From Candidatus Moraniibacteriota bacterium (GTDB lineage Bacteria > Patescibacteriota > Minisyncoccia > Moranbacterales > GCA-2747515): DNA of 57,370 bases. Location: the NCBI GenBank assembly GCA_023133275.1, contig JAGLWU010000027.1:1-57370 (forward strand), given 5' to 3'. Positions 1 through 57,370 of this stretch are shown here, piece by piece (the first letter of the stretch is position 1; every line of letters starts with the position of its first letter). Under the pieces are notes generated by a model. That model searched no databases and was not told the origin of the DNA. It worked only from the letters and a program-made list of their open reading frames with translations. The position numbers were made by a program, and so were the translations under genes.

Positions 1-2
1 AC

Positions 3-158
3 GTCAACACAGAAATTAGAGTGGCTTTTCGAGAGGGATTAGAAAAATCTTTGAAAGAAAATGATTCTATTGCTCCATATAAATATTTGCAATTGCCTAA
101 AGATAGGATTTATCAAGTTGTTTTAGAAAAGATAAAATTATTCGCTAATTTAGATTAG
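3..158 (+). CDS. 3' fragment of a gene running off the window start (C-terminal ~51 aa, hypothetical)
   Basis: Frame 3 is open from the window edge to TAG at 156-158 (…VNTEIRVAFREGLEKSL…KLFANLD*). No recognisable domain. Confidence 0.3.
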   Translation, partial: VNTEIRVAFREGLEKSLKENDSIAPYKYLQLPKDRIYQVVLEKIKLFANLD

Positions 159-287
159 TCAAATTTTTTTAAATATACTTAAAATGACAAAAAATTTTAT
201 TATTGAAATTTTAGCGTAGATTTTTTAGTGTTAAAATTAAGTGATTTTTTAATCTAATTTTAAAATCTAGCTTTGTCTATTTTTTAC

Positions 288-318
288 TTGCACGAGCAGG
301 CAGATTTTGTGTATAATA
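288..318 (+). promoter_or_regulatory. Putative sigma70-type promoter for the 360..1586 gene
   Basis: TTGCAC (288-293), 19-nt spacer, TATAAT (313-318), about 40 nt upstream of the start codon. Confidence 0.35.
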
Positions 319-359
319 AAATTAATAAAATATCTTTTTAATAAATTTATCTATAAATT

Positions 360-1586
360 ATGTTTTTAAAAAAAATTAAAGGAGGGATTGTTTTGACATT
401 GTTTTGTTTCATGTTTTTGACGAATAATGTTTTAGCTCAAGAAGATCCAAGTTCGTCAGCAAAGGAAGTTAATATCTATCTATTTTATAGTGAAACCTGC
501 TCTCATTGTGCAGAGGAAAAAGAATTTCTAAATAAATTAATAGAAGCTGACAATAGAATTAAATTTAATCAATTTGAAGTTACGAAAAATAAAGAAAATG
601 AAAAATTGTTTAAAGAAGTGGCGGATAAATTAAATGTGCCACCTTCTGATATTCTAATTCCATTCACGGTGATTGGGGATAGTTATTTTGTGGGATGGAT
701 AAGTGAGGAGTCGACTGGCAAGCAAATTGAAAAAGTGATTTACAAAGCCTTAGAAGATGGTTGTACTGATATTGTTAAAAATTCATCTGATTTGCAGGAA
801 AGTTGTGAGCAGACAAACGAAAAGCAACAATTTTTAGAAAATATTTCTCTGCCGCTTTTTGGCGAAGTTGATTTTAAAAATGTTTCTCTGCCAGTTCTAA
901 CTTTTATCATCGCTTTTTTAGATGGATTCAATCCTTGTGCGATGTGGACATTGATTTTTTTAATTTCACTACTTTTGGGAATGAAAGACAGGAAAAAAAT
1001 GTGGATTTTAGGTACAGCTTTTATTGCGGCGTCGGCTTTTGTATACTTTTTATTTTTGAGTGCGTGGTTAAATTTATTTATGTTTTTAGGTTTAATAGCA
1101 AGTCTTAGAATATTTATCGGAATAGTGGCTGTTGGAACGGGTGGTTATAACCTAAAAAAATATTTTACGCAACCAGCAGGAGTTTGCAGTGTTACTGGTG
1201 GACAAAAAAGCCAGAAAGTTTTTGAAAAATTGAAAATGTTAATTCAAGAAAAAAGTTTTTTTATTGCTTTGATTGGAATTATTATTTTAGCTTTTGTAGT
1301 TAATTTAGTGGAATTAGTTTGCTCGGCTGGTTTACCTGCAGTGTACATTCAGGTTTTGACACTTAGCGATTTACCGACATATCAATATTATTCTTACATT
1401 ACTTTTTACATTTTGATTTTTATGTTGGACGATTTATTTGTGTTTTTCGTAGCAATGACGACTTTGAAACTTACGGGTGTGAATGCCAAGTATTCTAAGA
1501 TTTCGGAATTGGTTGGTGGAATTATTATGTTGATTATTGGTGTTTTGTTAGTTTTGAGACCAGAGTGGTTGAGTTTCGGGATGTAG
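360..1586 (+). CDS. Membrane thiol:disulfide oxidoreductase. A secreted thioredoxin/glutaredoxin-like domain (CSHC) is fused to a CcdA/DsbD-type transmembrane electron-transfer domain.
   Basis: N-terminal signal peptide, then ETCSHCAEEKEFL (CxxC in a Trx fold). The C-terminal polytopic region carries FLDGFNPCAMW and a second TM Cys (VCSAGLP), as in the DsbD/CcdA family. Confidence 0.55.
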   Translation: MFLKKIKGGIVLTLFCFMFLTNNVLAQEDPSSSAKEVNIYLFYSETCSHCAEEKEFLNKLIEADNRIKFNQFEVTKNKENEKLFKEVADKLNVPPSDILIPFTVIGDSYFVGWISEESTGKQIEKVIYKALEDGCTDIVKNSSDLQESCEQTNEKQQFLENISLPLFGEVDFKNVSLPVLTFIIAFLDGFNPCAMWTLIFLISLLLGMKDRKKMWILGTAFIAASAFVYFLFLSAWLNLFMFLGLIASLRIFIGIVAVGTGGYNLKKYFTQPAGVCSVTGGQKSQKVFEKLKMLIQEKSFFIALIGIIILAFVVNLVELVCSAGLPAVYIQVLTLSDLPTYQYYSYITFYILIFMLDDLFVFFVAMTTLKLTGVNAKYSKISELVGGIIMLIIGVLLVLRPEWLSFGM

Positions 1587-1642
1587 ATTATTGATAGGAC
1601 TTTTTTACAGTAACTACGTATGTGGATATTAACTAAGACTTT

Positions 1643-1690
1643 CTCCTTATACTTTTATTTAAAATGAAAGTATAAGGAGTTTCTTATTTA
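1643..1690 (+). terminator. Rho-independent terminator after the 360..1586 gene
   Basis: Perfect 11-bp stem CTCCTTATACT / AGTATAAGGAG (1643-1653 and 1669-1679) followed by a T-rich tract. Confidence 0.5.
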
Positions 1691-1704
1691 TTCGAGAATT
1701 TTCT

Positions 1705-1733
1705 TTGACTTTTTCCTTAAAAAATGCTATAAT
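1705..1733 (+). promoter_or_regulatory. Consensus sigma70 promoter upstream of radC
   Basis: TTGACT (1705-1710), 17-nt spacer, TATAAT (1728-1733). Confidence 0.55.
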
Positions 1734-1792
1734 ATCATGATGTGAATAGAAAGTAAATCTATTAAATACAGAAACAAAATTACAATTTTTTT

Positions 1793-2518
1793 ATGAATTA
1801 CGCCTTAACTGATAACGACCCAATCATTGACGATCAGAATAGAAATTACATTTTGAAAGTCAAGGATCTGCCCGATAAAGAAAAGCCACGTGAAAAAATG
1901 TTGAGCGGAGGACCAGATCGACTTTCAGTGGCTGAACTTTTAGCAATCGTGCTAAGTGTGGGAACTAGGAAAGAAGAAGCGCTAACTATGTCAACTCGTG
2001 TTCTCAAAGAATACGGAGAAAAAACAGTAGCCAATCAAATAAATCCTTACGCTATTCAAAAAGATCTCGATATTCCGATTACAAAATCATGTCAGATTGT
2101 GGCTTGCTTTGAATTGGGAAGACGTTTTTTTCAGAAAAATGAAAATGGCTTAACAACTGTTCGCACTACTCAAGATGCTTCTGAATATTTGCAGGATATG
2201 GCAAGATTACCTAAAGAACATTTCCGAGGTTTGTATTTAAATAGTCATTTTAAAATTATTCATGATGAAATAATTTCAGTAGGGAGTCTCACTTCCAACA
2301 TTGTTCATCCGAGAGAAGTTTTTAAGCCAGCAATTGAATATTCGGCAGCTGCGGTTATTGTTGCTCATAATCATCCTTCAGGAGATAAAACGCCTTCTGA
2401 TTCAGACATTGCGACAACCAAACAATTAGTTCAAGCTGGACGGATTTTAGGAATTGAATTATTGGATCATATTATAATAACAAAAAACGGTTACACTAGA
2501 ATTCCAAAAATTAGTTAA
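1793..2518 (+). CDS. radC: RadC-family JAB/MPN domain protein
   Basis: C-terminal JAMM motif HNHPSGDKTPSDSDIATTKQL…LDHIII. The N-terminal helix-hairpin-helix-like region is typical of RadC. Confidence 0.85.
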   Translation: MNYALTDNDPIIDDQNRNYILKVKDLPDKEKPREKMLSGGPDRLSVAELLAIVLSVGTRKEEALTMSTRVLKEYGEKTVANQINPYAIQKDLDIPITKSCQIVACFELGRRFFQKNENGLTTVRTTQDASEYLQDMARLPKEHFRGLYLNSHFKIIHDEIISVGSLTSNIVHPREVFKPAIEYSAAAVIVAHNHPSGDKTPSDSDIATTKQLVQAGRILGIELLDHIIITKNGYTRIPKIS

Positions 2519-2623
2519 GTTATTCAAACAGTCAACAAATTTTGTTTGTTGATAGGTTTTTGTTTTTTGTAAAAATTAAAAAATATTTTAAATAAATAAT
2601 TAATTAAAAATTAAAAAAATAAA

Positions 2624-2989
2624 ATGGAAGAAAAACAAGTAAAAATGAAGTATCAAATTAATGATAACCATATAATTAGTCAGGATGTTTCAGATGAGAT
2701 GATAGGTTGTTCAAACTTATTTATTAATGATAGTGAAATAGATAATTCTACGGATAAAAGTTATTATGATAAGAAAAAAAGAGTTAAAGATATGGAGCTT
2801 TGTATTAAATTTGATAATTATTTTGCGACATTGGCGTCCATTTTAAATTTTGTGGTGGAGGCAGAAGGTATGGAAGATTCAAATTTAGGAATTGTTATGA
2901 AAAAAATTGAAAAAGATTTAGGTTATTTACAAGAAAATTATACGATTACTGAAAGAGGTTATAAAGATAATTCAATGAGTATTTTTTAA
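2624..2989 (+). CDS. Hypothetical protein (121 aa)
   Basis: Open reading frame with no recognisable motif. It sits where groES would normally be, but it is not GroES-like. Confidence 0.4.
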   Translation: MEEKQVKMKYQINDNHIISQDVSDEMIGCSNLFINDSEIDNSTDKSYYDKKKRVKDMELCIKFDNYFATLASILNFVVEAEGMEDSNLGIVMKKIEKDLGYLQENYTITERGYKDNSMSIF

Positions 2990-3150
2990 CTTACTTACTG
3001 TTTATGATTTTTAATTAAATACTTATTTTTTAAACGTATAAAATTGTTGTGATTAATTATTGAAGATAGGGAAATTGGTGTTGCGTTATTTTGTTGAATG
3101 TAGTAGAGCTACTCTTGACAAGCCTAATAAATTCTATAAAATATAAAGTA

Positions 3151-3177
3151 TTAGCACTCTCTACGTGAGATTGCTAA
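3151..3177 (+). promoter_or_regulatory. CIRCE inverted repeat (HrcA operator) upstream of groEL
   Basis: TTAGCACTC-N9-GATTGCTAA against the consensus TTAGCACTC-N9-GAGTGCTAA, with one mismatch. It lies 35 nt upstream of the groEL start, downstream of TTGACA at 3115-3120. Confidence 0.75.
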
Positions 3178-3211
3178 TTATGTTAAATAATAATTTTTTT
3201 AAAAAAAGAAT

Positions 3212-4885
3212 ATGGCAAAACAAATAAGTTTTAGTACTGATGCACGAAAAAAGATTGTAATTGGAATAGATGCTGTGTCTAATGCAGTTAAAACAACTAT
3301 TGGTCCAAAAGGTCGAAATGTTGTTTTGGATAAAGGATTTGGCGCTCCAGTTATAACTAATGATGGTGTTACTATCGCTAAAGAAATTGAATTAGAGGAT
3401 AAGTTTGAAAATATTGGGGTAGAATTAATTAAACAAGTAGCCGATAAAACTAATGATGCGGCTGGGGATGGAACGACTACTTCAACTATAATGACGCAAG
3501 CAGTTGTTCGGGCGGGGCTTAAATTTGTAGAAACAGGAATTAATCCTGTAGGAATTCGTAAAGGACTTGAAGCAGCAAAAAATGATGTGGTAAAAATTCT
3601 TCAAAAAAATTCTAAAAAGGTTGAGTCTAAAGAAGAGATGGCACAAGTAGCAACTATTAGTGCTGAAAATAAAGAGCTGGGTAAAATGATTGCTGATGTA
3701 ATGGATAAGGTTGGAAAAGATGGAGTGATTACAGTAGAGGAGTCTCAAACTGTTGGTCTTTCTTATGATATTGTAAAAGGCGTGCAATTTGATAAAGGAT
3801 ATATTTCTCCTTACATGATTACCGATGTGGAATCTCGAAAAGCTGAAATGAAAGATTCTTACATTTTAGTTACTGATAAAAAAATTAGTGTAATCAATGA
3901 CATTTTACCATTGCTAGAAAAAATTACTCAAAGTGGTAAAAAAGAATTAGTTATTATTTGTGAAGATTTAGATGGAGAGGCTTTGGCTACTTTGGTGGTA
4001 AATAAATTACGAGGTGTTTTAAATGTGTTAGCAATTAAAGCTCCTGAATTTGGTGATACTCGAAAAGAAGTTATGGAAGATATTGCTATTGTAACTGGTG
4101 CTACGGTTATTAGTGAAGATAAAGGAATGACTTTAGAAACTGTTGAATTAGAAATGTTAGGCAGTGCAAAAAAAGTTATTTCTACTAATGATGATACAAC
4201 TATTGTTGATGGAAAAGGAAAAAAGAAAAATATTGAAGGTAGAGTTTCTCAAATTTCTCGTCAAGCTCAAGCAAGTGAGTCTGATTACGATAAGGAAAAG
4301 TTACAAAAACGTGTAGCAAAACTTACTGGTGGTGTAGCAGTTATTCGAGCTGGGGCAGCGACTGAAACAGAGATGACTTACGTTAAACATAAATTAGAAG
4401 ATGCATTGGCAGCGACTAAAGCGGCGGTTGAAGAGGGTATTGTGGCTGGTGGTGGAACTGCACTTGCAAAAGCGGTTTCTTCTTTAAAAGTTAATAATCG
4501 AGCAAATAATGAGTTTCGAGCAGGTTATCAGACTTTATTGAATGCGTTGGTTGAGCCTTTGCGACAAATTGTTTTTAATACTGGCGAAAAAGATCCTGCT
4601 GTTGTTTTAAATAATATTATGGAAAGTGAGGGTATGAATTATGGTTACAATGCTCTTGTAAATAAATATGAGGAGGACATGATTAAATCTGGTATTATCG
4701 ATCCTTTGAAGGTTACTCGAACTGCTTTGGAGAATGCGGTTTCAGTGGCTTCTATGGTATTGACTACTGAAGTGGCTATTACTGATAAGCCTTCGGAAAA
4801 AGATGATTCAGCGGCAATAGCTCAGGCTGCAGCTATGACTGGTGGAATGGGTGGCGGTATGCCAGGAATGGGCGGAATGATGTAA
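3212..4885 (+). CDS. groL: Chaperonin GroEL (Cpn60)
   Basis: Full-length 557 aa with the AAVEEGIVAGGG motif and ATP-binding signatures. The C-terminal GGM repeat tail reads MTGGMGGGMPGMGGMM. Confidence 0.95.
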   Translation: MAKQISFSTDARKKIVIGIDAVSNAVKTTIGPKGRNVVLDKGFGAPVITNDGVTIAKEIELEDKFENIGVELIKQVADKTNDAAGDGTTTSTIMTQAVVRAGLKFVETGINPVGIRKGLEAAKNDVVKILQKNSKKVESKEEMAQVATISAENKELGKMIADVMDKVGKDGVITVEESQTVGLSYDIVKGVQFDKGYISPYMITDVESRKAEMKDSYILVTDKKISVINDILPLLEKITQSGKKELVIICEDLDGEALATLVVNKLRGVLNVLAIKAPEFGDTRKEVMEDIAIVTGATVISEDKGMTLETVELEMLGSAKKVISTNDDTTIVDGKGKKKNIEGRVSQISRQAQASESDYDKEKLQKRVAKLTGGVAVIRAGAATETEMTYVKHKLEDALAATKAAVEEGIVAGGGTALAKAVSSLKVNNRANNEFRAGYQTLLNALVEPLRQIVFNTGEKDPAVVLNNIMESEGMNYGYNALVNKYEEDMIKSGIIDPLKVTRTALENAVSVASMVLTTEVAITDKPSEKDDSAAIAQAAAMTGGMGGGMPGMGGMM

Positions 4886-4925
4886 GTTTGATTTTTTTCT
4901 AAATTTTTTTAAAATCTTGAAAATA

Positions 4926-4958
4926 AAAACACTGTCTTTGCGGGCGGTGTTTTTTTAT
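4926..4958 (+). terminator. Rho-independent terminator after groEL
   Basis: AAAACACTG…CGGTGTTTT stem (8 of 9 bp) followed by TTTTTTT. Confidence 0.6.
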
Positions 4959-5037
4959 TGACTTTTTGTACTTTATTTGGTAGTTTTGAAATAGATAGGA
5001 TGTTCTTTTATACAAATAATTTTTAGGAGGTATTGAA

Positions 5038-5757
5038 ATGGGATTTTTACTATCAGAGAAGTTATCTGCTAAAAACGTGAATGAGGCAATTGCTCTGATT
5101 AATCAATTACGGAATGGAAAATTGGTGGAGATAATTAACAAGATTGGAAGATGTGATATCATCATTTTAGATTCGCCAATTAATTATCCTTTTAGACCAG
5201 TGCCAGAGCGATTAGTGGATGAGATAAATGCAATGGGTGAAATCGTTTTAACTAACGGAGCAATTATTGATCCGTCGGTTAGGATAGAGCCACCAGTTGC
5301 TATTTTTCCGAATGCTTGGATTGGCTATAGTTCTTGGATTAGATCTCTCAGTATTATTGGTAGTAACTGTAAAATAGCTAATGTAGAAACAAACCGATCA
5401 GTCATTGGCAACGGAACAATGTGTTCACATGGTGATTATATTGGGTATTCCTATATATCATCTGATTGTCGAATTGGTGGTGGATTCAAATCCACAACAA
5501 CTATTTTTGAAGGAGTTGCAGAGAGACCTAAAAGTATAATTCTTCGATATGGATCTTCTGGTAAATCTATGATGGATATAGAATGTTCTCATTTTGGTTG
5601 CATTTTAGAGTCTTGTGTTTTACTTGGTTGTAATACAACCACTATGCCAGGAACTTACTTGCGTAAAGGTAAATATTTACCAAACTTAAGTCTTGGTGGT
5701 AAGAGACCTGGAAATAGAGCTTTTCATATGGCTCGTACTTTTTTCTCGGAATTATAG
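5038..5757 (+). CDS. Hexapeptide-repeat (left-handed beta-helix) protein, putative acyltransferase-like
   Basis: Strong RBS (AGGAGG, 8 nt upstream). Repeated [LIV]-G-x4 periodicity in IGSNCKIANVETNRSVIGNGTMCSHGDYIGYSYISSDCRIGGG. Composition is atypical for this genome. Confidence 0.4.
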   Translation: MGFLLSEKLSAKNVNEAIALINQLRNGKLVEIINKIGRCDIIILDSPINYPFRPVPERLVDEINAMGEIVLTNGAIIDPSVRIEPPVAIFPNAWIGYSSWIRSLSIIGSNCKIANVETNRSVIGNGTMCSHGDYIGYSYISSDCRIGGGFKSTTTIFEGVAERPKSIILRYGSSGKSMMDIECSHFGCILESCVLLGCNTTTMPGTYLRKGKYLPNLSLGGKRPGNRAFHMARTFFSEL

Positions 5758-5782
5758 AATGAATAAATCTGAATTAATAAAT

Positions 5783-5818
5783 AAAACGCCTATAGTTAAA
5801 AATATAGGCGTTTTTACT
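5783..5818. terminator. Bidirectional terminator between convergent genes
   Basis: Perfect stem ACGCCTATA / TATAGGCGT, flanked by an A-run on one side and a T-run on the other. Confidence 0.6.
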
Positions 5819-5830
5819 TTTTAAATTATA

Positions 5831-6454
5831 TTATTCACAAATTAATCTAATTAATTCAAAAGCTTCAGCAAACTCTCCTCCAATTTGTTTACCTCTTAAA
5901 TTTGCCAAATCTCTGATGATTCCATTTTCAAAGAAAGAATTTTTTCCGTGAGATGGAAATTGTGAAATAATCTCTTCTTTAGCTTCAAAATTTTCTTTAC
6001 TTAATTTTATAAAAGCATCAGGTTTAAAAGAAAAATTATTCCATGGAAATTCATAGCCTAGAATAGTTTTATTTTTAAAAATTCTTAAAGCTTCTTCATG
6101 AACAACTTGATGAGTTTGATGAATGTCATAGCTACTTGGAATGAAAATTATATCGGGATTTATTTTTTTATTTACATCGTAGAAATTTTGTAGTATTTCA
6201 GAACGAACATTATAGAGATCCCGAGTATCATATTCGTAAGATATTAAATTTTCTTTTGGAATTGATAACATTTCTAAGCTTTTGTAAACGCTGTTTTTTA
6301 AAATATCTTCTTTACCTATATTATTTGGAAATGATAAATTTAGGTAATAGATGTTATTTTTTGAACTAAGTTTGTGTAAACTACCAAAACAACCTAATTC
6401 TATGTCATCTAAGTGAGGTGCAATTGCTAGAATTGTTTTATTTTCTATTTTCAT
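5831..6454 (-). CDS. PIG-L/LmbE-family N-acetylglucosaminyl deacetylase
   Basis: N-terminal ILAIAPHLDDIELGCFGS matches the LmbE HxDD metal-binding signature. Confidence 0.65.
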   Translation of the reverse strand: MKIENKTILAIAPHLDDIELGCFGSLHKLSSKNNIYYLNLSFPNNIGKEDILKNSVYKSLEMLSIPKENLISYEYDTRDLYNVRSEILQNFYDVNKKINPDIIFIPSSYDIHQTHQVVHEEALRIFKNKTILGYEFPWNNFSFKPDAFIKLSKENFEAKEEIISQFPSHGKNSFFENGIIRDLANLRGKQIGGEFAEAFELIRLICE

Positions 6455-6472
6455 TATAAGTTTTTTAAAAAA

Positions 6473-7825
6473 TTATCCCTGAATAATCCCCAAAATTTCT
6501 TCTCTTTTTTCTAGCATTAATTTTTCATTATCAGCCTCAAGATTTAATCTCAAAACAGGTTCAGTATTTGATGCACGAACATTGAACCACCAGCGAGAAC
6601 CTTTTTCGTTATTCCAAAAGCTAATTTTAATACCATCTAAATCATTAAATTCACCGTCAGAATATTTTTCTTTTAAAGTTGCAATGATTTGATTTTTGTC
6701 AGAAACTTCATTATTAATTTCGCCACTGTGATAATAACGAATTGCATTATCAGCGATTTCAGAAATTTCTTTTCCAGTTTCTGCCATTAAATTTAATAAA
6801 TAAATTACAGGTAAAGATCCAGCTTCTGCTAAAAAGTTTTCTTGAAAATAGTAATGTCCAGAAAGTTCACCAGCAAAAATTGCATTTTCTTCTCGCATTT
6901 GCTTTTTAATCAAAGCATGACCAACTCGACAAGGTTTTGGCTTACCGCCATTTTCTTCAATAATTTCTTGAACTGACATTGATGATCGTAAATCATAAAG
7001 AATAGTTGCTCCTGAATTTTTTTCTAAAATCATTTTAGAAATTAGAGCGGTGGTGATATCCATTGGGATAATTTCACCTTTTTCATTTACAAAGCCAACT
7101 CGGTCAGCGTCTCCATCGTAAGCAATCCCTAAATCAGCTTTTTCTGCTAAAACTTTTTCTTGTAAATCCTTTAAAGTTTCAGTTTTTAGCGGGTTAGCTT
7201 CGTGATTTGGAAATGAACTGTCAAAATCTTCATACATTGTCACTAATTCGATATTGTCGGAAAATCTTTTGTATATTTCTAATTCCATTATTCCCATGGC
7301 ATTGGCACAATCGACAACAACTTTGAATTTTTTATCGCCTAAATTCATAAAACTTGCAAAATGATTGAAATATTCTTCTTTAATATCTTTTTCGATCATT
7401 TCACCTTTTTGTTCAACTTCTTTAAATTCACCTTTCAAAACAATTTCTTTAACGTCTAACATTCCGCTATTTTCTCCAACTGGCACGGCATTTTTTCGAC
7501 AAAGTTTCATTCCGTTGTATTCTCCGGGATTATGAGAGGCGGTTAAAATTATTCCTCCGTCAACGTCTAATTTTCCGCTGGCGAAATATAACATTGGTGT
7601 TGTTGCTAATCCTAAATCGTAAACATTTGCTCCTGCGTCGGTGATTCCTTTTTTTAATTCTTCGAAAAGTGCTGGGCTGGATTCTCGAATGTCGCAACCG
7701 ATTACTATATTTTTTGCTCCTAAAAATTCTACATAAGCTCGTCCGATTTTATAAGCTGCTTCTTCATTGATTTCTGTTGGGTAAATTCCTCGAATATCGT
7801 AGGCTTTAAATATTTTTGCGTCCAT
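6473..7825 (-). CDS. Phosphoglucomutase/phosphomannomutase (alpha-D-phosphohexomutase)
   Basis: Active-site phosphoserine loop TASHNPGEYNGMK, a metal-binding DGDADR loop and a four-domain length of 450 aa. Forms an operon with the LmbE-like gene (18-bp gap). Confidence 0.8.
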   Translation of the reverse strand: MDAKIFKAYDIRGIYPTEINEEAAYKIGRAYVEFLGAKNIVIGCDIRESSPALFEELKKGITDAGANVYDLGLATTPMLYFASGKLDVDGGIILTASHNPGEYNGMKLCRKNAVPVGENSGMLDVKEIVLKGEFKEVEQKGEMIEKDIKEEYFNHFASFMNLGDKKFKVVVDCANAMGIMELEIYKRFSDNIELVTMYEDFDSSFPNHEANPLKTETLKDLQEKVLAEKADLGIAYDGDADRVGFVNEKGEIIPMDITTALISKMILEKNSGATILYDLRSSMSVQEIIEENGGKPKPCRVGHALIKKQMREENAIFAGELSGHYYFQENFLAEAGSLPVIYLLNLMAETGKEISEIADNAIRYYHSGEINNEVSDKNQIIATLKEKYSDGEFNDLDGIKISFWNNEKGSRWWFNVRASNTEPVLRLNLEADNEKLMLEKREEILGIIQG

Positions 7826-7904
7826 ATTTTTTGATTATTTTATTATTTAATTTTGCACGGCTATATTATAGCACTTTTATTGACTTTTGTGGTAAATTTG
7901 TTTT

Positions 7905-7933
7905 TTGACAGGATTGTTTTAGCGTGTGATAAT
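7905..7933 (+). promoter_or_regulatory. Putative promoter for the 7962 gene, in the region divergent from the PGM gene
   Basis: TTGACA (7905-7910), 17-nt spacer, TG-t-GATAAT extended -10 (7925-7933). Confidence 0.45.
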
Positions 7934-7961
7934 TTAAAGGTAAATATTTAAATAATAAAAT

Positions 7962-8429
7962 ATGAATGATGTATTATGGTTTATTGTTATAGTTGCAGGT
8001 ATTGTTATCTATAACAGATATGAAAAAAATAAAAAGAATCAAAAGGAATTTGATGATTTATGGGTTAATGCTGAAAGATATGCTTATCATGTGAGAAAAC
8101 TTGGAGAAGGTGATTTATATGAAATGATAAATGCAATGGAAAAAGATATAATGCGTTTAAAAGAAAGATATAATCATGATAAGGAAAAACAGAGTCAGAT
8201 TGGTGAAGACTGGATGAAGTATGCTGAATGTCTTAATAGCCTCGTTTCTTCATCGGAGATGTGGCTACATGCTGATGAGGATGACAGAGAAAGGATAGAT
8301 AGGGAAAAAAATGATCTTCATATTACTATTAAAGAGATAGAAAATGATATTTATGATGAATTGGGTGAATCTTCAGAAATAGCATTAACTCATCAAAAGA
8401 TTAAAGAGGGGAGCGAGAGCGAAGAATAA
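7962..8429 (+). CDS. Hypothetical protein with an N-terminal TM anchor
   Basis: N-terminal hydrophobic helix followed by a charged soluble region. Sits 8 bp upstream of mutM. Confidence 0.45.
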   Translation: MNDVLWFIVIVAGIVIYNRYEKNKKNQKEFDDLWVNAERYAYHVRKLGEGDLYEMINAMEKDIMRLKERYNHDKEKQSQIGEDWMKYAECLNSLVSSSEMWLHADEDDRERIDREKNDLHITIKEIENDIYDELGESSEIALTHQKIKEGSESEE

Positions 8430-8436
8430 TAAATAT

Positions 8437-9327
8437 ATGCCAGAATTACCTGAAGTACAAACAGTCGTCAATGACTTAAACAAAAAAATCATCGGTTATA
8501 CAATCGTTGATTTTTGGAGTGATTGGAAAAACGCAATCAAAAATTTAACATTTGTATCTTTTCAAAAAAATATTAAAAATAAAAAAATATTAAATGTTCG
8601 ACGAATTGGAAAAAATATTTTTATCGATTTAAGCGACGGTTGGACTTTATACATTCATTTAAAAATGACTGGGCATTTGTTGATTAAAGATAATAAAAAG
8701 ATAAGTGAAAAAGAACAAGAAAATTTTAGTGAGAGGGTAAATCAATATGTTCATCATATTTGGTTTCTTGATAAAAATAGTAATAAGGATAAAAGTAATT
8801 GTCAGATGAATTTGGAATTTTCTGATTTACGGAAGTTTGCTAAAATTGTTTTAATGAATACAGAGGAAATTGAGAATTTGCCAGAGATTAAAGCTTTGGG
8901 AATTGATGCAATGGATCGGAAATTTAATTTTAAAAAGTTTCAGGAAATTTTGGAAAAGCGTCCAAAAAGTTTGATTGGGATTATTTTGATGAATCAGAAT
9001 TTGATTGCTGGGATTGGGAATATTTATCGGAGTGAGATTTTATTTGAGGCGGGTGTTCATCCGGAAAGAAAGATTGGTGATTTGAATGTTGGAGAGATGA
9101 GGAATATTTTTGATCAAATTAAGATTATTTTGAAAAAGGCGATTCGGATGCGAGGGACGTCGGATAGTGATTATCGAGATACGTCTGGGGGAAGTGGTAG
9201 GTTTCAAAATATTTTAAAAGTTTATCGATTGGATGGTGGGGTTTGTTCGAAATGTGGAAAGGGTGAGATTGAGAGGATTAAGATGGCACAGAGGAGTGTT
9301 TTTTATTGTGGGGAGTGTCAGAAGTAA
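8437..9327 (+). CDS. mutM: Formamidopyrimidine-DNA glycosylase (Fpg/MutM)
   Basis: N-terminus MPELPEV with the catalytic Pro2/Glu3. C-terminal C4 zinc finger CSKCG…16…CGECQK. The middle carries a Lys-rich insertion. Confidence 0.85.
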   Translation: MPELPEVQTVVNDLNKKIIGYTIVDFWSDWKNAIKNLTFVSFQKNIKNKKILNVRRIGKNIFIDLSDGWTLYIHLKMTGHLLIKDNKKISEKEQENFSERVNQYVHHIWFLDKNSNKDKSNCQMNLEFSDLRKFAKIVLMNTEEIENLPEIKALGIDAMDRKFNFKKFQEILEKRPKSLIGIILMNQNLIAGIGNIYRSEILFEAGVHPERKIGDLNVGEMRNIFDQIKIILKKAIRMRGTSDSDYRDTSGGSGRFQNILKVYRLDGGVCSKCGKGEIERIKMAQRSVFYCGECQK

Positions 9328-9356
9328 ATTATTGTATTTTGTAGAGGTATTACATT

Positions 9357-10466
9357 GTGATGTCTTGGGAATTTGAGGAATTATTAATCAATAAAAAAAT
9401 AGTAATGAAGAAATTTTTAGTTTCATCTTTAGTTTTATTTATGACCTTTCAGTATGTAAATGCTGAGAGTGACTTTAAATCTGCTGAAGATGAGGTTAAT
9501 TATTTGAGAAATGATGAGAGGGTTGATGAATTAGAAAAAAGAGTTGATCAGAGTTTGGATAATTTGGATTCTAAAGTAAAAGATTGTAATGTTGAAAATG
9601 ATAAATTGAATAATATAGAAAAAGAGTTAGAAATTAAATCGGATCATATTAGTTCAAGTTGGAATTTTCTTAATTGGATGACTGCTTTGTTTAGTGTAGT
9701 TGTGGGGGTTATTGGTTTCTCGAGTTATTCAAGGTATAAAAATGCCATTAAGGAGATAGAAAAAATTAGAGAAGAAGCAAAAGAGAAAGCAAAAATAATT
9801 ATTGATGAATTAAATGATGTTGGAGGTAATGCAGAAAATAGAATGAAAGAAATATCAAAAAAAGAAATTAATAAATTCGTTTTATATTTTAGTGGAATAA
9901 ATTATTATAAAAATAATGAATATGAAAATGCTATAAGATATTTCAGTAAAGCTATTGAAAATTATCCAGATTTTTTTGAAGCATTTTATAATAGAGGAGT
10001 TGCAAAAATTAAATTGAACAATTATGTAGGAGCTATTGAAGATTTAAATGAGGCTATTAGGTTAAATCCTAATTATTGGATAGCTTATACAAATAGGGGA
10101 ATTGCAAAAATTAAATTAGAAAATTATGAGAATGCTATAGAGGATTTTAATAAATCTATTGAATTAAATCCGAATGATCCTATAGATTTTAATAACAGAG
10201 GAATTGCAAAAATTAAATTAGAAAATTATTCAGAGGCCATTGAAGATTTTGATGAAGCTGTTAGATTAAATTCTAATTTTCCAAGTTCTTTTTACAATTT
10301 AGCCTGTACTTATAGTTTGTTAGAAAATTTTGATAAGGTAAAAGAAAACTTAGAAAAATATAAAAGTTTAATAAAAATTGATAAGGATAAATTTGAAAAT
10401 GAATCAGATTTTGATAATTTTAGAAAAGCAGAGTCTGAATGGTGGAATAGTTTTATAAATTCATAA
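9357..10466 (+). CDS. Secreted/membrane-anchored TPR-repeat protein
   Basis: Signal-peptide-like MKKFLVSSLVLFMTFQYVNA, so the true start may be the ATG at 9405. Multiple 34-aa TPR units follow (AIEDLNEAIRLNPNYWIAYTNRGIAKIKLENY…). Confidence 0.65.
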   Translation: MMSWEFEELLINKKIVMKKFLVSSLVLFMTFQYVNAESDFKSAEDEVNYLRNDERVDELEKRVDQSLDNLDSKVKDCNVENDKLNNIEKELEIKSDHISSSWNFLNWMTALFSVVVGVIGFSSYSRYKNAIKEIEKIREEAKEKAKIIIDELNDVGGNAENRMKEISKKEINKFVLYFSGINYYKNNEYENAIRYFSKAIENYPDFFEAFYNRGVAKIKLNNYVGAIEDLNEAIRLNPNYWIAYTNRGIAKIKLENYENAIEDFNKSIELNPNDPIDFNNRGIAKIKLENYSEAIEDFDEAVRLNSNFPSSFYNLACTYSLLENFDKVKENLEKYKSLIKIDKDKFENESDFDNFRKAESEWWNSFINS

Positions 10467-10470
10467 ACTT

Positions 10471-10492
10471 AAAAAGTCCGTGCGGCGAGCAC
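10471..10492 (+). repeat. 21-nt GC-rich intergenic motif
   Basis: AAAAAGTCCGTGCGGCGAGCAC, 5 nt after the TPR gene stop and 107 nt upstream of ychF. Confidence 0.8.
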
Positions 10493-10598
10493 TATTTTGA
10501 ATAATGTGCTTTAATAATAGTTAAAGATTAAAAGTGTTTTTTTAAGTTTCGAAATCTAGTTATTGATAGCTAGATACTAATTACTAATAGATAAAATT

Positions 10599-11651
10599 AT
10601 GGCATTGCAAGTTGGAATTGTTGGTTTACCAAATGTGGGGAAGTCGACTTTGTTTAAGGCGATTACTAAAAAAGCGGTGGATATTAATAATTATCCGTTT
10701 TGTACGATTGAGCCGAATGTTGGTGTGGTTGAGGTTCCGGATGAGCGGATGGAAAAATTGAGTAAGCTTTCTGGTTCGCGGAAAATTATTCCGGCGATTA
10801 TTGAGTTTGTGGATATTGCGGGATTGGTTGAAGGTGCGTCGAAGGGTGAAGGTTTGGGAAATAAATTTTTGGCGAATATTCGTGAGGTGGATGCAATTAT
10901 TCAGGTGGTGCGTGTTTTTGAGAATGGAAATATTACGCATGTGCATGATAATGTTGATCCGATGCGAGATATTGAAGTAATTGAAACTGAATTGATGTTG
11001 GCGGATATAACGACGGTTGAGAAAACGATTGCTCGAGTGGAAAAATTAGTTAAAAGTAATGACAAGAATGCAGTTTCTCAATTGGAATTGGTGAAAAAAA
11101 TTCAAGATGCTTTGAATGATGGGAAGTTGGCTCGAACTGTTGAATTTGATTTTGAGCATCAACCGAGTAGTCAGATTATTGGGGAGATGAGTTTGTTGAC
11201 GATGAAGCCGATTCTTTATGTTTATAATGTTTCTGAATTGGAAGAATCTTTGGATTCTGAATTGGAGAATAGACCGCATGTGAAATTGGATATTAAAATT
11301 GAGGAGGAACTTATGGATTTGAGTGTGGAGGAAGCTACGGAGTTGGAATTGGTTTCTCATTTGAGTGATTTGATTAAGGAGGCTTATGCTTTGTTGGGAT
11401 TGCAGACTTATTTTACGACGGGCGAGGTGGAGACTCGAGCTTGGACGATTAGGGTTGGTGCGACGGCTCCTGAGGCTGGGGCGGCGATTCATACTGATTT
11501 TCAGGAGAAGTTTATTCGGGCGGATGTGGTGCATTGTGATAAGTTGGTTGAATTGGGTTCTTGGGGTAAGGCTCGGGAGACTGGTGATTTGCAGACGGTG
11601 GGGAAGGATTATGTGATGGTGGATGGTGATGTTGTTGAGTTTAGGGTTTAA
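10599..11651 (+). CDS. ychF: Ribosome-binding ATPase YchF (Obg-family)
   Basis: G1 motif GIVGLPNVGKSTLF, a central coiled-coil insertion and a C-terminal TGS domain. Internal antisense ORFs are artefacts. Confidence 0.9.
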   Translation: MALQVGIVGLPNVGKSTLFKAITKKAVDINNYPFCTIEPNVGVVEVPDERMEKLSKLSGSRKIIPAIIEFVDIAGLVEGASKGEGLGNKFLANIREVDAIIQVVRVFENGNITHVHDNVDPMRDIEVIETELMLADITTVEKTIARVEKLVKSNDKNAVSQLELVKKIQDALNDGKLARTVEFDFEHQPSSQIIGEMSLLTMKPILYVYNVSELEESLDSELENRPHVKLDIKIEEELMDLSVEEATELELVSHLSDLIKEAYALLGLQTYFTTGEVETRAWTIRVGATAPEAGAAIHTDFQEKFIRADVVHCDKLVELGSWGKARETGDLQTVGKDYVMVDGDVVEFRV

Positions 11652-11665
11652 CAATTTTTTGGAAA

Positions 11666-11706
11666 ATAAAAAGAGCGACCTCTGAGGTGGATCGCTCGTA
11701 GTTTTC
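11666..11706. terminator. Bidirectional terminator hairpin
   Basis: GAGCGACC…GGATCGCTC stem. The sequence CGACCTCTGAGGTGGATCG recurs at 18909-18929. Confidence 0.55.
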
Positions 11707-11730
11707 GGATGAAAATAATCTTATGGCTTT

Positions 11731-11997
11731 TTAGCCGTTGTGGATTTGTCTGCCAGTTTTTTTCTTTTGTGTTATGGAGGAAAAAAGCTCGTGGAGAGAT
11801 GTGCCATTCATTGTGACTTTATTGAATTTGACGGTGTAAGTATTCCTCTTTTTTGTAACATTCAGGTGTTTTCCTCCTTGCACATTACAAGTTACAGTGA
11901 CGAAATTTGTATTAAAATCGTCGACGTTAGCTTTGCCGAAGAAATCATTAATTGTTTGTCTAATTTTCAGATACTCAGTTCCAGAAAAGTTAGTCAT
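11731..11997 (-). CDS. Hypothetical small protein (88 aa)
   Basis: On the minus strand with a GGGG RBS about 8 nt upstream of ATG. Ends at the bidirectional terminator. The overlapping + frame 11740..12015 has no start signals. Confidence 0.35.
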   Translation of the reverse strand: MTNFSGTEYLKIRQTINDFFGKANVDDFNTNFVTVTCNVQGGKHLNVTKKRNTYTVKFNKVTMNGTSLHELFSSITQKKKTGRQIHNG

Positions 11998-12162
11998 TGT
12001 ATTCCCCTTTTATAGAAAATTTATTTTTTTTAGGGTTTTTATTTGGTTATTTTTGCTAACCAAAACCTAATAAATAATTTTACATCATCATCATCATTTT
12101 AGCAAGCTAAATTTTTGTGATAAACTTAAAAAAGATAAGTTATAAAAATAATTCATAAAATC

Positions 12163-14367
12163 ATGAAAAAAAGAATAATAATTTTGGGAGTAATAATCTT
12201 AATAATAATCGCTTCAGTTTGGGCAGGGCTAAAGTTTTTTAAAAAACAAATAATTACTTTTGAAACAGTGAAAATAATCTCTTTCGATTTAACAAAAAAC
12301 AGTCACGTAAAAGATGAATCAGTCGCATCAGGAACAATTATTTCCAAAGACGGATTAGTCCTAACCAATCATCACGTAGTAACAGACGAAAACGAAGAAA
12401 ATTATGAAGTGTTTGGAATTTGCATTGTTGAAGACGAAGAGAAAAAACCAAATTGCACGTACACCGCATCTTTGATCGCAAAAAATGAAAGTTTAGATAT
12501 CGCTTTGTTACAAATAAATGACAAAGATATTTTTAGTGAAGATGTTAAAAATTTTAACTATTTAGATTACAAAGGCAAAAAAATTGGAATGGATGAGGAG
12601 GTAAATGTAATCGGTTTTCCGGTGATCGGAGGAAAAACAATTACTTCAACGCAAGGACAAATTAGTGGTTACGAAGAAAAAGAAGGGACTAAATTTTTAA
12701 AAATAGATGCAAAGATTGATCAGGGAAATTCTGGCGGAACGGTAAAAAATTCTCAAGGGAAGTTTGTGGGTGTGCCATCTTTTTTGAAAAGTAATTATGA
12801 GACGTTGGGTTACATTATTCCCTTGGAGGCGGTGCGGGATTTTATTGAAGAAAATGTTGAAAAAGATTCAGAAAAAGATGAAATGGCAATTGATTTGTTA
12901 AATAAGTTTTTGCAGAAAAAATATGATGCGGAAGAAAATCGGATTTATCGTTCTAGCTTTTATCCATATTTTGAAGTAAATATTCCAGAGGTTTGGGAAG
13001 TTGAGTATGTTAATGCGGAAAGTATTTTTTTGAAACAGATAATTAGTGGTAATGATTTAGTATTTTCAATAAGAATGGGGCGAGGTAGTTTTGATTTACC
13101 ACAAGAATATATTAATATTAATTTAGAACGAATAGAAAAAAATAAACATCAGTTAAAAAATTACAACAGAAAAGATCTTAAATTTAACGAATTTGATGGA
13201 TTTAAAATTGAGTCTGAAATGATGGGTGAAAAAAGAGCTATTTTTGTAGGAATAAGAGAAAATGCATTATTGTCTTATAATTATAGTTATTCTGTGGAAA
13301 TTGAAAGTGAAAGTAAAGAAATGATTAAGGAAATTTTAGATTCCATGACTTTTTTAGATAAAGAAAATGATACTGAAAAAAATAAAAGGCAGGGATTTAA
13401 CAAAAATCCAAAAGCCAGTATTGAAACTTTTGATAGTTTTTATATTTCTTATATTGATAATAATATAGAAGATCAAGATTTATTATTTTATATCACTTCT
13501 CCAGATTTTGTTGAAATGAAATTTCAGATTTCTGAGAAGTTTTTACCGAGAGATTTTTGGAACATGTCGGAGGAAGAAATTTTTGATAAACGTTTGCAAG
13601 GATTATCTCGAACTTACGCTATAACGGACAAGTATAAAAATATTCAAATAAATGGAATGAAAGGTTTTGGATTCACTTATTCCTACATTTTTGATGATGT
13701 AAAAAAGCCGCACAAAGTTACTCAAATTTTTCTTTTCAAAAATAACAAAGAAGTTATAGAAATTATTTTTGACGATTTAGAAAAAAATCACGATGAAAAT
13801 ATTAAAACTTTTGTGAAAACCATTAGTACTTTTAAATATGAAAATAATGAGGGTGAAACTGTTTTGCCTCAGTTTAAAGCAATTTATAATGATTTGAAAA
13901 ATTATTTGTATGAAAGTGAAATTGGTAGTTTGATTAATCATGGAATTTTGGATTTTGAAGGAGAAAGTTTTATGCCAGAAAAAAGTATTTTAGGTAAAGA
14001 AGTTTTATTTTTTATTTTAAAAAGCAAAGTTTTTATTGAAAAAGGTAGAAATTCAACGAAAACTTTGGATGCGATTAAGATTGAAGGATTTTTTGGTTAT
14101 GCTGAAAGCAAAAAAATTATTGACACATCATTTAATCAAGAAGGAAATATTAATTTGGGTAGTGCGTTGAAAATAATGTGTAAAGTTTATGAATTGCCAG
14201 TTTGGGAGCCACCTTATGTCATTGAGGAAAACCTGCCTTATTTTAACAGGTGGTCTTCTATGAATGTATCAGTTAGCGTAGGTCGGAATGAGGTTTTGAC
14301 TAGAGGTAAGTTTGCAGCGGTTTTATATTATTTCATGCAGTCGGCGGGAGAGCGAAGGGATTTTTAG
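12163..14367 (+). CDS. Membrane-anchored trypsin-like (S1) serine protease with a ~500-aa C-terminal extension of unknown function
   Basis: N-terminal TM, catalytic triad context TNHHVV, DIALLQI and DQGNSGGTV. No PDZ domain. The C-terminal two-thirds has no recognisable motif. Confidence 0.65.
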   Translation: MKKRIIILGVIILIIIASVWAGLKFFKKQIITFETVKIISFDLTKNSHVKDESVASGTIISKDGLVLTNHHVVTDENEENYEVFGICIVEDEEKKPNCTYTASLIAKNESLDIALLQINDKDIFSEDVKNFNYLDYKGKKIGMDEEVNVIGFPVIGGKTITSTQGQISGYEEKEGTKFLKIDAKIDQGNSGGTVKNSQGKFVGVPSFLKSNYETLGYIIPLEAVRDFIEENVEKDSEKDEMAIDLLNKFLQKKYDAEENRIYRSSFYPYFEVNIPEVWEVEYVNAESIFLKQIISGNDLVFSIRMGRGSFDLPQEYININLERIEKNKHQLKNYNRKDLKFNEFDGFKIESEMMGEKRAIFVGIRENALLSYNYSYSVEIESESKEMIKEILDSMTFLDKENDTEKNKRQGFNKNPKASIETFDSFYISYIDNNIEDQDLLFYITSPDFVEMKFQISEKFLPRDFWNMSEEEIFDKRLQGLSRTYAITDKYKNIQINGMKGFGFTYSYIFDDVKKPHKVTQIFLFKNNKEVIEIIFDDLEKNHDENIKTFVKTISTFKYENNEGETVLPQFKAIYNDLKNYLYESEIGSLINHGILDFEGESFMPEKSILGKEVLFFILKSKVFIEKGRNSTKTLDAIKIEGFFGYAESKKIIDTSFNQEGNINLGSALKIMCKVYELPVWEPPYVIEENLPYFNRWSSMNVSVSVGRNEVLTRGKFAAVLYYFMQSAGERRDF

Positions 14368-14391
14368 AATTCATTTTTTTTGAATAATTAA

Positions 14392-15549
14392 ATGACACTT
14401 AAAAACAATTTAAAATATATATTTGGACTTTTAGCTGGAATGTTTTTGGGTGGTTTGGCAATTTTTCTGTTTTCCAATCTTGTTCAAGTAAATGTTCAGT
14501 CAGTAAAAGGAGAAAATAAAAATATAATTTCGGAAATAAAAAAAGAAAAAAATAATACAGAAATTCAAGAAAATATTAAAATAGAAAATTCTTCAGCAGG
14601 AGAAAAGTTAGAGGAAAAAAGTTCAGTGCCAATAAAAATGTTATTCGGTGGCGATGTGATGTTGGATAGGCAAACTCGTTTAGACATTTCTAAAAAAGGT
14701 GCGGGATTTTTAACAGAAAAAATTAAAGATGTTTTTCAAGATCAAGATATTGTCATGATTAATTTAGAGGGTGCGGTAACTTCCAATTCTTCAGTTTCAA
14801 ATGTTCCAGTGAGTAATCCAAATCACTTTCGATTTACTTTTGACAAAGAACAGGCGAAACAATTTTTATCCCTGAATAATGTAAATATTGTCAGTGCTGG
14901 AAATAATCATATTTTAAATTTTGGACAAAGTGGTGAGCAGGAAACCCGAAATTTTTTAGAAGAAAATAAAATTTCCTATATTGGCATGCCGAGTATGCAG
15001 GAAAATAATTCTGTGATTAAAAAAATTAAAGGTAAGAAAATTGCTTTTGTGGCTTATAATTATTCAGCAGGATTAAGTTTAGAAAAAGTTATTGAAGAGA
15101 TTGAAAATGCAAAAAAGAAAAGTGATTTTACGGTGGTTTATGCACATTGGGGTTCAGAATATCATTTGCAGGAATCTGGTCATCAAAAAGATGTTGCTCA
15201 TAAATTTATAGATGCAGGGGCGGATTTAATTATCGGTTCGCATCCTCATGTTGTACAACCGATTGAGATTTACAAGGATAAAACTATTTTTTATTCTTTG
15301 GGTAATTTAGTTTTTGATCAGTATTTTTCTAAAGATGTACGGGAAAGATTGATAGTTAATTTACTTTTTGAAAATGATAAAATTAGTTTTGTTTTAGTAC
15401 CACTTTATACGAATAATTATGGGCAGTTGGAATTGATGGATTTGGAACAGCGAAAAGTTTTTTTGAATCGGATTGCTGGTGATTCTAGTGTGAGCGAAGA
15501 AATGAAAGAAAAAATTAGGAAAGTAAGTTTTTCTTTAGATTTAAAGTGA
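14392..15549 (+). CDS. CapA/PgsA-family metallophosphoesterase (poly-gamma-glutamate synthesis-type)
   Basis: N-terminal TM, then MLFGGDVMLDR, the CapA hallmark. Downstream GNNH and HWG..EY metallophosphatase motifs. Confidence 0.7.
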   Translation: MTLKNNLKYIFGLLAGMFLGGLAIFLFSNLVQVNVQSVKGENKNIISEIKKEKNNTEIQENIKIENSSAGEKLEEKSSVPIKMLFGGDVMLDRQTRLDISKKGAGFLTEKIKDVFQDQDIVMINLEGAVTSNSSVSNVPVSNPNHFRFTFDKEQAKQFLSLNNVNIVSAGNNHILNFGQSGEQETRNFLEENKISYIGMPSMQENNSVIKKIKGKKIAFVAYNYSAGLSLEKVIEEIENAKKKSDFTVVYAHWGSEYHLQESGHQKDVAHKFIDAGADLIIGSHPHVVQPIEIYKDKTIFYSLGNLVFDQYFSKDVRERLIVNLLFENDKISFVLVPLYTNNYGQLELMDLEQRKVFLNRIAGDSSVSEEMKEKIRKVSFSLDLK

Positions 15550-15578
15550 CAGTTTTAAATCGTTAATTACAAATTAAA

Positions 15579-15651
15579 GGGTCATTAGCTCATCTGGTAG
15601 AGTACATCCATGGCATGGATGAGGTGGTCGGTTTGAGTCCGACATGATCCA
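15579..15651 (+). tRNA. tRNA-Ala (anticodon GGC)
   Basis: Cloverleaf by eye: acceptor GGGTCAT/ATGATCC with the G3:U70 Ala identity pair, D-arm GCTC/GAGT, anticodon stem CATCC/GGATG with loop ATGGCAT (GGC), T-arm GTCGG-TTTGAGT-CCGAC. CCA is not encoded. Confidence 0.85.
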
Positions 15652-15783
15652 CAAAAATATAATTTTTATTTTTTAGCACTTCTTTAATTTTTTTAGCTGA
15701 TTAAGACTAAATATTGATACAAAATTATTTTTTCCAACTTTGTCAGAAATGTTGTATAATAAAAGTAAATTAAAAACAAAAAT

Positions 15784-17505
15784 ATGAAAATAGACAATTT
15801 ACATTTATACGATTATTTATTAGAACAAGATTTAGTCTCAGGACATAAATTAGATGAATACTTCACAAAAGCACAAGACAAAAATATTCAGCTGATCGAA
15901 ATTCTAGTCAAAGAAAAAATATTTAGTCAATCACGAATGTTGCGTATCATTGCAACGGTTCTAGGATTTAAATTTATAGATTTATCACAAGTAAAAATTT
16001 CCAATAAAATCATAAAATTAATTCCCAAAAAGACTGCTGAAAAATTTTGTGCGGTTGCTTTTGAAAAGAAAAGAAATATTTTAAAAGTAGCGACTTGTGA
16101 TCCAGAACATTCCGAACTTTTTCAATTTCTAAAGAAAAGAACGAAATTGAAAATAGAATTTTATCTTGCTGAAAAAGAATCAATCAAAAAATCTTTATCA
16201 CAATATGTGAAAAAAATATATTTAGCCGATGTTTCCAATGATAAATTATTTGGGGAAGTTAGTAGCATTGATCAAAAAATTGATAGAGAAGAGTTTATTA
16301 TTCGAGTAGTTGATGTAATTATTTCTCATGCCATTATAGATTTAGCAGGTGAAATTCAAATTGAAAACAAAAAAGGACAAACGATTATTTGTTATCGAGT
16401 TGACGGAGAATTGGTGGAAAAAATACTTTTGCCAGATGATATTTTTGAAGAAATTACTGAAGTCATTAAAATTATGGCAAAGTTGAACACACGAGTTGAA
16501 AATTTTTATCAGAACGGAAATTTTGTTATTGAGAAAAATAATGTTGAAACTTTTTTTCAGGTTAGTATTATTCCAGATTTATTTACGGAGAGAATTATTA
16601 TTCGTCTTGATGACAATGTTAATGATAATTTGTCTTTAGAAAAAATTGGTTTGGCGAAAAATAATGTTGAAACTATTTATAAAGCAATTCGAAAAAATCA
16701 CGGAATGGTTTTACTTTCCAGTCCAAATGGTGGTGGCAAAACAATAACTTTTTATACTCTTTTGGGACTGATAAATTCTTCAGATAAAAATATTTCAACC
16801 ATTGAAGATCCAGTGGAAAAAAATATTAATAAAGTTAATCAGATTCAAGTTGATGTTCTCAATGGAATAAATTTTAAAAGTGGATTATTTTCTATTTTTA
16901 ATCAAGACGTGGATGTTATTGGTGTTGGTGAAATTTTAGATGAAAGTACTTTGGAAACTTCATTAGATGTGGCTAATTCGGAAAAATTAGTTTTAGCGAC
17001 AATGTATTCTAATTCGGCTATAAATGTTATTCAGAATATTTTTGAATTGGATGTTGATTTGGCTTTGGTGGCAAAAAATATAAATTTGATTGTTTCGCAA
17101 AGGTTGGTGAAAAAATTGTGTGTGCATTGTCGGGAGAAATATTTTTTAAGTGAAGAATCTGTTCACACTTTAGGAAAAAAATATGATTTACCTAGAATTC
17201 AGAAGATTATTGCTAGTAGAAATGATTTTGATGGTCATATAAATTTGCTAGAATCTCCATTTTACAAATCGAAGGGCTGTAAAAAATGTGGAGGTAGTGG
17301 TTATCAAGGACAATTAGGAATTTTTGAGATTTTAAAGCCATCAAATCGGGTTCGAAAATTAATTGCACGAAGAGAGCGGACTGAAAAAATTCGGGAAATT
17401 ATTTTAGCGGAAGGATTTGAGACAATGATTGATGATGCGTTTCATAAAGTTGTGCAAGGTGTTACAGATTTTAAAGAGATTGGTGGAATATTTAATTCGA
17501 AGTAG
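15784..17505 (+). CDS. pilB: Type IV pilus / type II secretion assembly ATPase (PilB/GspE family)
   Basis: GspE-N-like N-terminal domain, P-loop SSPNGGGKT with an unusual Ser at the first Gly position, Asp/Walker-B boxes DVIGVGEILDE, and a tetracysteine motif CVHC…CKKCGGSGYQG. Confidence 0.75.
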   Translation: MKIDNLHLYDYLLEQDLVSGHKLDEYFTKAQDKNIQLIEILVKEKIFSQSRMLRIIATVLGFKFIDLSQVKISNKIIKLIPKKTAEKFCAVAFEKKRNILKVATCDPEHSELFQFLKKRTKLKIEFYLAEKESIKKSLSQYVKKIYLADVSNDKLFGEVSSIDQKIDREEFIIRVVDVIISHAIIDLAGEIQIENKKGQTIICYRVDGELVEKILLPDDIFEEITEVIKIMAKLNTRVENFYQNGNFVIEKNNVETFFQVSIIPDLFTERIIIRLDDNVNDNLSLEKIGLAKNNVETIYKAIRKNHGMVLLSSPNGGGKTITFYTLLGLINSSDKNISTIEDPVEKNINKVNQIQVDVLNGINFKSGLFSIFNQDVDVIGVGEILDESTLETSLDVANSEKLVLATMYSNSAINVIQNIFELDVDLALVAKNINLIVSQRLVKKLCVHCREKYFLSEESVHTLGKKYDLPRIQKIIASRNDFDGHINLLESPFYKSKGCKKCGGSGYQGQLGIFEILKPSNRVRKLIARRERTEKIREIILAEGFETMIDDAFHKVVQGVTDFKEIGGIFNSK

Positions 17506-17560
17506 AATTTAGATTTACAGTTATTGATATTTTAGAAAGGCGTATTTTAAATAATTTTTT

Positions 17561-17586
17561 TGTACTCAATGCACGGGCTTTTTGGC
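17561..17586 (-). repeat. Degenerate copy of the 21-nt motif, reverse orientation
   Basis: GTACTCAATGCACGGGCTTTTTGG against the reverse-complement consensus GTGCTCGCCGCACGGGCTTTTT. Confidence 0.45.
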
Positions 17587-17845
17587 TTTAATATTTTAAA
17601 CCCTTGCAAAATTTTACAACTTCCTAAATATGTCATTACGGAAAATAATTTTGGAATGAAATGAAAAAATTATTTATCTGGAATCCATACTTTCAGTTTA
17701 AAGAAAATTTAAAGCACAGCGTTTCTCTGAGACCCTGAACAAATTATTTCATTTTTCTGCGAAAACTAAAATAATTTTTCAGGATGACATTGCGATGAGA
17801 GAATTAGAAAATTTTTATAATTATATTTTAATTTAAAACAATAAA

Positions 17846-18889
17846 ATGAATTTTTTCAAAAAAAACTTTTTTAATTCTAAAAATAAAATTGGTGTTGACA
17901 TCAGCGACAATTCCATTAAGTTTGCTCAAATTGGAAATAATAAAAAAAATAATATTTTGCAAAAGTTTGGTAATTTTTCTTTGGCGAAAGGGGATGTGAT
18001 TGACGGAAAAATTGTGAATGAGAAAAATGTGAAAAAAATTATTAAAGATGCCTATTTTAAATTAAATTTGGATTCCAAAAAAATAATTTATTCAGTGCCA
18101 GAAAAAAATGTTTTTCATCGGACAATTATTTTATCTCAGATCAATGAAAATAAAATTGATGAGGTGGTGAAATGGGAAATAAATTCGGACAGGCAAGAGG
18201 CGGTTGAGAATTTTTATTATACTTGGAATATTGTTGATTATTTAGAGGAGGAAGAAAAAAGTGTGGTGGACATTTCTTTCGTTTCAAAAAATATTGTTGA
18301 ACAAATGAATAGAATGTTCACTGATTTGAATTTGCAAGTTCTGGGTTGTGAATTTGAGTCGAATACTTATTTGAATTATTTGCCACGTGATAAATTTGTG
18401 AATAAGTCTTTGTTAATTATTGATGTTAGTGATAAGAATTCTAATTTTACGATTTATGATAAAGGAAGTGTTAAATTGACTGTAGATAATTGTTTTTCTT
18501 CTGATTTGATGACTGATATTTTGGCAAAGACTTTTAATATTTCTTTTGATGAGGCGGAAAAAATGAAACAGACTCAAGGTATTGGTCAAGTTTTTAATAA
18601 TGATCATTTTTTTAACGCTGTTCAGCCGGTGGTGGACGGGATAGTTATGGATGCGAAAAATTTGGAGAATTTTTATTTGGAGCAGAATAATTTAGGTAAT
18701 TCAATTGATGATGTTTTAGTTGTGGGTGGTGGTGCTAGGATGAAAGGGTTGTCGAAATATTTGGCGTATCGGTTGGAAAAGCGTGAGATTTCTTTGGGTC
18801 GACGGGGTGATGTTTGTGTGGATGGTTTGGACTTGAGAGAGAATGAATTAGCACAATATGTAGTGGCGATTGGAACGGCTTTGAGTTAA
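17846..18889 (+). CDS. pilM: Type IV pilus assembly protein PilM-like (actin-fold ATPase)
   Basis: N-terminal IGVDISDNSIKFAQI, typical of PilM/FtsA-like actin folds. C-terminal VVGGGARMKG. Confidence 0.55.
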   Translation: MNFFKKNFFNSKNKIGVDISDNSIKFAQIGNNKKNNILQKFGNFSLAKGDVIDGKIVNEKNVKKIIKDAYFKLNLDSKKIIYSVPEKNVFHRTIILSQINENKIDEVVKWEINSDRQEAVENFYYTWNIVDYLEEEEKSVVDISFVSKNIVEQMNRMFTDLNLQVLGCEFESNTYLNYLPRDKFVNKSLLIIDVSDKNSNFTIYDKGSVKLTVDNCFSSDLMTDILAKTFNISFDEAEKMKQTQGIGQVFNNDHFFNAVQPVVDGIVMDAKNLENFYLEQNNLGNSIDDVLVVGGGARMKGLSKYLAYRLEKREISLGRRGDVCVDGLDLRENELAQYVVAIGTALS

Positions 18890-18904
18890 ATTTTTTGCAA
18901 ATAA

Positions 18905-18935
18905 AAAAACGACCTCTTGAGGTGGGTCGTCGCAA
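18905..18935. terminator. Bidirectional terminator hairpin
   Basis: CGACC…GGTCG stem with loop TCTTGAGGTG. Same sequence family as the hairpin at 11672. Confidence 0.5.
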
Positions 18936-18965
18936 CTTTCAGTGAAGGTTTAACCTGTGTTACAG

Positions 18966-19325
18966 TTATATAATGAGTTGTTCAGCATATTCGAGAAGTT
19001 CATTGGTTACTCGAAATATTTGAGGCATACCGTTTTTGAGGAGAGTTTTTGCAGGAGCTTTCAGATTACCTGTATACTCTTCCATTATGATATACTTTCC
19101 ACTAAGAACAGTGTTTAACTCGCCGTCTGCCCAAGTAAAGGCATCGCCGTGTTTTTTGAAATTGTCTTCGCATGAAATAATAATTTGCGTGGCAGTATCT
19201 TCAATTTTAGCCTTTTGCCAGTAACTTCCCATCATTCCGTAAGGATTTTTTCTTAAAGAATTAGCGATTTTGTTCAATAATTCGATGTTCATTTTGTATT
19301 CTCCTTGGTTGGGTTTCATTAGCAA
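18966..19325 (-). CDS. Hypothetical protein (119 aa)
   Basis: Minus-strand ORF lying 6 bp downstream of the 19332..19628 ORF. No recognisable motif. Confidence 0.4.
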   Translation of the reverse strand: MLMKPNQGEYKMNIELLNKIANSLRKNPYGMMGSYWQKAKIEDTATQIIISCEDNFKKHGDAFTWADGELNTVLSGKYIIMEEYTGNLKAPAKTLLKNGMPQIFRVTNELLEYAEQLII

Positions 19326-19331
19326 TAAGAG

Positions 19332-19628
19332 CTACATTTCATGCAGACTTTTATCTGTACACCAATAAATAACACGAGTAGAATCTGTTCTCCTTGTTTT
19401 TGGTGAATAGAGATAATAAAAGTTTCCAGTGTAGATCGAATTCTTTTCTTCGCAAACAGCCGTAGCTTTTTCGTTGACTTTTTTTTCAAGTCTTGTAAAA
19501 ATTTGTTTGTTTTGAAGTATTGTTGGGTAATTGCCAATAAGGGTTATTGCAACAACTACAATTATCATTGCAATGATTGACAAAATATTTTGCATAGCAT
19601 CGCTTAGGTTATTCCACCACGTAATCAT
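19332..19628 (-). CDS. Hypothetical small protein with an N-terminal TM helix
   Basis: AGGAGA RBS 5 nt upstream of ATG. Hydrophobic helix ILSIIAMIIVVVAITLIG. Confidence 0.4.
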   Translation of the reverse strand: MITWWNNLSDAMQNILSIIAMIIVVVAITLIGNYPTILQNKQIFTRLEKKVNEKATAVCEEKNSIYTGNFYYLYSPKTRRTDSTRVIYWCTDKSLHEM

Positions 19629-19738
19629 AACTATCTCCTGTTTTTTCTATTGATTTGTTAAATAACATTCTTGACTGCAATTTTTTATTCTACATTATTA
19701 TTATGTCAAGTCTAAAATTTTCCCAAAAACATAAAACC

Positions 19739-19761
19739 CAAAAAGTCCGTGCGGCGAGCAC
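19739..19761 (+). repeat. 21-nt GC-rich intergenic motif
   Basis: CAAAAAGTCCGTGCGGCGAGCAC, 68 nt upstream of murJ. Confidence 0.8.
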
Positions 19762-19828
19762 AGGAATTATTAAAATTTTCGTTTCAAAAAATATTAAAGT
19801 ATTATAATAAAAAATAAACTATAACATA

Positions 19829-21259
19829 ATGAAACAACAAATCACAAAATTTTCGCAAAATCTACAAAAAGAATTTCAAAAAATAATTTTTTCAATCAAT
19901 TCTTTTTCCAAACTCAAAAAAACATTTTTACATACAGCTTTTGCCTTAACTTTTACTTCAGGATTAAGTTACATTTTCGGATTTTTGCGAGACAAAACTT
20001 TTGCCTACAAATTTGGAGCGGGGGAAATTTTAGACACATACTATTCAGCTTTTGCAGTAACAGATTTCGTTTTAGCAATTTTTGTAACAAGCAGTATCGG
20101 AGTGGCCTTCATTCCGATTTTCACAAAATTAAATGTTGAAAATTCTAAAAAAGCGAGTTTATATACACGGGATATTTTATTTTGGTTATCTACTGCAGTT
20201 ATTTTATTTTCGATTTTGATTGCGATTTTTATACCGTTTTTTGTTAATTTTCTAGTTCCCGGATTTAGTCAGGATCAACAACAACTTTATATTTCTTTTG
20301 TGAGAATTATGCTTTTGTCGTCAGTTATTTTTTCTTTCAGTAATGTATTTGGCGGAGTGTTGATTAGCACAAAAGATTTTTTCTTTTATGGAATTGCTCC
20401 GACTTTTTATAATTTAGGAATTATTTTTGGAGCTTTTTTTCTAGTGCCAAACATTGGATCAATTGGGTTGGCTTGGGGAACAGTTTTTGGAGCTTTATTA
20501 CATGCTTTAATTCGTCTTGTGATTTTTGTACAGAGAGTGGAGGTAGGTAATTATTTTTCTCTGCAAATTAGCTTTTCCAAAGAAATTAAAGAAACAATTT
20601 TTCTGATGATGCCCAAAATTTTACAAATTTCTGCTTGGCAAATTTTACTAATTTGGTTTACACGTTTGGCGACAAATTTATCGGAGGGAAGTGTAACGAT
20701 GTATAATATTGCTCGTAATTTTCAAAGTATGCCAGTAAGTTTGTTAGGGATTGCAATTTCATTGAGTGCGTTTACGTCTCTAAATGAATTGTTAGTACAG
20801 AAAAAATATCTGAGTTTTTCTGAAATGGTAAAGAAAAAAAGTTTTTTAATATTATTTTTAACTTCAGGATCAGCTTTGGTTTTAGCAGGATTGAGTTTTT
20901 GGATTATTAAGTTTCTTTTGGGTGGAGGTCAGTTTGGTTCAGAAGAAGTTAAAATGACAGCTTTGATTTTGGTAACGTATGCAATTTCAATTCCTTTAGA
21001 AAGTTGGATGCATTTATTGGCTCGAATTAATTATGCTTTGGGCAATACCATTATTCCATCAGCAATTCACATTTTAACAATCAGCATTACAATTCTAGTA
21101 AGTTGGATTTTTGTTGGTCAAATTGGTATTTTTATTATTCCAATTTCTTTTACTGTTGGATTAGTTATTCAGGACTTACTTTTACTTTTGAGTTATAAGA
21201 TTTTGCATTTTAGGGTAAGAAATAAAATATCTGTGGTATTTTTTGGAAATACTTTTTAA
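19829..21259 (+). CDS. murJ: Lipid II flippase MurJ (MviN family)
   Basis: About 14 TM segments. N-terminal region FGFLRDKTFAYKFGAGEILDTYYSAF matches the MurJ signature (…RD…A..FGA…D.F..AF). Confidence 0.7.
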   Translation: MKQQITKFSQNLQKEFQKIIFSINSFSKLKKTFLHTAFALTFTSGLSYIFGFLRDKTFAYKFGAGEILDTYYSAFAVTDFVLAIFVTSSIGVAFIPIFTKLNVENSKKASLYTRDILFWLSTAVILFSILIAIFIPFFVNFLVPGFSQDQQQLYISFVRIMLLSSVIFSFSNVFGGVLISTKDFFFYGIAPTFYNLGIIFGAFFLVPNIGSIGLAWGTVFGALLHALIRLVIFVQRVEVGNYFSLQISFSKEIKETIFLMMPKILQISAWQILLIWFTRLATNLSEGSVTMYNIARNFQSMPVSLLGIAISLSAFTSLNELLVQKKYLSFSEMVKKKSFLILFLTSGSALVLAGLSFWIIKFLLGGGQFGSEEVKMTALILVTYAISIPLESWMHLLARINYALGNTIIPSAIHILTISITILVSWIFVGQIGIFIIPISFTVGLVIQDLLLLLSYKILHFRVRNKISVVFFGNTF

Positions 21260-21512
21260 GAAATTTTTAAGGAAAATATTTTTTGTGCCAATCTGCTTTA
21301 TCTACCGACAGACAGACGACAAAGACAGGCTTACCGTACAGACTTTTGAAAATTCTATTGATATTTTGGGAGATGTAGATAATTTTCGTTATAAAAAAGC
21401 TTTTGAAAAAATTGCTTGTGATAAAAATTTAGATATTATTTTTACAATTTTAACTTCGCAAGATAAAACTCCAGTTGAAAAAGTGGTGAACGCAATTATT
21501 GAGTTTAGCTAG
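21243..21512 (+). CDS. Hypothetical ORF (89 aa), doubtful
   Basis: Overlaps the murJ 3' end by 17 nt. Contains a GC-rich GACAGAC low-complexity tract at 21296-21340 that resembles the intergenic repeat at 28661-28700. Confidence 0.25.
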   Translation: MEILFKKFLRKIFFVPICFIYRQTDDKDRLTVQTFENSIDILGDVDNFRYKKAFEKIACDKNLDIIFTILTSQDKTPVEKVVNAIIEFS

Positions 21513-21611
21513 AAAAATCAAAAATTAATTATTTGAATTTTATTGACTTTTTTTTGAAAAGATGATAATCTGAACAGAGTGTTAATTTTTCTTGAATTTT
21601 ATTTTAATTAT

Positions 21612-21746
21612 ATGAAAAGAACTTATCAACCAAAGAGGAGAAAGAGAAATCGAGTGCATGGTTTTTTGAAGAGAATGGCGACTGCAACTGGGCGTCAGGT
21701 TATTAAAAGACGTAGACAAAAAGGTAGAGCTAAATTGTCTGTTTAA
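21612..21746 (+). CDS. rpmH: 50S ribosomal protein L34
   Basis: 44 aa, [44 protein letters not shown], near-identical in pattern to bacterial L34. Missing from the ORF track because it is under 60 aa. Confidence 0.85.
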
Positions 21747-21851
21747 TTTTTCTTTTGAATGTTTAAAAACAGCTCATTTGTGGACTGTTTTTTTATTGAC
21801 AAATCTAATTAGATAGGTAAAATAATTATATAATTTTTAACGATTAAAGAT

Positions 21852-22970
21852 ATGGCAAATAAGGCTTTGATGATAAGATCTCTAGACTTATCAGAAAATA
21901 CTGTTAATTCTGGTGGAGGAGATTTATACTTTTTTGATTTACTGAGTAATTTACTGAATAATGTTTTTGAGTTAATATCTTCTCTTTTGACCACTTTCTT
22001 AGTGATCTGTGTAATTTACATTGTTTTTAAGATGTTAGTTTTATCCAGAGGAGGTAATGGTAAAGAGGCTGTGGCAGCAGTAACGACTGACATCAAAAAA
22101 GTTTTTGAATTTTTTTTGGGTATTTTATCGGCAATTTGGAATTGGGTTTTAAATGTTTTTGTATTTTTCAAGAAAAATAAGTTGGTTATGGGAGTTGTTG
22201 TAGGACTGGTGATTGTTTTAATAATTGTATCTAAATATAATTTGGTTCAGGTGATGAGAATTCAATCTGGACAAAAAGGAGTGGACACAATTTCAGGTAA
22301 GGTGCTAGATCCAGGAACTTATGTTATTTCTCCTTTGAAATCGAATTATGTTATTTCTCATGTGGCTAATTATCAATTTGATATTGTTGAAATTACAGCT
22401 GATTCAAAAGAATTGCAAGATGTTGTGATGGATGTAAACTTGACTTTCCACTTAAAAGAAGAAAAATTAGTGGATTTCTATCAACGAGAAGGCTTGGTTA
22501 GTATCTGGGATGTATCTGATTCAATTGTAACACCAAGAGTGGTGGAAAAAATAAAAAATGTAGTGAAAAATTACTCATTCAAAGAGGTAACACAGAAACA
22601 AATTGAAGTAAAAGAAAGTGTTATAAAAGAGATTAAAGTAGTACTTGATCCATTAGGAATTGAGGTGGATGATTTGAATATTGTAAATATTAGAATTTCT
22701 AGTGATTTAGTTAAGACTTTAGGTGAGCGTGATATTTTGGATGAGAAAATGGAGATTGCTGAAAAAGAATTAAAAATCGCCGAACAGGAAAAAGCTAAAA
22801 AAGTGATTGAAGCTCAAGGAATAGCTGAGTCAAATCGAGAAATTAGTTCTCAACAGATCACTGCTGAAATGTTGGAACTCAAAAAGATCGAAAATACAGC
22901 ACAAGCAATTGAACAATGGGATGGAAAAATGCCAAATCAAGTTGGTGGTAACTTTTCATTATCAGAATAG
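21852..22970 (+). CDS. SPFH/band-7 (flotillin/HflK-like) membrane protein
   Basis: N-terminal TM segments, then an SPFH-like core (…VLDPGTYVISPL…ITADSKELQDVVMDVNLTFHL…), then a C-terminal E/K/A-rich coiled coil. Confidence 0.55.
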   Translation: MANKALMIRSLDLSENTVNSGGGDLYFFDLLSNLLNNVFELISSLLTTFLVICVIYIVFKMLVLSRGGNGKEAVAAVTTDIKKVFEFFLGILSAIWNWVLNVFVFFKKNKLVMGVVVGLVIVLIIVSKYNLVQVMRIQSGQKGVDTISGKVLDPGTYVISPLKSNYVISHVANYQFDIVEITADSKELQDVVMDVNLTFHLKEEKLVDFYQREGLVSIWDVSDSIVTPRVVEKIKNVVKNYSFKEVTQKQIEVKESVIKEIKVVLDPLGIEVDDLNIVNIRISSDLVKTLGERDILDEKMEIAEKELKIAEQEKAKKVIEAQGIAESNREISSQQITAEMLELKKIENTAQAIEQWDGKMPNQVGGNFSLSE

Positions 22971-23043
22971 ATTTTTTAAAGTAAAACTTTCTAGTTGTGA
23001 AGTTTTGCAGTGTGGTTAATGACTTTTCTTTAATTAAAATAAA

Positions 23044-23072
23044 AACACCTTCTTTATCAGAGGTGTTTTTTT
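23044..23072 (+). terminator. Rho-independent terminator after the SPFH gene
   Basis: ACACCTTCT / AGAGGTGT stem followed by TTTTTTT. Confidence 0.55.
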
Positions 23073-23177
23073 GAAAACTTTTTAGATATTTTACGTATTA
23101 TTGGTAACAGGTTGGGTGGTGTAGCTTTTAGTTTGCTATAATATAGAAATGAAGAGAATTATTTTTAAATTCGAAAA

Positions 23178-23765
23178 ATGAAAGATTATCAAAATATCTC
23201 TGACAATCAGTTGGTGGAGTTTTCCAAAAAAAATCCTGATGATTTTGGTGAGTTAATTAAACGGTATCAGAATCAACTTTTTCATTATGTAAAAAGAATT
23301 TCTTATTTTTCTAATGAAGATATAGAGGATATTTTACAAAATGTTTTTATTAAAATTTACAAGAATCTAAATAATTTTGATCAAGATTTAAAATTTTCCA
23401 CGTGGGCTTATCAAATTACTCGCAATACTACAATTGATAATATTCGTTCAAAACAAGCACGACCGCAGACGGTAGATTTAGAACAAGATGATTTAGAAAG
23501 ATTTTTTCAGTCAGGAGAAAGTGTTGAAAGAAATATTTTTAAAAAAGATGATTGGAAAAAAATTAAAAAAATAATTTATGAAATGCCATTTAAGTATCGA
23601 GAGATTTTAGTTTTGAAATTTTTAGAGGAAAAGAGTTATGAGGAAATTATGGATATTTTGAAAAAACCGAAAGGTAGTGTGGCGACGTTGATTAGTCGAG
23701 GGAGGAAATTATTGGAAAAAGAATTAGAGAAAAATAATTTGTTTTTGGAAAAGCTGAGAAATTGA
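23178..23765 (+). CDS. ECF-type RNA polymerase sigma-70 family factor
   Basis: Region 2 FSTWAYQITRNTTIDNIR and region 4 HTH YREILVLKFLEEKSYEEIMDIL…SRGRKLL. Confidence 0.8.
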   Translation: MKDYQNISDNQLVEFSKKNPDDFGELIKRYQNQLFHYVKRISYFSNEDIEDILQNVFIKIYKNLNNFDQDLKFSTWAYQITRNTTIDNIRSKQARPQTVDLEQDDLERFFQSGESVERNIFKKDDWKKIKKIIYEMPFKYREILVLKFLEEKSYEEIMDILKKPKGSVATLISRGRKLLEKELEKNNLFLEKLRN

Positions 23766-23795
23766 TATTTATTAATTTTTTCAAATAATACAATT

Positions 23796-23848
23796 TGTCA
23801 TTCTGAACGGATTTATTTTTTCGCTAAAAAAATAAAGGCGTGAAGAAT
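23796..23848 (-). repeat. Core repeat module, reverse orientation
   Basis: TGTCATTCTGAACG, AT hairpin TTTATTTTTTTAGCGAAAAAATAAA, then GTGAAGAAT. This is the reverse complement of the core found at 23903, 30867, 47065 and 55032. Confidence 0.7.
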
Positions 23849-23885
23849 TTTGATAAGTTTTTCTACTACTTTATTAATTTAAAAG

Positions 23886-24060
23886 TTTTATGATTTTCTG
23901 TAGGGGATTCTTCACTTCATAAATTTTTTTACAAAAAATTTATTACGTTCAGAATGACTGGTAATTTGAATGACAGGAGACTTTAATGACAATAAATGTT
24001 ACAGAGAATTTTTAGAATTTCGAAAAAGGTTAGATGGTGAAAAGCCTGTGCGGCGAGCAC
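23886..24060 (+). repeat. Composite intergenic repeat element, copy L1 (core module plus terminal 21-nt motif)
   Basis: Core GGGGATTCTTCAC, hairpin ATAAATTTTTTTACAAAAAATTTAT, CGTTCAGAATGACT (23903-23958). ATGACA sub-repeats. Ends GAAAAGCCTGTGCGGCGAGCAC at 24039-24060. Confidence 0.75.
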
Positions 24061-24103
24061 AATTTATTTTTTAAAGTTATAATTATTTTTTTAAATTAAA
24101 ATT

Positions 24104-24859
24104 ATGAGTAAAGATATTTCTGGACAAATAGTTGATAAAATTAAGAAAGAGAAAATTAGTTTGAGACCTCGAGTTTTTGATTATCGAAGTTTTCTTTTTT
24201 GGATAATTTTTGCTTTTTTAATTATTCTTGGCGGAATGTCTTTTTCACTGATTTTAATTTCGATTTTTAGTTTTGGTCGGGAAAATTTTCAATATGCTTC
24301 AGGTGGATTTTGGAAAATATTTTTAATGTCAATTCCTTATCTTTGGGTGATTTTTTTTGGTACTTTTGCTTATTTTGGACTGCGGGTTTTTCGTTCGACA
24401 AAGAGGGGTTATCGGCAAAATTTTTCGTTAATTTTATTGATTATATTTTTAGCGAGTTTTAGTTTTGGTTCCTTACTTCATATTTTTGGTTTTAGTAGGA
24501 GAATGCATCAATCTATGGTTGATCGAGTTCCTTTTTATCAAAACATAACTCCTACTATGGAAGGTCAATGGGCGAGACCAGATATGGGTATGTTGGGTGG
24601 TCAAATTATTAAAACTGGAAAAGATTTTATTGTTGTGCAAAATTTTCGGAGTAAAAAAATCACTGTGATTTATTCAAAGGAAAGTATTATTGGGGAAGAT
24701 GTTAAATTGGAAAAAGGTGAAAAAGTGCGAGTAGTGGGCAAAAGAGTTGATGAGGAGACTTTTGAAGCGAAAATTATTCAGTCTTGGGAGAATGATAGAT
24801 CTTTGTCGCCTCAAGATAAGGAGAAGATAATGAATTTAAGAAAAAAGAATATTAGATAA
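24104..24859 (+). CDS. Hypothetical polytopic membrane protein with a C-terminal soluble domain
   Basis: Four to five hydrophobic helices followed by a charged C-terminus. Lies downstream of the ECF sigma gene and could be an anti-sigma partner, but no signature supports that. Confidence 0.5.
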   Translation: MSKDISGQIVDKIKKEKISLRPRVFDYRSFLFWIIFAFLIILGGMSFSLILISIFSFGRENFQYASGGFWKIFLMSIPYLWVIFFGTFAYFGLRVFRSTKRGYRQNFSLILLIIFLASFSFGSLLHIFGFSRRMHQSMVDRVPFYQNITPTMEGQWARPDMGMLGGQIIKTGKDFIVVQNFRSKKITVIYSKESIIGEDVKLEKGEKVRVVGKRVDEETFEAKIIQSWENDRSLSPQDKEKIMNLRKKNIR

Positions 24860-25147
24860 GTTTTTTCAATAGAACTCTTCGGAAACTCCAATAAAATCTA
24901 TTAAGATTACCACATTCCACTTTACCATACTTGCAATGATAAGAACTTTTCTAAATATATTTTTTAATTTTCATAATTTCCGAAGAAGTCTAATATTACT
25001 AATTTGATAGTATTATTACACGTTCAATAAATTAAAATAATTAAATAAACTATCTTGTTTACAATCTATAATCAGAAGGGTATTTTAGACTTAGGAATTT
25101 TTCTATTGTATTTTGTGAAAGTTAAATTAAGTTTTAATTTTTTATAC

Positions 25148-25176
25148 TTGACTTTTTATTTGATATGGGGTATATT
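25148..25176 (+). promoter_or_regulatory. Putative promoter for the DEAD-box helicase gene, giving a ~90-nt 5' UTR
   Basis: TTGACT (25148-25153), 17-nt spacer, TATATT (25171-25176). Confidence 0.45.
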
Positions 25177-25270
25177 AAATGTTTGTTGATTGATGAACTT
25201 GAGTAATTATATTTTCTCTCTTTTCATCTTAGAACAAGAGTGTTAATTAATTACTAATAAATTCAATTTT

Positions 25271-26470
25271 ATGGCACGTGAAAAAAGAAATTACTATGGA
25301 AATAGTAAAGGTGGGGGCGGTAAGTTTAATAATAAAAGATCTAAAAGAAGACGTGGACCGAAGAAAGAGAATATTCATCCATCAAAGTTTATAAAGGTAG
25401 CTTGTATTAAAGAACAAGAGGAATATAAGCCGAAAAATACTTTTGAGGATTTTAAAATTCCTGATCTTATTCAAAAAAATATTACTAGACAAGGAATTGT
25501 AACTCCTTCTCCAATTCAAGATCAATCAATTCCGCAAGGAATGGCTGGCAATGATATTCTTGGTATTGCAAATACAGGAACAGGAAAAACTATGTCTTTT
25601 GCTCTTCCGGTACTTAAAAGATTATTGAAAGATAAAGATTCTAAAGTGATCATTATGGCACCGACAAGGGAGTTAGCACAGCAAATATTAGATGAGTTTA
25701 AAATGCTTACTCGAGGGGCAAAAGTATTTTGGGCATTACTGATTGGAGGAACTTCAATGCGTACACAACTTAAAGATCTTTCTAAAAAACCTCGTATCAT
25801 TATTGGTACTCCGGGGCGTATCCAAGATCACATTAAGAGAAAAAGTTTAAATTTAGCAACAGTTAATATGGTTGTTTTAGATGAGGTTGATAGGATGCTT
25901 GACATGGGATTTATTGATGATATGAAAAATATTTTGGGAAAACTCGCACAAGATAGACAATCATTTTTCTTTTCAGCAACAATGAATTCTAAAGTGCGTA
26001 ATTTAATAAATGAATTTTCAAAAGATCCAGTTACAATTTCAGTGAAAACAGGAAATACAAGTGATAATATTAATCAAGATGTTGTTAAGTATAGATCTCC
26101 TGATGATAAGTTTGATAAACTTCATAAATTGTTGACGGAAAATAAAAAGAACAAATTTTTGATTTTCGATGAAACGAAGAGAGGCGTTGATAAGTTGAAC
26201 AAGTCATTGCAAGAGCGAGGATTTCGTGTGGATGCGACTCATGGAGATAAAAGTCAAGGACAAAGAAAGCGGGTTCTTGCAAAATTTAAAGTTAATCAAA
26301 TAAGTGTTTTAGTAGCGACGGATGTGGCTGCTCGTGGGATTGATATTAAAGATATTACTCATGTGATTAATTATTCGACTCCGCAAAGTTATGATGATTA
26401 TGTTCATCGGATTGGTCGGACGGGTAGAGCTGGTCGTATAGGACATGCTTTTACTTTTATCAGGGGGTAG
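25271..26470 (+). CDS. DEAD-box ATP-dependent RNA helicase
   Basis: Q-motif GIVTPSPIQ, motif I ANTGTGKT, Ia PTRELA, II VLDEVD (DEVD variant), III SAT and VI HRIGRTGRAG. K/R-rich N-terminal extension. Confidence 0.9.
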   Translation: MAREKRNYYGNSKGGGGKFNNKRSKRRRGPKKENIHPSKFIKVACIKEQEEYKPKNTFEDFKIPDLIQKNITRQGIVTPSPIQDQSIPQGMAGNDILGIANTGTGKTMSFALPVLKRLLKDKDSKVIIMAPTRELAQQILDEFKMLTRGAKVFWALLIGGTSMRTQLKDLSKKPRIIIGTPGRIQDHIKRKSLNLATVNMVVLDEVDRMLDMGFIDDMKNILGKLAQDRQSFFFSATMNSKVRNLINEFSKDPVTISVKTGNTSDNINQDVVKYRSPDDKFDKLHKLLTENKKNKFLIFDETKRGVDKLNKSLQERGFRVDATHGDKSQGQRKRVLAKFKVNQISVLVATDVAARGIDIKDITHVINYSTPQSYDDYVHRIGRTGRAGRIGHAFTFIRG

Positions 26471-26496
26471 AAAAATCTTTTAAAAATTTGGTTATA

Positions 26497-26528
26497 AAAA
26501 ACAAGCTTTCGGGCTTGTTTTTTTGTTT
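26497..26528 (+). terminator. Rho-independent terminator after the helicase gene
   Basis: ACAAGC-TTTCGG-GCTTGT stem-loop followed by TTTTTTT. Confidence 0.6.
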
Positions 26529-26598
26529 AAGATTAAAAGTTGTCATTTTGGTTAGGGCAGAACTTACGGACAATGAAAATTTTTTGAAAAGAATTCTT

Positions 26599-26622
26599 GT
26601 GCTCGCCGCACGGGCTTTTTTG
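26599..26622 (-). repeat. 21-nt GC-rich intergenic motif, reverse orientation
   Basis: GTGCTCGCCGCACGGGCTTTTTT, the reverse complement of AAAAAAGCCCGTGCGGCGAGCAC. Confidence 0.8.
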
Positions 26623-26749
26623 GGTTTAAAATTTTAAATCACTATAAAATTTTTCCAATTTTCCAAATATATTATTCCTGAATATTTTTTTTGAGTCGTA
26701 TTGTAGAGTCGTTTTAGTAAAACAACTCTGCTTCCAAGATCTTAAATTT

Positions 26750-27685
26750 TTACAAAATAGACATCCAAAAAGGCAAAGTCAAAATTGACAATATTGTACT
26801 TAACACAATCGAATGAGCAATGAATTTTTTATTCAAATTATATTCATCTGCCAGAGCAAAAGGCGTGATAGCAAAAGGCATAGCTAATTCTATAATTGAA
26901 ATTGAAAAATTTGAAGGAGAAAAACCAAAAATTTTTAAACTGAAATAAAAAATAGCGGGTAATAATATCAAAGTTACGATGGAGAATAAAAATATAAAAA
27001 ACCATTCCGATAATTTTCCGAATTTTGATGACCCGATAAATATTCCTATCACCAATAAAACAATCGGAGTTACAGAAGTACTGATCATATTTAAAGGTTT
27101 ATTTAAAATTAGTGGAATTTCAATATTTAATATTCCAAAAATTATTCCAAAAATTATTGCAATAATGAGAGGTTTTTTAAAAAGGTTTATGAATAAATGT
27201 TTGATGATATGTCTTTCTCCATTACTATTATTTGCATAATCTAAGTAGCCGACGCCAACTGTGAATATCCAAAAAAAGTAAATTGCTATCAAGAGACTTA
27301 TTTGAGACAGTGTATTTTCTCCGTAAACTTGAGTGATGACTGGAATTCCGAGATAAGCAATATTTCCAAAAGTGAGACAAAAGAAAAGTGTTAAAAAAGT
27401 TTGTTTTGTAAACTTGAAAATTTTATTGAGTGCGATTATCATTATAAATCCAGTGAGTACAACTACGGAATTAGCTAGGATGAGTGGAAATTCTGCTTTG
27501 AAGGAAAATGATGTTTTTGCGAGGGCGGAAAAAAGTAAAATTGGTAATCCGATTTTAACGGCGAATTCATTTAAAACTTTTGACCAGTAATCATGGATGT
27601 AATTTAGTTTTCTTAAAATTGCACTGACGAAAATGATTATGAACAGTGGTGCGATGATATTTATTATTTGGATGATTTGAAACAT
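26750..27685 (-). CDS. Auxin-efflux-carrier (AEC) family membrane transporter
   Basis: About 10 TM helices in a two-repeat architecture. N-terminus MFQIIQIINIIAPLFIIIFVSAILRKL is typical of AEC/malate permease-like proteins. Confidence 0.6.
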   Translation of the reverse strand: MFQIIQIINIIAPLFIIIFVSAILRKLNYIHDYWSKVLNEFAVKIGLPILLFSALAKTSFSFKAEFPLILANSVVVLTGFIMIIALNKIFKFTKQTFLTLFFCLTFGNIAYLGIPVITQVYGENTLSQISLLIAIYFFWIFTVGVGYLDYANNSNGERHIIKHLFINLFKKPLIIAIIFGIIFGILNIEIPLILNKPLNMISTSVTPIVLLVIGIFIGSSKFGKLSEWFFIFLFSIVTLILLPAIFYFSLKIFGFSPSNFSISIIELAMPFAITPFALADEYNLNKKFIAHSIVLSTILSILTLPFWMSIL

Positions 27686-27755
27686 GATTTTTAGTTATTG
27701 AAATATTTATTATTTAAGTATATGATTTTTCTTTTTATTTGGCAATTTTATATTT

Positions 27756-27786
27756 GTAGAGAGATGTAGCAGTGCTACGTCTCTAC
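27756..27786. repeat. Imperfect 31-nt palindrome in the divergent promoter region
   Basis: GTAGAGAGATGTAGCAG|TGCTACGTCTCTAC, with 7-bp and 6-bp arms around a small bulge. Confidence 0.5.
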
Positions 27787-27906
27787 GGATAAAAATGAAA
27801 ACTTTTTGTTTTTCTTGCGTATTATTAGGTGAGACGAGGGAATTTGACAAAAGCTAGCATCAATTTTTCTCGAATCAAATTAAATAATAAATAATTAAAA
27901 AGAATT

Positions 27907-28413
27907 ATGAAAAAGTCAAAAATGATTGTTCCTGCTCTAGTTTTAGGAGTGGCAACGATAGTAGGTGTTTCTAGTTTTAATAATGTTAGTGCTAATGAGG
28001 AATCGCAATATTCTCCAATTATGCAAAAGGTTGCGGAGAAATTTAATCTTAATCAAGATGAGGTAAAACAGGTTTTTGATGAAAATCGTGAAGAGCGAAG
28101 AGCTGAAAATAAAGCTAAAGCTGATGAAAGACTTAGTAAATTAGTTAATGAAGGGAAATTAACTGAAGATCAAAAAAATGTTTTAATTGCGAAAAGAGAA
28201 GAGATAAGACAGGAAAGAGAAAATTCTTTTGGTGAAATGAAAGATCTTTCTCCTGAAGAACGAAAAGAAAAAAGACAAGAACATCAAGAAGAAATGAAAA
28301 AGTTCTTTGAAGAACAGGGAATTGATCATGATGCTTTGATGGGAGATGGTGGAATGAGAAATGATCAAAAACAAGGATCTGGTCGTGGACAGGGTGGCGG
28401 TGATCGGCGTTAA
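27907..28413 (+). CDS. Secreted charged protein with LTxxQ-like motifs (possible Spy/CpxP-like periplasmic protein)
   Basis: Signal peptide MKKSKMIVPALVLGVATIVGVSS. KLTEDQKNVLIAKREEI and NLNQDEVKQVF resemble LTXXQ repeats. Gly/Arg-rich C-terminal tail. Confidence 0.4.
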   Translation: MKKSKMIVPALVLGVATIVGVSSFNNVSANEESQYSPIMQKVAEKFNLNQDEVKQVFDENREERRAENKAKADERLSKLVNEGKLTEDQKNVLIAKREEIRQERENSFGEMKDLSPEERKEKRQEHQEEMKKFFEEQGIDHDALMGDGGMRNDQKQGSGRGQGGGDRR

Positions 28414-28443
28414 GAAAGGTTTTTTGAAAAATAGTTTGATAAT

Positions 28444-28478
28444 AAAACTCCAACTTTTATAGTTGGAGTTTTTGTTTT
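28444..28478 (+). terminator. Rho-independent terminator
   Basis: Perfect stem AAACTCCAACT / AGTTGGAGTTT followed by a T-run. Confidence 0.65.
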
Positions 28479-28489
28479 GTTGATTTTTG

Positions 28490-28518
28490 TGTAGGGGTTT
28501 GCCAGTGGCAAACCCCTA
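28490..28518. repeat. Perfect 29-nt GC-rich palindrome
   Basis: GTAGGGGTTTGCCA-G-TGGCAAACCCCTAC, with 14-bp perfect arms. Confidence 0.7.
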
Positions 28519-28640
28519 CGAATGTGGTGAATTTTTTTATAATTTTTTACTATTTGTAGGAACTGGTTTTATAATCTATTCCTGCGAGACATTTGGGTTT
28601 CACAGTTTTTTTTGGGGATTATGGAATTAATTTTGTGTTT

Positions 28641-28700
28641 AAAAAGCCCGTGCGGCGAGCCTGTCTGTTGTCTCGTCGACAGACACGGCAGACAGACACA
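28641..28700 (+). repeat. 21-nt motif copy followed by a GACAGAC-rich quasi-palindromic tract
   Basis: AAAAAGCCCGTGCGGCGAGC, then CTGTCTGTTGTCTCGTCGACAGACACGGCAGACAGACAC. Confidence 0.75.
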
Positions 28701-28767
28701 AAAATTCTTTTATGAATATTTTAATTTTGTGTTAGAATATAAATATAATTTTATAATAAAATAATTA

Positions 28768-29358
28768 ATGGATGGACAAGTGATAATTCAGTTTTTGACT
28801 GATTATGGGTATTGGATAATTTTGCCTTTGATGATTATTGAGGGTCCGATTGTTACTATTTTAGCGGCTTTTATGGCAAGTTTGGGGATTTTTGATATTA
28901 CTACAGTTTTACTACTTTCTATTGTTGGTGATGTTGTTGGTGATATTATGCTTTATGGTGTGGGTCGTATTTGGGGGATGACTTTTGTTAGGCGAGTTGG
29001 AAAATATATGGGGATTACGGAAAGTTTAGTTTTGAAAATGGAAAAGTTTTTTGAAAAGCATGGTGGGAAGACGATTTTTTCGGTTAAATCTACGACTGGT
29101 TTGTGTTGGGCGACTTGGGTAGCGGCTGGGATTGTGAAGATGAAATTTTGGCGATTTGTTTGGTATTCTTTTTTGGGTGGTGTTGTTTGGAGTGCTTTTT
29201 TAGTGGCGATGGGTTATTTTTTTGGTGAGTTTTATGAGCGGATTGTTGAGGGTATTAAGTTTGCGGGTTGGATTGTTTTTGGGATTGGTGTTTTGGTGAT
29301 TGTGGGGATGAATGTTTATAAGAAAGGAAAGAGTGAGGATTTGTTTGAAGAGAAATAA
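28768..29358 (+). CDS. DedA/VTT-domain family membrane protein
   Basis: DYGYWIILPLMIIEGPIVTILAAF… matches the DedA (E/G)xP amphipathic re-entrant motif. Four to five TM segments. Confidence 0.7.
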   Translation: MDGQVIIQFLTDYGYWIILPLMIIEGPIVTILAAFMASLGIFDITTVLLLSIVGDVVGDIMLYGVGRIWGMTFVRRVGKYMGITESLVLKMEKFFEKHGGKTIFSVKSTTGLCWATWVAAGIVKMKFWRFVWYSFLGGVVWSAFLVAMGYFFGEFYERIVEGIKFAGWIVFGIGVLVIVGMNVYKKGKSEDLFEEK

Positions 29359-29386
29359 TTAGTTTAAATAATTTTTAATTAAATAT

Positions 29387-30118
29387 ATGAAAATAAGTAA
29401 AAATAGAATTGTTATTGTAATTTTAACTGTAATTTTGTTAGTTTTTATAATTTATATTTTAATTCCTGTTAGTGAAGATAAAAATTTAGAGTCAGAACAT
29501 GTAAATAAAAAATCTTTTAATTTAGAAAATTTAAGTGAAGAAGATGAAAAGTTTCTCAGAGAATCTTTAGGTAATCCTAAAAATATTGAGGATAGATTAG
29601 ATCCAGTTTGTAAAAGACATGAAATGTGTAAACCGATTTCCATGGCTAGTTTTAAAGGTAATATCAAAATGGTTAATTTATTATTAGATGTTGGTGTAGA
29701 TATTGATGGAAAAACAGGCGAAAGTGGTGATACTCCTCTCATATTTGCTATCATGCAAGAAAATAGAGAATTGGTGGAACTTCTTATTTCAAGAGGTGCG
29801 AATGTAAACGAAAAAAACTTTTTTAACATGTCTGCTTTTGGTGGTGTGTGTGGTATGGGGAATGAAGAATATGTTAGACTTTTTTTAGAGAATGGTGCTG
29901 ATGTCAATCAAATTCTTTCTCGAAAATTTAGTGAAGATGATGAGCCTTCGCAAGATGTTACTCCTCTAATTTTTGCTACAAGAGAAAATAATTTAAATGT
30001 TGTTAAATTACTTATTGAGGCTGGAGCTGATAAATCGTTGAAAGATTCAAATGATAAGACTGCTTTAGATTATGCAGAAAAACAAAATAATAGTGAGCTA
30101 ATGGAAATTTTGAAATAA
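29387..30118 (+). CDS. Membrane-anchored ankyrin-repeat protein
   Basis: N-terminal TM helix, then at least four ANK repeats (GDTPLIFAIMQENRELVELLISRGANVNEKN…). Confidence 0.7.
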   Translation: MKISKNRIVIVILTVILLVFIIYILIPVSEDKNLESEHVNKKSFNLENLSEEDEKFLRESLGNPKNIEDRLDPVCKRHEMCKPISMASFKGNIKMVNLLLDVGVDIDGKTGESGDTPLIFAIMQENRELVELLISRGANVNEKNFFNMSAFGGVCGMGNEEYVRLFLENGADVNQILSRKFSEDDEPSQDVTPLIFATRENNLNVVKLLIEAGADKSLKDSNDKTALDYAEKQNNSELMEILK

Positions 30119-30125
30119 GAATTTT

Positions 30126-30842
30126 ATGCAAACAAGTATAATCATCAGGACAAAAAATGAAGAAAAATATCTTGGGCAGGTTTTAGAAAAACTTAAAAAC
30201 CAAACTTATCAAGATTTCGAAATAATTATCGTTGATTCAGGTTCAACCGATCAAACTTTAAAAATTGCAGAAAAATATCTAGTTAAAATTTTTCACATAA
30301 AACCAGAAGAATTCAATTATCCTTTTGCATCTAATTTTGGAGCGAGAAAGTCGGAGGCAAGTAAATATTTAGTTTATTTATCTGCACATTCTTTACCAAT
30401 TTCAAACACTTGGCTGGAAAATGGAATTTCAGATTTTACTTCAGAAAAAGTTTGTGGAGTTTATGGAAATGTTTGGGCGTTACCTGATGCGAGCATTTGG
30501 GAGAAAATTATTTTCAATAAATGGATCGGAAAGTTAGAGATTTTATTGAAAAAGAAATATGTTATTAATGAATCTAGAATGGGAGTTTTGGGTTGTACTA
30601 ATGCGATTATTAGAAAAGATTTATGGAAAAGAAATAATTTTGATAAAAGTTATGGTTTAGGTGGAGAAGATGGCGTTTGGGCAAATTATTGGCTGGAAAA
30701 AGGTTATGAAATCATTAGGGATTCTAAATTTTCAGTTTATCATTCGCATGGATTAGGATTTTTTGAACTTATTGAACAATCCAAATATTGGAAAACTTTA
30801 GGAAAACCGCAACCTTTTGAATTTCCTGAATTTAGAAAGTGA
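30126..30842 (+). CDS. Family 2 glycosyltransferase (GT-A fold)
   Basis: TSIIIRTKNEEKYLGQVLEKLKNQTYQDFEIIIVDSGSTDQT, the canonical GT2 N-terminus with a D-x-D-like motif. Confidence 0.7.
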   Translation: MQTSIIIRTKNEEKYLGQVLEKLKNQTYQDFEIIIVDSGSTDQTLKIAEKYLVKIFHIKPEEFNYPFASNFGARKSEASKYLVYLSAHSLPISNTWLENGISDFTSEKVCGVYGNVWALPDASIWEKIIFNKWIGKLEILLKKKYVINESRMGVLGCTNAIIRKDLWKRNNFDKSYGLGGEDGVWANYWLEKGYEIIRDSKFSVYHSHGLGFFELIEQSKYWKTLGKPQPFEFPEFRK

Positions 30843-30850
30843 TTTGAAGT

Positions 30851-31023
30851 TCTATGATTCTCTGTGGGGGGATTCTTCACTGCGTAATTTTGTTTCACAA
30901 AATTACTTCGTTCAGAATGACAGTAAACTTTGAATGACAGAAAATTCAGAATGATAATAAACTTTTAGAATTTTAAACAAGAGGTCATGACCCCTTGTTC
31001 AGAAAAGCCCGTGCGGCGAGCAC
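30851..31023 (+). repeat. Composite intergenic repeat element, copy L2
   Basis: Core at 30867-30922, in which the hairpin reads GTAATTTTG-TTTCA-CAAAATTAC. ATGACAG sub-repeats. Palindrome AACAAGAGGTCATGACCCCTTGTT (30976-30999). Motif GAAAAGCCCGTGCGGCGAGCAC (31002-31023). Confidence 0.75.
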
Positions 31024-31083
31024 AGAAAAATTCTAAAAATTTGTTTGACGGAAAGGTTAAATTAGTGTAATCTGATTAATAGT

Positions 31084-31434
31084 ATGGAAGACTGTATATT
31101 TTGCAAAATTATAGAAAAAGAAGTGTCAGCTAAAATTTATCGAGAAACTGATAATATTTTAGCTTTTGAAGATGCGTTTAAAATTGCACCAGTGCATGTT
31201 TTGATTATTCCTAAAAAACATATTGAGTCAATGAATGACATTCAGGATAATCAGTCGGAAATAATTTCAGAAATGTTTTTGATTGCTCGGGATTTGGCGA
31301 AAGAATTGAAAATTGATGAGTCTGGTTACAAACTTTTGATTCGAACAGGTTTGCACGGTGGTCAAGAAGTGCCACATGTTCATTTGCATTTGATTGGTGG
31401 AGTTCCGTTGTCTGAGGATATTCGACCGATTTAA
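31084..31434 (+). CDS. HIT-family (histidine triad) nucleotide hydrolase
   Basis: N-terminal CIFCKII and C-terminal histidine triad HVHLHLIGG. Confidence 0.8.
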   Translation: MEDCIFCKIIEKEVSAKIYRETDNILAFEDAFKIAPVHVLIIPKKHIESMNDIQDNQSEIISEMFLIARDLAKELKIDESGYKLLIRTGLHGGQEVPHVHLHLIGGVPLSEDIRPI

Positions 31435-31626
31435 TTTTTCGATGAATTATTTTTTTAGTAGAAAGTAAATATACTTGTTTTCCTACGATTAAAATATATT
31501 TTTCGGAATGATATGATTTGGGGGTTTATAATTTAATAGGGAATTAGAATATTTAATTTTTTTAGGTATTTAATATTCCACGTTAAGTGGTTAATTTATA
31601 GATTTTTTTAGAAAGGAGGCGGTATT

Positions 31627-31890
31627 ATGGTTTATGTTTATAAGAAAAATGAAAAAGAAACAACTGATGGTTTGATCAAGCGTTTTACTCGTAAGGTACA
31701 GCAAAGCGGTGTCTTGATGCACGTTCGTAGAAATCGTTTTGATAATGGTACGCAAAGTAAAATTAAGAGACGTGAAGAAGCTTTGTATAAAAAGAACATG
31801 AAAAAGGAAGTTGATAAACTTAAAAAATTGGGTCGTTTCGATAACGATGCTTTCAAGGAACTTAAGAAAAAACTTAAAAAAGAGAAGTAA
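31627..31890 (+). CDS. rpsU: 30S ribosomal protein S21
   Basis: AGGAGG RBS. LIKRFTRKVQQSGVLMHVRRNRFDNGTQSKIKRRE matches the S21 pattern (RRFKR…GVL.E.RRR.F…P…RK). Confidence 0.8.
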   Translation: MVYVYKKNEKETTDGLIKRFTRKVQQSGVLMHVRRNRFDNGTQSKIKRREEALYKKNMKKEVDKLKKLGRFDNDAFKELKKKLKKEK

Positions 31891-31896
31891 AAATGG

Positions 31897-31930
31897 ATGC
31901 GTGATTTTTTTCACGCATTTATTTTTTATA
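31897..31930 (+). terminator. Rho-independent terminator after rpsU
   Basis: Perfect stem ATGCGTGA-TTTTTT-TCACGCAT followed by TTATTTTTT. Confidence 0.65.
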
Positions 31931-31941
31931 ATATTAAATTT

Positions 31942-32394
31942 ATGAAAATTAGCGAAAAAATTAAAAAGGATCTTATACAGGCGATGAAAACTGGTGAGGC
32001 GGAAAAGCGTGATACTTTGCGGATGTTGGACAGTATGATTAAGAATGAAGAAATTGCGAATAATTCTCGTGAGGAGGGTTTGAGCGATGATGATGTTTTG
32101 GTTTTGGTTAAGCGAGCGGTTAAACAGAGGCGGGATAGTATTGAGCAATTTCAGGCTGGTGGTCGAAAGGATTTGGCGGACAAGGAAAAAATGGAGCTGG
32201 ATATTATTAGTGAGTATTTACCAATGCAAATAAGTGATGAGGAATTGGAGAAGATTGTTAAGGAAATTATTGTGGAGGTTGGGGCTGAGTCTAAGGCGGA
32301 TATGGGGAAGGTGATGGGTTTGGTGATTGGTAAGGCTGGTTCGTTGGCTGATGGTGGTAGGGTTAAGGATATGGTGATGAAGAATTTGGGGTAA
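31942..32394 (+). CDS. GatB/YqeY-domain protein
   Basis: MKISEKIKKDLIQAMKTGEAEKRDTLRMLDSMIKNEEI… matches the YqeY family. The longer ORF from 31897 would overlap the rpsU terminator hairpin, so the ATG at 31942 is preferred. Confidence 0.7.
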   Translation: MKISEKIKKDLIQAMKTGEAEKRDTLRMLDSMIKNEEIANNSREEGLSDDDVLVLVKRAVKQRRDSIEQFQAGGRKDLADKEKMELDIISEYLPMQISDEELEKIVKEIIVEVGAESKADMGKVMGLVIGKAGSLADGGRVKDMVMKNLG

Positions 32395-32412
32395 GATTAA
32401 CACTTTAAATTT

Positions 32413-33312
32413 ATGGCAATATTTTCAATAAAAAATAATTTAGCAAAACAGTTAAAGAAAAAAAACTTTCAAAATGAAAAAGAACTTCAAAGTTTTGTCG
32501 AACAAAATATGGAAAATCTTTTTGGAATTAGATTTCTTGCTTCTGAATTTACAACTTCAAAACAACATGGCGGTAGAATCGATTCTTTAGGATTGGATGA
32601 AAATAATTCTCCTGTAATCATTGAATATAAATGGGGCGAAAAAGATAATATTATTAATCAAGGTCTTTTTTATCTTGATTGGCTTGTAGATCACACAGGT
32701 GATTTTCAGCTTTTAGTACAAGATAAACTTGGTGAAAACATTGAGGTTGATTTTGGTTCTCCTCGTGTTTTATTAATTGCTCAAACTTTTAATAAATATG
32801 ATCAATATGCTATTAATAGAATGGCGGAAAATATTGAACTTTGGGGATATTCTCAATATGAAAATGATATTTTTGAATTAAAATTAATTGCTAGCTCGCA
32901 AGCTAAAAAAATTAATAATTCTACAAAACAAATTTCAAAGGTAAAGTATAAGGAATATTCTATTGAAGATCATTTGAAAAATAAAAGCGATAATGTGAAA
33001 GGATTATTTGCAACCCTTCAAGAAAGAATTTTTGCCTTCGAGTCGGAGCAAAAAATTGAAGAGAATTTACGAAAACATTGTATTGTTTATAGAACAAATA
33101 GGAATTTTGTATCTCTGCAACCACAAAATAAATTAGTTAAAATTTTGATTGATGTTAATAAAAAAGAGTTAAATGATCCAAATGATATGATTCGTGATGT
33201 TTTAAGTATTGGAAGATTTGGTACTGGGATTTCTGAAATAAACTTGAAAAGTTTTGATGAGTTAGATTATGTTGTGGGATTAATTGAACAAAGTTATCTA
33301 CAATCTTTTTAA
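32413..33312 (+). CDS. PD-(D/E)xK nuclease-fold protein of unknown function
   Basis: N-terminal block ELQSFVEQNMENLFGIRFLASEF…GRIDSLGLDENNSPVIIEYKWGE gives a D…(D/E)…E-x-K restriction-endonuclease-like signature. The C-terminal ~180 aa have no recognisable motif. Confidence 0.5.
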   Translation: MAIFSIKNNLAKQLKKKNFQNEKELQSFVEQNMENLFGIRFLASEFTTSKQHGGRIDSLGLDENNSPVIIEYKWGEKDNIINQGLFYLDWLVDHTGDFQLLVQDKLGENIEVDFGSPRVLLIAQTFNKYDQYAINRMAENIELWGYSQYENDIFELKLIASSQAKKINNSTKQISKVKYKEYSIEDHLKNKSDNVKGLFATLQERIFAFESEQKIEENLRKHCIVYRTNRNFVSLQPQNKLVKILIDVNKKELNDPNDMIRDVLSIGRFGTGISEINLKSFDELDYVVGLIEQSYLQSF

Positions 33313-33323
33313 TAATAGCTTTC

Positions 33324-33785
33324 ATGAATCTAAAAATAGATCTAACATCTTTCATCAACCAACCCCACGAAAAAAACTATTTTCAAAAAATCGCCGAACA
33401 AACATTTCAAGAAGTCGGTGAAGAAAAATTCAAAAACAAGAATATCGAAATCAGTTTAGCAATTGTTGACGATGAAGAAATCAAAAAACAAAACAATTCA
33501 TTAAGAAACAAAAACACCACAACCGATGTCCTTTCAATTGGAGATTATAGCGACAACAAAAATATCTTCACAGAATTAAAAACAGAAGACAATATTTTTC
33601 TCGGCGAAATAATTCTCTGCTATGAATTTATCAAAAAATCTGCTAAAATAAGTGGGACGACAATTGAATATGAATTGTCTTATGTTTTTTCTCATGGAAT
33701 TTTACATTTACTAGGTTACAAACATGGAGAAGAAATGTTTTCAATTCAAGAAAAAGTCAGTCATAATAGATTATTAGACATTTAG
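33324..33785 (+). CDS. ybeY: Endoribonuclease YbeY (rRNA maturation factor)
   Basis: C-terminal metal-binding motif SHGILHLLGYKH (HGxLHLxGYDH). Confidence 0.85.
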   Translation: MNLKIDLTSFINQPHEKNYFQKIAEQTFQEVGEEKFKNKNIEISLAIVDDEEIKKQNNSLRNKNTTTDVLSIGDYSDNKNIFTELKTEDNIFLGEIILCYEFIKKSAKISGTTIEYELSYVFSHGILHLLGYKHGEEMFSIQEKVSHNRLLDI

Positions 33786-33811
33786 ATTTTTAGAGCGTAA
33801 ACTTTTAAAAT

Positions 33812-34180
33812 ATGAAAAAAAAGATTATTGGTTTACAAAATGTGGAACATGCGTGGCAGGGAATAAAACTTGCTTTTAAATATGAACGAAATTTTAAAAT
33901 AGAAGTTATTTGTGCCGTTGTCGTAATTTTGATACTATTTTTTTTGAAAGGCTCGATGCAAGATTTTTTAGTTATTTTAGCGGTAATATTTACGATTTTA
34001 ATAACAGAATTAATTAATACTTCCATAGAAAGATTAGTTGACATGATCCAACCGAATGAACATCCTCATGCAAAAATAGTTAAAGATATGTCAGCAGGAT
34101 TTGTTTTATTAGCAGTAATTTTTTCAGTTTTTATTGGGGTAGTTATTTTTTATCCGCTTATAGTTTCAAAATTTCTCTAA
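33812..34180 (+). CDS. dgkA: Diacylglycerol kinase / undecaprenol kinase (DgkA family)
   Basis: Three TM helices. ELINTSIERLVD…AKIVKDMSAGFV matches the DgkA E.lN.AIE..VD and KD.gSAAV motifs. Adjacent to ybeY as in Firmicutes. Confidence 0.7.
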   Translation: MKKKIIGLQNVEHAWQGIKLAFKYERNFKIEVICAVVVILILFFLKGSMQDFLVILAVIFTILITELINTSIERLVDMIQPNEHPHAKIVKDMSAGFVLLAVIFSVFIGVVIFYPLIVSKFL

Positions 34181-34207
34181 ATATTTTTTTATTAAATTAA
34201 GTATAAG

Positions 34208-34216
34208 TGTTATAAT
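34208..34216 (+). promoter_or_regulatory. Extended -10 element upstream of ftsA
   Basis: TG-t-TATAAT at 34208-34216. Confidence 0.35.
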
Positions 34217-34273
34217 GTAAACTGTAAGATTTTTTATTATAAATTTTTTTAGATTTTCAAATATTTTTAGTAT

Positions 34274-35536
34274 ATGAGAGATAATATTATTACTAGTATA
34301 GATTTAGGTTCTTCGCTTGTACGTTGTGTTATTGCTGATGCGTCTTCTGAAGTAGATGGTCAAATTAGGATTTTAGGTGTGGGAGCGGTTGAGTCTGATG
34401 GTATGCGTCGGGGAGCAGTTGTGGATATTGTGGATGCAGCTGAGGCTATTTCGGTAGCAGTGGAGAAAGCTGAAATGATGAGTAACGTGCAAGTTAAAAG
34501 TGCCATTGTTAGTATTGGTGGTGCAGGTCTAACTATTGAAAGCACAAAAGGTGTTGTGGCGATAGGAAGAGCTGACGGTGAAGTTACGGAAGATGATGTA
34601 ACTAGAGTCATTAACGCAGCACAATCTATTGTAGTTCCAGCAAATAAAGAAATTATTCATGTGATTCCTCGGTCTTTTCGTTTAGATGATCAGAAAGATA
34701 TTAACGATCCGATTGGTTTACAGGGTGTACGACTTGAGGTTGATGCAGTGGTTGTGGAAGCACCTGGAAATCATGTAAAAAATTTAACTCATGCTATGGA
34801 ACGGGCAGATATTACTGTTGAGGATTTTATTATTGAGCCGTTAGCAGCAGCTGAGTCAGTTCTAACAAAGAAACAAAAAGAATTAGGTGTGGTGTTAGTT
34901 AATTTAGGAGCTAGTACAACTTCATTGGCAGTTTTTGAAGAGGGTGAATTAGTTTATACAGCAATTGTTCCAATCGGTTCAGATTTTATTACAAATGATA
35001 TTGCGATTGGTTTGAGAACATCTATTGATACAGCAGAGAGAGTAAAGTTTGAATATGGAAGTGCTATTTTAGATCAAGCTAGTCAACGTAGTAAAATTGA
35101 TTTGTCTCAAATTGATCCACGTGAAGATGGTGAAATTCCACACAGTCATGTCATTGAAATTATTGAAGCTCGGTTGGAAGAGATATTTGAATTAGTGCAA
35201 AAAGAATTGAGAAGTATTGGCAAAGATCAATTATTACCAGCTGGAGCAATTTTAACAGGTGGTGGCGTTAATCTTCCTAGGGTAGCAGAATTTGCCAAAA
35301 GAAAATTGAGACTGCCTGTTCAAATTGGTCGACCAGAAAATCTTTTAGGAGTGATGGATAAAGTCGATGATTCTTCTTATGCTACAGTAGTTGGACTTAT
35401 TCTTTGGGCGATGGACGATATACATTATTCTGGTGGTAGAAATAAATTTACTTCAGGAATATTAGGAGCTGTTTCAGGAGGTGCTAAGAGTTCAGTAAAA
35501 AATGTCGGTTCTTGGCTGGGTAAATTTTTGCCTTAG
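34274..35536 (+). CDS. ftsA: Cell division protein FtsA
   Basis: Actin-fold N-terminus ITSIDLGSSLVRCVIAD, ATP-binding loops, and a C-terminal amphipathic tail. Immediately upstream of ftsZ. Confidence 0.85.
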   Translation: MRDNIITSIDLGSSLVRCVIADASSEVDGQIRILGVGAVESDGMRRGAVVDIVDAAEAISVAVEKAEMMSNVQVKSAIVSIGGAGLTIESTKGVVAIGRADGEVTEDDVTRVINAAQSIVVPANKEIIHVIPRSFRLDDQKDINDPIGLQGVRLEVDAVVVEAPGNHVKNLTHAMERADITVEDFIIEPLAAAESVLTKKQKELGVVLVNLGASTTSLAVFEEGELVYTAIVPIGSDFITNDIAIGLRTSIDTAERVKFEYGSAILDQASQRSKIDLSQIDPREDGEIPHSHVIEIIEARLEEIFELVQKELRSIGKDQLLPAGAILTGGGVNLPRVAEFAKRKLRLPVQIGRPENLLGVMDKVDDSSYATVVGLILWAMDDIHYSGGRNKFTSGILGAVSGGAKSSVKNVGSWLGKFLP

Positions 35537-35705
35537 TTTATTAATTCAATTTGACATTAAGGCTGGGCTCGTGTTAAAGTGAATTACTAGATAGATTGGT
35601 ATTTTTGAATTATTTTAATTAATATTTTGCTAAATATTCGCTATAATCAGGTATTTTTTTTATCACTTGATTTGATAGGGAATTTGGTAAATTTTTTATA
35701 AAATT

Positions 35706-37058
35706 ATGGGAGAAATTAAAACAGACGTAGAAACATTTGCTCGTATTAAAGTTGTTGGAGTTGGTGGCGGTGGTGGAAATGCAATCAGTCGAATGATTGA
35801 TGCTAATTTGAAAGGTGTTGAATTTGTAACGATTAATACGGATGCTCAAGCTCTGCATCATTCAAGAGCGGCTGAAAAGGTTCATATTGGTAAGAATTTA
35901 ACCAAAGGTCTTGGTGCTGGGATGAATCCGGAAGTTGGTCGTCAGGCAGCTGAAGAAAGTCGAGAAGAAATTCAAGGTGTACTTAAAGGTGCTGATATGG
36001 TTTTTGTTACTTGCGGTTTAGGTGGAGGAACAGGAACAGGTGCAGCTCCGATTGTGGCTGAAACTGCTCGTGAGTTAGGAGCTTTGACTGTGGGTGTAGT
36101 TACTCGTCCATTTTCATTCGAAGGTGCAAAAAGAAGTTCTATTGCTGCGGAGGGCTTAGAAGTGTTGAAAGAAAGAGTAGATACAATAATTACTATTCCA
36201 AATGATAGACTTTTATCCATTATTGACAGAAAGACCAGTTTAGTTAATGCTTTTAAAATTGTGGATGATGTTTTGAGGCAAGGTGTTCAGGGTATTTCTG
36301 ATTTGATTACTAAACCGGGTGTAGTTAATGTTGACTTTGCTGATGTAAAGGCAGTTATGTCAAATAGTGGTTCTGCTTTGATGGGAATTGGTATTGCAAG
36401 TGGAGAAGATAGAGCAGCTGAGGCAGCAAAAGCAGCGGCGAACAGTCCTCTTTTAGAACTTTCTATTGAGGGAGCAAAAGGTGTTTTGTTTAATGTTAGT
36501 GGAAGTAGCGATGTTACTATGCTTGAAATTAATGAAGCAGCTAATATTATTACAGAGACAATTGATCCAGAAGCTCGGGTTATTTTCGGTGCGGTGTTAG
36601 ACGATCAAATTGGTAAGGGTGAAATACAAATTACAGTAGTGGCGACAGGATTTGATAGTGATGAAAATGAAACTAAAGGAATAGTTACTAGAGTTGAAAA
36701 GAAAAAGGAAGATGTTACTGTAAAAGTAAATCAAAGTGAAAGTCCAAACATAAATGTAAATCAGGGTCAGATTCAAAATAAGAGTGCTGTTAAAAATGAA
36801 GAAAAATCAGTAAAAGTAATTCCTAAAAAAGCAGAAATTAGAAGAGAAGAAACTGAACGAAGAGTTGTGCGACCAGAACCTGAGATAAATCAATCACCTT
36901 TTTCTACTAAATCACTCAGATCTAATAACAATATGATTGTTGATGAAAAGGTGCAATCTCGTAATATACCTAGAAATGAAAAAGCAGAAAATATAGTCAA
37001 CGATGGCGATGATGATTTTGAAATCCCAGCTTTTATTAGGAAAAAAATGGATAGATAG
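35706..37058 (+). CDS. ftsZ: Cell division GTPase FtsZ
   Basis: Tubulin signature GGGTGTG ([12 protein letters not shown]) and N-terminal GVGGGGGNA. Long disordered C-terminal linker with a conserved C-terminal peptide ([11 protein letters not shown]). Confidence 0.95.
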
Positions 37059-37120
37059 GTTTTGTGTAAATTTGTTTTCTTAATATTTAAAACTCTCTTG
37101 ATTTTTTTAGGGGAGTTTTT

Positions 37121-40100
37121 TTGTTTATAGATTTCGCAGTGGTTTTGTGGTATTATTTAGTTATGGAAAGAAATAAACTTAAAAAGTTTTTGAAAGTATT
37201 GGGTTATCAACCTCTTGATGGAGAGGTTGGTTTTTGGTTTAAAAAATATAATAATCATAATGATTATCAAATTATAGTTAAGGTTAATGATAATTTAAGA
37301 AATTCTAAAATTGATTGGGGAAATAAAATAAAAATTGGTAGAAAAAGTACCTCTAATTTTTCGCAAAATGAAACTTTTGTTGTTTTTGAATGTGTAAATA
37401 GATTATTAGAAAATGGAAATAAACCAGAAAGTTTAGTTTTAGAAAAAGAATGGAAGCTTGGTCATAAAGGAAAGGGATTTTTAGATATTCAGGTTTTAGA
37501 TGAAAGTGGAAAGAGCTTTTTGATGATTGAATGTAAGACTTTTGGTAAGGAGTACGATAAAGCTAAGAATGATACTGAAAAAGATGGAGGTCAGTTATTT
37601 GGATATTTCATTCAAGAAAGAAATACTAAATATATTTGTTTATATTCTTCTATTTTTGAGAATAATAAAATAAAATCTTTTAGTGATATTATAGTTGTTA
37701 ATAAAGAAATAAGAGGTTCTGAAAATAGTCGAGACGCTTTTGATTCTTGGCATCCTCAGATTTGGGAATCTAGGGGTGTGTTTGCTGTTGATGGAGTAAA
37801 ATTTAGAGGAATTGTTAAAGGGAATAAAGAAAATGATTTAGTGGACTTAACTGAAAAAGATGGAGGTAATATTTATAATCGTTTTGCTGAAATATTAAGA
37901 AAAAATGTTGTTTCTGATAAAACAAATGCCTTCAATAAAATTTTTAATTTATTTCTTTGTAAAATCGTTGATGAATTTGAGACAAGAAAAGGAAATGAAT
38001 ATGAATTTCAGTGGAAAGATGGAGAGAGTAATGAAGATGTTTTAATGCGTTTAAATGATTTGTATAAAAGAGGAATGTCCAGATATTTAGATTTAAAGAT
38101 TGAGGCTGTGTCAGAAAAGGAATTTGATGAGGCACTTGAAAACTTTGAATACAATAAATCAAAAATTGAAAAATTATTTATTCGACAAAAATTATATTCA
38201 GGAAATGAATTTGCATTTAAAGAGGTTTTTGATAAAGAAAGTTTTAATGAAAATTGTTTTGTAGTTAGGGAGGTTGTTAAGCTTCTAGAAAAATATAGAA
38301 TAAAATACACAACCAAACAGCAATTTTTAGGAGATTTTTTTGAACGACTTTTGAACACGGGAATTAAACAAGAGTCAGGTCAGTATTTTACACCCACTCC
38401 AATTGCATCTTTTATTTGTAAATCTATACCTTTTAAGAAAATTATTGAGGATAAAAATAAAAGAGAAAAACCTTATTTTTTGCCTTATATTATAGATTAT
38501 GCTTCAGGAGCTGGACATTTTCTTACTGAGGCTATGGAAGAAGTTGATCATCATATTAAAGACATTGATGGAGATTGGGTTTTATGTGGAGAAAAACATA
38601 AAAAAGAATTTCTTAAAAATAAAGATAATTTTGATTGGGCGAGTGAATATATTTATGGTATTGAAAAAGATTATAGATTAGCAAAAACAACAAAAATCAG
38701 CACTTTTTTAAATGGTGATGGAGATGCTAATGTTATCAGGGGAGATGGTCTTGATAGTTTTGAGAAAAGTGATGTTTATAAAGGAAAGTTAAAAGAATTT
38801 AATTTTGAAAATGAAAATAGAAAATTTGATATTTTAGTTGCAAACCCACCTTATTCTGTTGATGGGTTTAAAACAACATTAAGAGATGGTAAAGATTCTT
38901 TTGAGCTTTATCCTTATCTTACAGATCAGAGTAGTGAAATTGAGTGTCTTTTCATTGAAAGGGCTAAACAGTTACTCACAGAGGGAGGTATTGCAGGTAT
39001 TATTCTGCCATCTAGCATTTTAACCAATACGAGAATTTACTCTAAGACTAGGGAGATCATTTTTAAGTATTTTAATATTATAGGTATTACGGAATTAGGA
39101 CGTAATACTTTTATGAAGACACCTACAACTACGGTTGTTTTATTCTTAAAAAGAAAAAATAATAAAGATTTTGATGGGATTTTTAAAAAAGTGAAGCAAA
39201 GTTTTGATAATCAAAAAGACATTACTATAAATGGAATTGAAAAAGCTTACTCAAAATATTTGTCTTATGTTTGGCGTGATGAAGATAGTCAAGTTAATTT
39301 TGCAGATTATAAAACTTTAATTAATAAAAATCCAAATAAAAAAATTAAAAATCATGAGATTTTTCAAGAGTATGAAAAAAAGATAAAAGCTAAAGATAAG
39401 CAAGAGAAGTGGCAAAAGATTCATGATTTAGAAAAAGAAAAAATAACTTATTTTTTGAATGTTTATAATCAAAAAGTTGTTTTAATAAAAACTGGTGAGA
39501 AAAAAGAAGAGAAGAAATTTTTGGGTTACGAGTTTTCAGATAGACGAGGAGGTGAAGGAATTCATTCACTTCAAAGAGGTGAGGACATTAGTAAATGCAC
39601 TCAGCTTTTTGATGCTAAAAATCTTTACAATTCAGAAAAGGCTAGTACTTATATTTTGGAGGCTCTTGAGGGAAAAAAAGAAAGAAAAATTCCAGAAAAA
39701 TTAAAGGAAAATATTAGTCGTGTTGATTTGATTGATATGATGACTTTTGATCGTATTGATTTTGAGAAAAGTATTAATTTGAATGTTAAAAAAAAGATTA
39801 AAATTAAGAGTAAATGGGATTTTGTAAAATTAGAAACTGTTCTTTTTGAACAGCCTAAATCTAAAATAAAAGTAAAAACAGTCAATGACACAGAAAATGG
39901 AATTTATAATTTTTTTACCAGCGGTGAATCTATTTTAAATTTTAATAAATTTTTAGTAGATGGGAAAAATATATATCTTTCTACGGGAGGCAATGCCATT
40001 ATTAAATTTTTTGATGGAAAAGCAAGTTATTCTACAGATACTTTTGTTATACAAAGTAAAAACGAAAATTTAATAAAAACAAAATTAATATTTTATTTTA

Positions 40101-40837
40101 TTGAATATATAATTAAAGATATTGATAAATTTTATTTTAAAGGACAGGGATTAAGACATTTGCAAAAATCTGATTTTAGAGAAATAAAAATTCCTCTCCC
40201 ACCAATAGAAATTCAACAAAAAATTGTGGATGTGATTGAGTCTTTGGAGAAAAAAGAGAATGAGATAAAAAGGTCAATTAAAGTTATGAGGCAAGAAATT
40301 AGTAAAATTATTAATAATATTTCAGGGGAAGAAAAAACTTTAGAGTCTATTTGTGAAGATATTTTTGCTGGAGGAGATAAGCCAGAAAAATTTTCATATG
40401 AAAAAACAGAGGAATTAAATATTCCAATTTATGCTAATGCAGTAAAAAACAATGGATTATATGGCTATACAAATGTTTATAGAGTCAATAAGCCTTCTGT
40501 GACAGTTTCGGCAAGAGGTACAATTGGTTTTCCTATTGCAAGAAATGAAAAATTTTATCCTATAGTAAGATTAATTGTTATTATTTCTGGCGAACGATTA
40601 AAAAATAAATATTTGGAAATCGTTTTAAAAAATGCAAACATAGTTTCGAGTGGGACAAATATTCCACAATTAACGGTTCCAATGGTTCAGAATATGAAAG
40701 TTCCTTTTTTGCCTTTTTCTAAACAACAAAAAATAGTTTCTCAAATTGAAAAGATTGAAAATAAAATTTCGAAATTAGAAAAAGAATTGGAAGAAGTTCC
40801 AAAGAAAAAAGAAAAAATATTGAAAAAATATTTGTAA
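37121..40837 (+). CDS. Single-polypeptide restriction-modification enzyme (Type IIB/IIG-like). N-terminal PD-ExK nuclease, gamma-class N6-adenine methyltransferase, and two HsdS-like target-recognition domains.
   Basis: Nuclease motif LDIQVLDESGKSFLMIECK. MTase motif I (X) GQYFTPTPIASFI and motif IV LVANPPYS. The C-terminal half has two TRD-like repeats separated by coiled-coil conserved regions (…LKIPLPPIEIQQKIV…, …VPFLPFSKQQKIV…). No helicase/ATPase. Start is TTG at 37121 with a GGGGAG RBS; the alternative is ATG at 37163. Confidence 0.75.
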   Translation: MFIDFAVVLWYYLVMERNKLKKFLKVLGYQPLDGEVGFWFKKYNNHNDYQIIVKVNDNLRNSKIDWGNKIKIGRKSTSNFSQNETFVVFECVNRLLENGNKPESLVLEKEWKLGHKGKGFLDIQVLDESGKSFLMIECKTFGKEYDKAKNDTEKDGGQLFGYFIQERNTKYICLYSSIFENNKIKSFSDIIVVNKEIRGSENSRDAFDSWHPQIWESRGVFAVDGVKFRGIVKGNKENDLVDLTEKDGGNIYNRFAEILRKNVVSDKTNAFNKIFNLFLCKIVDEFETRKGNEYEFQWKDGESNEDVLMRLNDLYKRGMSRYLDLKIEAVSEKEFDEALENFEYNKSKIEKLFIRQKLYSGNEFAFKEVFDKESFNENCFVVREVVKLLEKYRIKYTTKQQFLGDFFERLLNTGIKQESGQYFTPTPIASFICKSIPFKKIIEDKNKREKPYFLPYIIDYASGAGHFLTEAMEEVDHHIKDIDGDWVLCGEKHKKEFLKNKDNFDWASEYIYGIEKDYRLAKTTKISTFLNGDGDANVIRGDGLDSFEKSDVYKGKLKEFNFENENRKFDILVANPPYSVDGFKTTLRDGKDSFELYPYLTDQSSEIECLFIERAKQLLTEGGIAGIILPSSILTNTRIYSKTREIIFKYFNIIGITELGRNTFMKTPTTTVVLFLKRKNNKDFDGIFKKVKQSFDNQKDITINGIEKAYSKYLSYVWRDEDSQVNFADYKTLINKNPNKKIKNHEIFQEYEKKIKAKDKQEKWQKIHDLEKEKITYFLNVYNQKVVLIKTGEKKEEKKFLGYEFSDRRGGEGIHSLQRGEDISKCTQLFDAKNLYNSEKASTYILEALEGKKERKIPEKLKENISRVDLIDMMTFDRIDFEKSINLNVKKKIKIKSKWDFVKLETVLFEQPKSKIKVKTVNDTENGIYNFFTSGESILNFNKFLVDGKNIYLSTGGNAIIKFFDGKASYSTDTFVIQSKNENLIKTKLIFYFIEYIIKDIDKFYFKGQGLRHLQKSDFREIKIPLPPIEIQQKIVDVIESLEKKENEIKRSIKVMRQEISKIINNISGEEKTLESICEDIFAGGDKPEKFSYEKTEELNIPIYANAVKNNGLYGYTNVYRVNKPSVTVSARGTIGFPIARNEKFYPIVRLIVIISGERLKNKYLEIVLKNANIVSSGTNIPQLTVPMVQNMKVPFLPFSKQQKIVSQIEKIENKISKLEKELEEVPKKKEKILKKYL

Positions 40838-40840
40838 AAA

Positions 40841-40866
40841 ATACGGAGTCAATCCGTATTTTTTAT
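40841..40866. terminator. Bidirectional terminator between the RM gene and recG
   Basis: Perfect stem ATACGGA-GTCAA-TCCGTAT followed by TTTTTT. Confidence 0.65.
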
Positions 40867-42950
40867 TACAAATGAGTAACACTTTTAAGTTCAGAAATAA
40901 TCTTTTTTAAAAGAAGGGACTTGTTCAATTCAAAATCATTTTTCAAAATTTCTTTAGCTTTTTCTCGAGCTAAAGTAACTAATTTCAAATTGTTAATATT
41001 TTTCATTGCACCATCAGTTAAACCACTTTGACGAGAACCGACAAATTCACCTGGTCCACGTAATTTTAAATCAATATCAGCTAGTTTAAAACCATCATTA
41101 TATTTTTCCATCGCCTGCAAGCGTTCGCTATTTATATTTTCACTAAATAAAAAACAATAAGACTGATGCTCGTCTCGACCAATACGACCGCGAAACTGGT
41201 GAAGTTGAGAAAGTCCAAAGCGTTCGGCATTTTCAATAATCATTAAAGTCGCATTTGGAATGTCCACACCAACCTCAATAACTGAAGTTGAGACTAAAAT
41301 ATTTATTTTTTTATTTTTAAAATCAGTCATTAAATTTTCCTTATCTTTAGATTTTAAACGACCGTGAAGCAATCCTAATTTTAAATCAGGAAAAATTTTA
41401 CTTTGCAATCTTTTATGTTCAGTGATGGCAGCTTTGACTTTTTTAATTGCTTCAGATTCCTCAACTAATGGAAGAATGATGTAGACTTGTTGACCCTTTT
41501 CTATTTCCTTTTTTATAAATTTATAAATAGATTTTTGATTAGTTGGAGAAATCACTTTAGTTTTAATTTCTTTTCTGTTCAAAGGTTTTTCATCCAATAC
41601 AGAAACATCTAAATCACCAAAAAGAGCGAGAGCAAAAGTTCGGGGAATGGGCGTAGCGGTCATAGTTAATAAATGAGGTTTTAAATTTTTTTCTTTACGA
41701 CTTAAATTTTCTTTTTGAGTGATGGCAGATCTTTGAGCAACTCCAAAACGGTGTTGTTCGTCTATTATCACTAATCCTAATTTCTCAAATTCAATATCTT
41801 CTTGAATAAGTGCATGCGTTCCGACTATTAAATTTATTTTTCCACTTTTAATTAATTCCAACATTTTTGGACGAGTAGTTTTTTTTGTCAAAGCAGGGTG
41901 CGATCCGTAAGTTTTATAAGTGCTGGTCAAAAGTCCAATTTCAAAATTATATTTTTCAAAAAAGTCGAGAAAAGTTTTAAAATGCTGGCTGGCTAAAACT
42001 TCAGTGGGAGCTAAAATAGTTACTTGAAAATTTTCATTAATACATTGTAGTGTAGCTATGACGGCGACTAAAGTTTTTCCTGCACCAACATCTCCATTGA
42101 GCAATCGATTCATTGGAGTTGATTTTTCTAAATCAGTTAATATTTGAAAAGAACTTTTTCGTTGAGCGTCTGTTGGTGCAAAAGGAAGTGTTTTAATAAA
42201 TTTTTGGATTAATTTTTTGTCGAATTTAATTTCAGGCGATTTTTGTTGCGAGAAATTTAAGCGAACTTTTAAAGTGGTCAATTGTAAAATTAGCATTTCT
42301 TCAAAAGCAAATCTTTTTTGGGCTAAAATTACTTCGTTCATTTTTTTTGGAAAATGAATCATTCGAAGGGCTGTTTTAAAATTTGGTAAATGTAATTCTT
42401 TTAAAATTGATTGGGGGATTGGATCGGGCAAATTAATTTTTTTGTCTAAAATTATTTGAATTTGCCAGCGAATCCATTTTGAAGTTAGTCCTGCTGTTTC
42501 GGGATAAATGGGTACAAGACGTCCAGTGTTGGTTGGAATTCGATTGGCTTTTTCAATTTCTGGTGCACTAAAAGATAATTCATTATTTTTATCATTAACT
42601 TTTCCACTTATTCTCACTTGGGTATTGATGGGAAATGAGCGTCCAATGTAAGATTGATTGAACCAAATAATTTTGATTGTTCCAGTTTTGTCTTCTAATA
42701 AAGCTTCGGTTAATAACATTTTTCTTCCATAAGTGCGAATAGTTTGGATGTCAATTATTGTTCCGATGACGGTGGATTCTAAATTAGGTTGAAGTTGATT
42801 GATTGAAAATATTTTGGAGTAGTCTTCATAACGAGACGGAAAATGTTTTAGTAAATCTTTTACGGTGAACAAATTTAATTTGGCTAATTTTTTGAAATAG
42901 TTTTTTTGAACTCTTGGCAGTTTTTCTAATTTTGTGTCTAAATTTATCAT
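40866..42950 (-). CDS. recG: ATP-dependent DNA helicase RecG
   Basis: N-terminal wedge/OB domain, Walker A GDVGAGKT, DEQH box, TATPIPRT, and motif VI QLHQFRGRIGR. Confidence 0.9.
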   Translation of the reverse strand: MINLDTKLEKLPRVQKNYFKKLAKLNLFTVKDLLKHFPSRYEDYSKIFSINQLQPNLESTVIGTIIDIQTIRTYGRKMLLTEALLEDKTGTIKIIWFNQSYIGRSFPINTQVRISGKVNDKNNELSFSAPEIEKANRIPTNTGRLVPIYPETAGLTSKWIRWQIQIILDKKINLPDPIPQSILKELHLPNFKTALRMIHFPKKMNEVILAQKRFAFEEMLILQLTTLKVRLNFSQQKSPEIKFDKKLIQKFIKTLPFAPTDAQRKSSFQILTDLEKSTPMNRLLNGDVGAGKTLVAVIATLQCINENFQVTILAPTEVLASQHFKTFLDFFEKYNFEIGLLTSTYKTYGSHPALTKKTTRPKMLELIKSGKINLIVGTHALIQEDIEFEKLGLVIIDEQHRFGVAQRSAITQKENLSRKEKNLKPHLLTMTATPIPRTFALALFGDLDVSVLDEKPLNRKEIKTKVISPTNQKSIYKFIKKEIEKGQQVYIILPLVEESEAIKKVKAAITEHKRLQSKIFPDLKLGLLHGRLKSKDKENLMTDFKNKKINILVSTSVIEVGVDIPNATLMIIENAERFGLSQLHQFRGRIGRDEHQSYCFLFSENINSERLQAMEKYNDGFKLADIDLKLRGPGEFVGSRQSGLTDGAMKNINNLKLVTLAREKAKEILKNDFELNKSLLLKKIISELKSVTHL

Positions 42951-43034
42951 TTGTGAATGTTATTTTTTGTTATATTTATTATACACTGGAATAGATTTTT
43001 AGATAGGTAGATGAGTAGATTTTTAGATTTGTAG

Positions 43035-43055
43035 AGACATTGCATTGCAATGTCT
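43035..43055. promoter_or_regulatory. Perfect 21-nt palindrome in the recG/cupin divergent promoter region (candidate operator)
   Basis: AGACATTGCA-T-TGCAATGTCT. Flanked upstream by two direct repeats TAGATTTTTAGAT (42992-43004 and 43016-43028). Confidence 0.45.
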
Positions 43056-43143
43056 TGAGGATGTTTGAAAATTTGATAGTGTTCAGTAGGTTTTTATTGT
43101 ATAATATTTAATATGGGAATTAATAGAATTAATTAAAATTAAT

Positions 43144-43497
43144 ATGAAAATTCAAAAAAAATCATTTAATTCAGTACTGTTAGAGGGAGCTCACGATGGA
43201 GCAGGTGGAAGACGACTTTATGTTGATCAAGGTGAGATTAATAATATTGATTGGCAAGCTATGACCTACGGTTATTTGCCTCCAAAAGGCGTTTTTGATT
43301 GGCATCATCATGATGATATTGAAGAGACAATGTTAGTTATAAAAGGAACGGGGGTAGTTAGCGATGAAGATGGTAACTACGAATATTCTGAGGGAGATTT
43401 GTTTATATTTCCAGCAAATACTAAACACAAAATAGAAAACCCTAGTGATCAACAGCATGAATATGTATTTGTAAGGGTTGCAACTAGGGAATTATAA
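43144..43497 (+). CDS. Cupin-domain protein
   Basis: Two-His motif HHHDDIEETMLVIKGTG and a second motif PANTKHKIEN. Confidence 0.55.
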   Translation: MKIQKKSFNSVLLEGAHDGAGGRRLYVDQGEINNIDWQAMTYGYLPPKGVFDWHHHDDIEETMLVIKGTGVVSDEDGNYEYSEGDLFIFPANTKHKIENPSDQQHEYVFVRVATREL

Positions 43498-43537
43498 ATG
43501 ATAATTGAGGTTTTAGTTAAAAATAATATTTTAAGTT

Positions 43538-43559
43538 TAAAAGTCCGTGCGGCTAGCAC
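43538..43559 (+). repeat. 21-nt GC-rich intergenic motif (variant)
   Basis: AAAAGTCCGTGCGGCTAGCAC. Confidence 0.75.
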
Positions 43560-43644
43560 TTTTTAAATTATTATGAAACGTAAAAAATAAAGTTTAACAT
43601 AATGATTATCATTATTTTGATAGATTAAATTTTTTTAAAATGCA

Positions 43645-43675
43645 AAAAGCCTCGGACATTGCCGAGACTTTTGTG
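43645..43675. terminator. Bidirectional terminator
   Basis: CTCGG-ACATTG-CCGAG stem with an A-run upstream and a T-run downstream. Confidence 0.5.
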
Positions 43676-43724
43676 TTAAAAGAACGAAGGTGTTTTTTTG
43701 TTTTTGCTTAAACTTAATTCAAGA

Positions 43725-44417
43725 TTATAAACCAGATACGTAATTTGTGTAAACATTCAAGTTTTGAAGTTGAGTGTCGTTCAAATTTTTAGCTGATTGG
43801 ATAGCTGTATCGATTGATTCGTTTGAGAAACTAACTGAAGTTCCTGGAGCGATTGTTCTGTTTGAAATATCTTTTTGCAAAGAATCTTCAATATATATTT
43901 TATGAGCAGGTGTTAATCCTTCTACATTATTTTCTGAAATATATTGAGCAGTAGCTTTACGAGCCAAATGAGTTAAACTATCTCCATAATTTGCGGTTAC
44001 TGTTATTTCGTCATCTTTTTGTTGAGAATTATTGTTTTTAATCTCAGTTTTAGTAGATGGTCCTTTGCCTCTGTCGGTATTCTCAGTAGAGTTTTCAGTT
44101 GGAGATATTGTTGTTTGTGTCTGATCATTTTCTGAAGTTCTGTTTGTTGTTGAATCAGGTTTAACTGATTCTGTATCGTTTGCTTTATTTCTTGAATCAG
44201 CATCTTTCGCTTCATTCACTGGTATTTCATCGATAACTTCTTCTTGTTGAGCCTTGTCATCTACGATTGCTCCTTCATTACTTGATTTTTTTGAATAAGA
44301 ATAAATCAAGAAAAATAGTATTAAAAGAGTGATCATAATGATAATTATAGCTTGCAAACTATCTTGTATCCAATTTGTGAATCTTTTGCCTTTACTTTCT
44401 TCCATAAAATCTTTCAC
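43725..44417 (-). CDS. Hypothetical membrane-anchored protein with a low-complexity S/T/N/D-rich ectodomain
   Basis: N-terminal TM AIIIIMITLLILFFLIYSY, then a compositionally biased region. Confidence 0.45.
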   Translation of the reverse strand: MKDFMEESKGKRFTNWIQDSLQAIIIIMITLLILFFLIYSYSKKSSNEGAIVDDKAQQEEVIDEIPVNEAKDADSRNKANDTESVKPDSTTNRTSENDQTQTTISPTENSTENTDRGKGPSTKTEIKNNNSQQKDDEITVTANYGDSLTHLARKATAQYISENNVEGLTPAHKIYIEDSLQKDISNRTIAPGTSVSFSNESIDTAIQSAKNLNDTQLQNLNVYTNYVSGL

Positions 44418-44627
44418 CTTCCTTTCTAGTTCTAAATTGTTAAAAATGGCTTACGTTGAAGCTATCAGTTTTCATAAAGAAAACAAACTACAGTCATTGT
44501 ACAGCGTTATCACAAGGAAATCAATATAGACAAAACAATGTTTTTCTGGTTTAATTATTTTATGGACTTTTTAAAATTTTACTAATAAGTTTATTAAATT
44601 CCTTTAATTTTTTACAAAAAATATTTC

Positions 44628-45116
44628 ATGAATTTTATTCTTATTTTAATTTTAGTATTAACAATAATTATTTTTATAATTGGACTAATTGGAATTATTA
44701 ATCCTATCATCCCTAGTTTACCAGTTATTTGGTTGGGTATTTTTATTTTCGTATATTTTGAAAATTTTCAATCGATCACTGTTCAGTTTGTAATTATCAC
44801 GGCGATTATTGCTGTGCTGGGAATGTTACTAGATTTTGTGTCTAATATTTTAGGTGTTAAATTTTTTGGATCGAGTTGGTATGGCGTGATGGGTTCTGTT
44901 GTAGGATGTATCGTTGGAATTATTATTTTTCAAATTATTGGAATGATTATTGGAACTTTTGTTGGAGCATTTTTGGGTGAATATTTTTTGCACAAAGATG
45001 GAAAGAAATCGTTGAAAGCAGGTTTAGGTTCTTTTCTCGGTTTTATTTTTGGCATTGCTACGAAAATTGTTTTATCTCTGGTGATGATTGGATGGTTTTT
45101 TATTTTGTTATTTTAA
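44628..45116 (+). CDS. Small polytopic membrane protein (DUF456-like)
   Basis: IGLIGIINPIIPSLPVIWLGIFIF resembles the DUF456 Gly/Pro motif. Four TM helices. Confidence 0.45.
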   Translation: MNFILILILVLTIIIFIIGLIGIINPIIPSLPVIWLGIFIFVYFENFQSITVQFVIITAIIAVLGMLLDFVSNILGVKFFGSSWYGVMGSVVGCIVGIIIFQIIGMIIGTFVGAFLGEYFLHKDGKKSLKAGLGSFLGFIFGIATKIVLSLVMIGWFFILLF

Positions 45117-45296
45117 GAAAAGTTTTGAATTAATAAGAATTTTGTAGGGGTAGTACCTTGTGCCTATCCATACGATAAATTTTAAATTTTGTGATAGGGT
45201 GAGCGCAATTATTTTCATAAAACTATTTTTTAAGTTTAAAATTTTCTTGTTAATAAAAAATAACCTTTATATTTTTTTGTTTAAAATATTTTTGTA

Positions 45297-45325
45297 TTGC
45301 GTATAAACTTTTTTTTGTTTATAAT
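45297..45325 (+). promoter_or_regulatory. Putative sigma70 promoter for the basic protein gene
   Basis: TTGCGT (45297-45302), 17-nt spacer, TATAAT (45320-45325). Confidence 0.5.
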
Positions 45326-45411
45326 AGAATTACAAAAACAAAAATAATTTTAAAAATTTAAATATTTTTTTTGTGTAATAAATTTATATAGAAAGGTAGG
45401 TGAAAATAATT

Positions 45412-45648
45412 ATGGCAGCACGCAAAAAAGTGGCTCGCAAAAAAACAACTCGTAAGAAGGTGGCTAAAAAGAAAGTAGCTAAGAAAAAAGCAGTACGTAA
45501 AACTACGCGTAAAAAAGTTGTTAAAAAAGCAAAGAAAAAAGTAGCGAGAAAGAAGACGGCTCGTAAAGCAACAAAAAAAACAGCACGTAAAAAGACGGCT
45601 AAAAGAAAAGTTGCAAAGAAAAAAGTGGTTCGTCGAAAAAGAAGATAG
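45412..45648 (+). CDS. Histone H1-like, highly basic repeat protein (nucleoid-associated candidate)
   Basis: 78 aa, more than 50% Lys/Arg, tandem KK(V/T)ARKKT(T/A)RKK repeats like Hc1/AlgP/BpH1 tails. RBS AGGTGA. The ORF track's GTG start at 45400 is less likely. Confidence 0.55.
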   Translation: MAARKKVARKKTTRKKVAKKKVAKKKAVRKTTRKKVVKKAKKKVARKKTARKATKKTARKKTAKRKVAKKKVVRRKRR

Positions 45649-45682
45649 TTTCTTACTCTATAGAAAATAAAAACAAAAATAA

Positions 45683-45720
45683 AACAAGCTTTGGTAATGC
45701 CCAGAGCTTGTTTTGTTTTT
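45683..45720 (+). terminator. Rho-independent terminator
   Basis: AACAAGCTTTGG / CCAGAGCTTGTT stem followed by TTTGTTTTT. Confidence 0.65.
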
Positions 45721-46107
45721 ATGAAAATTATTTTGAATAGATGATTTGTTTATAGAATTGAAAAAGTTTTTTGAGAATTTTTAAATTTGTAGATATTGTT
45801 GAAAATTTTGTTAAAAAAACACAATCATTTAATGGGTAAAGTAGGTAGCTGTAATGTTAATAATATGAAGAAATTTTTACGAAAAATTGATTTGCCGATT
45901 TATTTTTTTGAATAGGTTTTATTGAGATAAGGTTTTTCTGTTGGAATTTATTGGGAAAAGTGGTAATTATTTTAATGCTTGTAAAAAAATATTTCCATCC
46001 AGCTGATATTTAATTAAAATTTTAAACAAATTATTTTCTTTTTTTATAAAAAACAAAATAATTTTTTAGAGTTGACGCCCAATTTAATTGGGTGATGATA
46101 TGAGTTG

Positions 46108-46155
46108 AACAAGGGGTCATGACCCCTTGTTCAAAAAAGCCCGTGTGGCGAGCAC
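46108..46155 (+). repeat. 24-nt perfect palindrome plus 21-nt motif
   Basis: AACAAGGGGTCATGACCCCTTGTT (46108-46131) immediately followed by CAAAAAAGCCCGTGTGGCGAGCAC (46132-46155). Confidence 0.8.
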
Positions 46156-46255
46156 AAAATTAGTTTAAAAATAAGTCAAAAAAATTCTTAAAATTTTACA
46201 ACAAACTTGCATTATGTTATAATAAAATGGAAGTTAAAAATAAATATAAAACTTT

Positions 46256-46567
46256 ATGGAATGTCAAAATAATGAAAAATCAACGATCATTAGCACTTTG
46301 TCTGAGATGGTTGGATCAATGTTAAAGGTTGTGCAGACAGGTATTGTAGAGCGAATAGAAAAAGTTGCTAGTCGTATTGTTCGGGATGTGGTGGGAGTAA
46401 TTATTTTTGCTTTACTGGGCTTGGTGGGATTCACTTTTTTTCTGGTTGGAGCGTCAATTTGGTTGGGTGATTTTTCAGGATTAGGATTAGGATTTGGGTT
46501 AATGTCGACAGGTGGAGTAGTTTTTATTCTTGCTTTATTGATAGGGTTAATTCAAAGAATTAAATAA
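46256..46567 (+). CDS. Hypothetical small membrane protein (2 TM)
   Basis: Two Gly-rich hydrophobic helices. Lies 26 bp upstream of the ElaB-like gene. Confidence 0.4.
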   Translation: MECQNNEKSTIISTLSEMVGSMLKVVQTGIVERIEKVASRIVRDVVGVIIFALLGLVGFTFFLVGASIWLGDFSGLGLGFGLMSTGGVVFILALLIGLIQRIK

Positions 46568-46593
46568 AATTTTAATTAAATTAATATAAAAAT

Positions 46594-46872
46594 ATGGGAA
46601 ATAAATGTGATAATGAAGAAGGCATGAAAAAGCATTATTGTAATGCTAGGGAAAAAGCTGAAGAAATTAAAGAGATAACTTCTGAAAAGATGGAAAAAGT
46701 AAAAGAAATGACTTCTGAAAAAGTTGAGGATGTTAAAGAGAAAGCTCAAGAAGTGAGAGAAAATACTCAAGATTATATCAAAAAAAATCCTGAAAAATCT
46801 GTTAGTATTGCGGCTGGAGTTGGTGCGGCTGTTGGTGTTGCTTTTGCGTTTTTGTTTAGGCGTAGGAAATAG
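46594..46872 (+). CDS. ElaB/YqjD/DUF883-family tail-anchored protein
   Basis: Charged coiled-coil N-terminus. C-terminus NPEKSVSIAAGVGAAVGVAFAFLFRRRK matches the DUF883 C-terminal anchor (ENPW.SVGIAAGVG…LL.RR). Confidence 0.5.
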   Translation: MGNKCDNEEGMKKHYCNAREKAEEIKEITSEKMEKVKEMTSEKVEDVKEKAQEVRENTQDYIKKNPEKSVSIAAGVGAAVGVAFAFLFRRRK

Positions 46873-46896
46873 ATTGAACTTGAATTTTATAAAATG

Positions 46897-46928
46897 AAAC
46901 CTTTGCTTTTGTGGAGGTTTTTTTTATT
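46897..46928 (+). terminator. Putative terminator
   Basis: AAACCT…AGGTTT stem followed by TTTTTTT. Confidence 0.45.
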
Positions 46929-47046
46929 GCTTTTAAATTATTTTAAGATTCATTTTTTGTAGATTTTTTTATATTTCTTGCATGTTGTAGTGCAAGGTCT
47001 TTACATTGAAAAATAAAATAATTTTTTTAGGAGGATAAGATTGGGA

Positions 47047-47284
47047 GTTTTATATTTTTCTTTGGGGGATTCTTCGCTACATAAATTTTTTTACAAAAAA
47101 TTTATTACGTTCAGAATGACAGATAAACTTTTGTAGTGAACGGTTTCAAACCGTTCACTACTGAAATTACCACGTTATCTTTGGGTTGAAAATTTTCAAC
47201 CCCTACATTGCAATAACAGTAATTTTTTAGAATTTCAACAAGGGGTCATGACTCCTTGTTCAGAAAAGCCCGTGCGGCGAGCAC
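47047..47284 (+). repeat. Composite intergenic repeat element, copy L3 (most elaborate: core, three perfect palindromes, terminal motif)
   Basis: Core 47065-47121 with hairpin ATAAATTTTTTTACAAAAAATTTAT. Palindromes TAGTGAACGGTTTCAAACCGTTCACTA (47134-47160), GGGTTGAAAATTTTCAACCC (47183-47202) and AACAAGGGGTCATGACTCCTTGTT (47237-47260). Motif at 47261-47284. Confidence 0.8.
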
Positions 47285-47378
47285 AATTATTTTTTTGATA
47301 CTTTTTAATATCTTTGAGAAATGATATAGTGGATGTAGTGAACTTAAAATGTGTTTTTTTAAATTTTAAAATAAAATT

Positions 47379-48116
47379 ATGATAAATCTTGAAAATAAAA
47401 AAGTAATTATTACGGGGGCAGCTGCGGGGATTGGTCGGGCTACGGCGGTGAAATGTGTTGAACATGGGGCGGATGTTTTGGTGATTGATATTAATGAGAA
47501 TGGTTTAGTTAAATTGCAAAAAGAACTTGGCGAAGATAAAGTTAAGATTTTTAATTTTGATATTTCTGATTTGGGTAAAATTAAGGATTTTTTTGTGCAA
47601 CTTAGAAAGGATGATATTAAAATTGATTGTTTGGTGAATAATGCGGGCATTTATTTGGGTAAATCTGTTTTGGATTATTCTGATGAGGATATTGCGAAAG
47701 TTATGGCGATAAATTTGATAGCACCAATTTATTTTTCTAAGGAATTTGCTCGGGATAAAATGAATGGTAAAAAGCAGGGCGTAATTGTAAATATTGCTTC
47801 TGTTTCGGGTGAAGCAGGAACTTCGGAGTCAGTTTATGGTGCAACTAAAGGTGGTCTCCTTGGTTTGACAAAAAGTAATGCGATTGATTTTTCTCCGTAT
47901 GTTCGGGTGAATGCGGTGGCTCCAAGTGTTACTAAAACTGCTTTGGTGAAAAATATTCCAGAAGAGCGGTTGAAAATGCACGAAAAACATAATTTGATTA
48001 AGGAATGGATTGAGCCTGAGGATATTGGGAATGCGGTTTTGTTTTTGTTGTCGGATGTTTCGGGGCATTGTACGGGGATGACTTTGGATGTTAATAATGG
48101 GCGTTATTTGAGGTAG
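47379..48116 (+). CDS. Short-chain dehydrogenase/reductase (FabG-like)
   Basis: TGAAAGIGRATA Rossmann motif, NNAG, and the S…YGATKGG catalytic Ser/Tyr/Lys. Confidence 0.8.
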   Translation: MINLENKKVIITGAAAGIGRATAVKCVEHGADVLVIDINENGLVKLQKELGEDKVKIFNFDISDLGKIKDFFVQLRKDDIKIDCLVNNAGIYLGKSVLDYSDEDIAKVMAINLIAPIYFSKEFARDKMNGKKQGVIVNIASVSGEAGTSESVYGATKGGLLGLTKSNAIDFSPYVRVNAVAPSVTKTALVKNIPEERLKMHEKHNLIKEWIEPEDIGNAVLFLLSDVSGHCTGMTLDVNNGRYLR

Positions 48117-48179
48117 ACTTTTGTTTTTGAGTATGTTATTGTTACGTGAAGTTAAATTTAATTTTTTATTTGAAAATAT

Positions 48180-49256
48180 ATGGAAGAACAGAAAAATGCT
48201 AATAATAAAAAGAAAATTTTTATTATTGGAGGGGTAATTTTGGTAGTAATTATTCTAGTGGGTGTTTTTATTTTGACTAAAAATATTAAAGAGGAAAAGG
48301 CTGAAGAACTACAAAGACAGGAAGAAACTAGAAAAGAAAAAACTGAAGAAAAAAAATTGAAAGAAGATGTTGAAGAAGAGAAAATTAAAGAAATAAAATT
48401 TCCTTTGGGGCAAAATAGATATTTGGAAATAGACGTGCCAGAAGGAATAAGCGTTGAACAATTTAAAGACACTTTTGTTTTTAAAAAGGATGATGTTATT
48501 TTTTATTTTTCTTTTGTCGTATTGAAGAAAGATGCAAAAAAGGATATTAAGACTAATTTTAATGAATTTTTTGAAGAAGAAATGAAAAATAATGCTTTGG
48601 AGGATAAGTTAACGATTAAAGAACTTGAGGGTGATATCTTTGATGGGTATTATTTTATGCCTGTTACTGACACAAAATCAAAAAATAAAGGTGGTGATTA
48701 TAAATATCTTGCTCAAGCAGAAAGTTTCGTTGAAGATAGAATTTTAATTTCAAGTTATTTTGATAGAAAAAATAGTGAAGAAAATTTAGATCAATGGTTG
48801 GAGATTCTTAAAAATATAAAAATTAAACAAAATGAAAATATCAATTATTTAGAAAGTGAGGATAAAAAAGTTAGAATAAATATTAAGTCGGATACTTTTA
48901 AGTCAGACTTTAAAGATGGATATTTAACTGGAGAGGATGGAGAAATGAAAATTACTTTGATTATAAATGATAAAGCTAAAACAAAAAAAGAATGTTACAG
49001 TATATTTAATAAAAATATAGACTCTTTTTCTTTAAATATAGACATTAGTGATAGAAAAGATTATGAAAAAGATAATTTTTTAATTTCAGAATATTTAGTT
49101 AAAAATATAGGAAAAGAAAAAAATACTCAAAAAAGCATTTGGAAAATAAAATTTATTAAAAATAATTGTATAAGTATAAATATTAATTCATTTGCAGAGA
49201 AAGATCAAAAACTATTTGATGATTATTTAGAAAAAATAGAAATAGTTGAAAATTAA
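48180..49256 (+). CDS. Hypothetical membrane-anchored protein (K/E-rich)
   Basis: N-terminal TM IFIIGGVILVVIILVGVFIL, then a charged coiled-coil-like segment. No recognisable domain. Confidence 0.5.
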   Translation: MEEQKNANNKKKIFIIGGVILVVIILVGVFILTKNIKEEKAEELQRQEETRKEKTEEKKLKEDVEEEKIKEIKFPLGQNRYLEIDVPEGISVEQFKDTFVFKKDDVIFYFSFVVLKKDAKKDIKTNFNEFFEEEMKNNALEDKLTIKELEGDIFDGYYFMPVTDTKSKNKGGDYKYLAQAESFVEDRILISSYFDRKNSEENLDQWLEILKNIKIKQNENINYLESEDKKVRINIKSDTFKSDFKDGYLTGEDGEMKITLIINDKAKTKKECYSIFNKNIDSFSLNIDISDRKDYEKDNFLISEYLVKNIGKEKNTQKSIWKIKFIKNNCISININSFAEKDQKLFDDYLEKIEIVEN

Positions 49257-49285
49257 TTTTTAGTTTTTTCATCTTTTAAATTTTA

Positions 49286-49318
49286 GGCAAGGAAATAAAA
49301 ATCCTTGTCTATTTTTTA
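49286..49318 (+). terminator. Rho-independent terminator
   Basis: CAAGGA-AATAAAAA-TCCTTG followed by TCTATTTTTT. Confidence 0.5.
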
Positions 49319-49399
49319 TTAAATCTCGTGTTGCCTTTACAAAAAAACATGCGTATAATAAAAAGAGAATTAAAAACAATACAATAAAACATCACAATT

Positions 49400-50554
49400 A
49401 TGAAAATCGGAATAAATGCAAGTTTTTTACGCAAGCCAGCCACGGGAATCGGACAAGTAACCACACATTTCCTAAACGAATTAATCAAACAAATAAGAGA
49501 AAACAAAAAACACAAAAACCATAAATTCGTACTTTATTTAGAGGAAGATATAGAATTAGATTTACCAAAAAACTTTCAAAAAAAAGTATTTCTACCAGCG
49601 TACAAGCGAGACGATTTATTTCGAAAAATCTGGTGGGAAAAATTTAGCTTACCTTGTCAGGCACATAAGGATGGATGCGATATTCTGTTCAGTCTCTATC
49701 AATCTGCGACAGTCATAAAATATGTTTGCATGAAACACATTGTTTTAGTTCACGATATCATTCCAAAAATATTTCCAGAATACCTAAATAATTTTCGCAA
49801 AAAAATTTACCAATCGCAAATTGAAAAAGGTATTTACGGGGCACATGTAATTTTAACTGTTTCGAAATATACAAAAAAAGATTTGATTGAAAAAATGAAT
49901 GTTAATCCAGCAAAAATTATTACAAATTATATTTCTGTAGATCCTTTATATTCAAAAGAAATTGTTCAAAGTGAATCGGAGCGAGTGATGAAAAAGTATA
50001 ATTTAAAATCAGATTATATTTATTCTGGCGGAGGTTTGGAAGTTAGAAAAAATACAGATGGAACTTTGCGAGCTTATAAAAAATTAGTTGATCGTAATTC
50101 CAATGTTCCGACTTTAGTTATTTCAGGAAAATTAATGCCACAACTTGTACCGTTAGTTATTGACGTTGAAAAAATTGTGAAAGAATTGGAATTGGAAGAT
50201 AAAGTTAAAATTATTGGTTATATAGAGCAGAGAGATTTGCCTGCACTTTATAAAAATGCCTTGATGTTTGTTTATCCGTCGCATTATGAAGGTTTTGGAA
50301 TGCCTGTGCTTGAAGCGATGCAAATTGGAGCTCCAACTATAACAGCAGATAATTCTAGTTTGCCAGAAGTTGGGGGCGAGGCAGTTTTATATTCTGATGA
50401 TGAATCTGATGAAGATTTGGTGAGTAAAATGGAAGAATTATTAGAAAATGAAGAATTACGAAATGATTTGGTTATTAAGGCTAAGAAAAAATCTGAGGAA
50501 TTTTCTTGGGAAAAGTTTGTTGATGGGTTTTTTGAGATTGTGGATAAAAATTAG
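49400..50554 (+). CDS. Family 4 glycosyltransferase (GT-B, GT4)
   Basis: C-terminal EX7E motif SHYEGFGMPVLEAMQIGAPTITADNSSLPEVGGEA. Confidence 0.8.
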   Translation: MKIGINASFLRKPATGIGQVTTHFLNELIKQIRENKKHKNHKFVLYLEEDIELDLPKNFQKKVFLPAYKRDDLFRKIWWEKFSLPCQAHKDGCDILFSLYQSATVIKYVCMKHIVLVHDIIPKIFPEYLNNFRKKIYQSQIEKGIYGAHVILTVSKYTKKDLIEKMNVNPAKIITNYISVDPLYSKEIVQSESERVMKKYNLKSDYIYSGGGLEVRKNTDGTLRAYKKLVDRNSNVPTLVISGKLMPQLVPLVIDVEKIVKELELEDKVKIIGYIEQRDLPALYKNALMFVYPSHYEGFGMPVLEAMQIGAPTITADNSSLPEVGGEAVLYSDDESDEDLVSKMEELLENEELRNDLVIKAKKKSEEFSWEKFVDGFFEIVDKN

Positions 50555-50643
50555 TTATTAAATTTTAATTATTAGAAATAAAAAAAGGACTTTCCGAAGA
50601 AAATTCTGTAAAAGTGTCAGATTCAGTTGAATCTGTTTAAGGT

Positions 50644-50808
50644 TTAAGTAAGAAATGTAATTAATAAAAAAATAATAATTGCGACAAGTGATGATGTTTT
50701 TTTATGCCCCCATAAAAGAACAAGTATTAAGAACAGATTTTCTTTAAAGAGAATGAAAAGAAAAAATAATAGAATAAACACAATTAATATCGTAGTTTTT
50801 TTAATCAT
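50644..50808 (-). CDS. Unannotated small hydrophobic protein (54 aa)
   Basis: Minus-strand ATG with a GAGGTG RBS 6 nt upstream. Sequence MIKKTTILIVFILLFFLFILFKENLFLILVLLWGHKKTSSLVAIIIFLLITFLT, two predicted TM helices. Not in the ORF track (under 60 aa). Confidence 0.3.
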   Translation of the reverse strand: MIKKTTILIVFILLFFLFILFKENLFLILVLLWGHKKTSSLVAIIIFLLITFLT

Positions 50809-50890
50809 CAGTACACCTCACTTTATTTTTGTTGAAGAGTTTTATGTTTAAAAAAAAGTACTATGTGTAATTTATCAAATTATTATAAAT

Positions 50891-52540
50891 ATGTTAAAGT
50901 TAACTAAAAATAAAATATTAATTATATCAAACGTTGTAATTATTTTAACTTTAATTATTTTTTCAAATTTAGGATTTTTACCTTTGGAAAATTTTTTAAT
51001 TTTTGGATTTTTTTCAGTTGCAATTTTTATTTTTGCTTGGTGGCGATTGCGTTTATTTTTTTTGTTTTTTGTTGGAATTATTATTTTAGAAAATATTAAT
51101 CTCGTCCCAGCAGAATTGGGTGTAAATATTCGACCGTATCAACTTTTAGGTGGGATTATATTTTTGGTTTTTCTAGTAAAATTAGTTTTAAATAAATTAA
51201 ATTTCAAATTACCAAAATTTTGTTGGAAAGACGGTTTAATTTTAACTTTTATTCTTGCGGGCTTTTTAAGTACAATTTTTTCTGAAAATCAAATTGTGTC
51301 CTTGAAACAGTCTATAATTATTACATCTTTTGGATTATTATATTTTTTATTCAAAGTTTTTATACAAAATTTTCAAGATTTAAAAAAAGTTATTCCATTT
51401 TTTTTAAGCTCCTCGTTTGTTGTAGTGATTTACGGAATTTGGCAGAATTGGCAATTTATGCGAGGCAGTTCTCATTTTGAAATAATGGCAGGACGTCCAA
51501 ATACAACTTTTTCTGAACCAGATTGGTTGGGTATGTTTTTAGTTTTTCTGGTAGCTAGTTTATACATTTTAATTTTTAAAAAATATTATTCAATAAAAAA
51601 TATTTTCAAAAAAGGAGATTGTTTATTTTGGTTTTACTATTCTTTTTTAGTTTTGACCTTCATATTATTAATTTTGACAGTAGCTCGAAGCGCTTGGTTA
51701 GGTGTAGGAATGGTTACGATAATTTATTTATTTTTAATTTTACTTGAAAGTTTAAGTGTTTGGTTAGAATTAAAAAAAGGTTTTCGTTTTCGTATTCGCA
51801 AAAATAATTTTTTTAAAAAGATATTTAAAAATTTAAATTGGAAAAGTTTTTTTTCACAGAGTTTCATAATTTTTTCAACAGGAATTATTTCAATTAGTTT
51901 AGTTTTTTTTCTAAATTTAACTAACTTTGAATTGGGAAATAGGATTCAAAGTACGGGAAGTGGAAAACAGGAAATTACGATTTCTTGTGTTTTAATGTTT
52001 GACATGGAACAAAATAATTTTTTAAACTCTTCAATAAGAGAAATTGAAAATATCAGCGAACTAAAAAAATATAATTGTCGACATATTAATTTGGAGGAAA
52101 TTGAAAGTGAAGAATTAAAAGGAAATTTGGTAACTAAAATTTATCGGAGTGATCCAAATGTAAATGTTCGGGCGGAAGTTTATCGAAAATCTTGGCGAGA
52201 AATTAAGGGAAATTGGATTTTGGGAATTGGTTGGGGAAATATTGGGAGTGTTTTGGGAATGGATGATAGTGATACGGTTTTGAATTCGAGTAATATTTTT
52301 CTGGAAGTTTGGTTGGGAGCTGGGATTTTGGGAATTATTTCTTTTATGATTTTAATTTTTAGTATTTTTTGGCAAGGCATTATTAATTTTATTAGCAAAG
52401 AGGATATTGAAAAAAAATTGTTTGGGATGTTTTTGATTTTGGGAGTGGTGGCGATTTTGATTCCGAATTTGTTTAATGCGGGGATTATGCTAGGATTTTT
52501 ATGGTTGTTTTTTGGAGTAAGTGAAATGGATGATTTTTAG
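50891..52540 (+). CDS. O-antigen ligase/polymerase-like (Wzy_C-type) polytopic membrane protein
   Basis: At least 10 TM helices. A periplasmic loop with TVARSAWLGV resembles the O-antigen ligase domain. Adjacent to the GT4 gene. Confidence 0.45.
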   Translation: MLKLTKNKILIISNVVIILTLIIFSNLGFLPLENFLIFGFFSVAIFIFAWWRLRLFFLFFVGIIILENINLVPAELGVNIRPYQLLGGIIFLVFLVKLVLNKLNFKLPKFCWKDGLILTFILAGFLSTIFSENQIVSLKQSIIITSFGLLYFLFKVFIQNFQDLKKVIPFFLSSSFVVVIYGIWQNWQFMRGSSHFEIMAGRPNTTFSEPDWLGMFLVFLVASLYILIFKKYYSIKNIFKKGDCLFWFYYSFLVLTFILLILTVARSAWLGVGMVTIIYLFLILLESLSVWLELKKGFRFRIRKNNFFKKIFKNLNWKSFFSQSFIIFSTGIISISLVFFLNLTNFELGNRIQSTGSGKQEITISCVLMFDMEQNNFLNSSIREIENISELKKYNCRHINLEEIESEELKGNLVTKIYRSDPNVNVRAEVYRKSWREIKGNWILGIGWGNIGSVLGMDDSDTVLNSSNIFLEVWLGAGILGIISFMILIFSIFWQGIINFISKEDIEKKLFGMFLILGVVAILIPNLFNAGIMLGFLWLFFGVSEMDDF

Positions 52541-52560
52541 TGAAAATTAAAAAATTATGT

Positions 52561-52589
52561 TTGACTTCTTCTTCTTCTTCTGATACGAT
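52561..52589 (+). promoter_or_regulatory. Putative promoter whose 17-nt spacer is a (TTC)5 trinucleotide repeat
   Basis: TTGACT (52561-52566), spacer TCTTCTTCTTCTTCTGA, TACGAT (52584-52589). About 70 nt upstream of the 52659 gene. Confidence 0.35.
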
Positions 52590-52658
52590 GAAAAGTTAAC
52601 GAAATTATTCGTTCGACATGTTTTTTTATCTACAATTATATATCAGGAGATAATTCTA

Positions 52659-53078
52659 ATGGAAGCTACTCAATTTGTTGTTTCTAGTACCTTTAAAAGA
52701 GGTGGTTTCTTAGGTTTTTTTTGCGACGTTTATTATTGCGAAGCTCGGATAATAAAAAGCGAGCCTATTTATAAAAAATTTTTTGGAGAAAAAGTAGGAG
52801 GTGGTGCTGTACAAAGAAAAGTAAATTTAGAGATAATAAGTGTCATTTGGAGTGCTTCGCGTCAGAACTCTCAGGAACTCAGTTTTTATGTTCCTGTTGA
52901 AGATTGTAATGCTGAAAGAATGTTTGAATCTGTCCAATTAGTGATTGAGCAGTTAAATCAAAAAAAAGAAAATTTACTTAGATCAATGCCTGATGCAAAT
53001 TGTAATGATCTAAGTAATTTAATTATATTTCTTTCTGGAATTAAATTACAAGATATTTTTGTAACACCAGTTACTTAG
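52659..53078 (+). CDS. Hypothetical protein (139 aa)
   Basis: AGGAGA RBS 7 nt upstream. No recognisable motif. Confidence 0.45.
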   Translation: MEATQFVVSSTFKRGGFLGFFCDVYYCEARIIKSEPIYKKFFGEKVGGGAVQRKVNLEIISVIWSASRQNSQELSFYVPVEDCNAERMFESVQLVIEQLNQKKENLLRSMPDANCNDLSNLIIFLSGIKLQDIFVTPVT

Positions 53079-53089
53079 AGGAAATAAAT

Positions 53090-53140
53090 AAAGGTCGTTT
53101 CGCAATCTGTACGCGGGATGACCTTTTGAACTTTTTTATT
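53090..53140 (+). terminator. Putative terminator
   Basis: AAAGGTC…GACCTTT 7-bp stem with a 23-nt loop, followed by TGAACTTTTTT. Confidence 0.4.
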
Positions 53141-53195
53141 TTCTAAGTTTTTAAAAGTGCTATAATAAAATTAGTCTTTATTAAAAAAAACAACT

Positions 53196-54320
53196 ATGAA
53201 CAAGAAATATCTATTTATCATTTTTGGAATAATTACAATCTTTTCATTAAGTGGTTTTTTCGTGTATTCATTTGTTAATGAAAAAAATACAGAAGAACTT
53301 ATTACGTTTGATGAAACAAAAATAGAAGACGAAAATAAATTAACACAAAATGATTTACAAAATTACAACGAAAATATTATTACATCAGCAAATCAAAAAA
53401 ATATTCAAACTGAAATTTCTAATAATTCCGAAGATGAAAATTCTTTACCAATTCTTGACAGCAATAAAAAAACTGAAGAGTTAAAAGACAAAGAATTAAA
53501 TTTAGTGAAAAAAGTCGAAGAAATAAAAACTTACAAATCTTTTAATTTTGTTGTAATAGCCGATTCAGAAAGTTACAAAGCAGCTAGCGGTCATGAAGAA
53601 AAATTTGAAAGTATGTTAGCAAAAACAGTTTCGTACAAACCAGACTTTGTGATTTTTTCGGGTGATTTAATTACGCAGGGCAGTCCAGACAGAACTAAGG
53701 TTGCAAATTTGAAAAAACTAATTAGAAAATATTATAGTAAATTTTACATTACATTTGGCAAGCATGATATTGAATGTGGGGTTCAGTGTGTAGATATTTG
53801 GGAAGATGTATTTTTTAATAAAAAACATGTGGCGGGTGAAAAACGTAAACTTTATTATTCCTTTGATTATGAAAATACGCATTTTGTTTTGTTGTCATCA
53901 GATTATCCCATTAAGCATTCTGTGGATGATGTTCAATTGAAATGGCTAAATGATGATCTTAAAAAAAATGACAAATCGAATATAATCGTTGTGGTACATG
54001 TTCCATCAGTTACTTTTTTCAAAGAGTCAGCGAAGGAGTGTCATGATATGTCTTGCAACGAGACGCAAAGAGTTAAATTGATTAATTTTCTTAAAAAGCA
54101 TAAAGTCGATTTAGTAATTTCTGGGCATGAACACGTTTTTGATCATAAGATTGTTGATGGGATTGATTTTGTGATTGCGGGTGGTGTGGGAAAAAGTAAA
54201 CGGTATAAAGATTCAATGTGGAAGGATAGTTTTTTGCAGATTACTGTTTCTGGAAATAGAATTATTTTGAAGTCTTTTGGAATTGAAGGAGAATTGATTC
54301 GGGAGATAAAGATTAAGTAG
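53196..54320 (+). CDS. Membrane-anchored calcineurin-like metallophosphoesterase
   Basis: N-terminal TM. Metallophosphatase motifs VVIADSE, SGDLITQG, GKHD, VVVHVP and SGHEHVFDH. Confidence 0.6.
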   Translation: MNKKYLFIIFGIITIFSLSGFFVYSFVNEKNTEELITFDETKIEDENKLTQNDLQNYNENIITSANQKNIQTEISNNSEDENSLPILDSNKKTEELKDKELNLVKKVEEIKTYKSFNFVVIADSESYKAASGHEEKFESMLAKTVSYKPDFVIFSGDLITQGSPDRTKVANLKKLIRKYYSKFYITFGKHDIECGVQCVDIWEDVFFNKKHVAGEKRKLYYSFDYENTHFVLLSSDYPIKHSVDDVQLKWLNDDLKKNDKSNIIVVVHVPSVTFFKESAKECHDMSCNETQRVKLINFLKKHKVDLVISGHEHVFDHKIVDGIDFVIAGGVGKSKRYKDSMWKDSFLQITVSGNRIILKSFGIEGELIREIKIK

Positions 54321-54329
54321 GAAATAATC

Positions 54330-54965
54330 ATGAATAAAAAAACTATAATTTTTGATTTTGATGGAACGATTGCGGATACTTTGGATGTTGTTGTGAATAT
54401 TTATAATAAACTTGCTCCTAAATATTTTTGTAAAACTTTAAAAAGAGAGGATGTGGAAATTTTGCGAAATAAAAAATCTCAAGAATTTATGAAAGATTAT
54501 GGAATTTCTAAATTTAAATTACCTTTTTTAGTTTTACATATTAGAAAATATTTGAATGGTGAAATGAAAAATGTTAAACCGATTGATGGAATAATTGAAA
54601 CGTTGAAAGAACTTAAAAATCTTGGTTATAATTTGGGAATCATGACGTCTAATTCAAAAAAGAATGTTGAGAATTTTTTAAAGATAAATAATTTAGATGA
54701 CATTTTTGATTTTGTCTATTCGAGCAAAAATCTTTTTGGAAAAGATAAAGTGATTAAAAAAATTATTAATAAATATTTTTTTGAAAAAGATTTAATTATT
54801 TATGTTGGTGATGAGGTGCGTGATGTTGAGATGTCAAAAAAATTGGGAATTTCTGTTTTAGCGGTTAGTTGGGGTTTTAATTCTAGGGAAATGCTTGAAA
54901 ATGCTGGAGCGGATGTGATTGTGGATAATTCGAGAGAATTGTTAGAGTGTTTGCAAAAATTTTAA
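54330..54965 (+). CDS. HAD-superfamily hydrolase (phosphoglycolate-phosphatase-like)
   Basis: Motif I IIFDFDGTIADT, motif II MTSN, and motif IV GDEVRD. Confidence 0.65.
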   Translation: MNKKTIIFDFDGTIADTLDVVVNIYNKLAPKYFCKTLKREDVEILRNKKSQEFMKDYGISKFKLPFLVLHIRKYLNGEMKNVKPIDGIIETLKELKNLGYNLGIMTSNSKKNVENFLKINNLDDIFDFVYSSKNLFGKDKVIKKIINKYFFEKDLIIYVGDEVRDVEMSKKLGISVLAVSWGFNSREMLENAGADVIVDNSRELLECLQKF

Positions 54966-55011
54966 TTTTTCTACAAAAAATGAAAGGATTTTTCAGGATA
55001 ATATGATTTGA

Positions 55012-55163
55012 TAGTTTTATGATTTTCTGTGGGGGATTCTTTACTTCATAAAATTTTTCTAACGAAAATTTTATTACGTTCAGAATGACAATAAACTGGG
55101 ATAACAAAAATTTTTTAAAATTTCAAAAAATGTTAAATGGTGAAAAGCCCGTGCGGCGAGTAC
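55012..55163 (+). repeat. Composite intergenic repeat element, copy L4
   Basis: Core 55032-55090 with hairpin ATAAAATTTT-TCTAACG-AAAATTTTAT. Ends GAAAAGCCCGTGCGGCGAGTAC (55142-55163). Confidence 0.75.
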
Positions 55164-55226
55164 TTTATTACTTTTTAAAACATTAGGCTCTTGTAAAACA
55201 CAAAATTTCAGGTATACTGAGTAAAT

Positions 55227-57038
55227 ATGAAAAACATTCGAAACTTTTGCATTATTGCACACATTGATCATGGAAAGTCAACTTTGTCTGACCGTCTTTT
55301 GGAAGTTACAGGAACAGTAGAAAAACGAAACATGAAAGAGCAAATACTTGATCAAATGGATTTGGAGCGAGAGCGGGGAATTACGATTAAACTTCAGCCA
55401 GTGCAGATGCAATATGATTTTGAAAATACAAATTACACTTTAAATTTAATTGATACACCAGGGCATGTTGATTTTGCTTATGAAGTTTCGCGATCGCTGG
55501 CGGCAGTGGAAGGTGCTGTTCTTCTTGTAGACGCAACTCAAGGAGTTCAGGCACAAACTCTTTCCAATCTTTATTTTGCAATTGAGCAAGATTTAGAAAT
55601 TATTCCAGTTTTGAATAAAATTGATTTGCCGAATGCTGATGTGGAAAAAGTGAAACGGGAAGTGATTCACGTTCTGGGATGTGATGAAAGTGATATTTTA
55701 ACTGCTTCGGGAAAAACTGGAGAGGGCGTTAAGGATATTTTAAAGAATGTTATTGAAAAAGTACCAAGTCCAAAAGGTGATCCAGAAGGAAAATTGCGAG
55801 CTTTAATTTTCGATAGTGTTTATGATTCGTACAAAGGTGTTTTGGCATACGTTCGAATTGTGGATGGTGAAGTTAAAAATACAGATGATATTCACATGAT
55901 GATTACTTCAAAAGATAGTAATGTTGTTGAACTCGGTCATTTTTTCCCGCAGTATGAATCTTGTGATATTTTAAAAACTGGAGATATTGGTTACATTGCG
56001 ACTGGCTTTAAAAGTGTTTCGGAGTGTCGAGTGGGTGATACAATTACTTTGAAAAATTCTTCGAGCAAACAAACTTACGATGATGTTAAAACTTTACCAG
56101 GATACAAAGAAGTTAAGCCAATGGTTTATGCGAGCTTTTATCCGCAGGAGGGAAATGAATATAATGCGATGCGAGATGCTTTGGAAAAATTGACTTTGAA
56201 TGATGGAGCTTTTCGTTTTGAACCAGAAAGTAATAAGGCTTTGGGGCGAGGTTTTCGTTGTGGGTTTTTAGGTTTGCTTCATTTGGAAATTATTCAGGCT
56301 CGGCTGGAACGGGAGTTTAATTTTTCACCAACAATTACGACGCCGAGTGTTATTTATAAACTTAAATTGAAAGAAAATACTGATGATGAATTGGTAAATA
56401 TTTATTCCCCAACGGAATTACCTGATCCGTCAACAATTGAACATATTGAAGAGCCTTACGTTAATTTGGAAATTATTACGCCAGCGGAATATTTGGGTAG
56501 TGTGATGGAATTGATGGGGAATATGCGAGTGGAATATAAAAATACGAATTACATTGATGATGATCGAGTTCAATTAATTTTTGATGCACCGTTGATGGAT
56601 GTGATTGTTGATTTTTATGATCAGTTGAAAAGTGTTTCGTCAGGTTATGCGTCAATGAATTATGAAATTTCAGGTTATCGAAAGAGTGATTTGGTTAAAT
56701 TGGATATTTTAGTGGCGGGAGATGCGATTGATGCTTTTTCGAGGATTGTTCCAAAAGATAAGGCTTTTTATGAAGGTAAAGCGACGGTTGATAAATTGAA
56801 AGATGTGATTCCTCGGCAGAATTTTGCAGTGGCGATTCAGGCGGCGATCGGGGCGAAGGTGATTGCTCGGACGACGATTAGTGCTTTTCGGAAGGATGTT
56901 ACGGCTGGGCTTTATGGTGGAGATATTACTCGAAAGAGAAAACTTTTGGAGAAACAGAAGAAAGGTAAGAAGAGAATGGCACAAAGTGGTAAAGTTGATA
57001 TCCCCCCCGAGGCTTTTTTGCAGGTTTTGCGGAAATAG
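55227..57038 (+). CDS. lepA: Elongation factor 4 (LepA)
   Basis: G1 AHIDHGKSTL, G3 DTPGH, G4 NKID and a LepA-specific C-terminal domain, 603 aa in total. Confidence 0.95.
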   Translation: MKNIRNFCIIAHIDHGKSTLSDRLLEVTGTVEKRNMKEQILDQMDLERERGITIKLQPVQMQYDFENTNYTLNLIDTPGHVDFAYEVSRSLAAVEGAVLLVDATQGVQAQTLSNLYFAIEQDLEIIPVLNKIDLPNADVEKVKREVIHVLGCDESDILTASGKTGEGVKDILKNVIEKVPSPKGDPEGKLRALIFDSVYDSYKGVLAYVRIVDGEVKNTDDIHMMITSKDSNVVELGHFFPQYESCDILKTGDIGYIATGFKSVSECRVGDTITLKNSSSKQTYDDVKTLPGYKEVKPMVYASFYPQEGNEYNAMRDALEKLTLNDGAFRFEPESNKALGRGFRCGFLGLLHLEIIQARLEREFNFSPTITTPSVIYKLKLKENTDDELVNIYSPTELPDPSTIEHIEEPYVNLEIITPAEYLGSVMELMGNMRVEYKNTNYIDDDRVQLIFDAPLMDVIVDFYDQLKSVSSGYASMNYEISGYRKSDLVKLDILVAGDAIDAFSRIVPKDKAFYEGKATVDKLKDVIPRQNFAVAIQAAIGAKVIARTTISAFRKDVTAGLYGGDITRKRKLLEKQKKGKKRMAQSGKVDIPPEAFLQVLRK

Positions 57039-57134
57039 GGTCAGTTAAAAATTTTAAAAGTTCCATGTCAACTGACTACGGAGCTTTTCTTTTATTATTA
57101 TAATAACAAACGCCTATCTACGAGGCTTTTTTTG

Positions 57135-57230
57135 TTACGGCGGCGGCAACAATCCTCCTAATAAAAATAACGCTGCTACTAATAGAAGTATAATTACAGC
57201 ACATCCTGGAGTGTCTTTTCCCATTGCCAT
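57135..57230 (-). CDS. Unannotated 31-aa hydrophobic micropeptide candidate
   Basis: AGGAGA RBS 6 nt upstream of ATG. Sequence MAMGKDTPGCAVIILLLVAALFLLGGLLPPP*. Overlaps the weaker 64-aa ORF 57118..57312 in another frame. Confidence 0.25.
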   Translation of the reverse strand: MAMGKDTPGCAVIILLLVAALFLLGGLLPPP

Positions 57231-57370
57231 CTTTTTCTCCTTTAAATGTTTTGGCACGGTGTGGGTAAGTAGTGTGCCTTAAGGATATTCGAAATGAGAG
57301 ACTTTCAATCAATCGAATAAGTTATTGTATATTATTATTATTCTGTTGCTACATTCAACAAAATAACGCA

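What the first reader, a model, noticed from the sequence alone, without database searches (positions are those of the whole stretch)
37121..40837. Single-chain nuclease-methyltransferase-specificity RM enzyme (Type IIB/IIG-like) between ftsZ and recG
A 1238-aa ORF combines an N-terminal PD-ExK nuclease motif (LDIQVLDESGKSFLMIECK), an N6-adenine gamma-class MTase (GQYFTP…, NPPY) and two HsdS-like target-recognition domains with the conserved central and terminal coiled-coil regions. It has no translocase/helicase module. That layout is the architecture of AloI/PpiI/TstI-type Type IIB enzymes, not a classical Type I or Type ISP system. It has no separate partner gene. It is inserted immediately after the essential ftsA-ftsZ pair and is bounded by a bidirectional terminator shared with recG. 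Because the specificity comes from two TRDs within one polypeptide, the recognition sequence should be bipartite and unique to this strain.
Basis: partly seen in the sequence, partly recalled or inferred. Interest (0 to 1): 0.55.

Follow-up and report, generated by a model that had tools for sequence, protein, structure and literature searches.

The report
Single-chain Type IIB restriction-modification enzyme
This gene encodes an intact one-protein restriction-modification enzyme of the well-known AloI/TstI (Type IIB) kind in an uncultured ultra-small (Patescibacteria) bacterium; it is a routine anti-phage defence gene whose only individual feature is its particular pair of DNA-reading modules.

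Summary
The ORF is real and intact. The likely start is ATG 37163 (1224 aa), not TTG 37121.

- **Architecture.** N-terminal PD-(D/E)XK nuclease, helical connector, gamma-class N6-adenine methyltransferase with a helical 'knob', then a complete HsdS-like TRD1-CR1-TRD2-CR2 module. There is no ATPase or translocase.
- **Nuclease.** The four residues shown by mutagenesis to be essential in BsaXI (E73, D90, E105, K107) align to E94, D108, E123 and K125. All four are invariant in 40 homologues.
- **Family.** A PADLOC Type IIG model matches end to end (E 1e-224). More than 4500 homologues exist. The C-terminal 474 aa align collinearly with characterised TstI (E 2e-35).
The reading as a single-chain AloI/PpiI/TstI-type Type IIB enzyme is supported. 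The neighbours (ftsA-ftsZ upstream, convergent recG) and the shared bidirectional terminator hairpin are also confirmed.
- **Not supported: 'unique to this strain'.** TRD1 is 59-66% identical to that of 18 of 39 aligned homologues, and TRD2 63-65% to two. One Bacteroidota-like protein shares both.
- **Not shown: 'inserted'.** There are no flanking repeats, composition is host-like, and no close relative was available for an empty-site comparison.

Verdict: a new member of a known kind, of low interest. Activity and recognition sequence are untested.

The parts
37163..40837 (+). Gene for a single-chain Type IIB (R-M-S fusion) restriction-modification enzyme, 1224 aa plus stop. The mechanical ORF starts at TTG 37121.
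   Evidence: (PDLC03624 positions 2-1269 of 1271, E 1.4e-224)
37163..37762 (+). N-terminal PD-(D/E)XK endonuclease domain (aa 1-200). Catalytic E94 (37442-37444), D108 (37484-37486), E123 (37529-37531) and K125 (37535-37537).
   Evidence: The alignment to RM.BsaXI maps these to E73/D90/E105/K107, which are essential by mutagenesis (PMC11997821). They are invariant in 40 homologues. Model and fold hit.
37838..38314 (+). All-helical connector between nuclease and methyltransferase (aa 226-384)
   Evidence: AF2 secondary structure. Aligns to the BsaXI connector.
38315..39160 (+). Gamma-class N6-adenine DNA methyltransferase domain (aa 385-666): GQYFTP 406-411, motif I DYASGAGHF 445-453, motif IV NPPY 561-564
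   Evidence: Pfam N6_Mtase and Eco57I. Motifs invariant. Positions. Fold hits to HsdM and BsaXI.
39161..39463 (+). Helical 'knob' insertion in the MTase (aa 667-767)
   Evidence: In the AF2 model, helices 667-767 lie between strands 657-664 and 771-776. The BsaXI paper describes a knob in the same place in all single-chain RMS Type IIB models (PMC11997821).
39464..39802 (+). Conserved linker between the MTase and the specificity module (aa 768-880), containing KFLGYEFS 785-792
   Evidence: Highly conserved in the family. The best-conserved part of the alignment with TstI.
39803..40192 (+). Target recognition domain 1 (aa 881-1010)
   Evidence: Pfam Methylase_S 883-1039. Mosaic identity pattern, 15-66%. 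HsdS fold.
40193..40318 (+). Central conserved helix CR1 (aa 1011-1052)
   Evidence: Long helix at model residues 356-392, i.e. aa 1015-1051. Conserved IPLPP..Q..IV motif.
40319..40711 (+). Target recognition domain 2 (aa 1053-1183), the most variable segment
   Evidence: Second Methylase_S stretch. Mean identity 22%, but 63-65% to P0005 and P0032.
40712..40834 (+). C-terminal conserved helix CR2 (aa 1184-1224), ending ILKKYL as in TstI (VLKKYLENA)
   Evidence: Helix at model residues 526-564. Alignment to the TstI C-terminus.
37089..37126 (+). Intrinsic-terminator-like hairpin plus T-run after ftsZ. It implies that the RM gene is a separate transcription unit.
   Evidence: dG -13.5 kcal/mol, z -4.3
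37148..37156 (+). Candidate extended -10 element TGgTATTAT, ending 6 nt before the ATG. Inferred from reading the sequence only.
   Evidence: Sequence. Not reported by the two-hexamer scan. Genes in this window almost never have a Shine-Dalgarno motif.
40835..40865 (.). Bidirectional terminator hairpin shared by the convergent RM gene and recG
   Evidence: z -6.3 on + and -6.1 on -

Best explanation
The gene encodes an intact, solitary, single-chain Type IIB restriction-modification enzyme of the AloI/PpiI/TstI/CjeI family. REBASE-style nomenclature also calls this IIG/IIC.

Shown here. One polypeptide carries, in order:
- a PD-(D/E)XK nuclease with the full E-D-ExK catalytic set;
- a helical connector;
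- a gamma-class N6-adenine methyltransferase with a knob insertion;
- a complete HsdS-like TRD1-CR1-TRD2-CR2 specificity module.

It has no ATPase motor.

Inferred from the characterised relatives TstI, AloI and BsaXI:
- The two TRDs, held apart by the antiparallel CR1/CR2 coiled coil, read a bipartite asymmetric site: two 2-4 bp half-sites separated by about 5-7 unspecified bp.
- With SAM, the MTase flips out and methylates one adenine in each half-site on opposite strands. This protects host DNA.
- With Mg2+, an oligomer (a tetramer in TstI and AloI) bridges two unmethylated sites on incoming DNA. [quoted passage not shown]

The host is an uncultured Patescibacteria (CPR, Parcubacteria-like) bacterium. 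There the enzyme serves as a compact, one-gene anti-phage and anti-foreign-DNA barrier.

Specificity in this family evolves by reassortment of TRDs, and this protein shows the mosaic pattern expected from such reassortment.
For: - End-to-end PADLOC REase_MTase_IIG match, E 1.4e-224, profile positions 2-1269 of 1271.
- Pfam N6_Mtase, Eco57I and 2x Methylase_S, with no helicase.
- phmmer to RM.BsaXI 8w0p, E 4e-49, covering the nuclease and the MTase.
- The BsaXI catalytic residues E73/D90/E105/K107 (PMC11997821) correspond to E94/D108/E123/K125, which are invariant in 40 homologues. So are GQxFTP, motif I and NPPY.
- AF2 model of aa 1-880 (pLDDT 79): best PDB hit BsaXI RM, E 1e-31 over 891 columns.
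- AF2 model of aa 660-1224 (pLDDT 84.5): matches whole HsdS subunits, including BsaXI S and PacII S.
- The C-terminal 474 aa are collinear with TstI to the last residues, E 2e-35. The TstI sequence came from the supplement of PMC4027205.
- Size (1224 aa) and layout match the description of AloI/CjeI-type enzymes: about 1250 aa, two C-terminal TRDs (PMC3874165).
- TRD mosaicism. The closest cores (60-65% identity) have unrelated TRDs (about 20%). More distant cores (46-51%) share TRD1 at 59-66% or TRD2 at 63-65%.
- Homologues in other genomes are likewise solitary genes.
Against: - Nothing here tests activity. Cleavage on both sides, oligomeric state, methylation and the recognition sequence are all inferred from relatives.
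- Direct comparison with a characterised single-chain member (TstI) was possible only for the C-terminal 40%. The N-terminal page of the published sequence was illegible.
- Overall identity to TstI in that region is only 26%.
- The only solved relative, BsaXI, is a two-subunit enzyme with a paddle domain that this protein lacks.
- Intact catalytic residues do not prove that the nuclease is expressed or active in the host.
Confidence: 0.85

Rival explanations
1. The protein works essentially as a solitary sequence-specific m6A methyltransferase, with an epigenetic or orphan role. Its nuclease would be silent or residual in vivo, so it would not restrict DNA.
For: - TstI methylates and cleaves unmodified sites at similar rates, so single-chain enzymes may restrict poorly (PMC4027205).
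- The gene sits among housekeeping genes with host-like composition.
- It has no mobile-element signatures.
Against: - All four catalytic nuclease residues and the surrounding nuclease domain are strictly conserved across 40 homologues from several phyla.
- The nuclease domain is as conserved as the rest of the core: mean 43% identity, against 59% for the MTase.
- This argues for selection on cleavage.
Confidence: 0.08
2. It is a Type I or Type ISP-like translocating enzyme, or the methyltransferase component of a multi-gene defence system (MADS or BREX-like) whose partners lie elsewhere.
For: - The S module and the MTase resemble Type I HsdS and HsdM.
- There is an NCBIfam hit to MADS MAD2, E 2.8e-32.
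Against: - No helicase or ATPase domain is present in the protein.
- The MAD2 score of 111.8 bits is far below the 720-bit cutoff.
- The full-length PADLOC match is to a IIG R-M fusion, not to MADS or Type I components.
- No related MTase, S or R gene lies in the 57-kb window.
- Homologues elsewhere are also solitary.
Confidence: 0.03
3. It is a decaying or non-functional remnant of a horizontally acquired RM gene.
For: RM genes are often transient. GC (0.266) is slightly below the window mean.
Against: - The reading frame is uninterrupted over 1224 codons and matches the family profile end to end.
- All functional motifs are intact.
- There are no frameshift-prone repeats.
- GC and GC3 lie within about 1 SD of the other genes, and codon usage is close to the window average.
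Confidence: 0.04

Closest known systems
TstI / AloI / PpiI / CjeI: single-chain Type IIB (IIG/IIC) R-M-S fusion enzymes, about 1250 aa
   Same: - Same length class (1224 aa against 1251 aa for TstI).
- Same domain order: nuclease, MTase, TRD1-CR1-TRD2-CR2.
- No translocase, and a solitary gene.
- The C-terminal 474 aa are collinear with TstI, including the family-specific linker (KFLGYE.S...EGI; LVD.L.F.R..F.K.I.L..KK) and the terminal LKKYL.
- TRD reassortment is the known mode of specificity change in this family (PMC3874165).
   Different: - Only 26% identity to TstI over the comparable region.
- The TRDs are unrelated to those of TstI (about 20%), so the recognition sequence is expected to differ from CAC N6 TCC.
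- The host is a Patescibacteria MAG rather than a cultured bacterium.
- Biochemistry is untested.
BsaXI (PDB 8w0p): two-subunit (RM)2S Type IIB enzyme
   Same: - Nuclease, connector, MTase and knob are homologous in sequence (E 4e-49) and in predicted fold (E 1e-31, 24% identity over 891 columns).
- The catalytic E/D/E/K residues are identical in position.
   Different: - BsaXI has a separate S subunit and a C-terminal two-helix 'paddle'.
- Here the S module is fused through a conserved linker.
- The model shows no paddle. The BsaXI paper reports the same for other single-chain RMS enzymes.
Type I RM methyltransferase core (HsdM2-HsdS; e.g. EcoKI, PacII M1M2S, 1ydx/1yf2 S subunits)
   Same: The MTase fold and the complete S-subunit fold with two TRDs and an antiparallel coiled coil. 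A bipartite recognition logic.
   Different: There is no HsdR helicase/translocase. The nuclease is fused N-terminally to the MTase. Cleavage is expected at fixed positions, not at distant random sites. The stoichiometry is 1 RM : 2 TRD per chain.
MmeI/BpuSI/DrdV-type Type IIG/IIL enzymes
   Same: An N-terminal PD-(D/E)XK nuclease fused to a gamma-class MTase in one chain (fold hits 3s1s and 7lo5).
   Different: Those enzymes carry a single, non-HsdS-like TRD, recognise continuous sites and cut on one side. Here there are two HsdS-type TRDs with conserved helices.

Membership tests
Single-chain Type IIB R-M-S enzymes (AloI/PpiI/TstI/CjeI) | Nuclease, methyltransferase and specificity functions in one polypeptide of about 1250 aa, in the order R-M-S | tested here: met
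   1224 aa. PADLOC IIG profile matched end to end. Pfam domains in that order.
Single-chain Type IIB R-M-S enzymes (AloI/PpiI/TstI/CjeI) | N-terminal PD-(D/E)XK endonuclease with an intact catalytic E...D...ExK | tested here: met
   E94/D108/E123/K125 align to the BsaXI residues E73/D90/E105/K107, which are essential by mutagenesis. They are invariant in 40 homologues.
Single-chain Type IIB R-M-S enzymes (AloI/PpiI/TstI/CjeI) | Gamma-class N6-adenine MTase: motif X, then motif I, then NPPY, with the TRD C-terminal | tested here: met
   GQYFTP 406-411, DYASGAGHF 445-453, NPPY 561-564. Pfam N6_Mtase and Eco57I.
Single-chain Type IIB R-M-S enzymes (AloI/PpiI/TstI/CjeI) | C-terminal HsdS-like module with two TRDs and two conserved helices (TRD1-CR1-TRD2-CR2) | tested here: met
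   Two Methylase_S stretches. AF2 model with long helices at aa 1015-1051 and 1185-1223. Foldseek hits cover whole S subunits.
Single-chain Type IIB R-M-S enzymes (AloI/PpiI/TstI/CjeI) | Sequence homology to a biochemically characterised member | tested here: met
   The TstI C-terminal 495 aa (supplement of PMC4027205) align collinearly to aa 751-1224, E 2e-35. The N-terminal part of TstI was illegible in the held file, so only about 40% of the length was compared.
Single-chain Type IIB R-M-S enzymes (AloI/PpiI/TstI/CjeI) | Knob insertion in the MTase, and no paddle domain (the structural trait of the RMS-fusion group according to PMC11997821) | tested here: met
   Predicted model only. Helices 667-767 lie between strands 657-664 and 771-776, and no long two-helix bundle follows. 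The paper's statement.
Single-chain Type IIB R-M-S enzymes (AloI/PpiI/TstI/CjeI) | [quoted passage not shown] | not testable with these tools
   Needs purified enzyme and cleavage mapping.
Single-chain Type IIB R-M-S enzymes (AloI/PpiI/TstI/CjeI) | [quoted passage not shown] | not testable with these tools
   Needs a methylome (SMRT or Nanopore) and hydrodynamic or kinetic assays.
Type I RM / Type ISP | SF2 helicase-like ATP-dependent translocase (HsdR, or an internal motor) | tested here: not met
   No helicase or ATPase domain in Pfam, NCBIfam or PADLOC. The adjacent RecG is a bona fide RecG with wedge and domain-3 regions, not an HsdR.
Two-subunit Type IIB (BcgI/BsaXI) | Separate S (B) subunit gene next to the RM (A) gene | tested here: not met
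   The S module is fused. No S-like ORF lies elsewhere in the window. The neighbours are ftsZ and recG.
MADS MAD2 methyltransferase | NCBIfam NF047738 at or above its cutoff, with accompanying mad genes | tested here: not met
   111.8 bits against a cutoff of 720. No mad partners are seen in the flanking genes or in the 10 largest ORFs elsewhere in the window; only this protein was scanned against PADLOC.

The most novel reading that the evidence does not exclude
The most novel reading that the evidence does not exclude concerns the host. It is an ultra-small Patescibacteria cell that depends on scavenged nucleotides and carries type IV pilus machinery (a PilB-like ATPase at 15784-17505). In such a cell this solitary, compositionally native Type IIB enzyme might do more than defend: by excising short fragments from unmethylated foreign or host-cell DNA it could feed nucleotide salvage or DNA uptake. 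A more modest version is that its TRD1/TRD2 combination specifies a bipartite recognition sequence not yet in REBASE, which would be useful as a new 2b-RAD-type reagent.
Probability: 0.05. Interest if true: 0.5.

Novelty: new member of a known kind. Interest (0 to 1): 0.18.

Why it matters
It matters little for basic biology. The family is large (more than 4500 detectable homologues), was characterised biochemically from the AloI work onwards, and now has a solved relative in BsaXI.

Three points of modest value remain:
- It documents that a CPR/Patescibacteria genome, a group poor in CRISPR, carries a compact one-gene RM barrier in a housekeeping neighbourhood.
- It gives a clean natural example of TRD reassortment across phyla in the single-chain Type IIB family.
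- If expressed, it might yield a new bipartite specificity for Type IIB-based genotyping.

The unresolved 1 RM : 2 TRD stoichiometry puzzle of this family (PMC3874165) applies here too, but this sequence does not help to solve it.

Tried and rejected
The protein was split into aa 1-880 and aa 660-1224 instead.
2. The full TstI sequence could not be obtained. Only the second page of supplementary Figure S1 was legible, so the N-terminal comparison with TstI could not be made.
3. Empty-site test for 'insertion'.
   - FtsZ-anchored loci from GTDB genomes show that ybeY-dagK-ftsA-ftsZ is conserved in Parcubacteria-like MAGs. None of them has RM or recG downstream.
   - RecG-anchored metagenome loci reach at most 47% identity, and none has ftsZ nearby.
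   - The relatives are too distant to define an insertion.
4. The search for flanking direct or inverted repeats found only low-complexity AT-rich chance matches.
5. Composition and codon-usage test for recent horizontal transfer: the gene is not an outlier.
6. Phase-variation test: there is only one A8 run and one (AT)4, so no contingency tract.
7. The Rfam scan of the window found nothing.
8. The MADS MAD2 reading was rejected on score. The Type I and ISP readings were rejected on the missing motor.
9. I considered a leaderless or attenuated-expression reading, based on the extended -10-like TGgTATTAT and the intragenic hairpin. Neither could be tested, and almost all genes in this window lack a Shine-Dalgarno motif anyway.


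Full report
**Observation.** The window contains an uninterrupted ORF at 37121..40837 on the plus strand (TTG start, 1238 aa). The likely biological start is ATG 37163, giving 1224 aa. Three observations point to this start:
- TTG 37121 directly abuts a strong terminator-like hairpin that closes ftsZ (37089-37119, dG -13.5 kcal/mol, z -4.3).
- Homologue N-termini align with MERNKLKK and not with the 14 extra residues.
- The gene call on the source metagenome scaffold uses the ATG. P0001 is 100% identical at 1224 aa.

The neighbours are as stated: YbeY, diacylglycerol kinase, FtsA (34274-35536) and FtsZ (35706-37058) upstream, and a convergent RecG (40866-42950, minus strand) downstream. The RecG has wedge, helicase and domain-3 regions.

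The 28-nt gap between the two stop codons holds a hairpin flanked by an A-run and a T-run. It folds equally well on both strands (z -6.3 and -6.1). The 'shared bidirectional terminator' is therefore a sound prediction.

**What it is.**
- Pfam finds N6_Mtase (386-733), Eco57I and two Methylase_S stretches, and no helicase or ATPase.
- A PADLOC profile for Type IIG restriction enzyme-methyltransferase fusions matches from profile position 2 to 1269 of 1271 (E 1.4e-224).
- The best solved relative is the RM subunit of the Type IIB enzyme BsaXI (8w0p, E 4e-49). It aligns over both the nuclease and the MTase.
- The BsaXI cryo-EM paper identified E73, D90, E105 and K107 as essential for cleavage and states that they are conserved across the Type IIB family (PMC11997821). 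In the alignment they correspond to E94, D108, E123 and K125 here.
- All four are invariant in an alignment of 40 full-length homologues. So are GQxFTP, motif I (D445, G449, G451, F453) and N561-P562-P563-Y564.
- The motif order (X, then I, then IV, with the TRDs C-terminal) is that of gamma-class N6-adenine MTases.

**Structure models.**
- The AlphaFold2 model of aa 1-880 (pLDDT 79, pTM 0.71) has BsaXI RM as its best PDB match (E 1.3e-31 over 891 columns). Type I HsdM subunits follow.
- Helices 667-767 are inserted between two MTase strands. They correspond to the 'knob' that the BsaXI authors report in all single-chain RMS models. No long two-helix 'paddle' follows.
- The model of aa 660-1224 (pLDDT 84.5) matches entire HsdS subunits: 1ydx, 1yf2, PacII S and BsaXI S.
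- Its two long helices lie at aa 1015-1051 (CR1) and 1185-1223 (CR2). This is the full TRD1-CR1-TRD2-CR2 module.

**Membership in the AloI/TstI family.** The TstI protein sequence is printed in the supplement of Smith et al. 2014 (PMC4027205), but only the C-terminal 495 residues were legible.
- They align collinearly with aa 751-1224, right to the terminal LKKYL (E 2e-35, 26% identity).
- Similarity is strongest in the family-specific linker between the MTase and TRD1.
- Type I and Type ISP are excluded by the absence of a motor.
- BcgI/BsaXI-type organisation is excluded because S is fused, and tblastn of the RM protein against the window found no other related MTase or TRD sequence.
- MADS MAD2 is excluded by score: 111.8 bits against a cutoff of 720.

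**Mechanism (inferred from TstI, AloI and BsaXI, not tested here).**
- The two TRDs, spaced by the antiparallel CR helices, read a bipartite asymmetric site.
- The MTase methylates one adenine per half-site on opposite strands, using SAM.
- On unmethylated DNA an oligomer (a tetramer in TstI) bridges two sites. [quoted passage not shown]

**Specificity modules.** Identity to 39 homologues is mosaic.
- The six closest cores (60-65% over aa 1-880: P0002-4, P0006, P0007, P0022) have unrelated TRDs (14-23%).
- Many more distant cores (46-51%) share TRD1 at 59-66%. This holds for 18 of the 39.
- Two share TRD2 at 63-65% (P0005 and P0032).
- P0005 shares both TRDs (59% and 65%). It lies in a 2.39-Mb genome next to gldH, which suggests Bacteroidota.

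This is the signature of TRD reassortment known for the family. Whether 59-66% identity implies identical half-sites is unknown.

The closest cores also include forms of about 1069 aa with a single TRD (for example P0044, 58% over aa 6-890).

**Host and context.** FtsZ-anchored loci from GTDB genomes place the window in Patescibacteria (CPR). The best matches (59-66% full-length FtsZ) are mostly MAGs labelled Parcubacteria group, Moraniibacteriota or Patescibacteria; a few carry other or unspecific labels.
- The ybeY-dagK-ftsA-ftsZ block is conserved in those MAGs, but the region downstream of ftsZ differs. None has the RM gene or recG there.
- In L012, ftsZ is followed directly by homologues of the window's ORF 43725-44417 and its DUF456 gene. 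The RM-recG-cupin segment is therefore a variable stretch.
- With relatives this distant an insertion event cannot be defined.
- Nothing else indicates recent acquisition. There are no flanking repeats.
- GC is 0.266 and GC3 is 0.160, both within about 1 SD of the window's genes, and codon usage is close to the window average.
- There is no contingency repeat.
- The rest of the window is housekeeping: GroEL, PilB-like ATPase, MurJ, LepA and others.
- Homologues in other genomes are also solitary genes among unrelated neighbours.

**Verdict.** This is a new member of a well-known, abundant family, with no unusual architecture. Interest is low. What remains unknown is experimental: activity, oligomeric state and the recognition sequence.

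Noticed in passing
window 37206-37231 (plus T-run to 37241): A terminator-like hairpin lies inside the RM ORF, 14 codons after the ATG: 11 pairs, dG -14.8 kcal/mol, z -3.6, followed by TTTTTGGTTT. It could attenuate expression of a potentially toxic gene, or it could be chance (4 terminator-like sites found against 1.3 +/- 1.3 expected in the region).
   Followed up: partly
whole window (43 ORF starts): Only 3 of 43 major ORFs have a Shine-Dalgarno-like motif within 25 nt upstream. Most starts are preceded by A/T-rich sequence, so this genome appears to initiate translation largely without SD.
   Followed up: partly
P0042, P0044, P0052, P0053, P0055 (homologues, about 1069 aa): Some of the closest core relatives are about 155 aa shorter; some are partly covered by the query. 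P0044 (58% identity over aa 6-890) aligns only to aa 6-890 and has only about 180 residues beyond that point, enough for a single TRD. The others were not inspected. P0055 is labelled Candidatus Gracilibacteria. A single-TRD form would presumably act as a dimer on a symmetric site.
   Followed up: partly
L012 10001-12890 (MAG contig CAYRUU010000012.1): In this MAG, the one with the highest FtsA identity (66%), ftsZ is followed directly by homologues of window ORF 43725-44417 and of DUF456 (44628-45116). The RM-recG-cupin segment of the window is absent at that position.
   Followed up: partly
L126 3420-9965 (Ga0172379_10000891): Another metagenome contig has a 43%-identical RM homologue about 1 kb upstream of a recG homologue and divergent from it. 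This is 1 of 80 recG loci, so it is probably coincidence.
   Followed up: no
L082 7056-8792: The locus of homologue P0003 (core 62% identical) carries a large serine recombinase (Resolvase/Recombinase) 1.3 kb downstream of the RM gene. This hints that some family members travel on mobile elements.
   Followed up: no
window 10599-11651 and 31897-32394: Two ORFs are compositional outliers: GC 0.415 with GC3 0.405, and GC 0.396 with GC3 0.428, against window means of 0.314 and 0.229. The second is the YqeY-domain gene. The first was not identified.
   Followed up: no
window 29387-30118: An ankyrin-repeat protein (243 aa) is encoded in this Patescibacteria contig, according to the Pfam annotation of the identical ENA scaffold. 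Ankyrin repeats are uncommon in free-living bacteria and may relate to a host-associated lifestyle.
   Followed up: no
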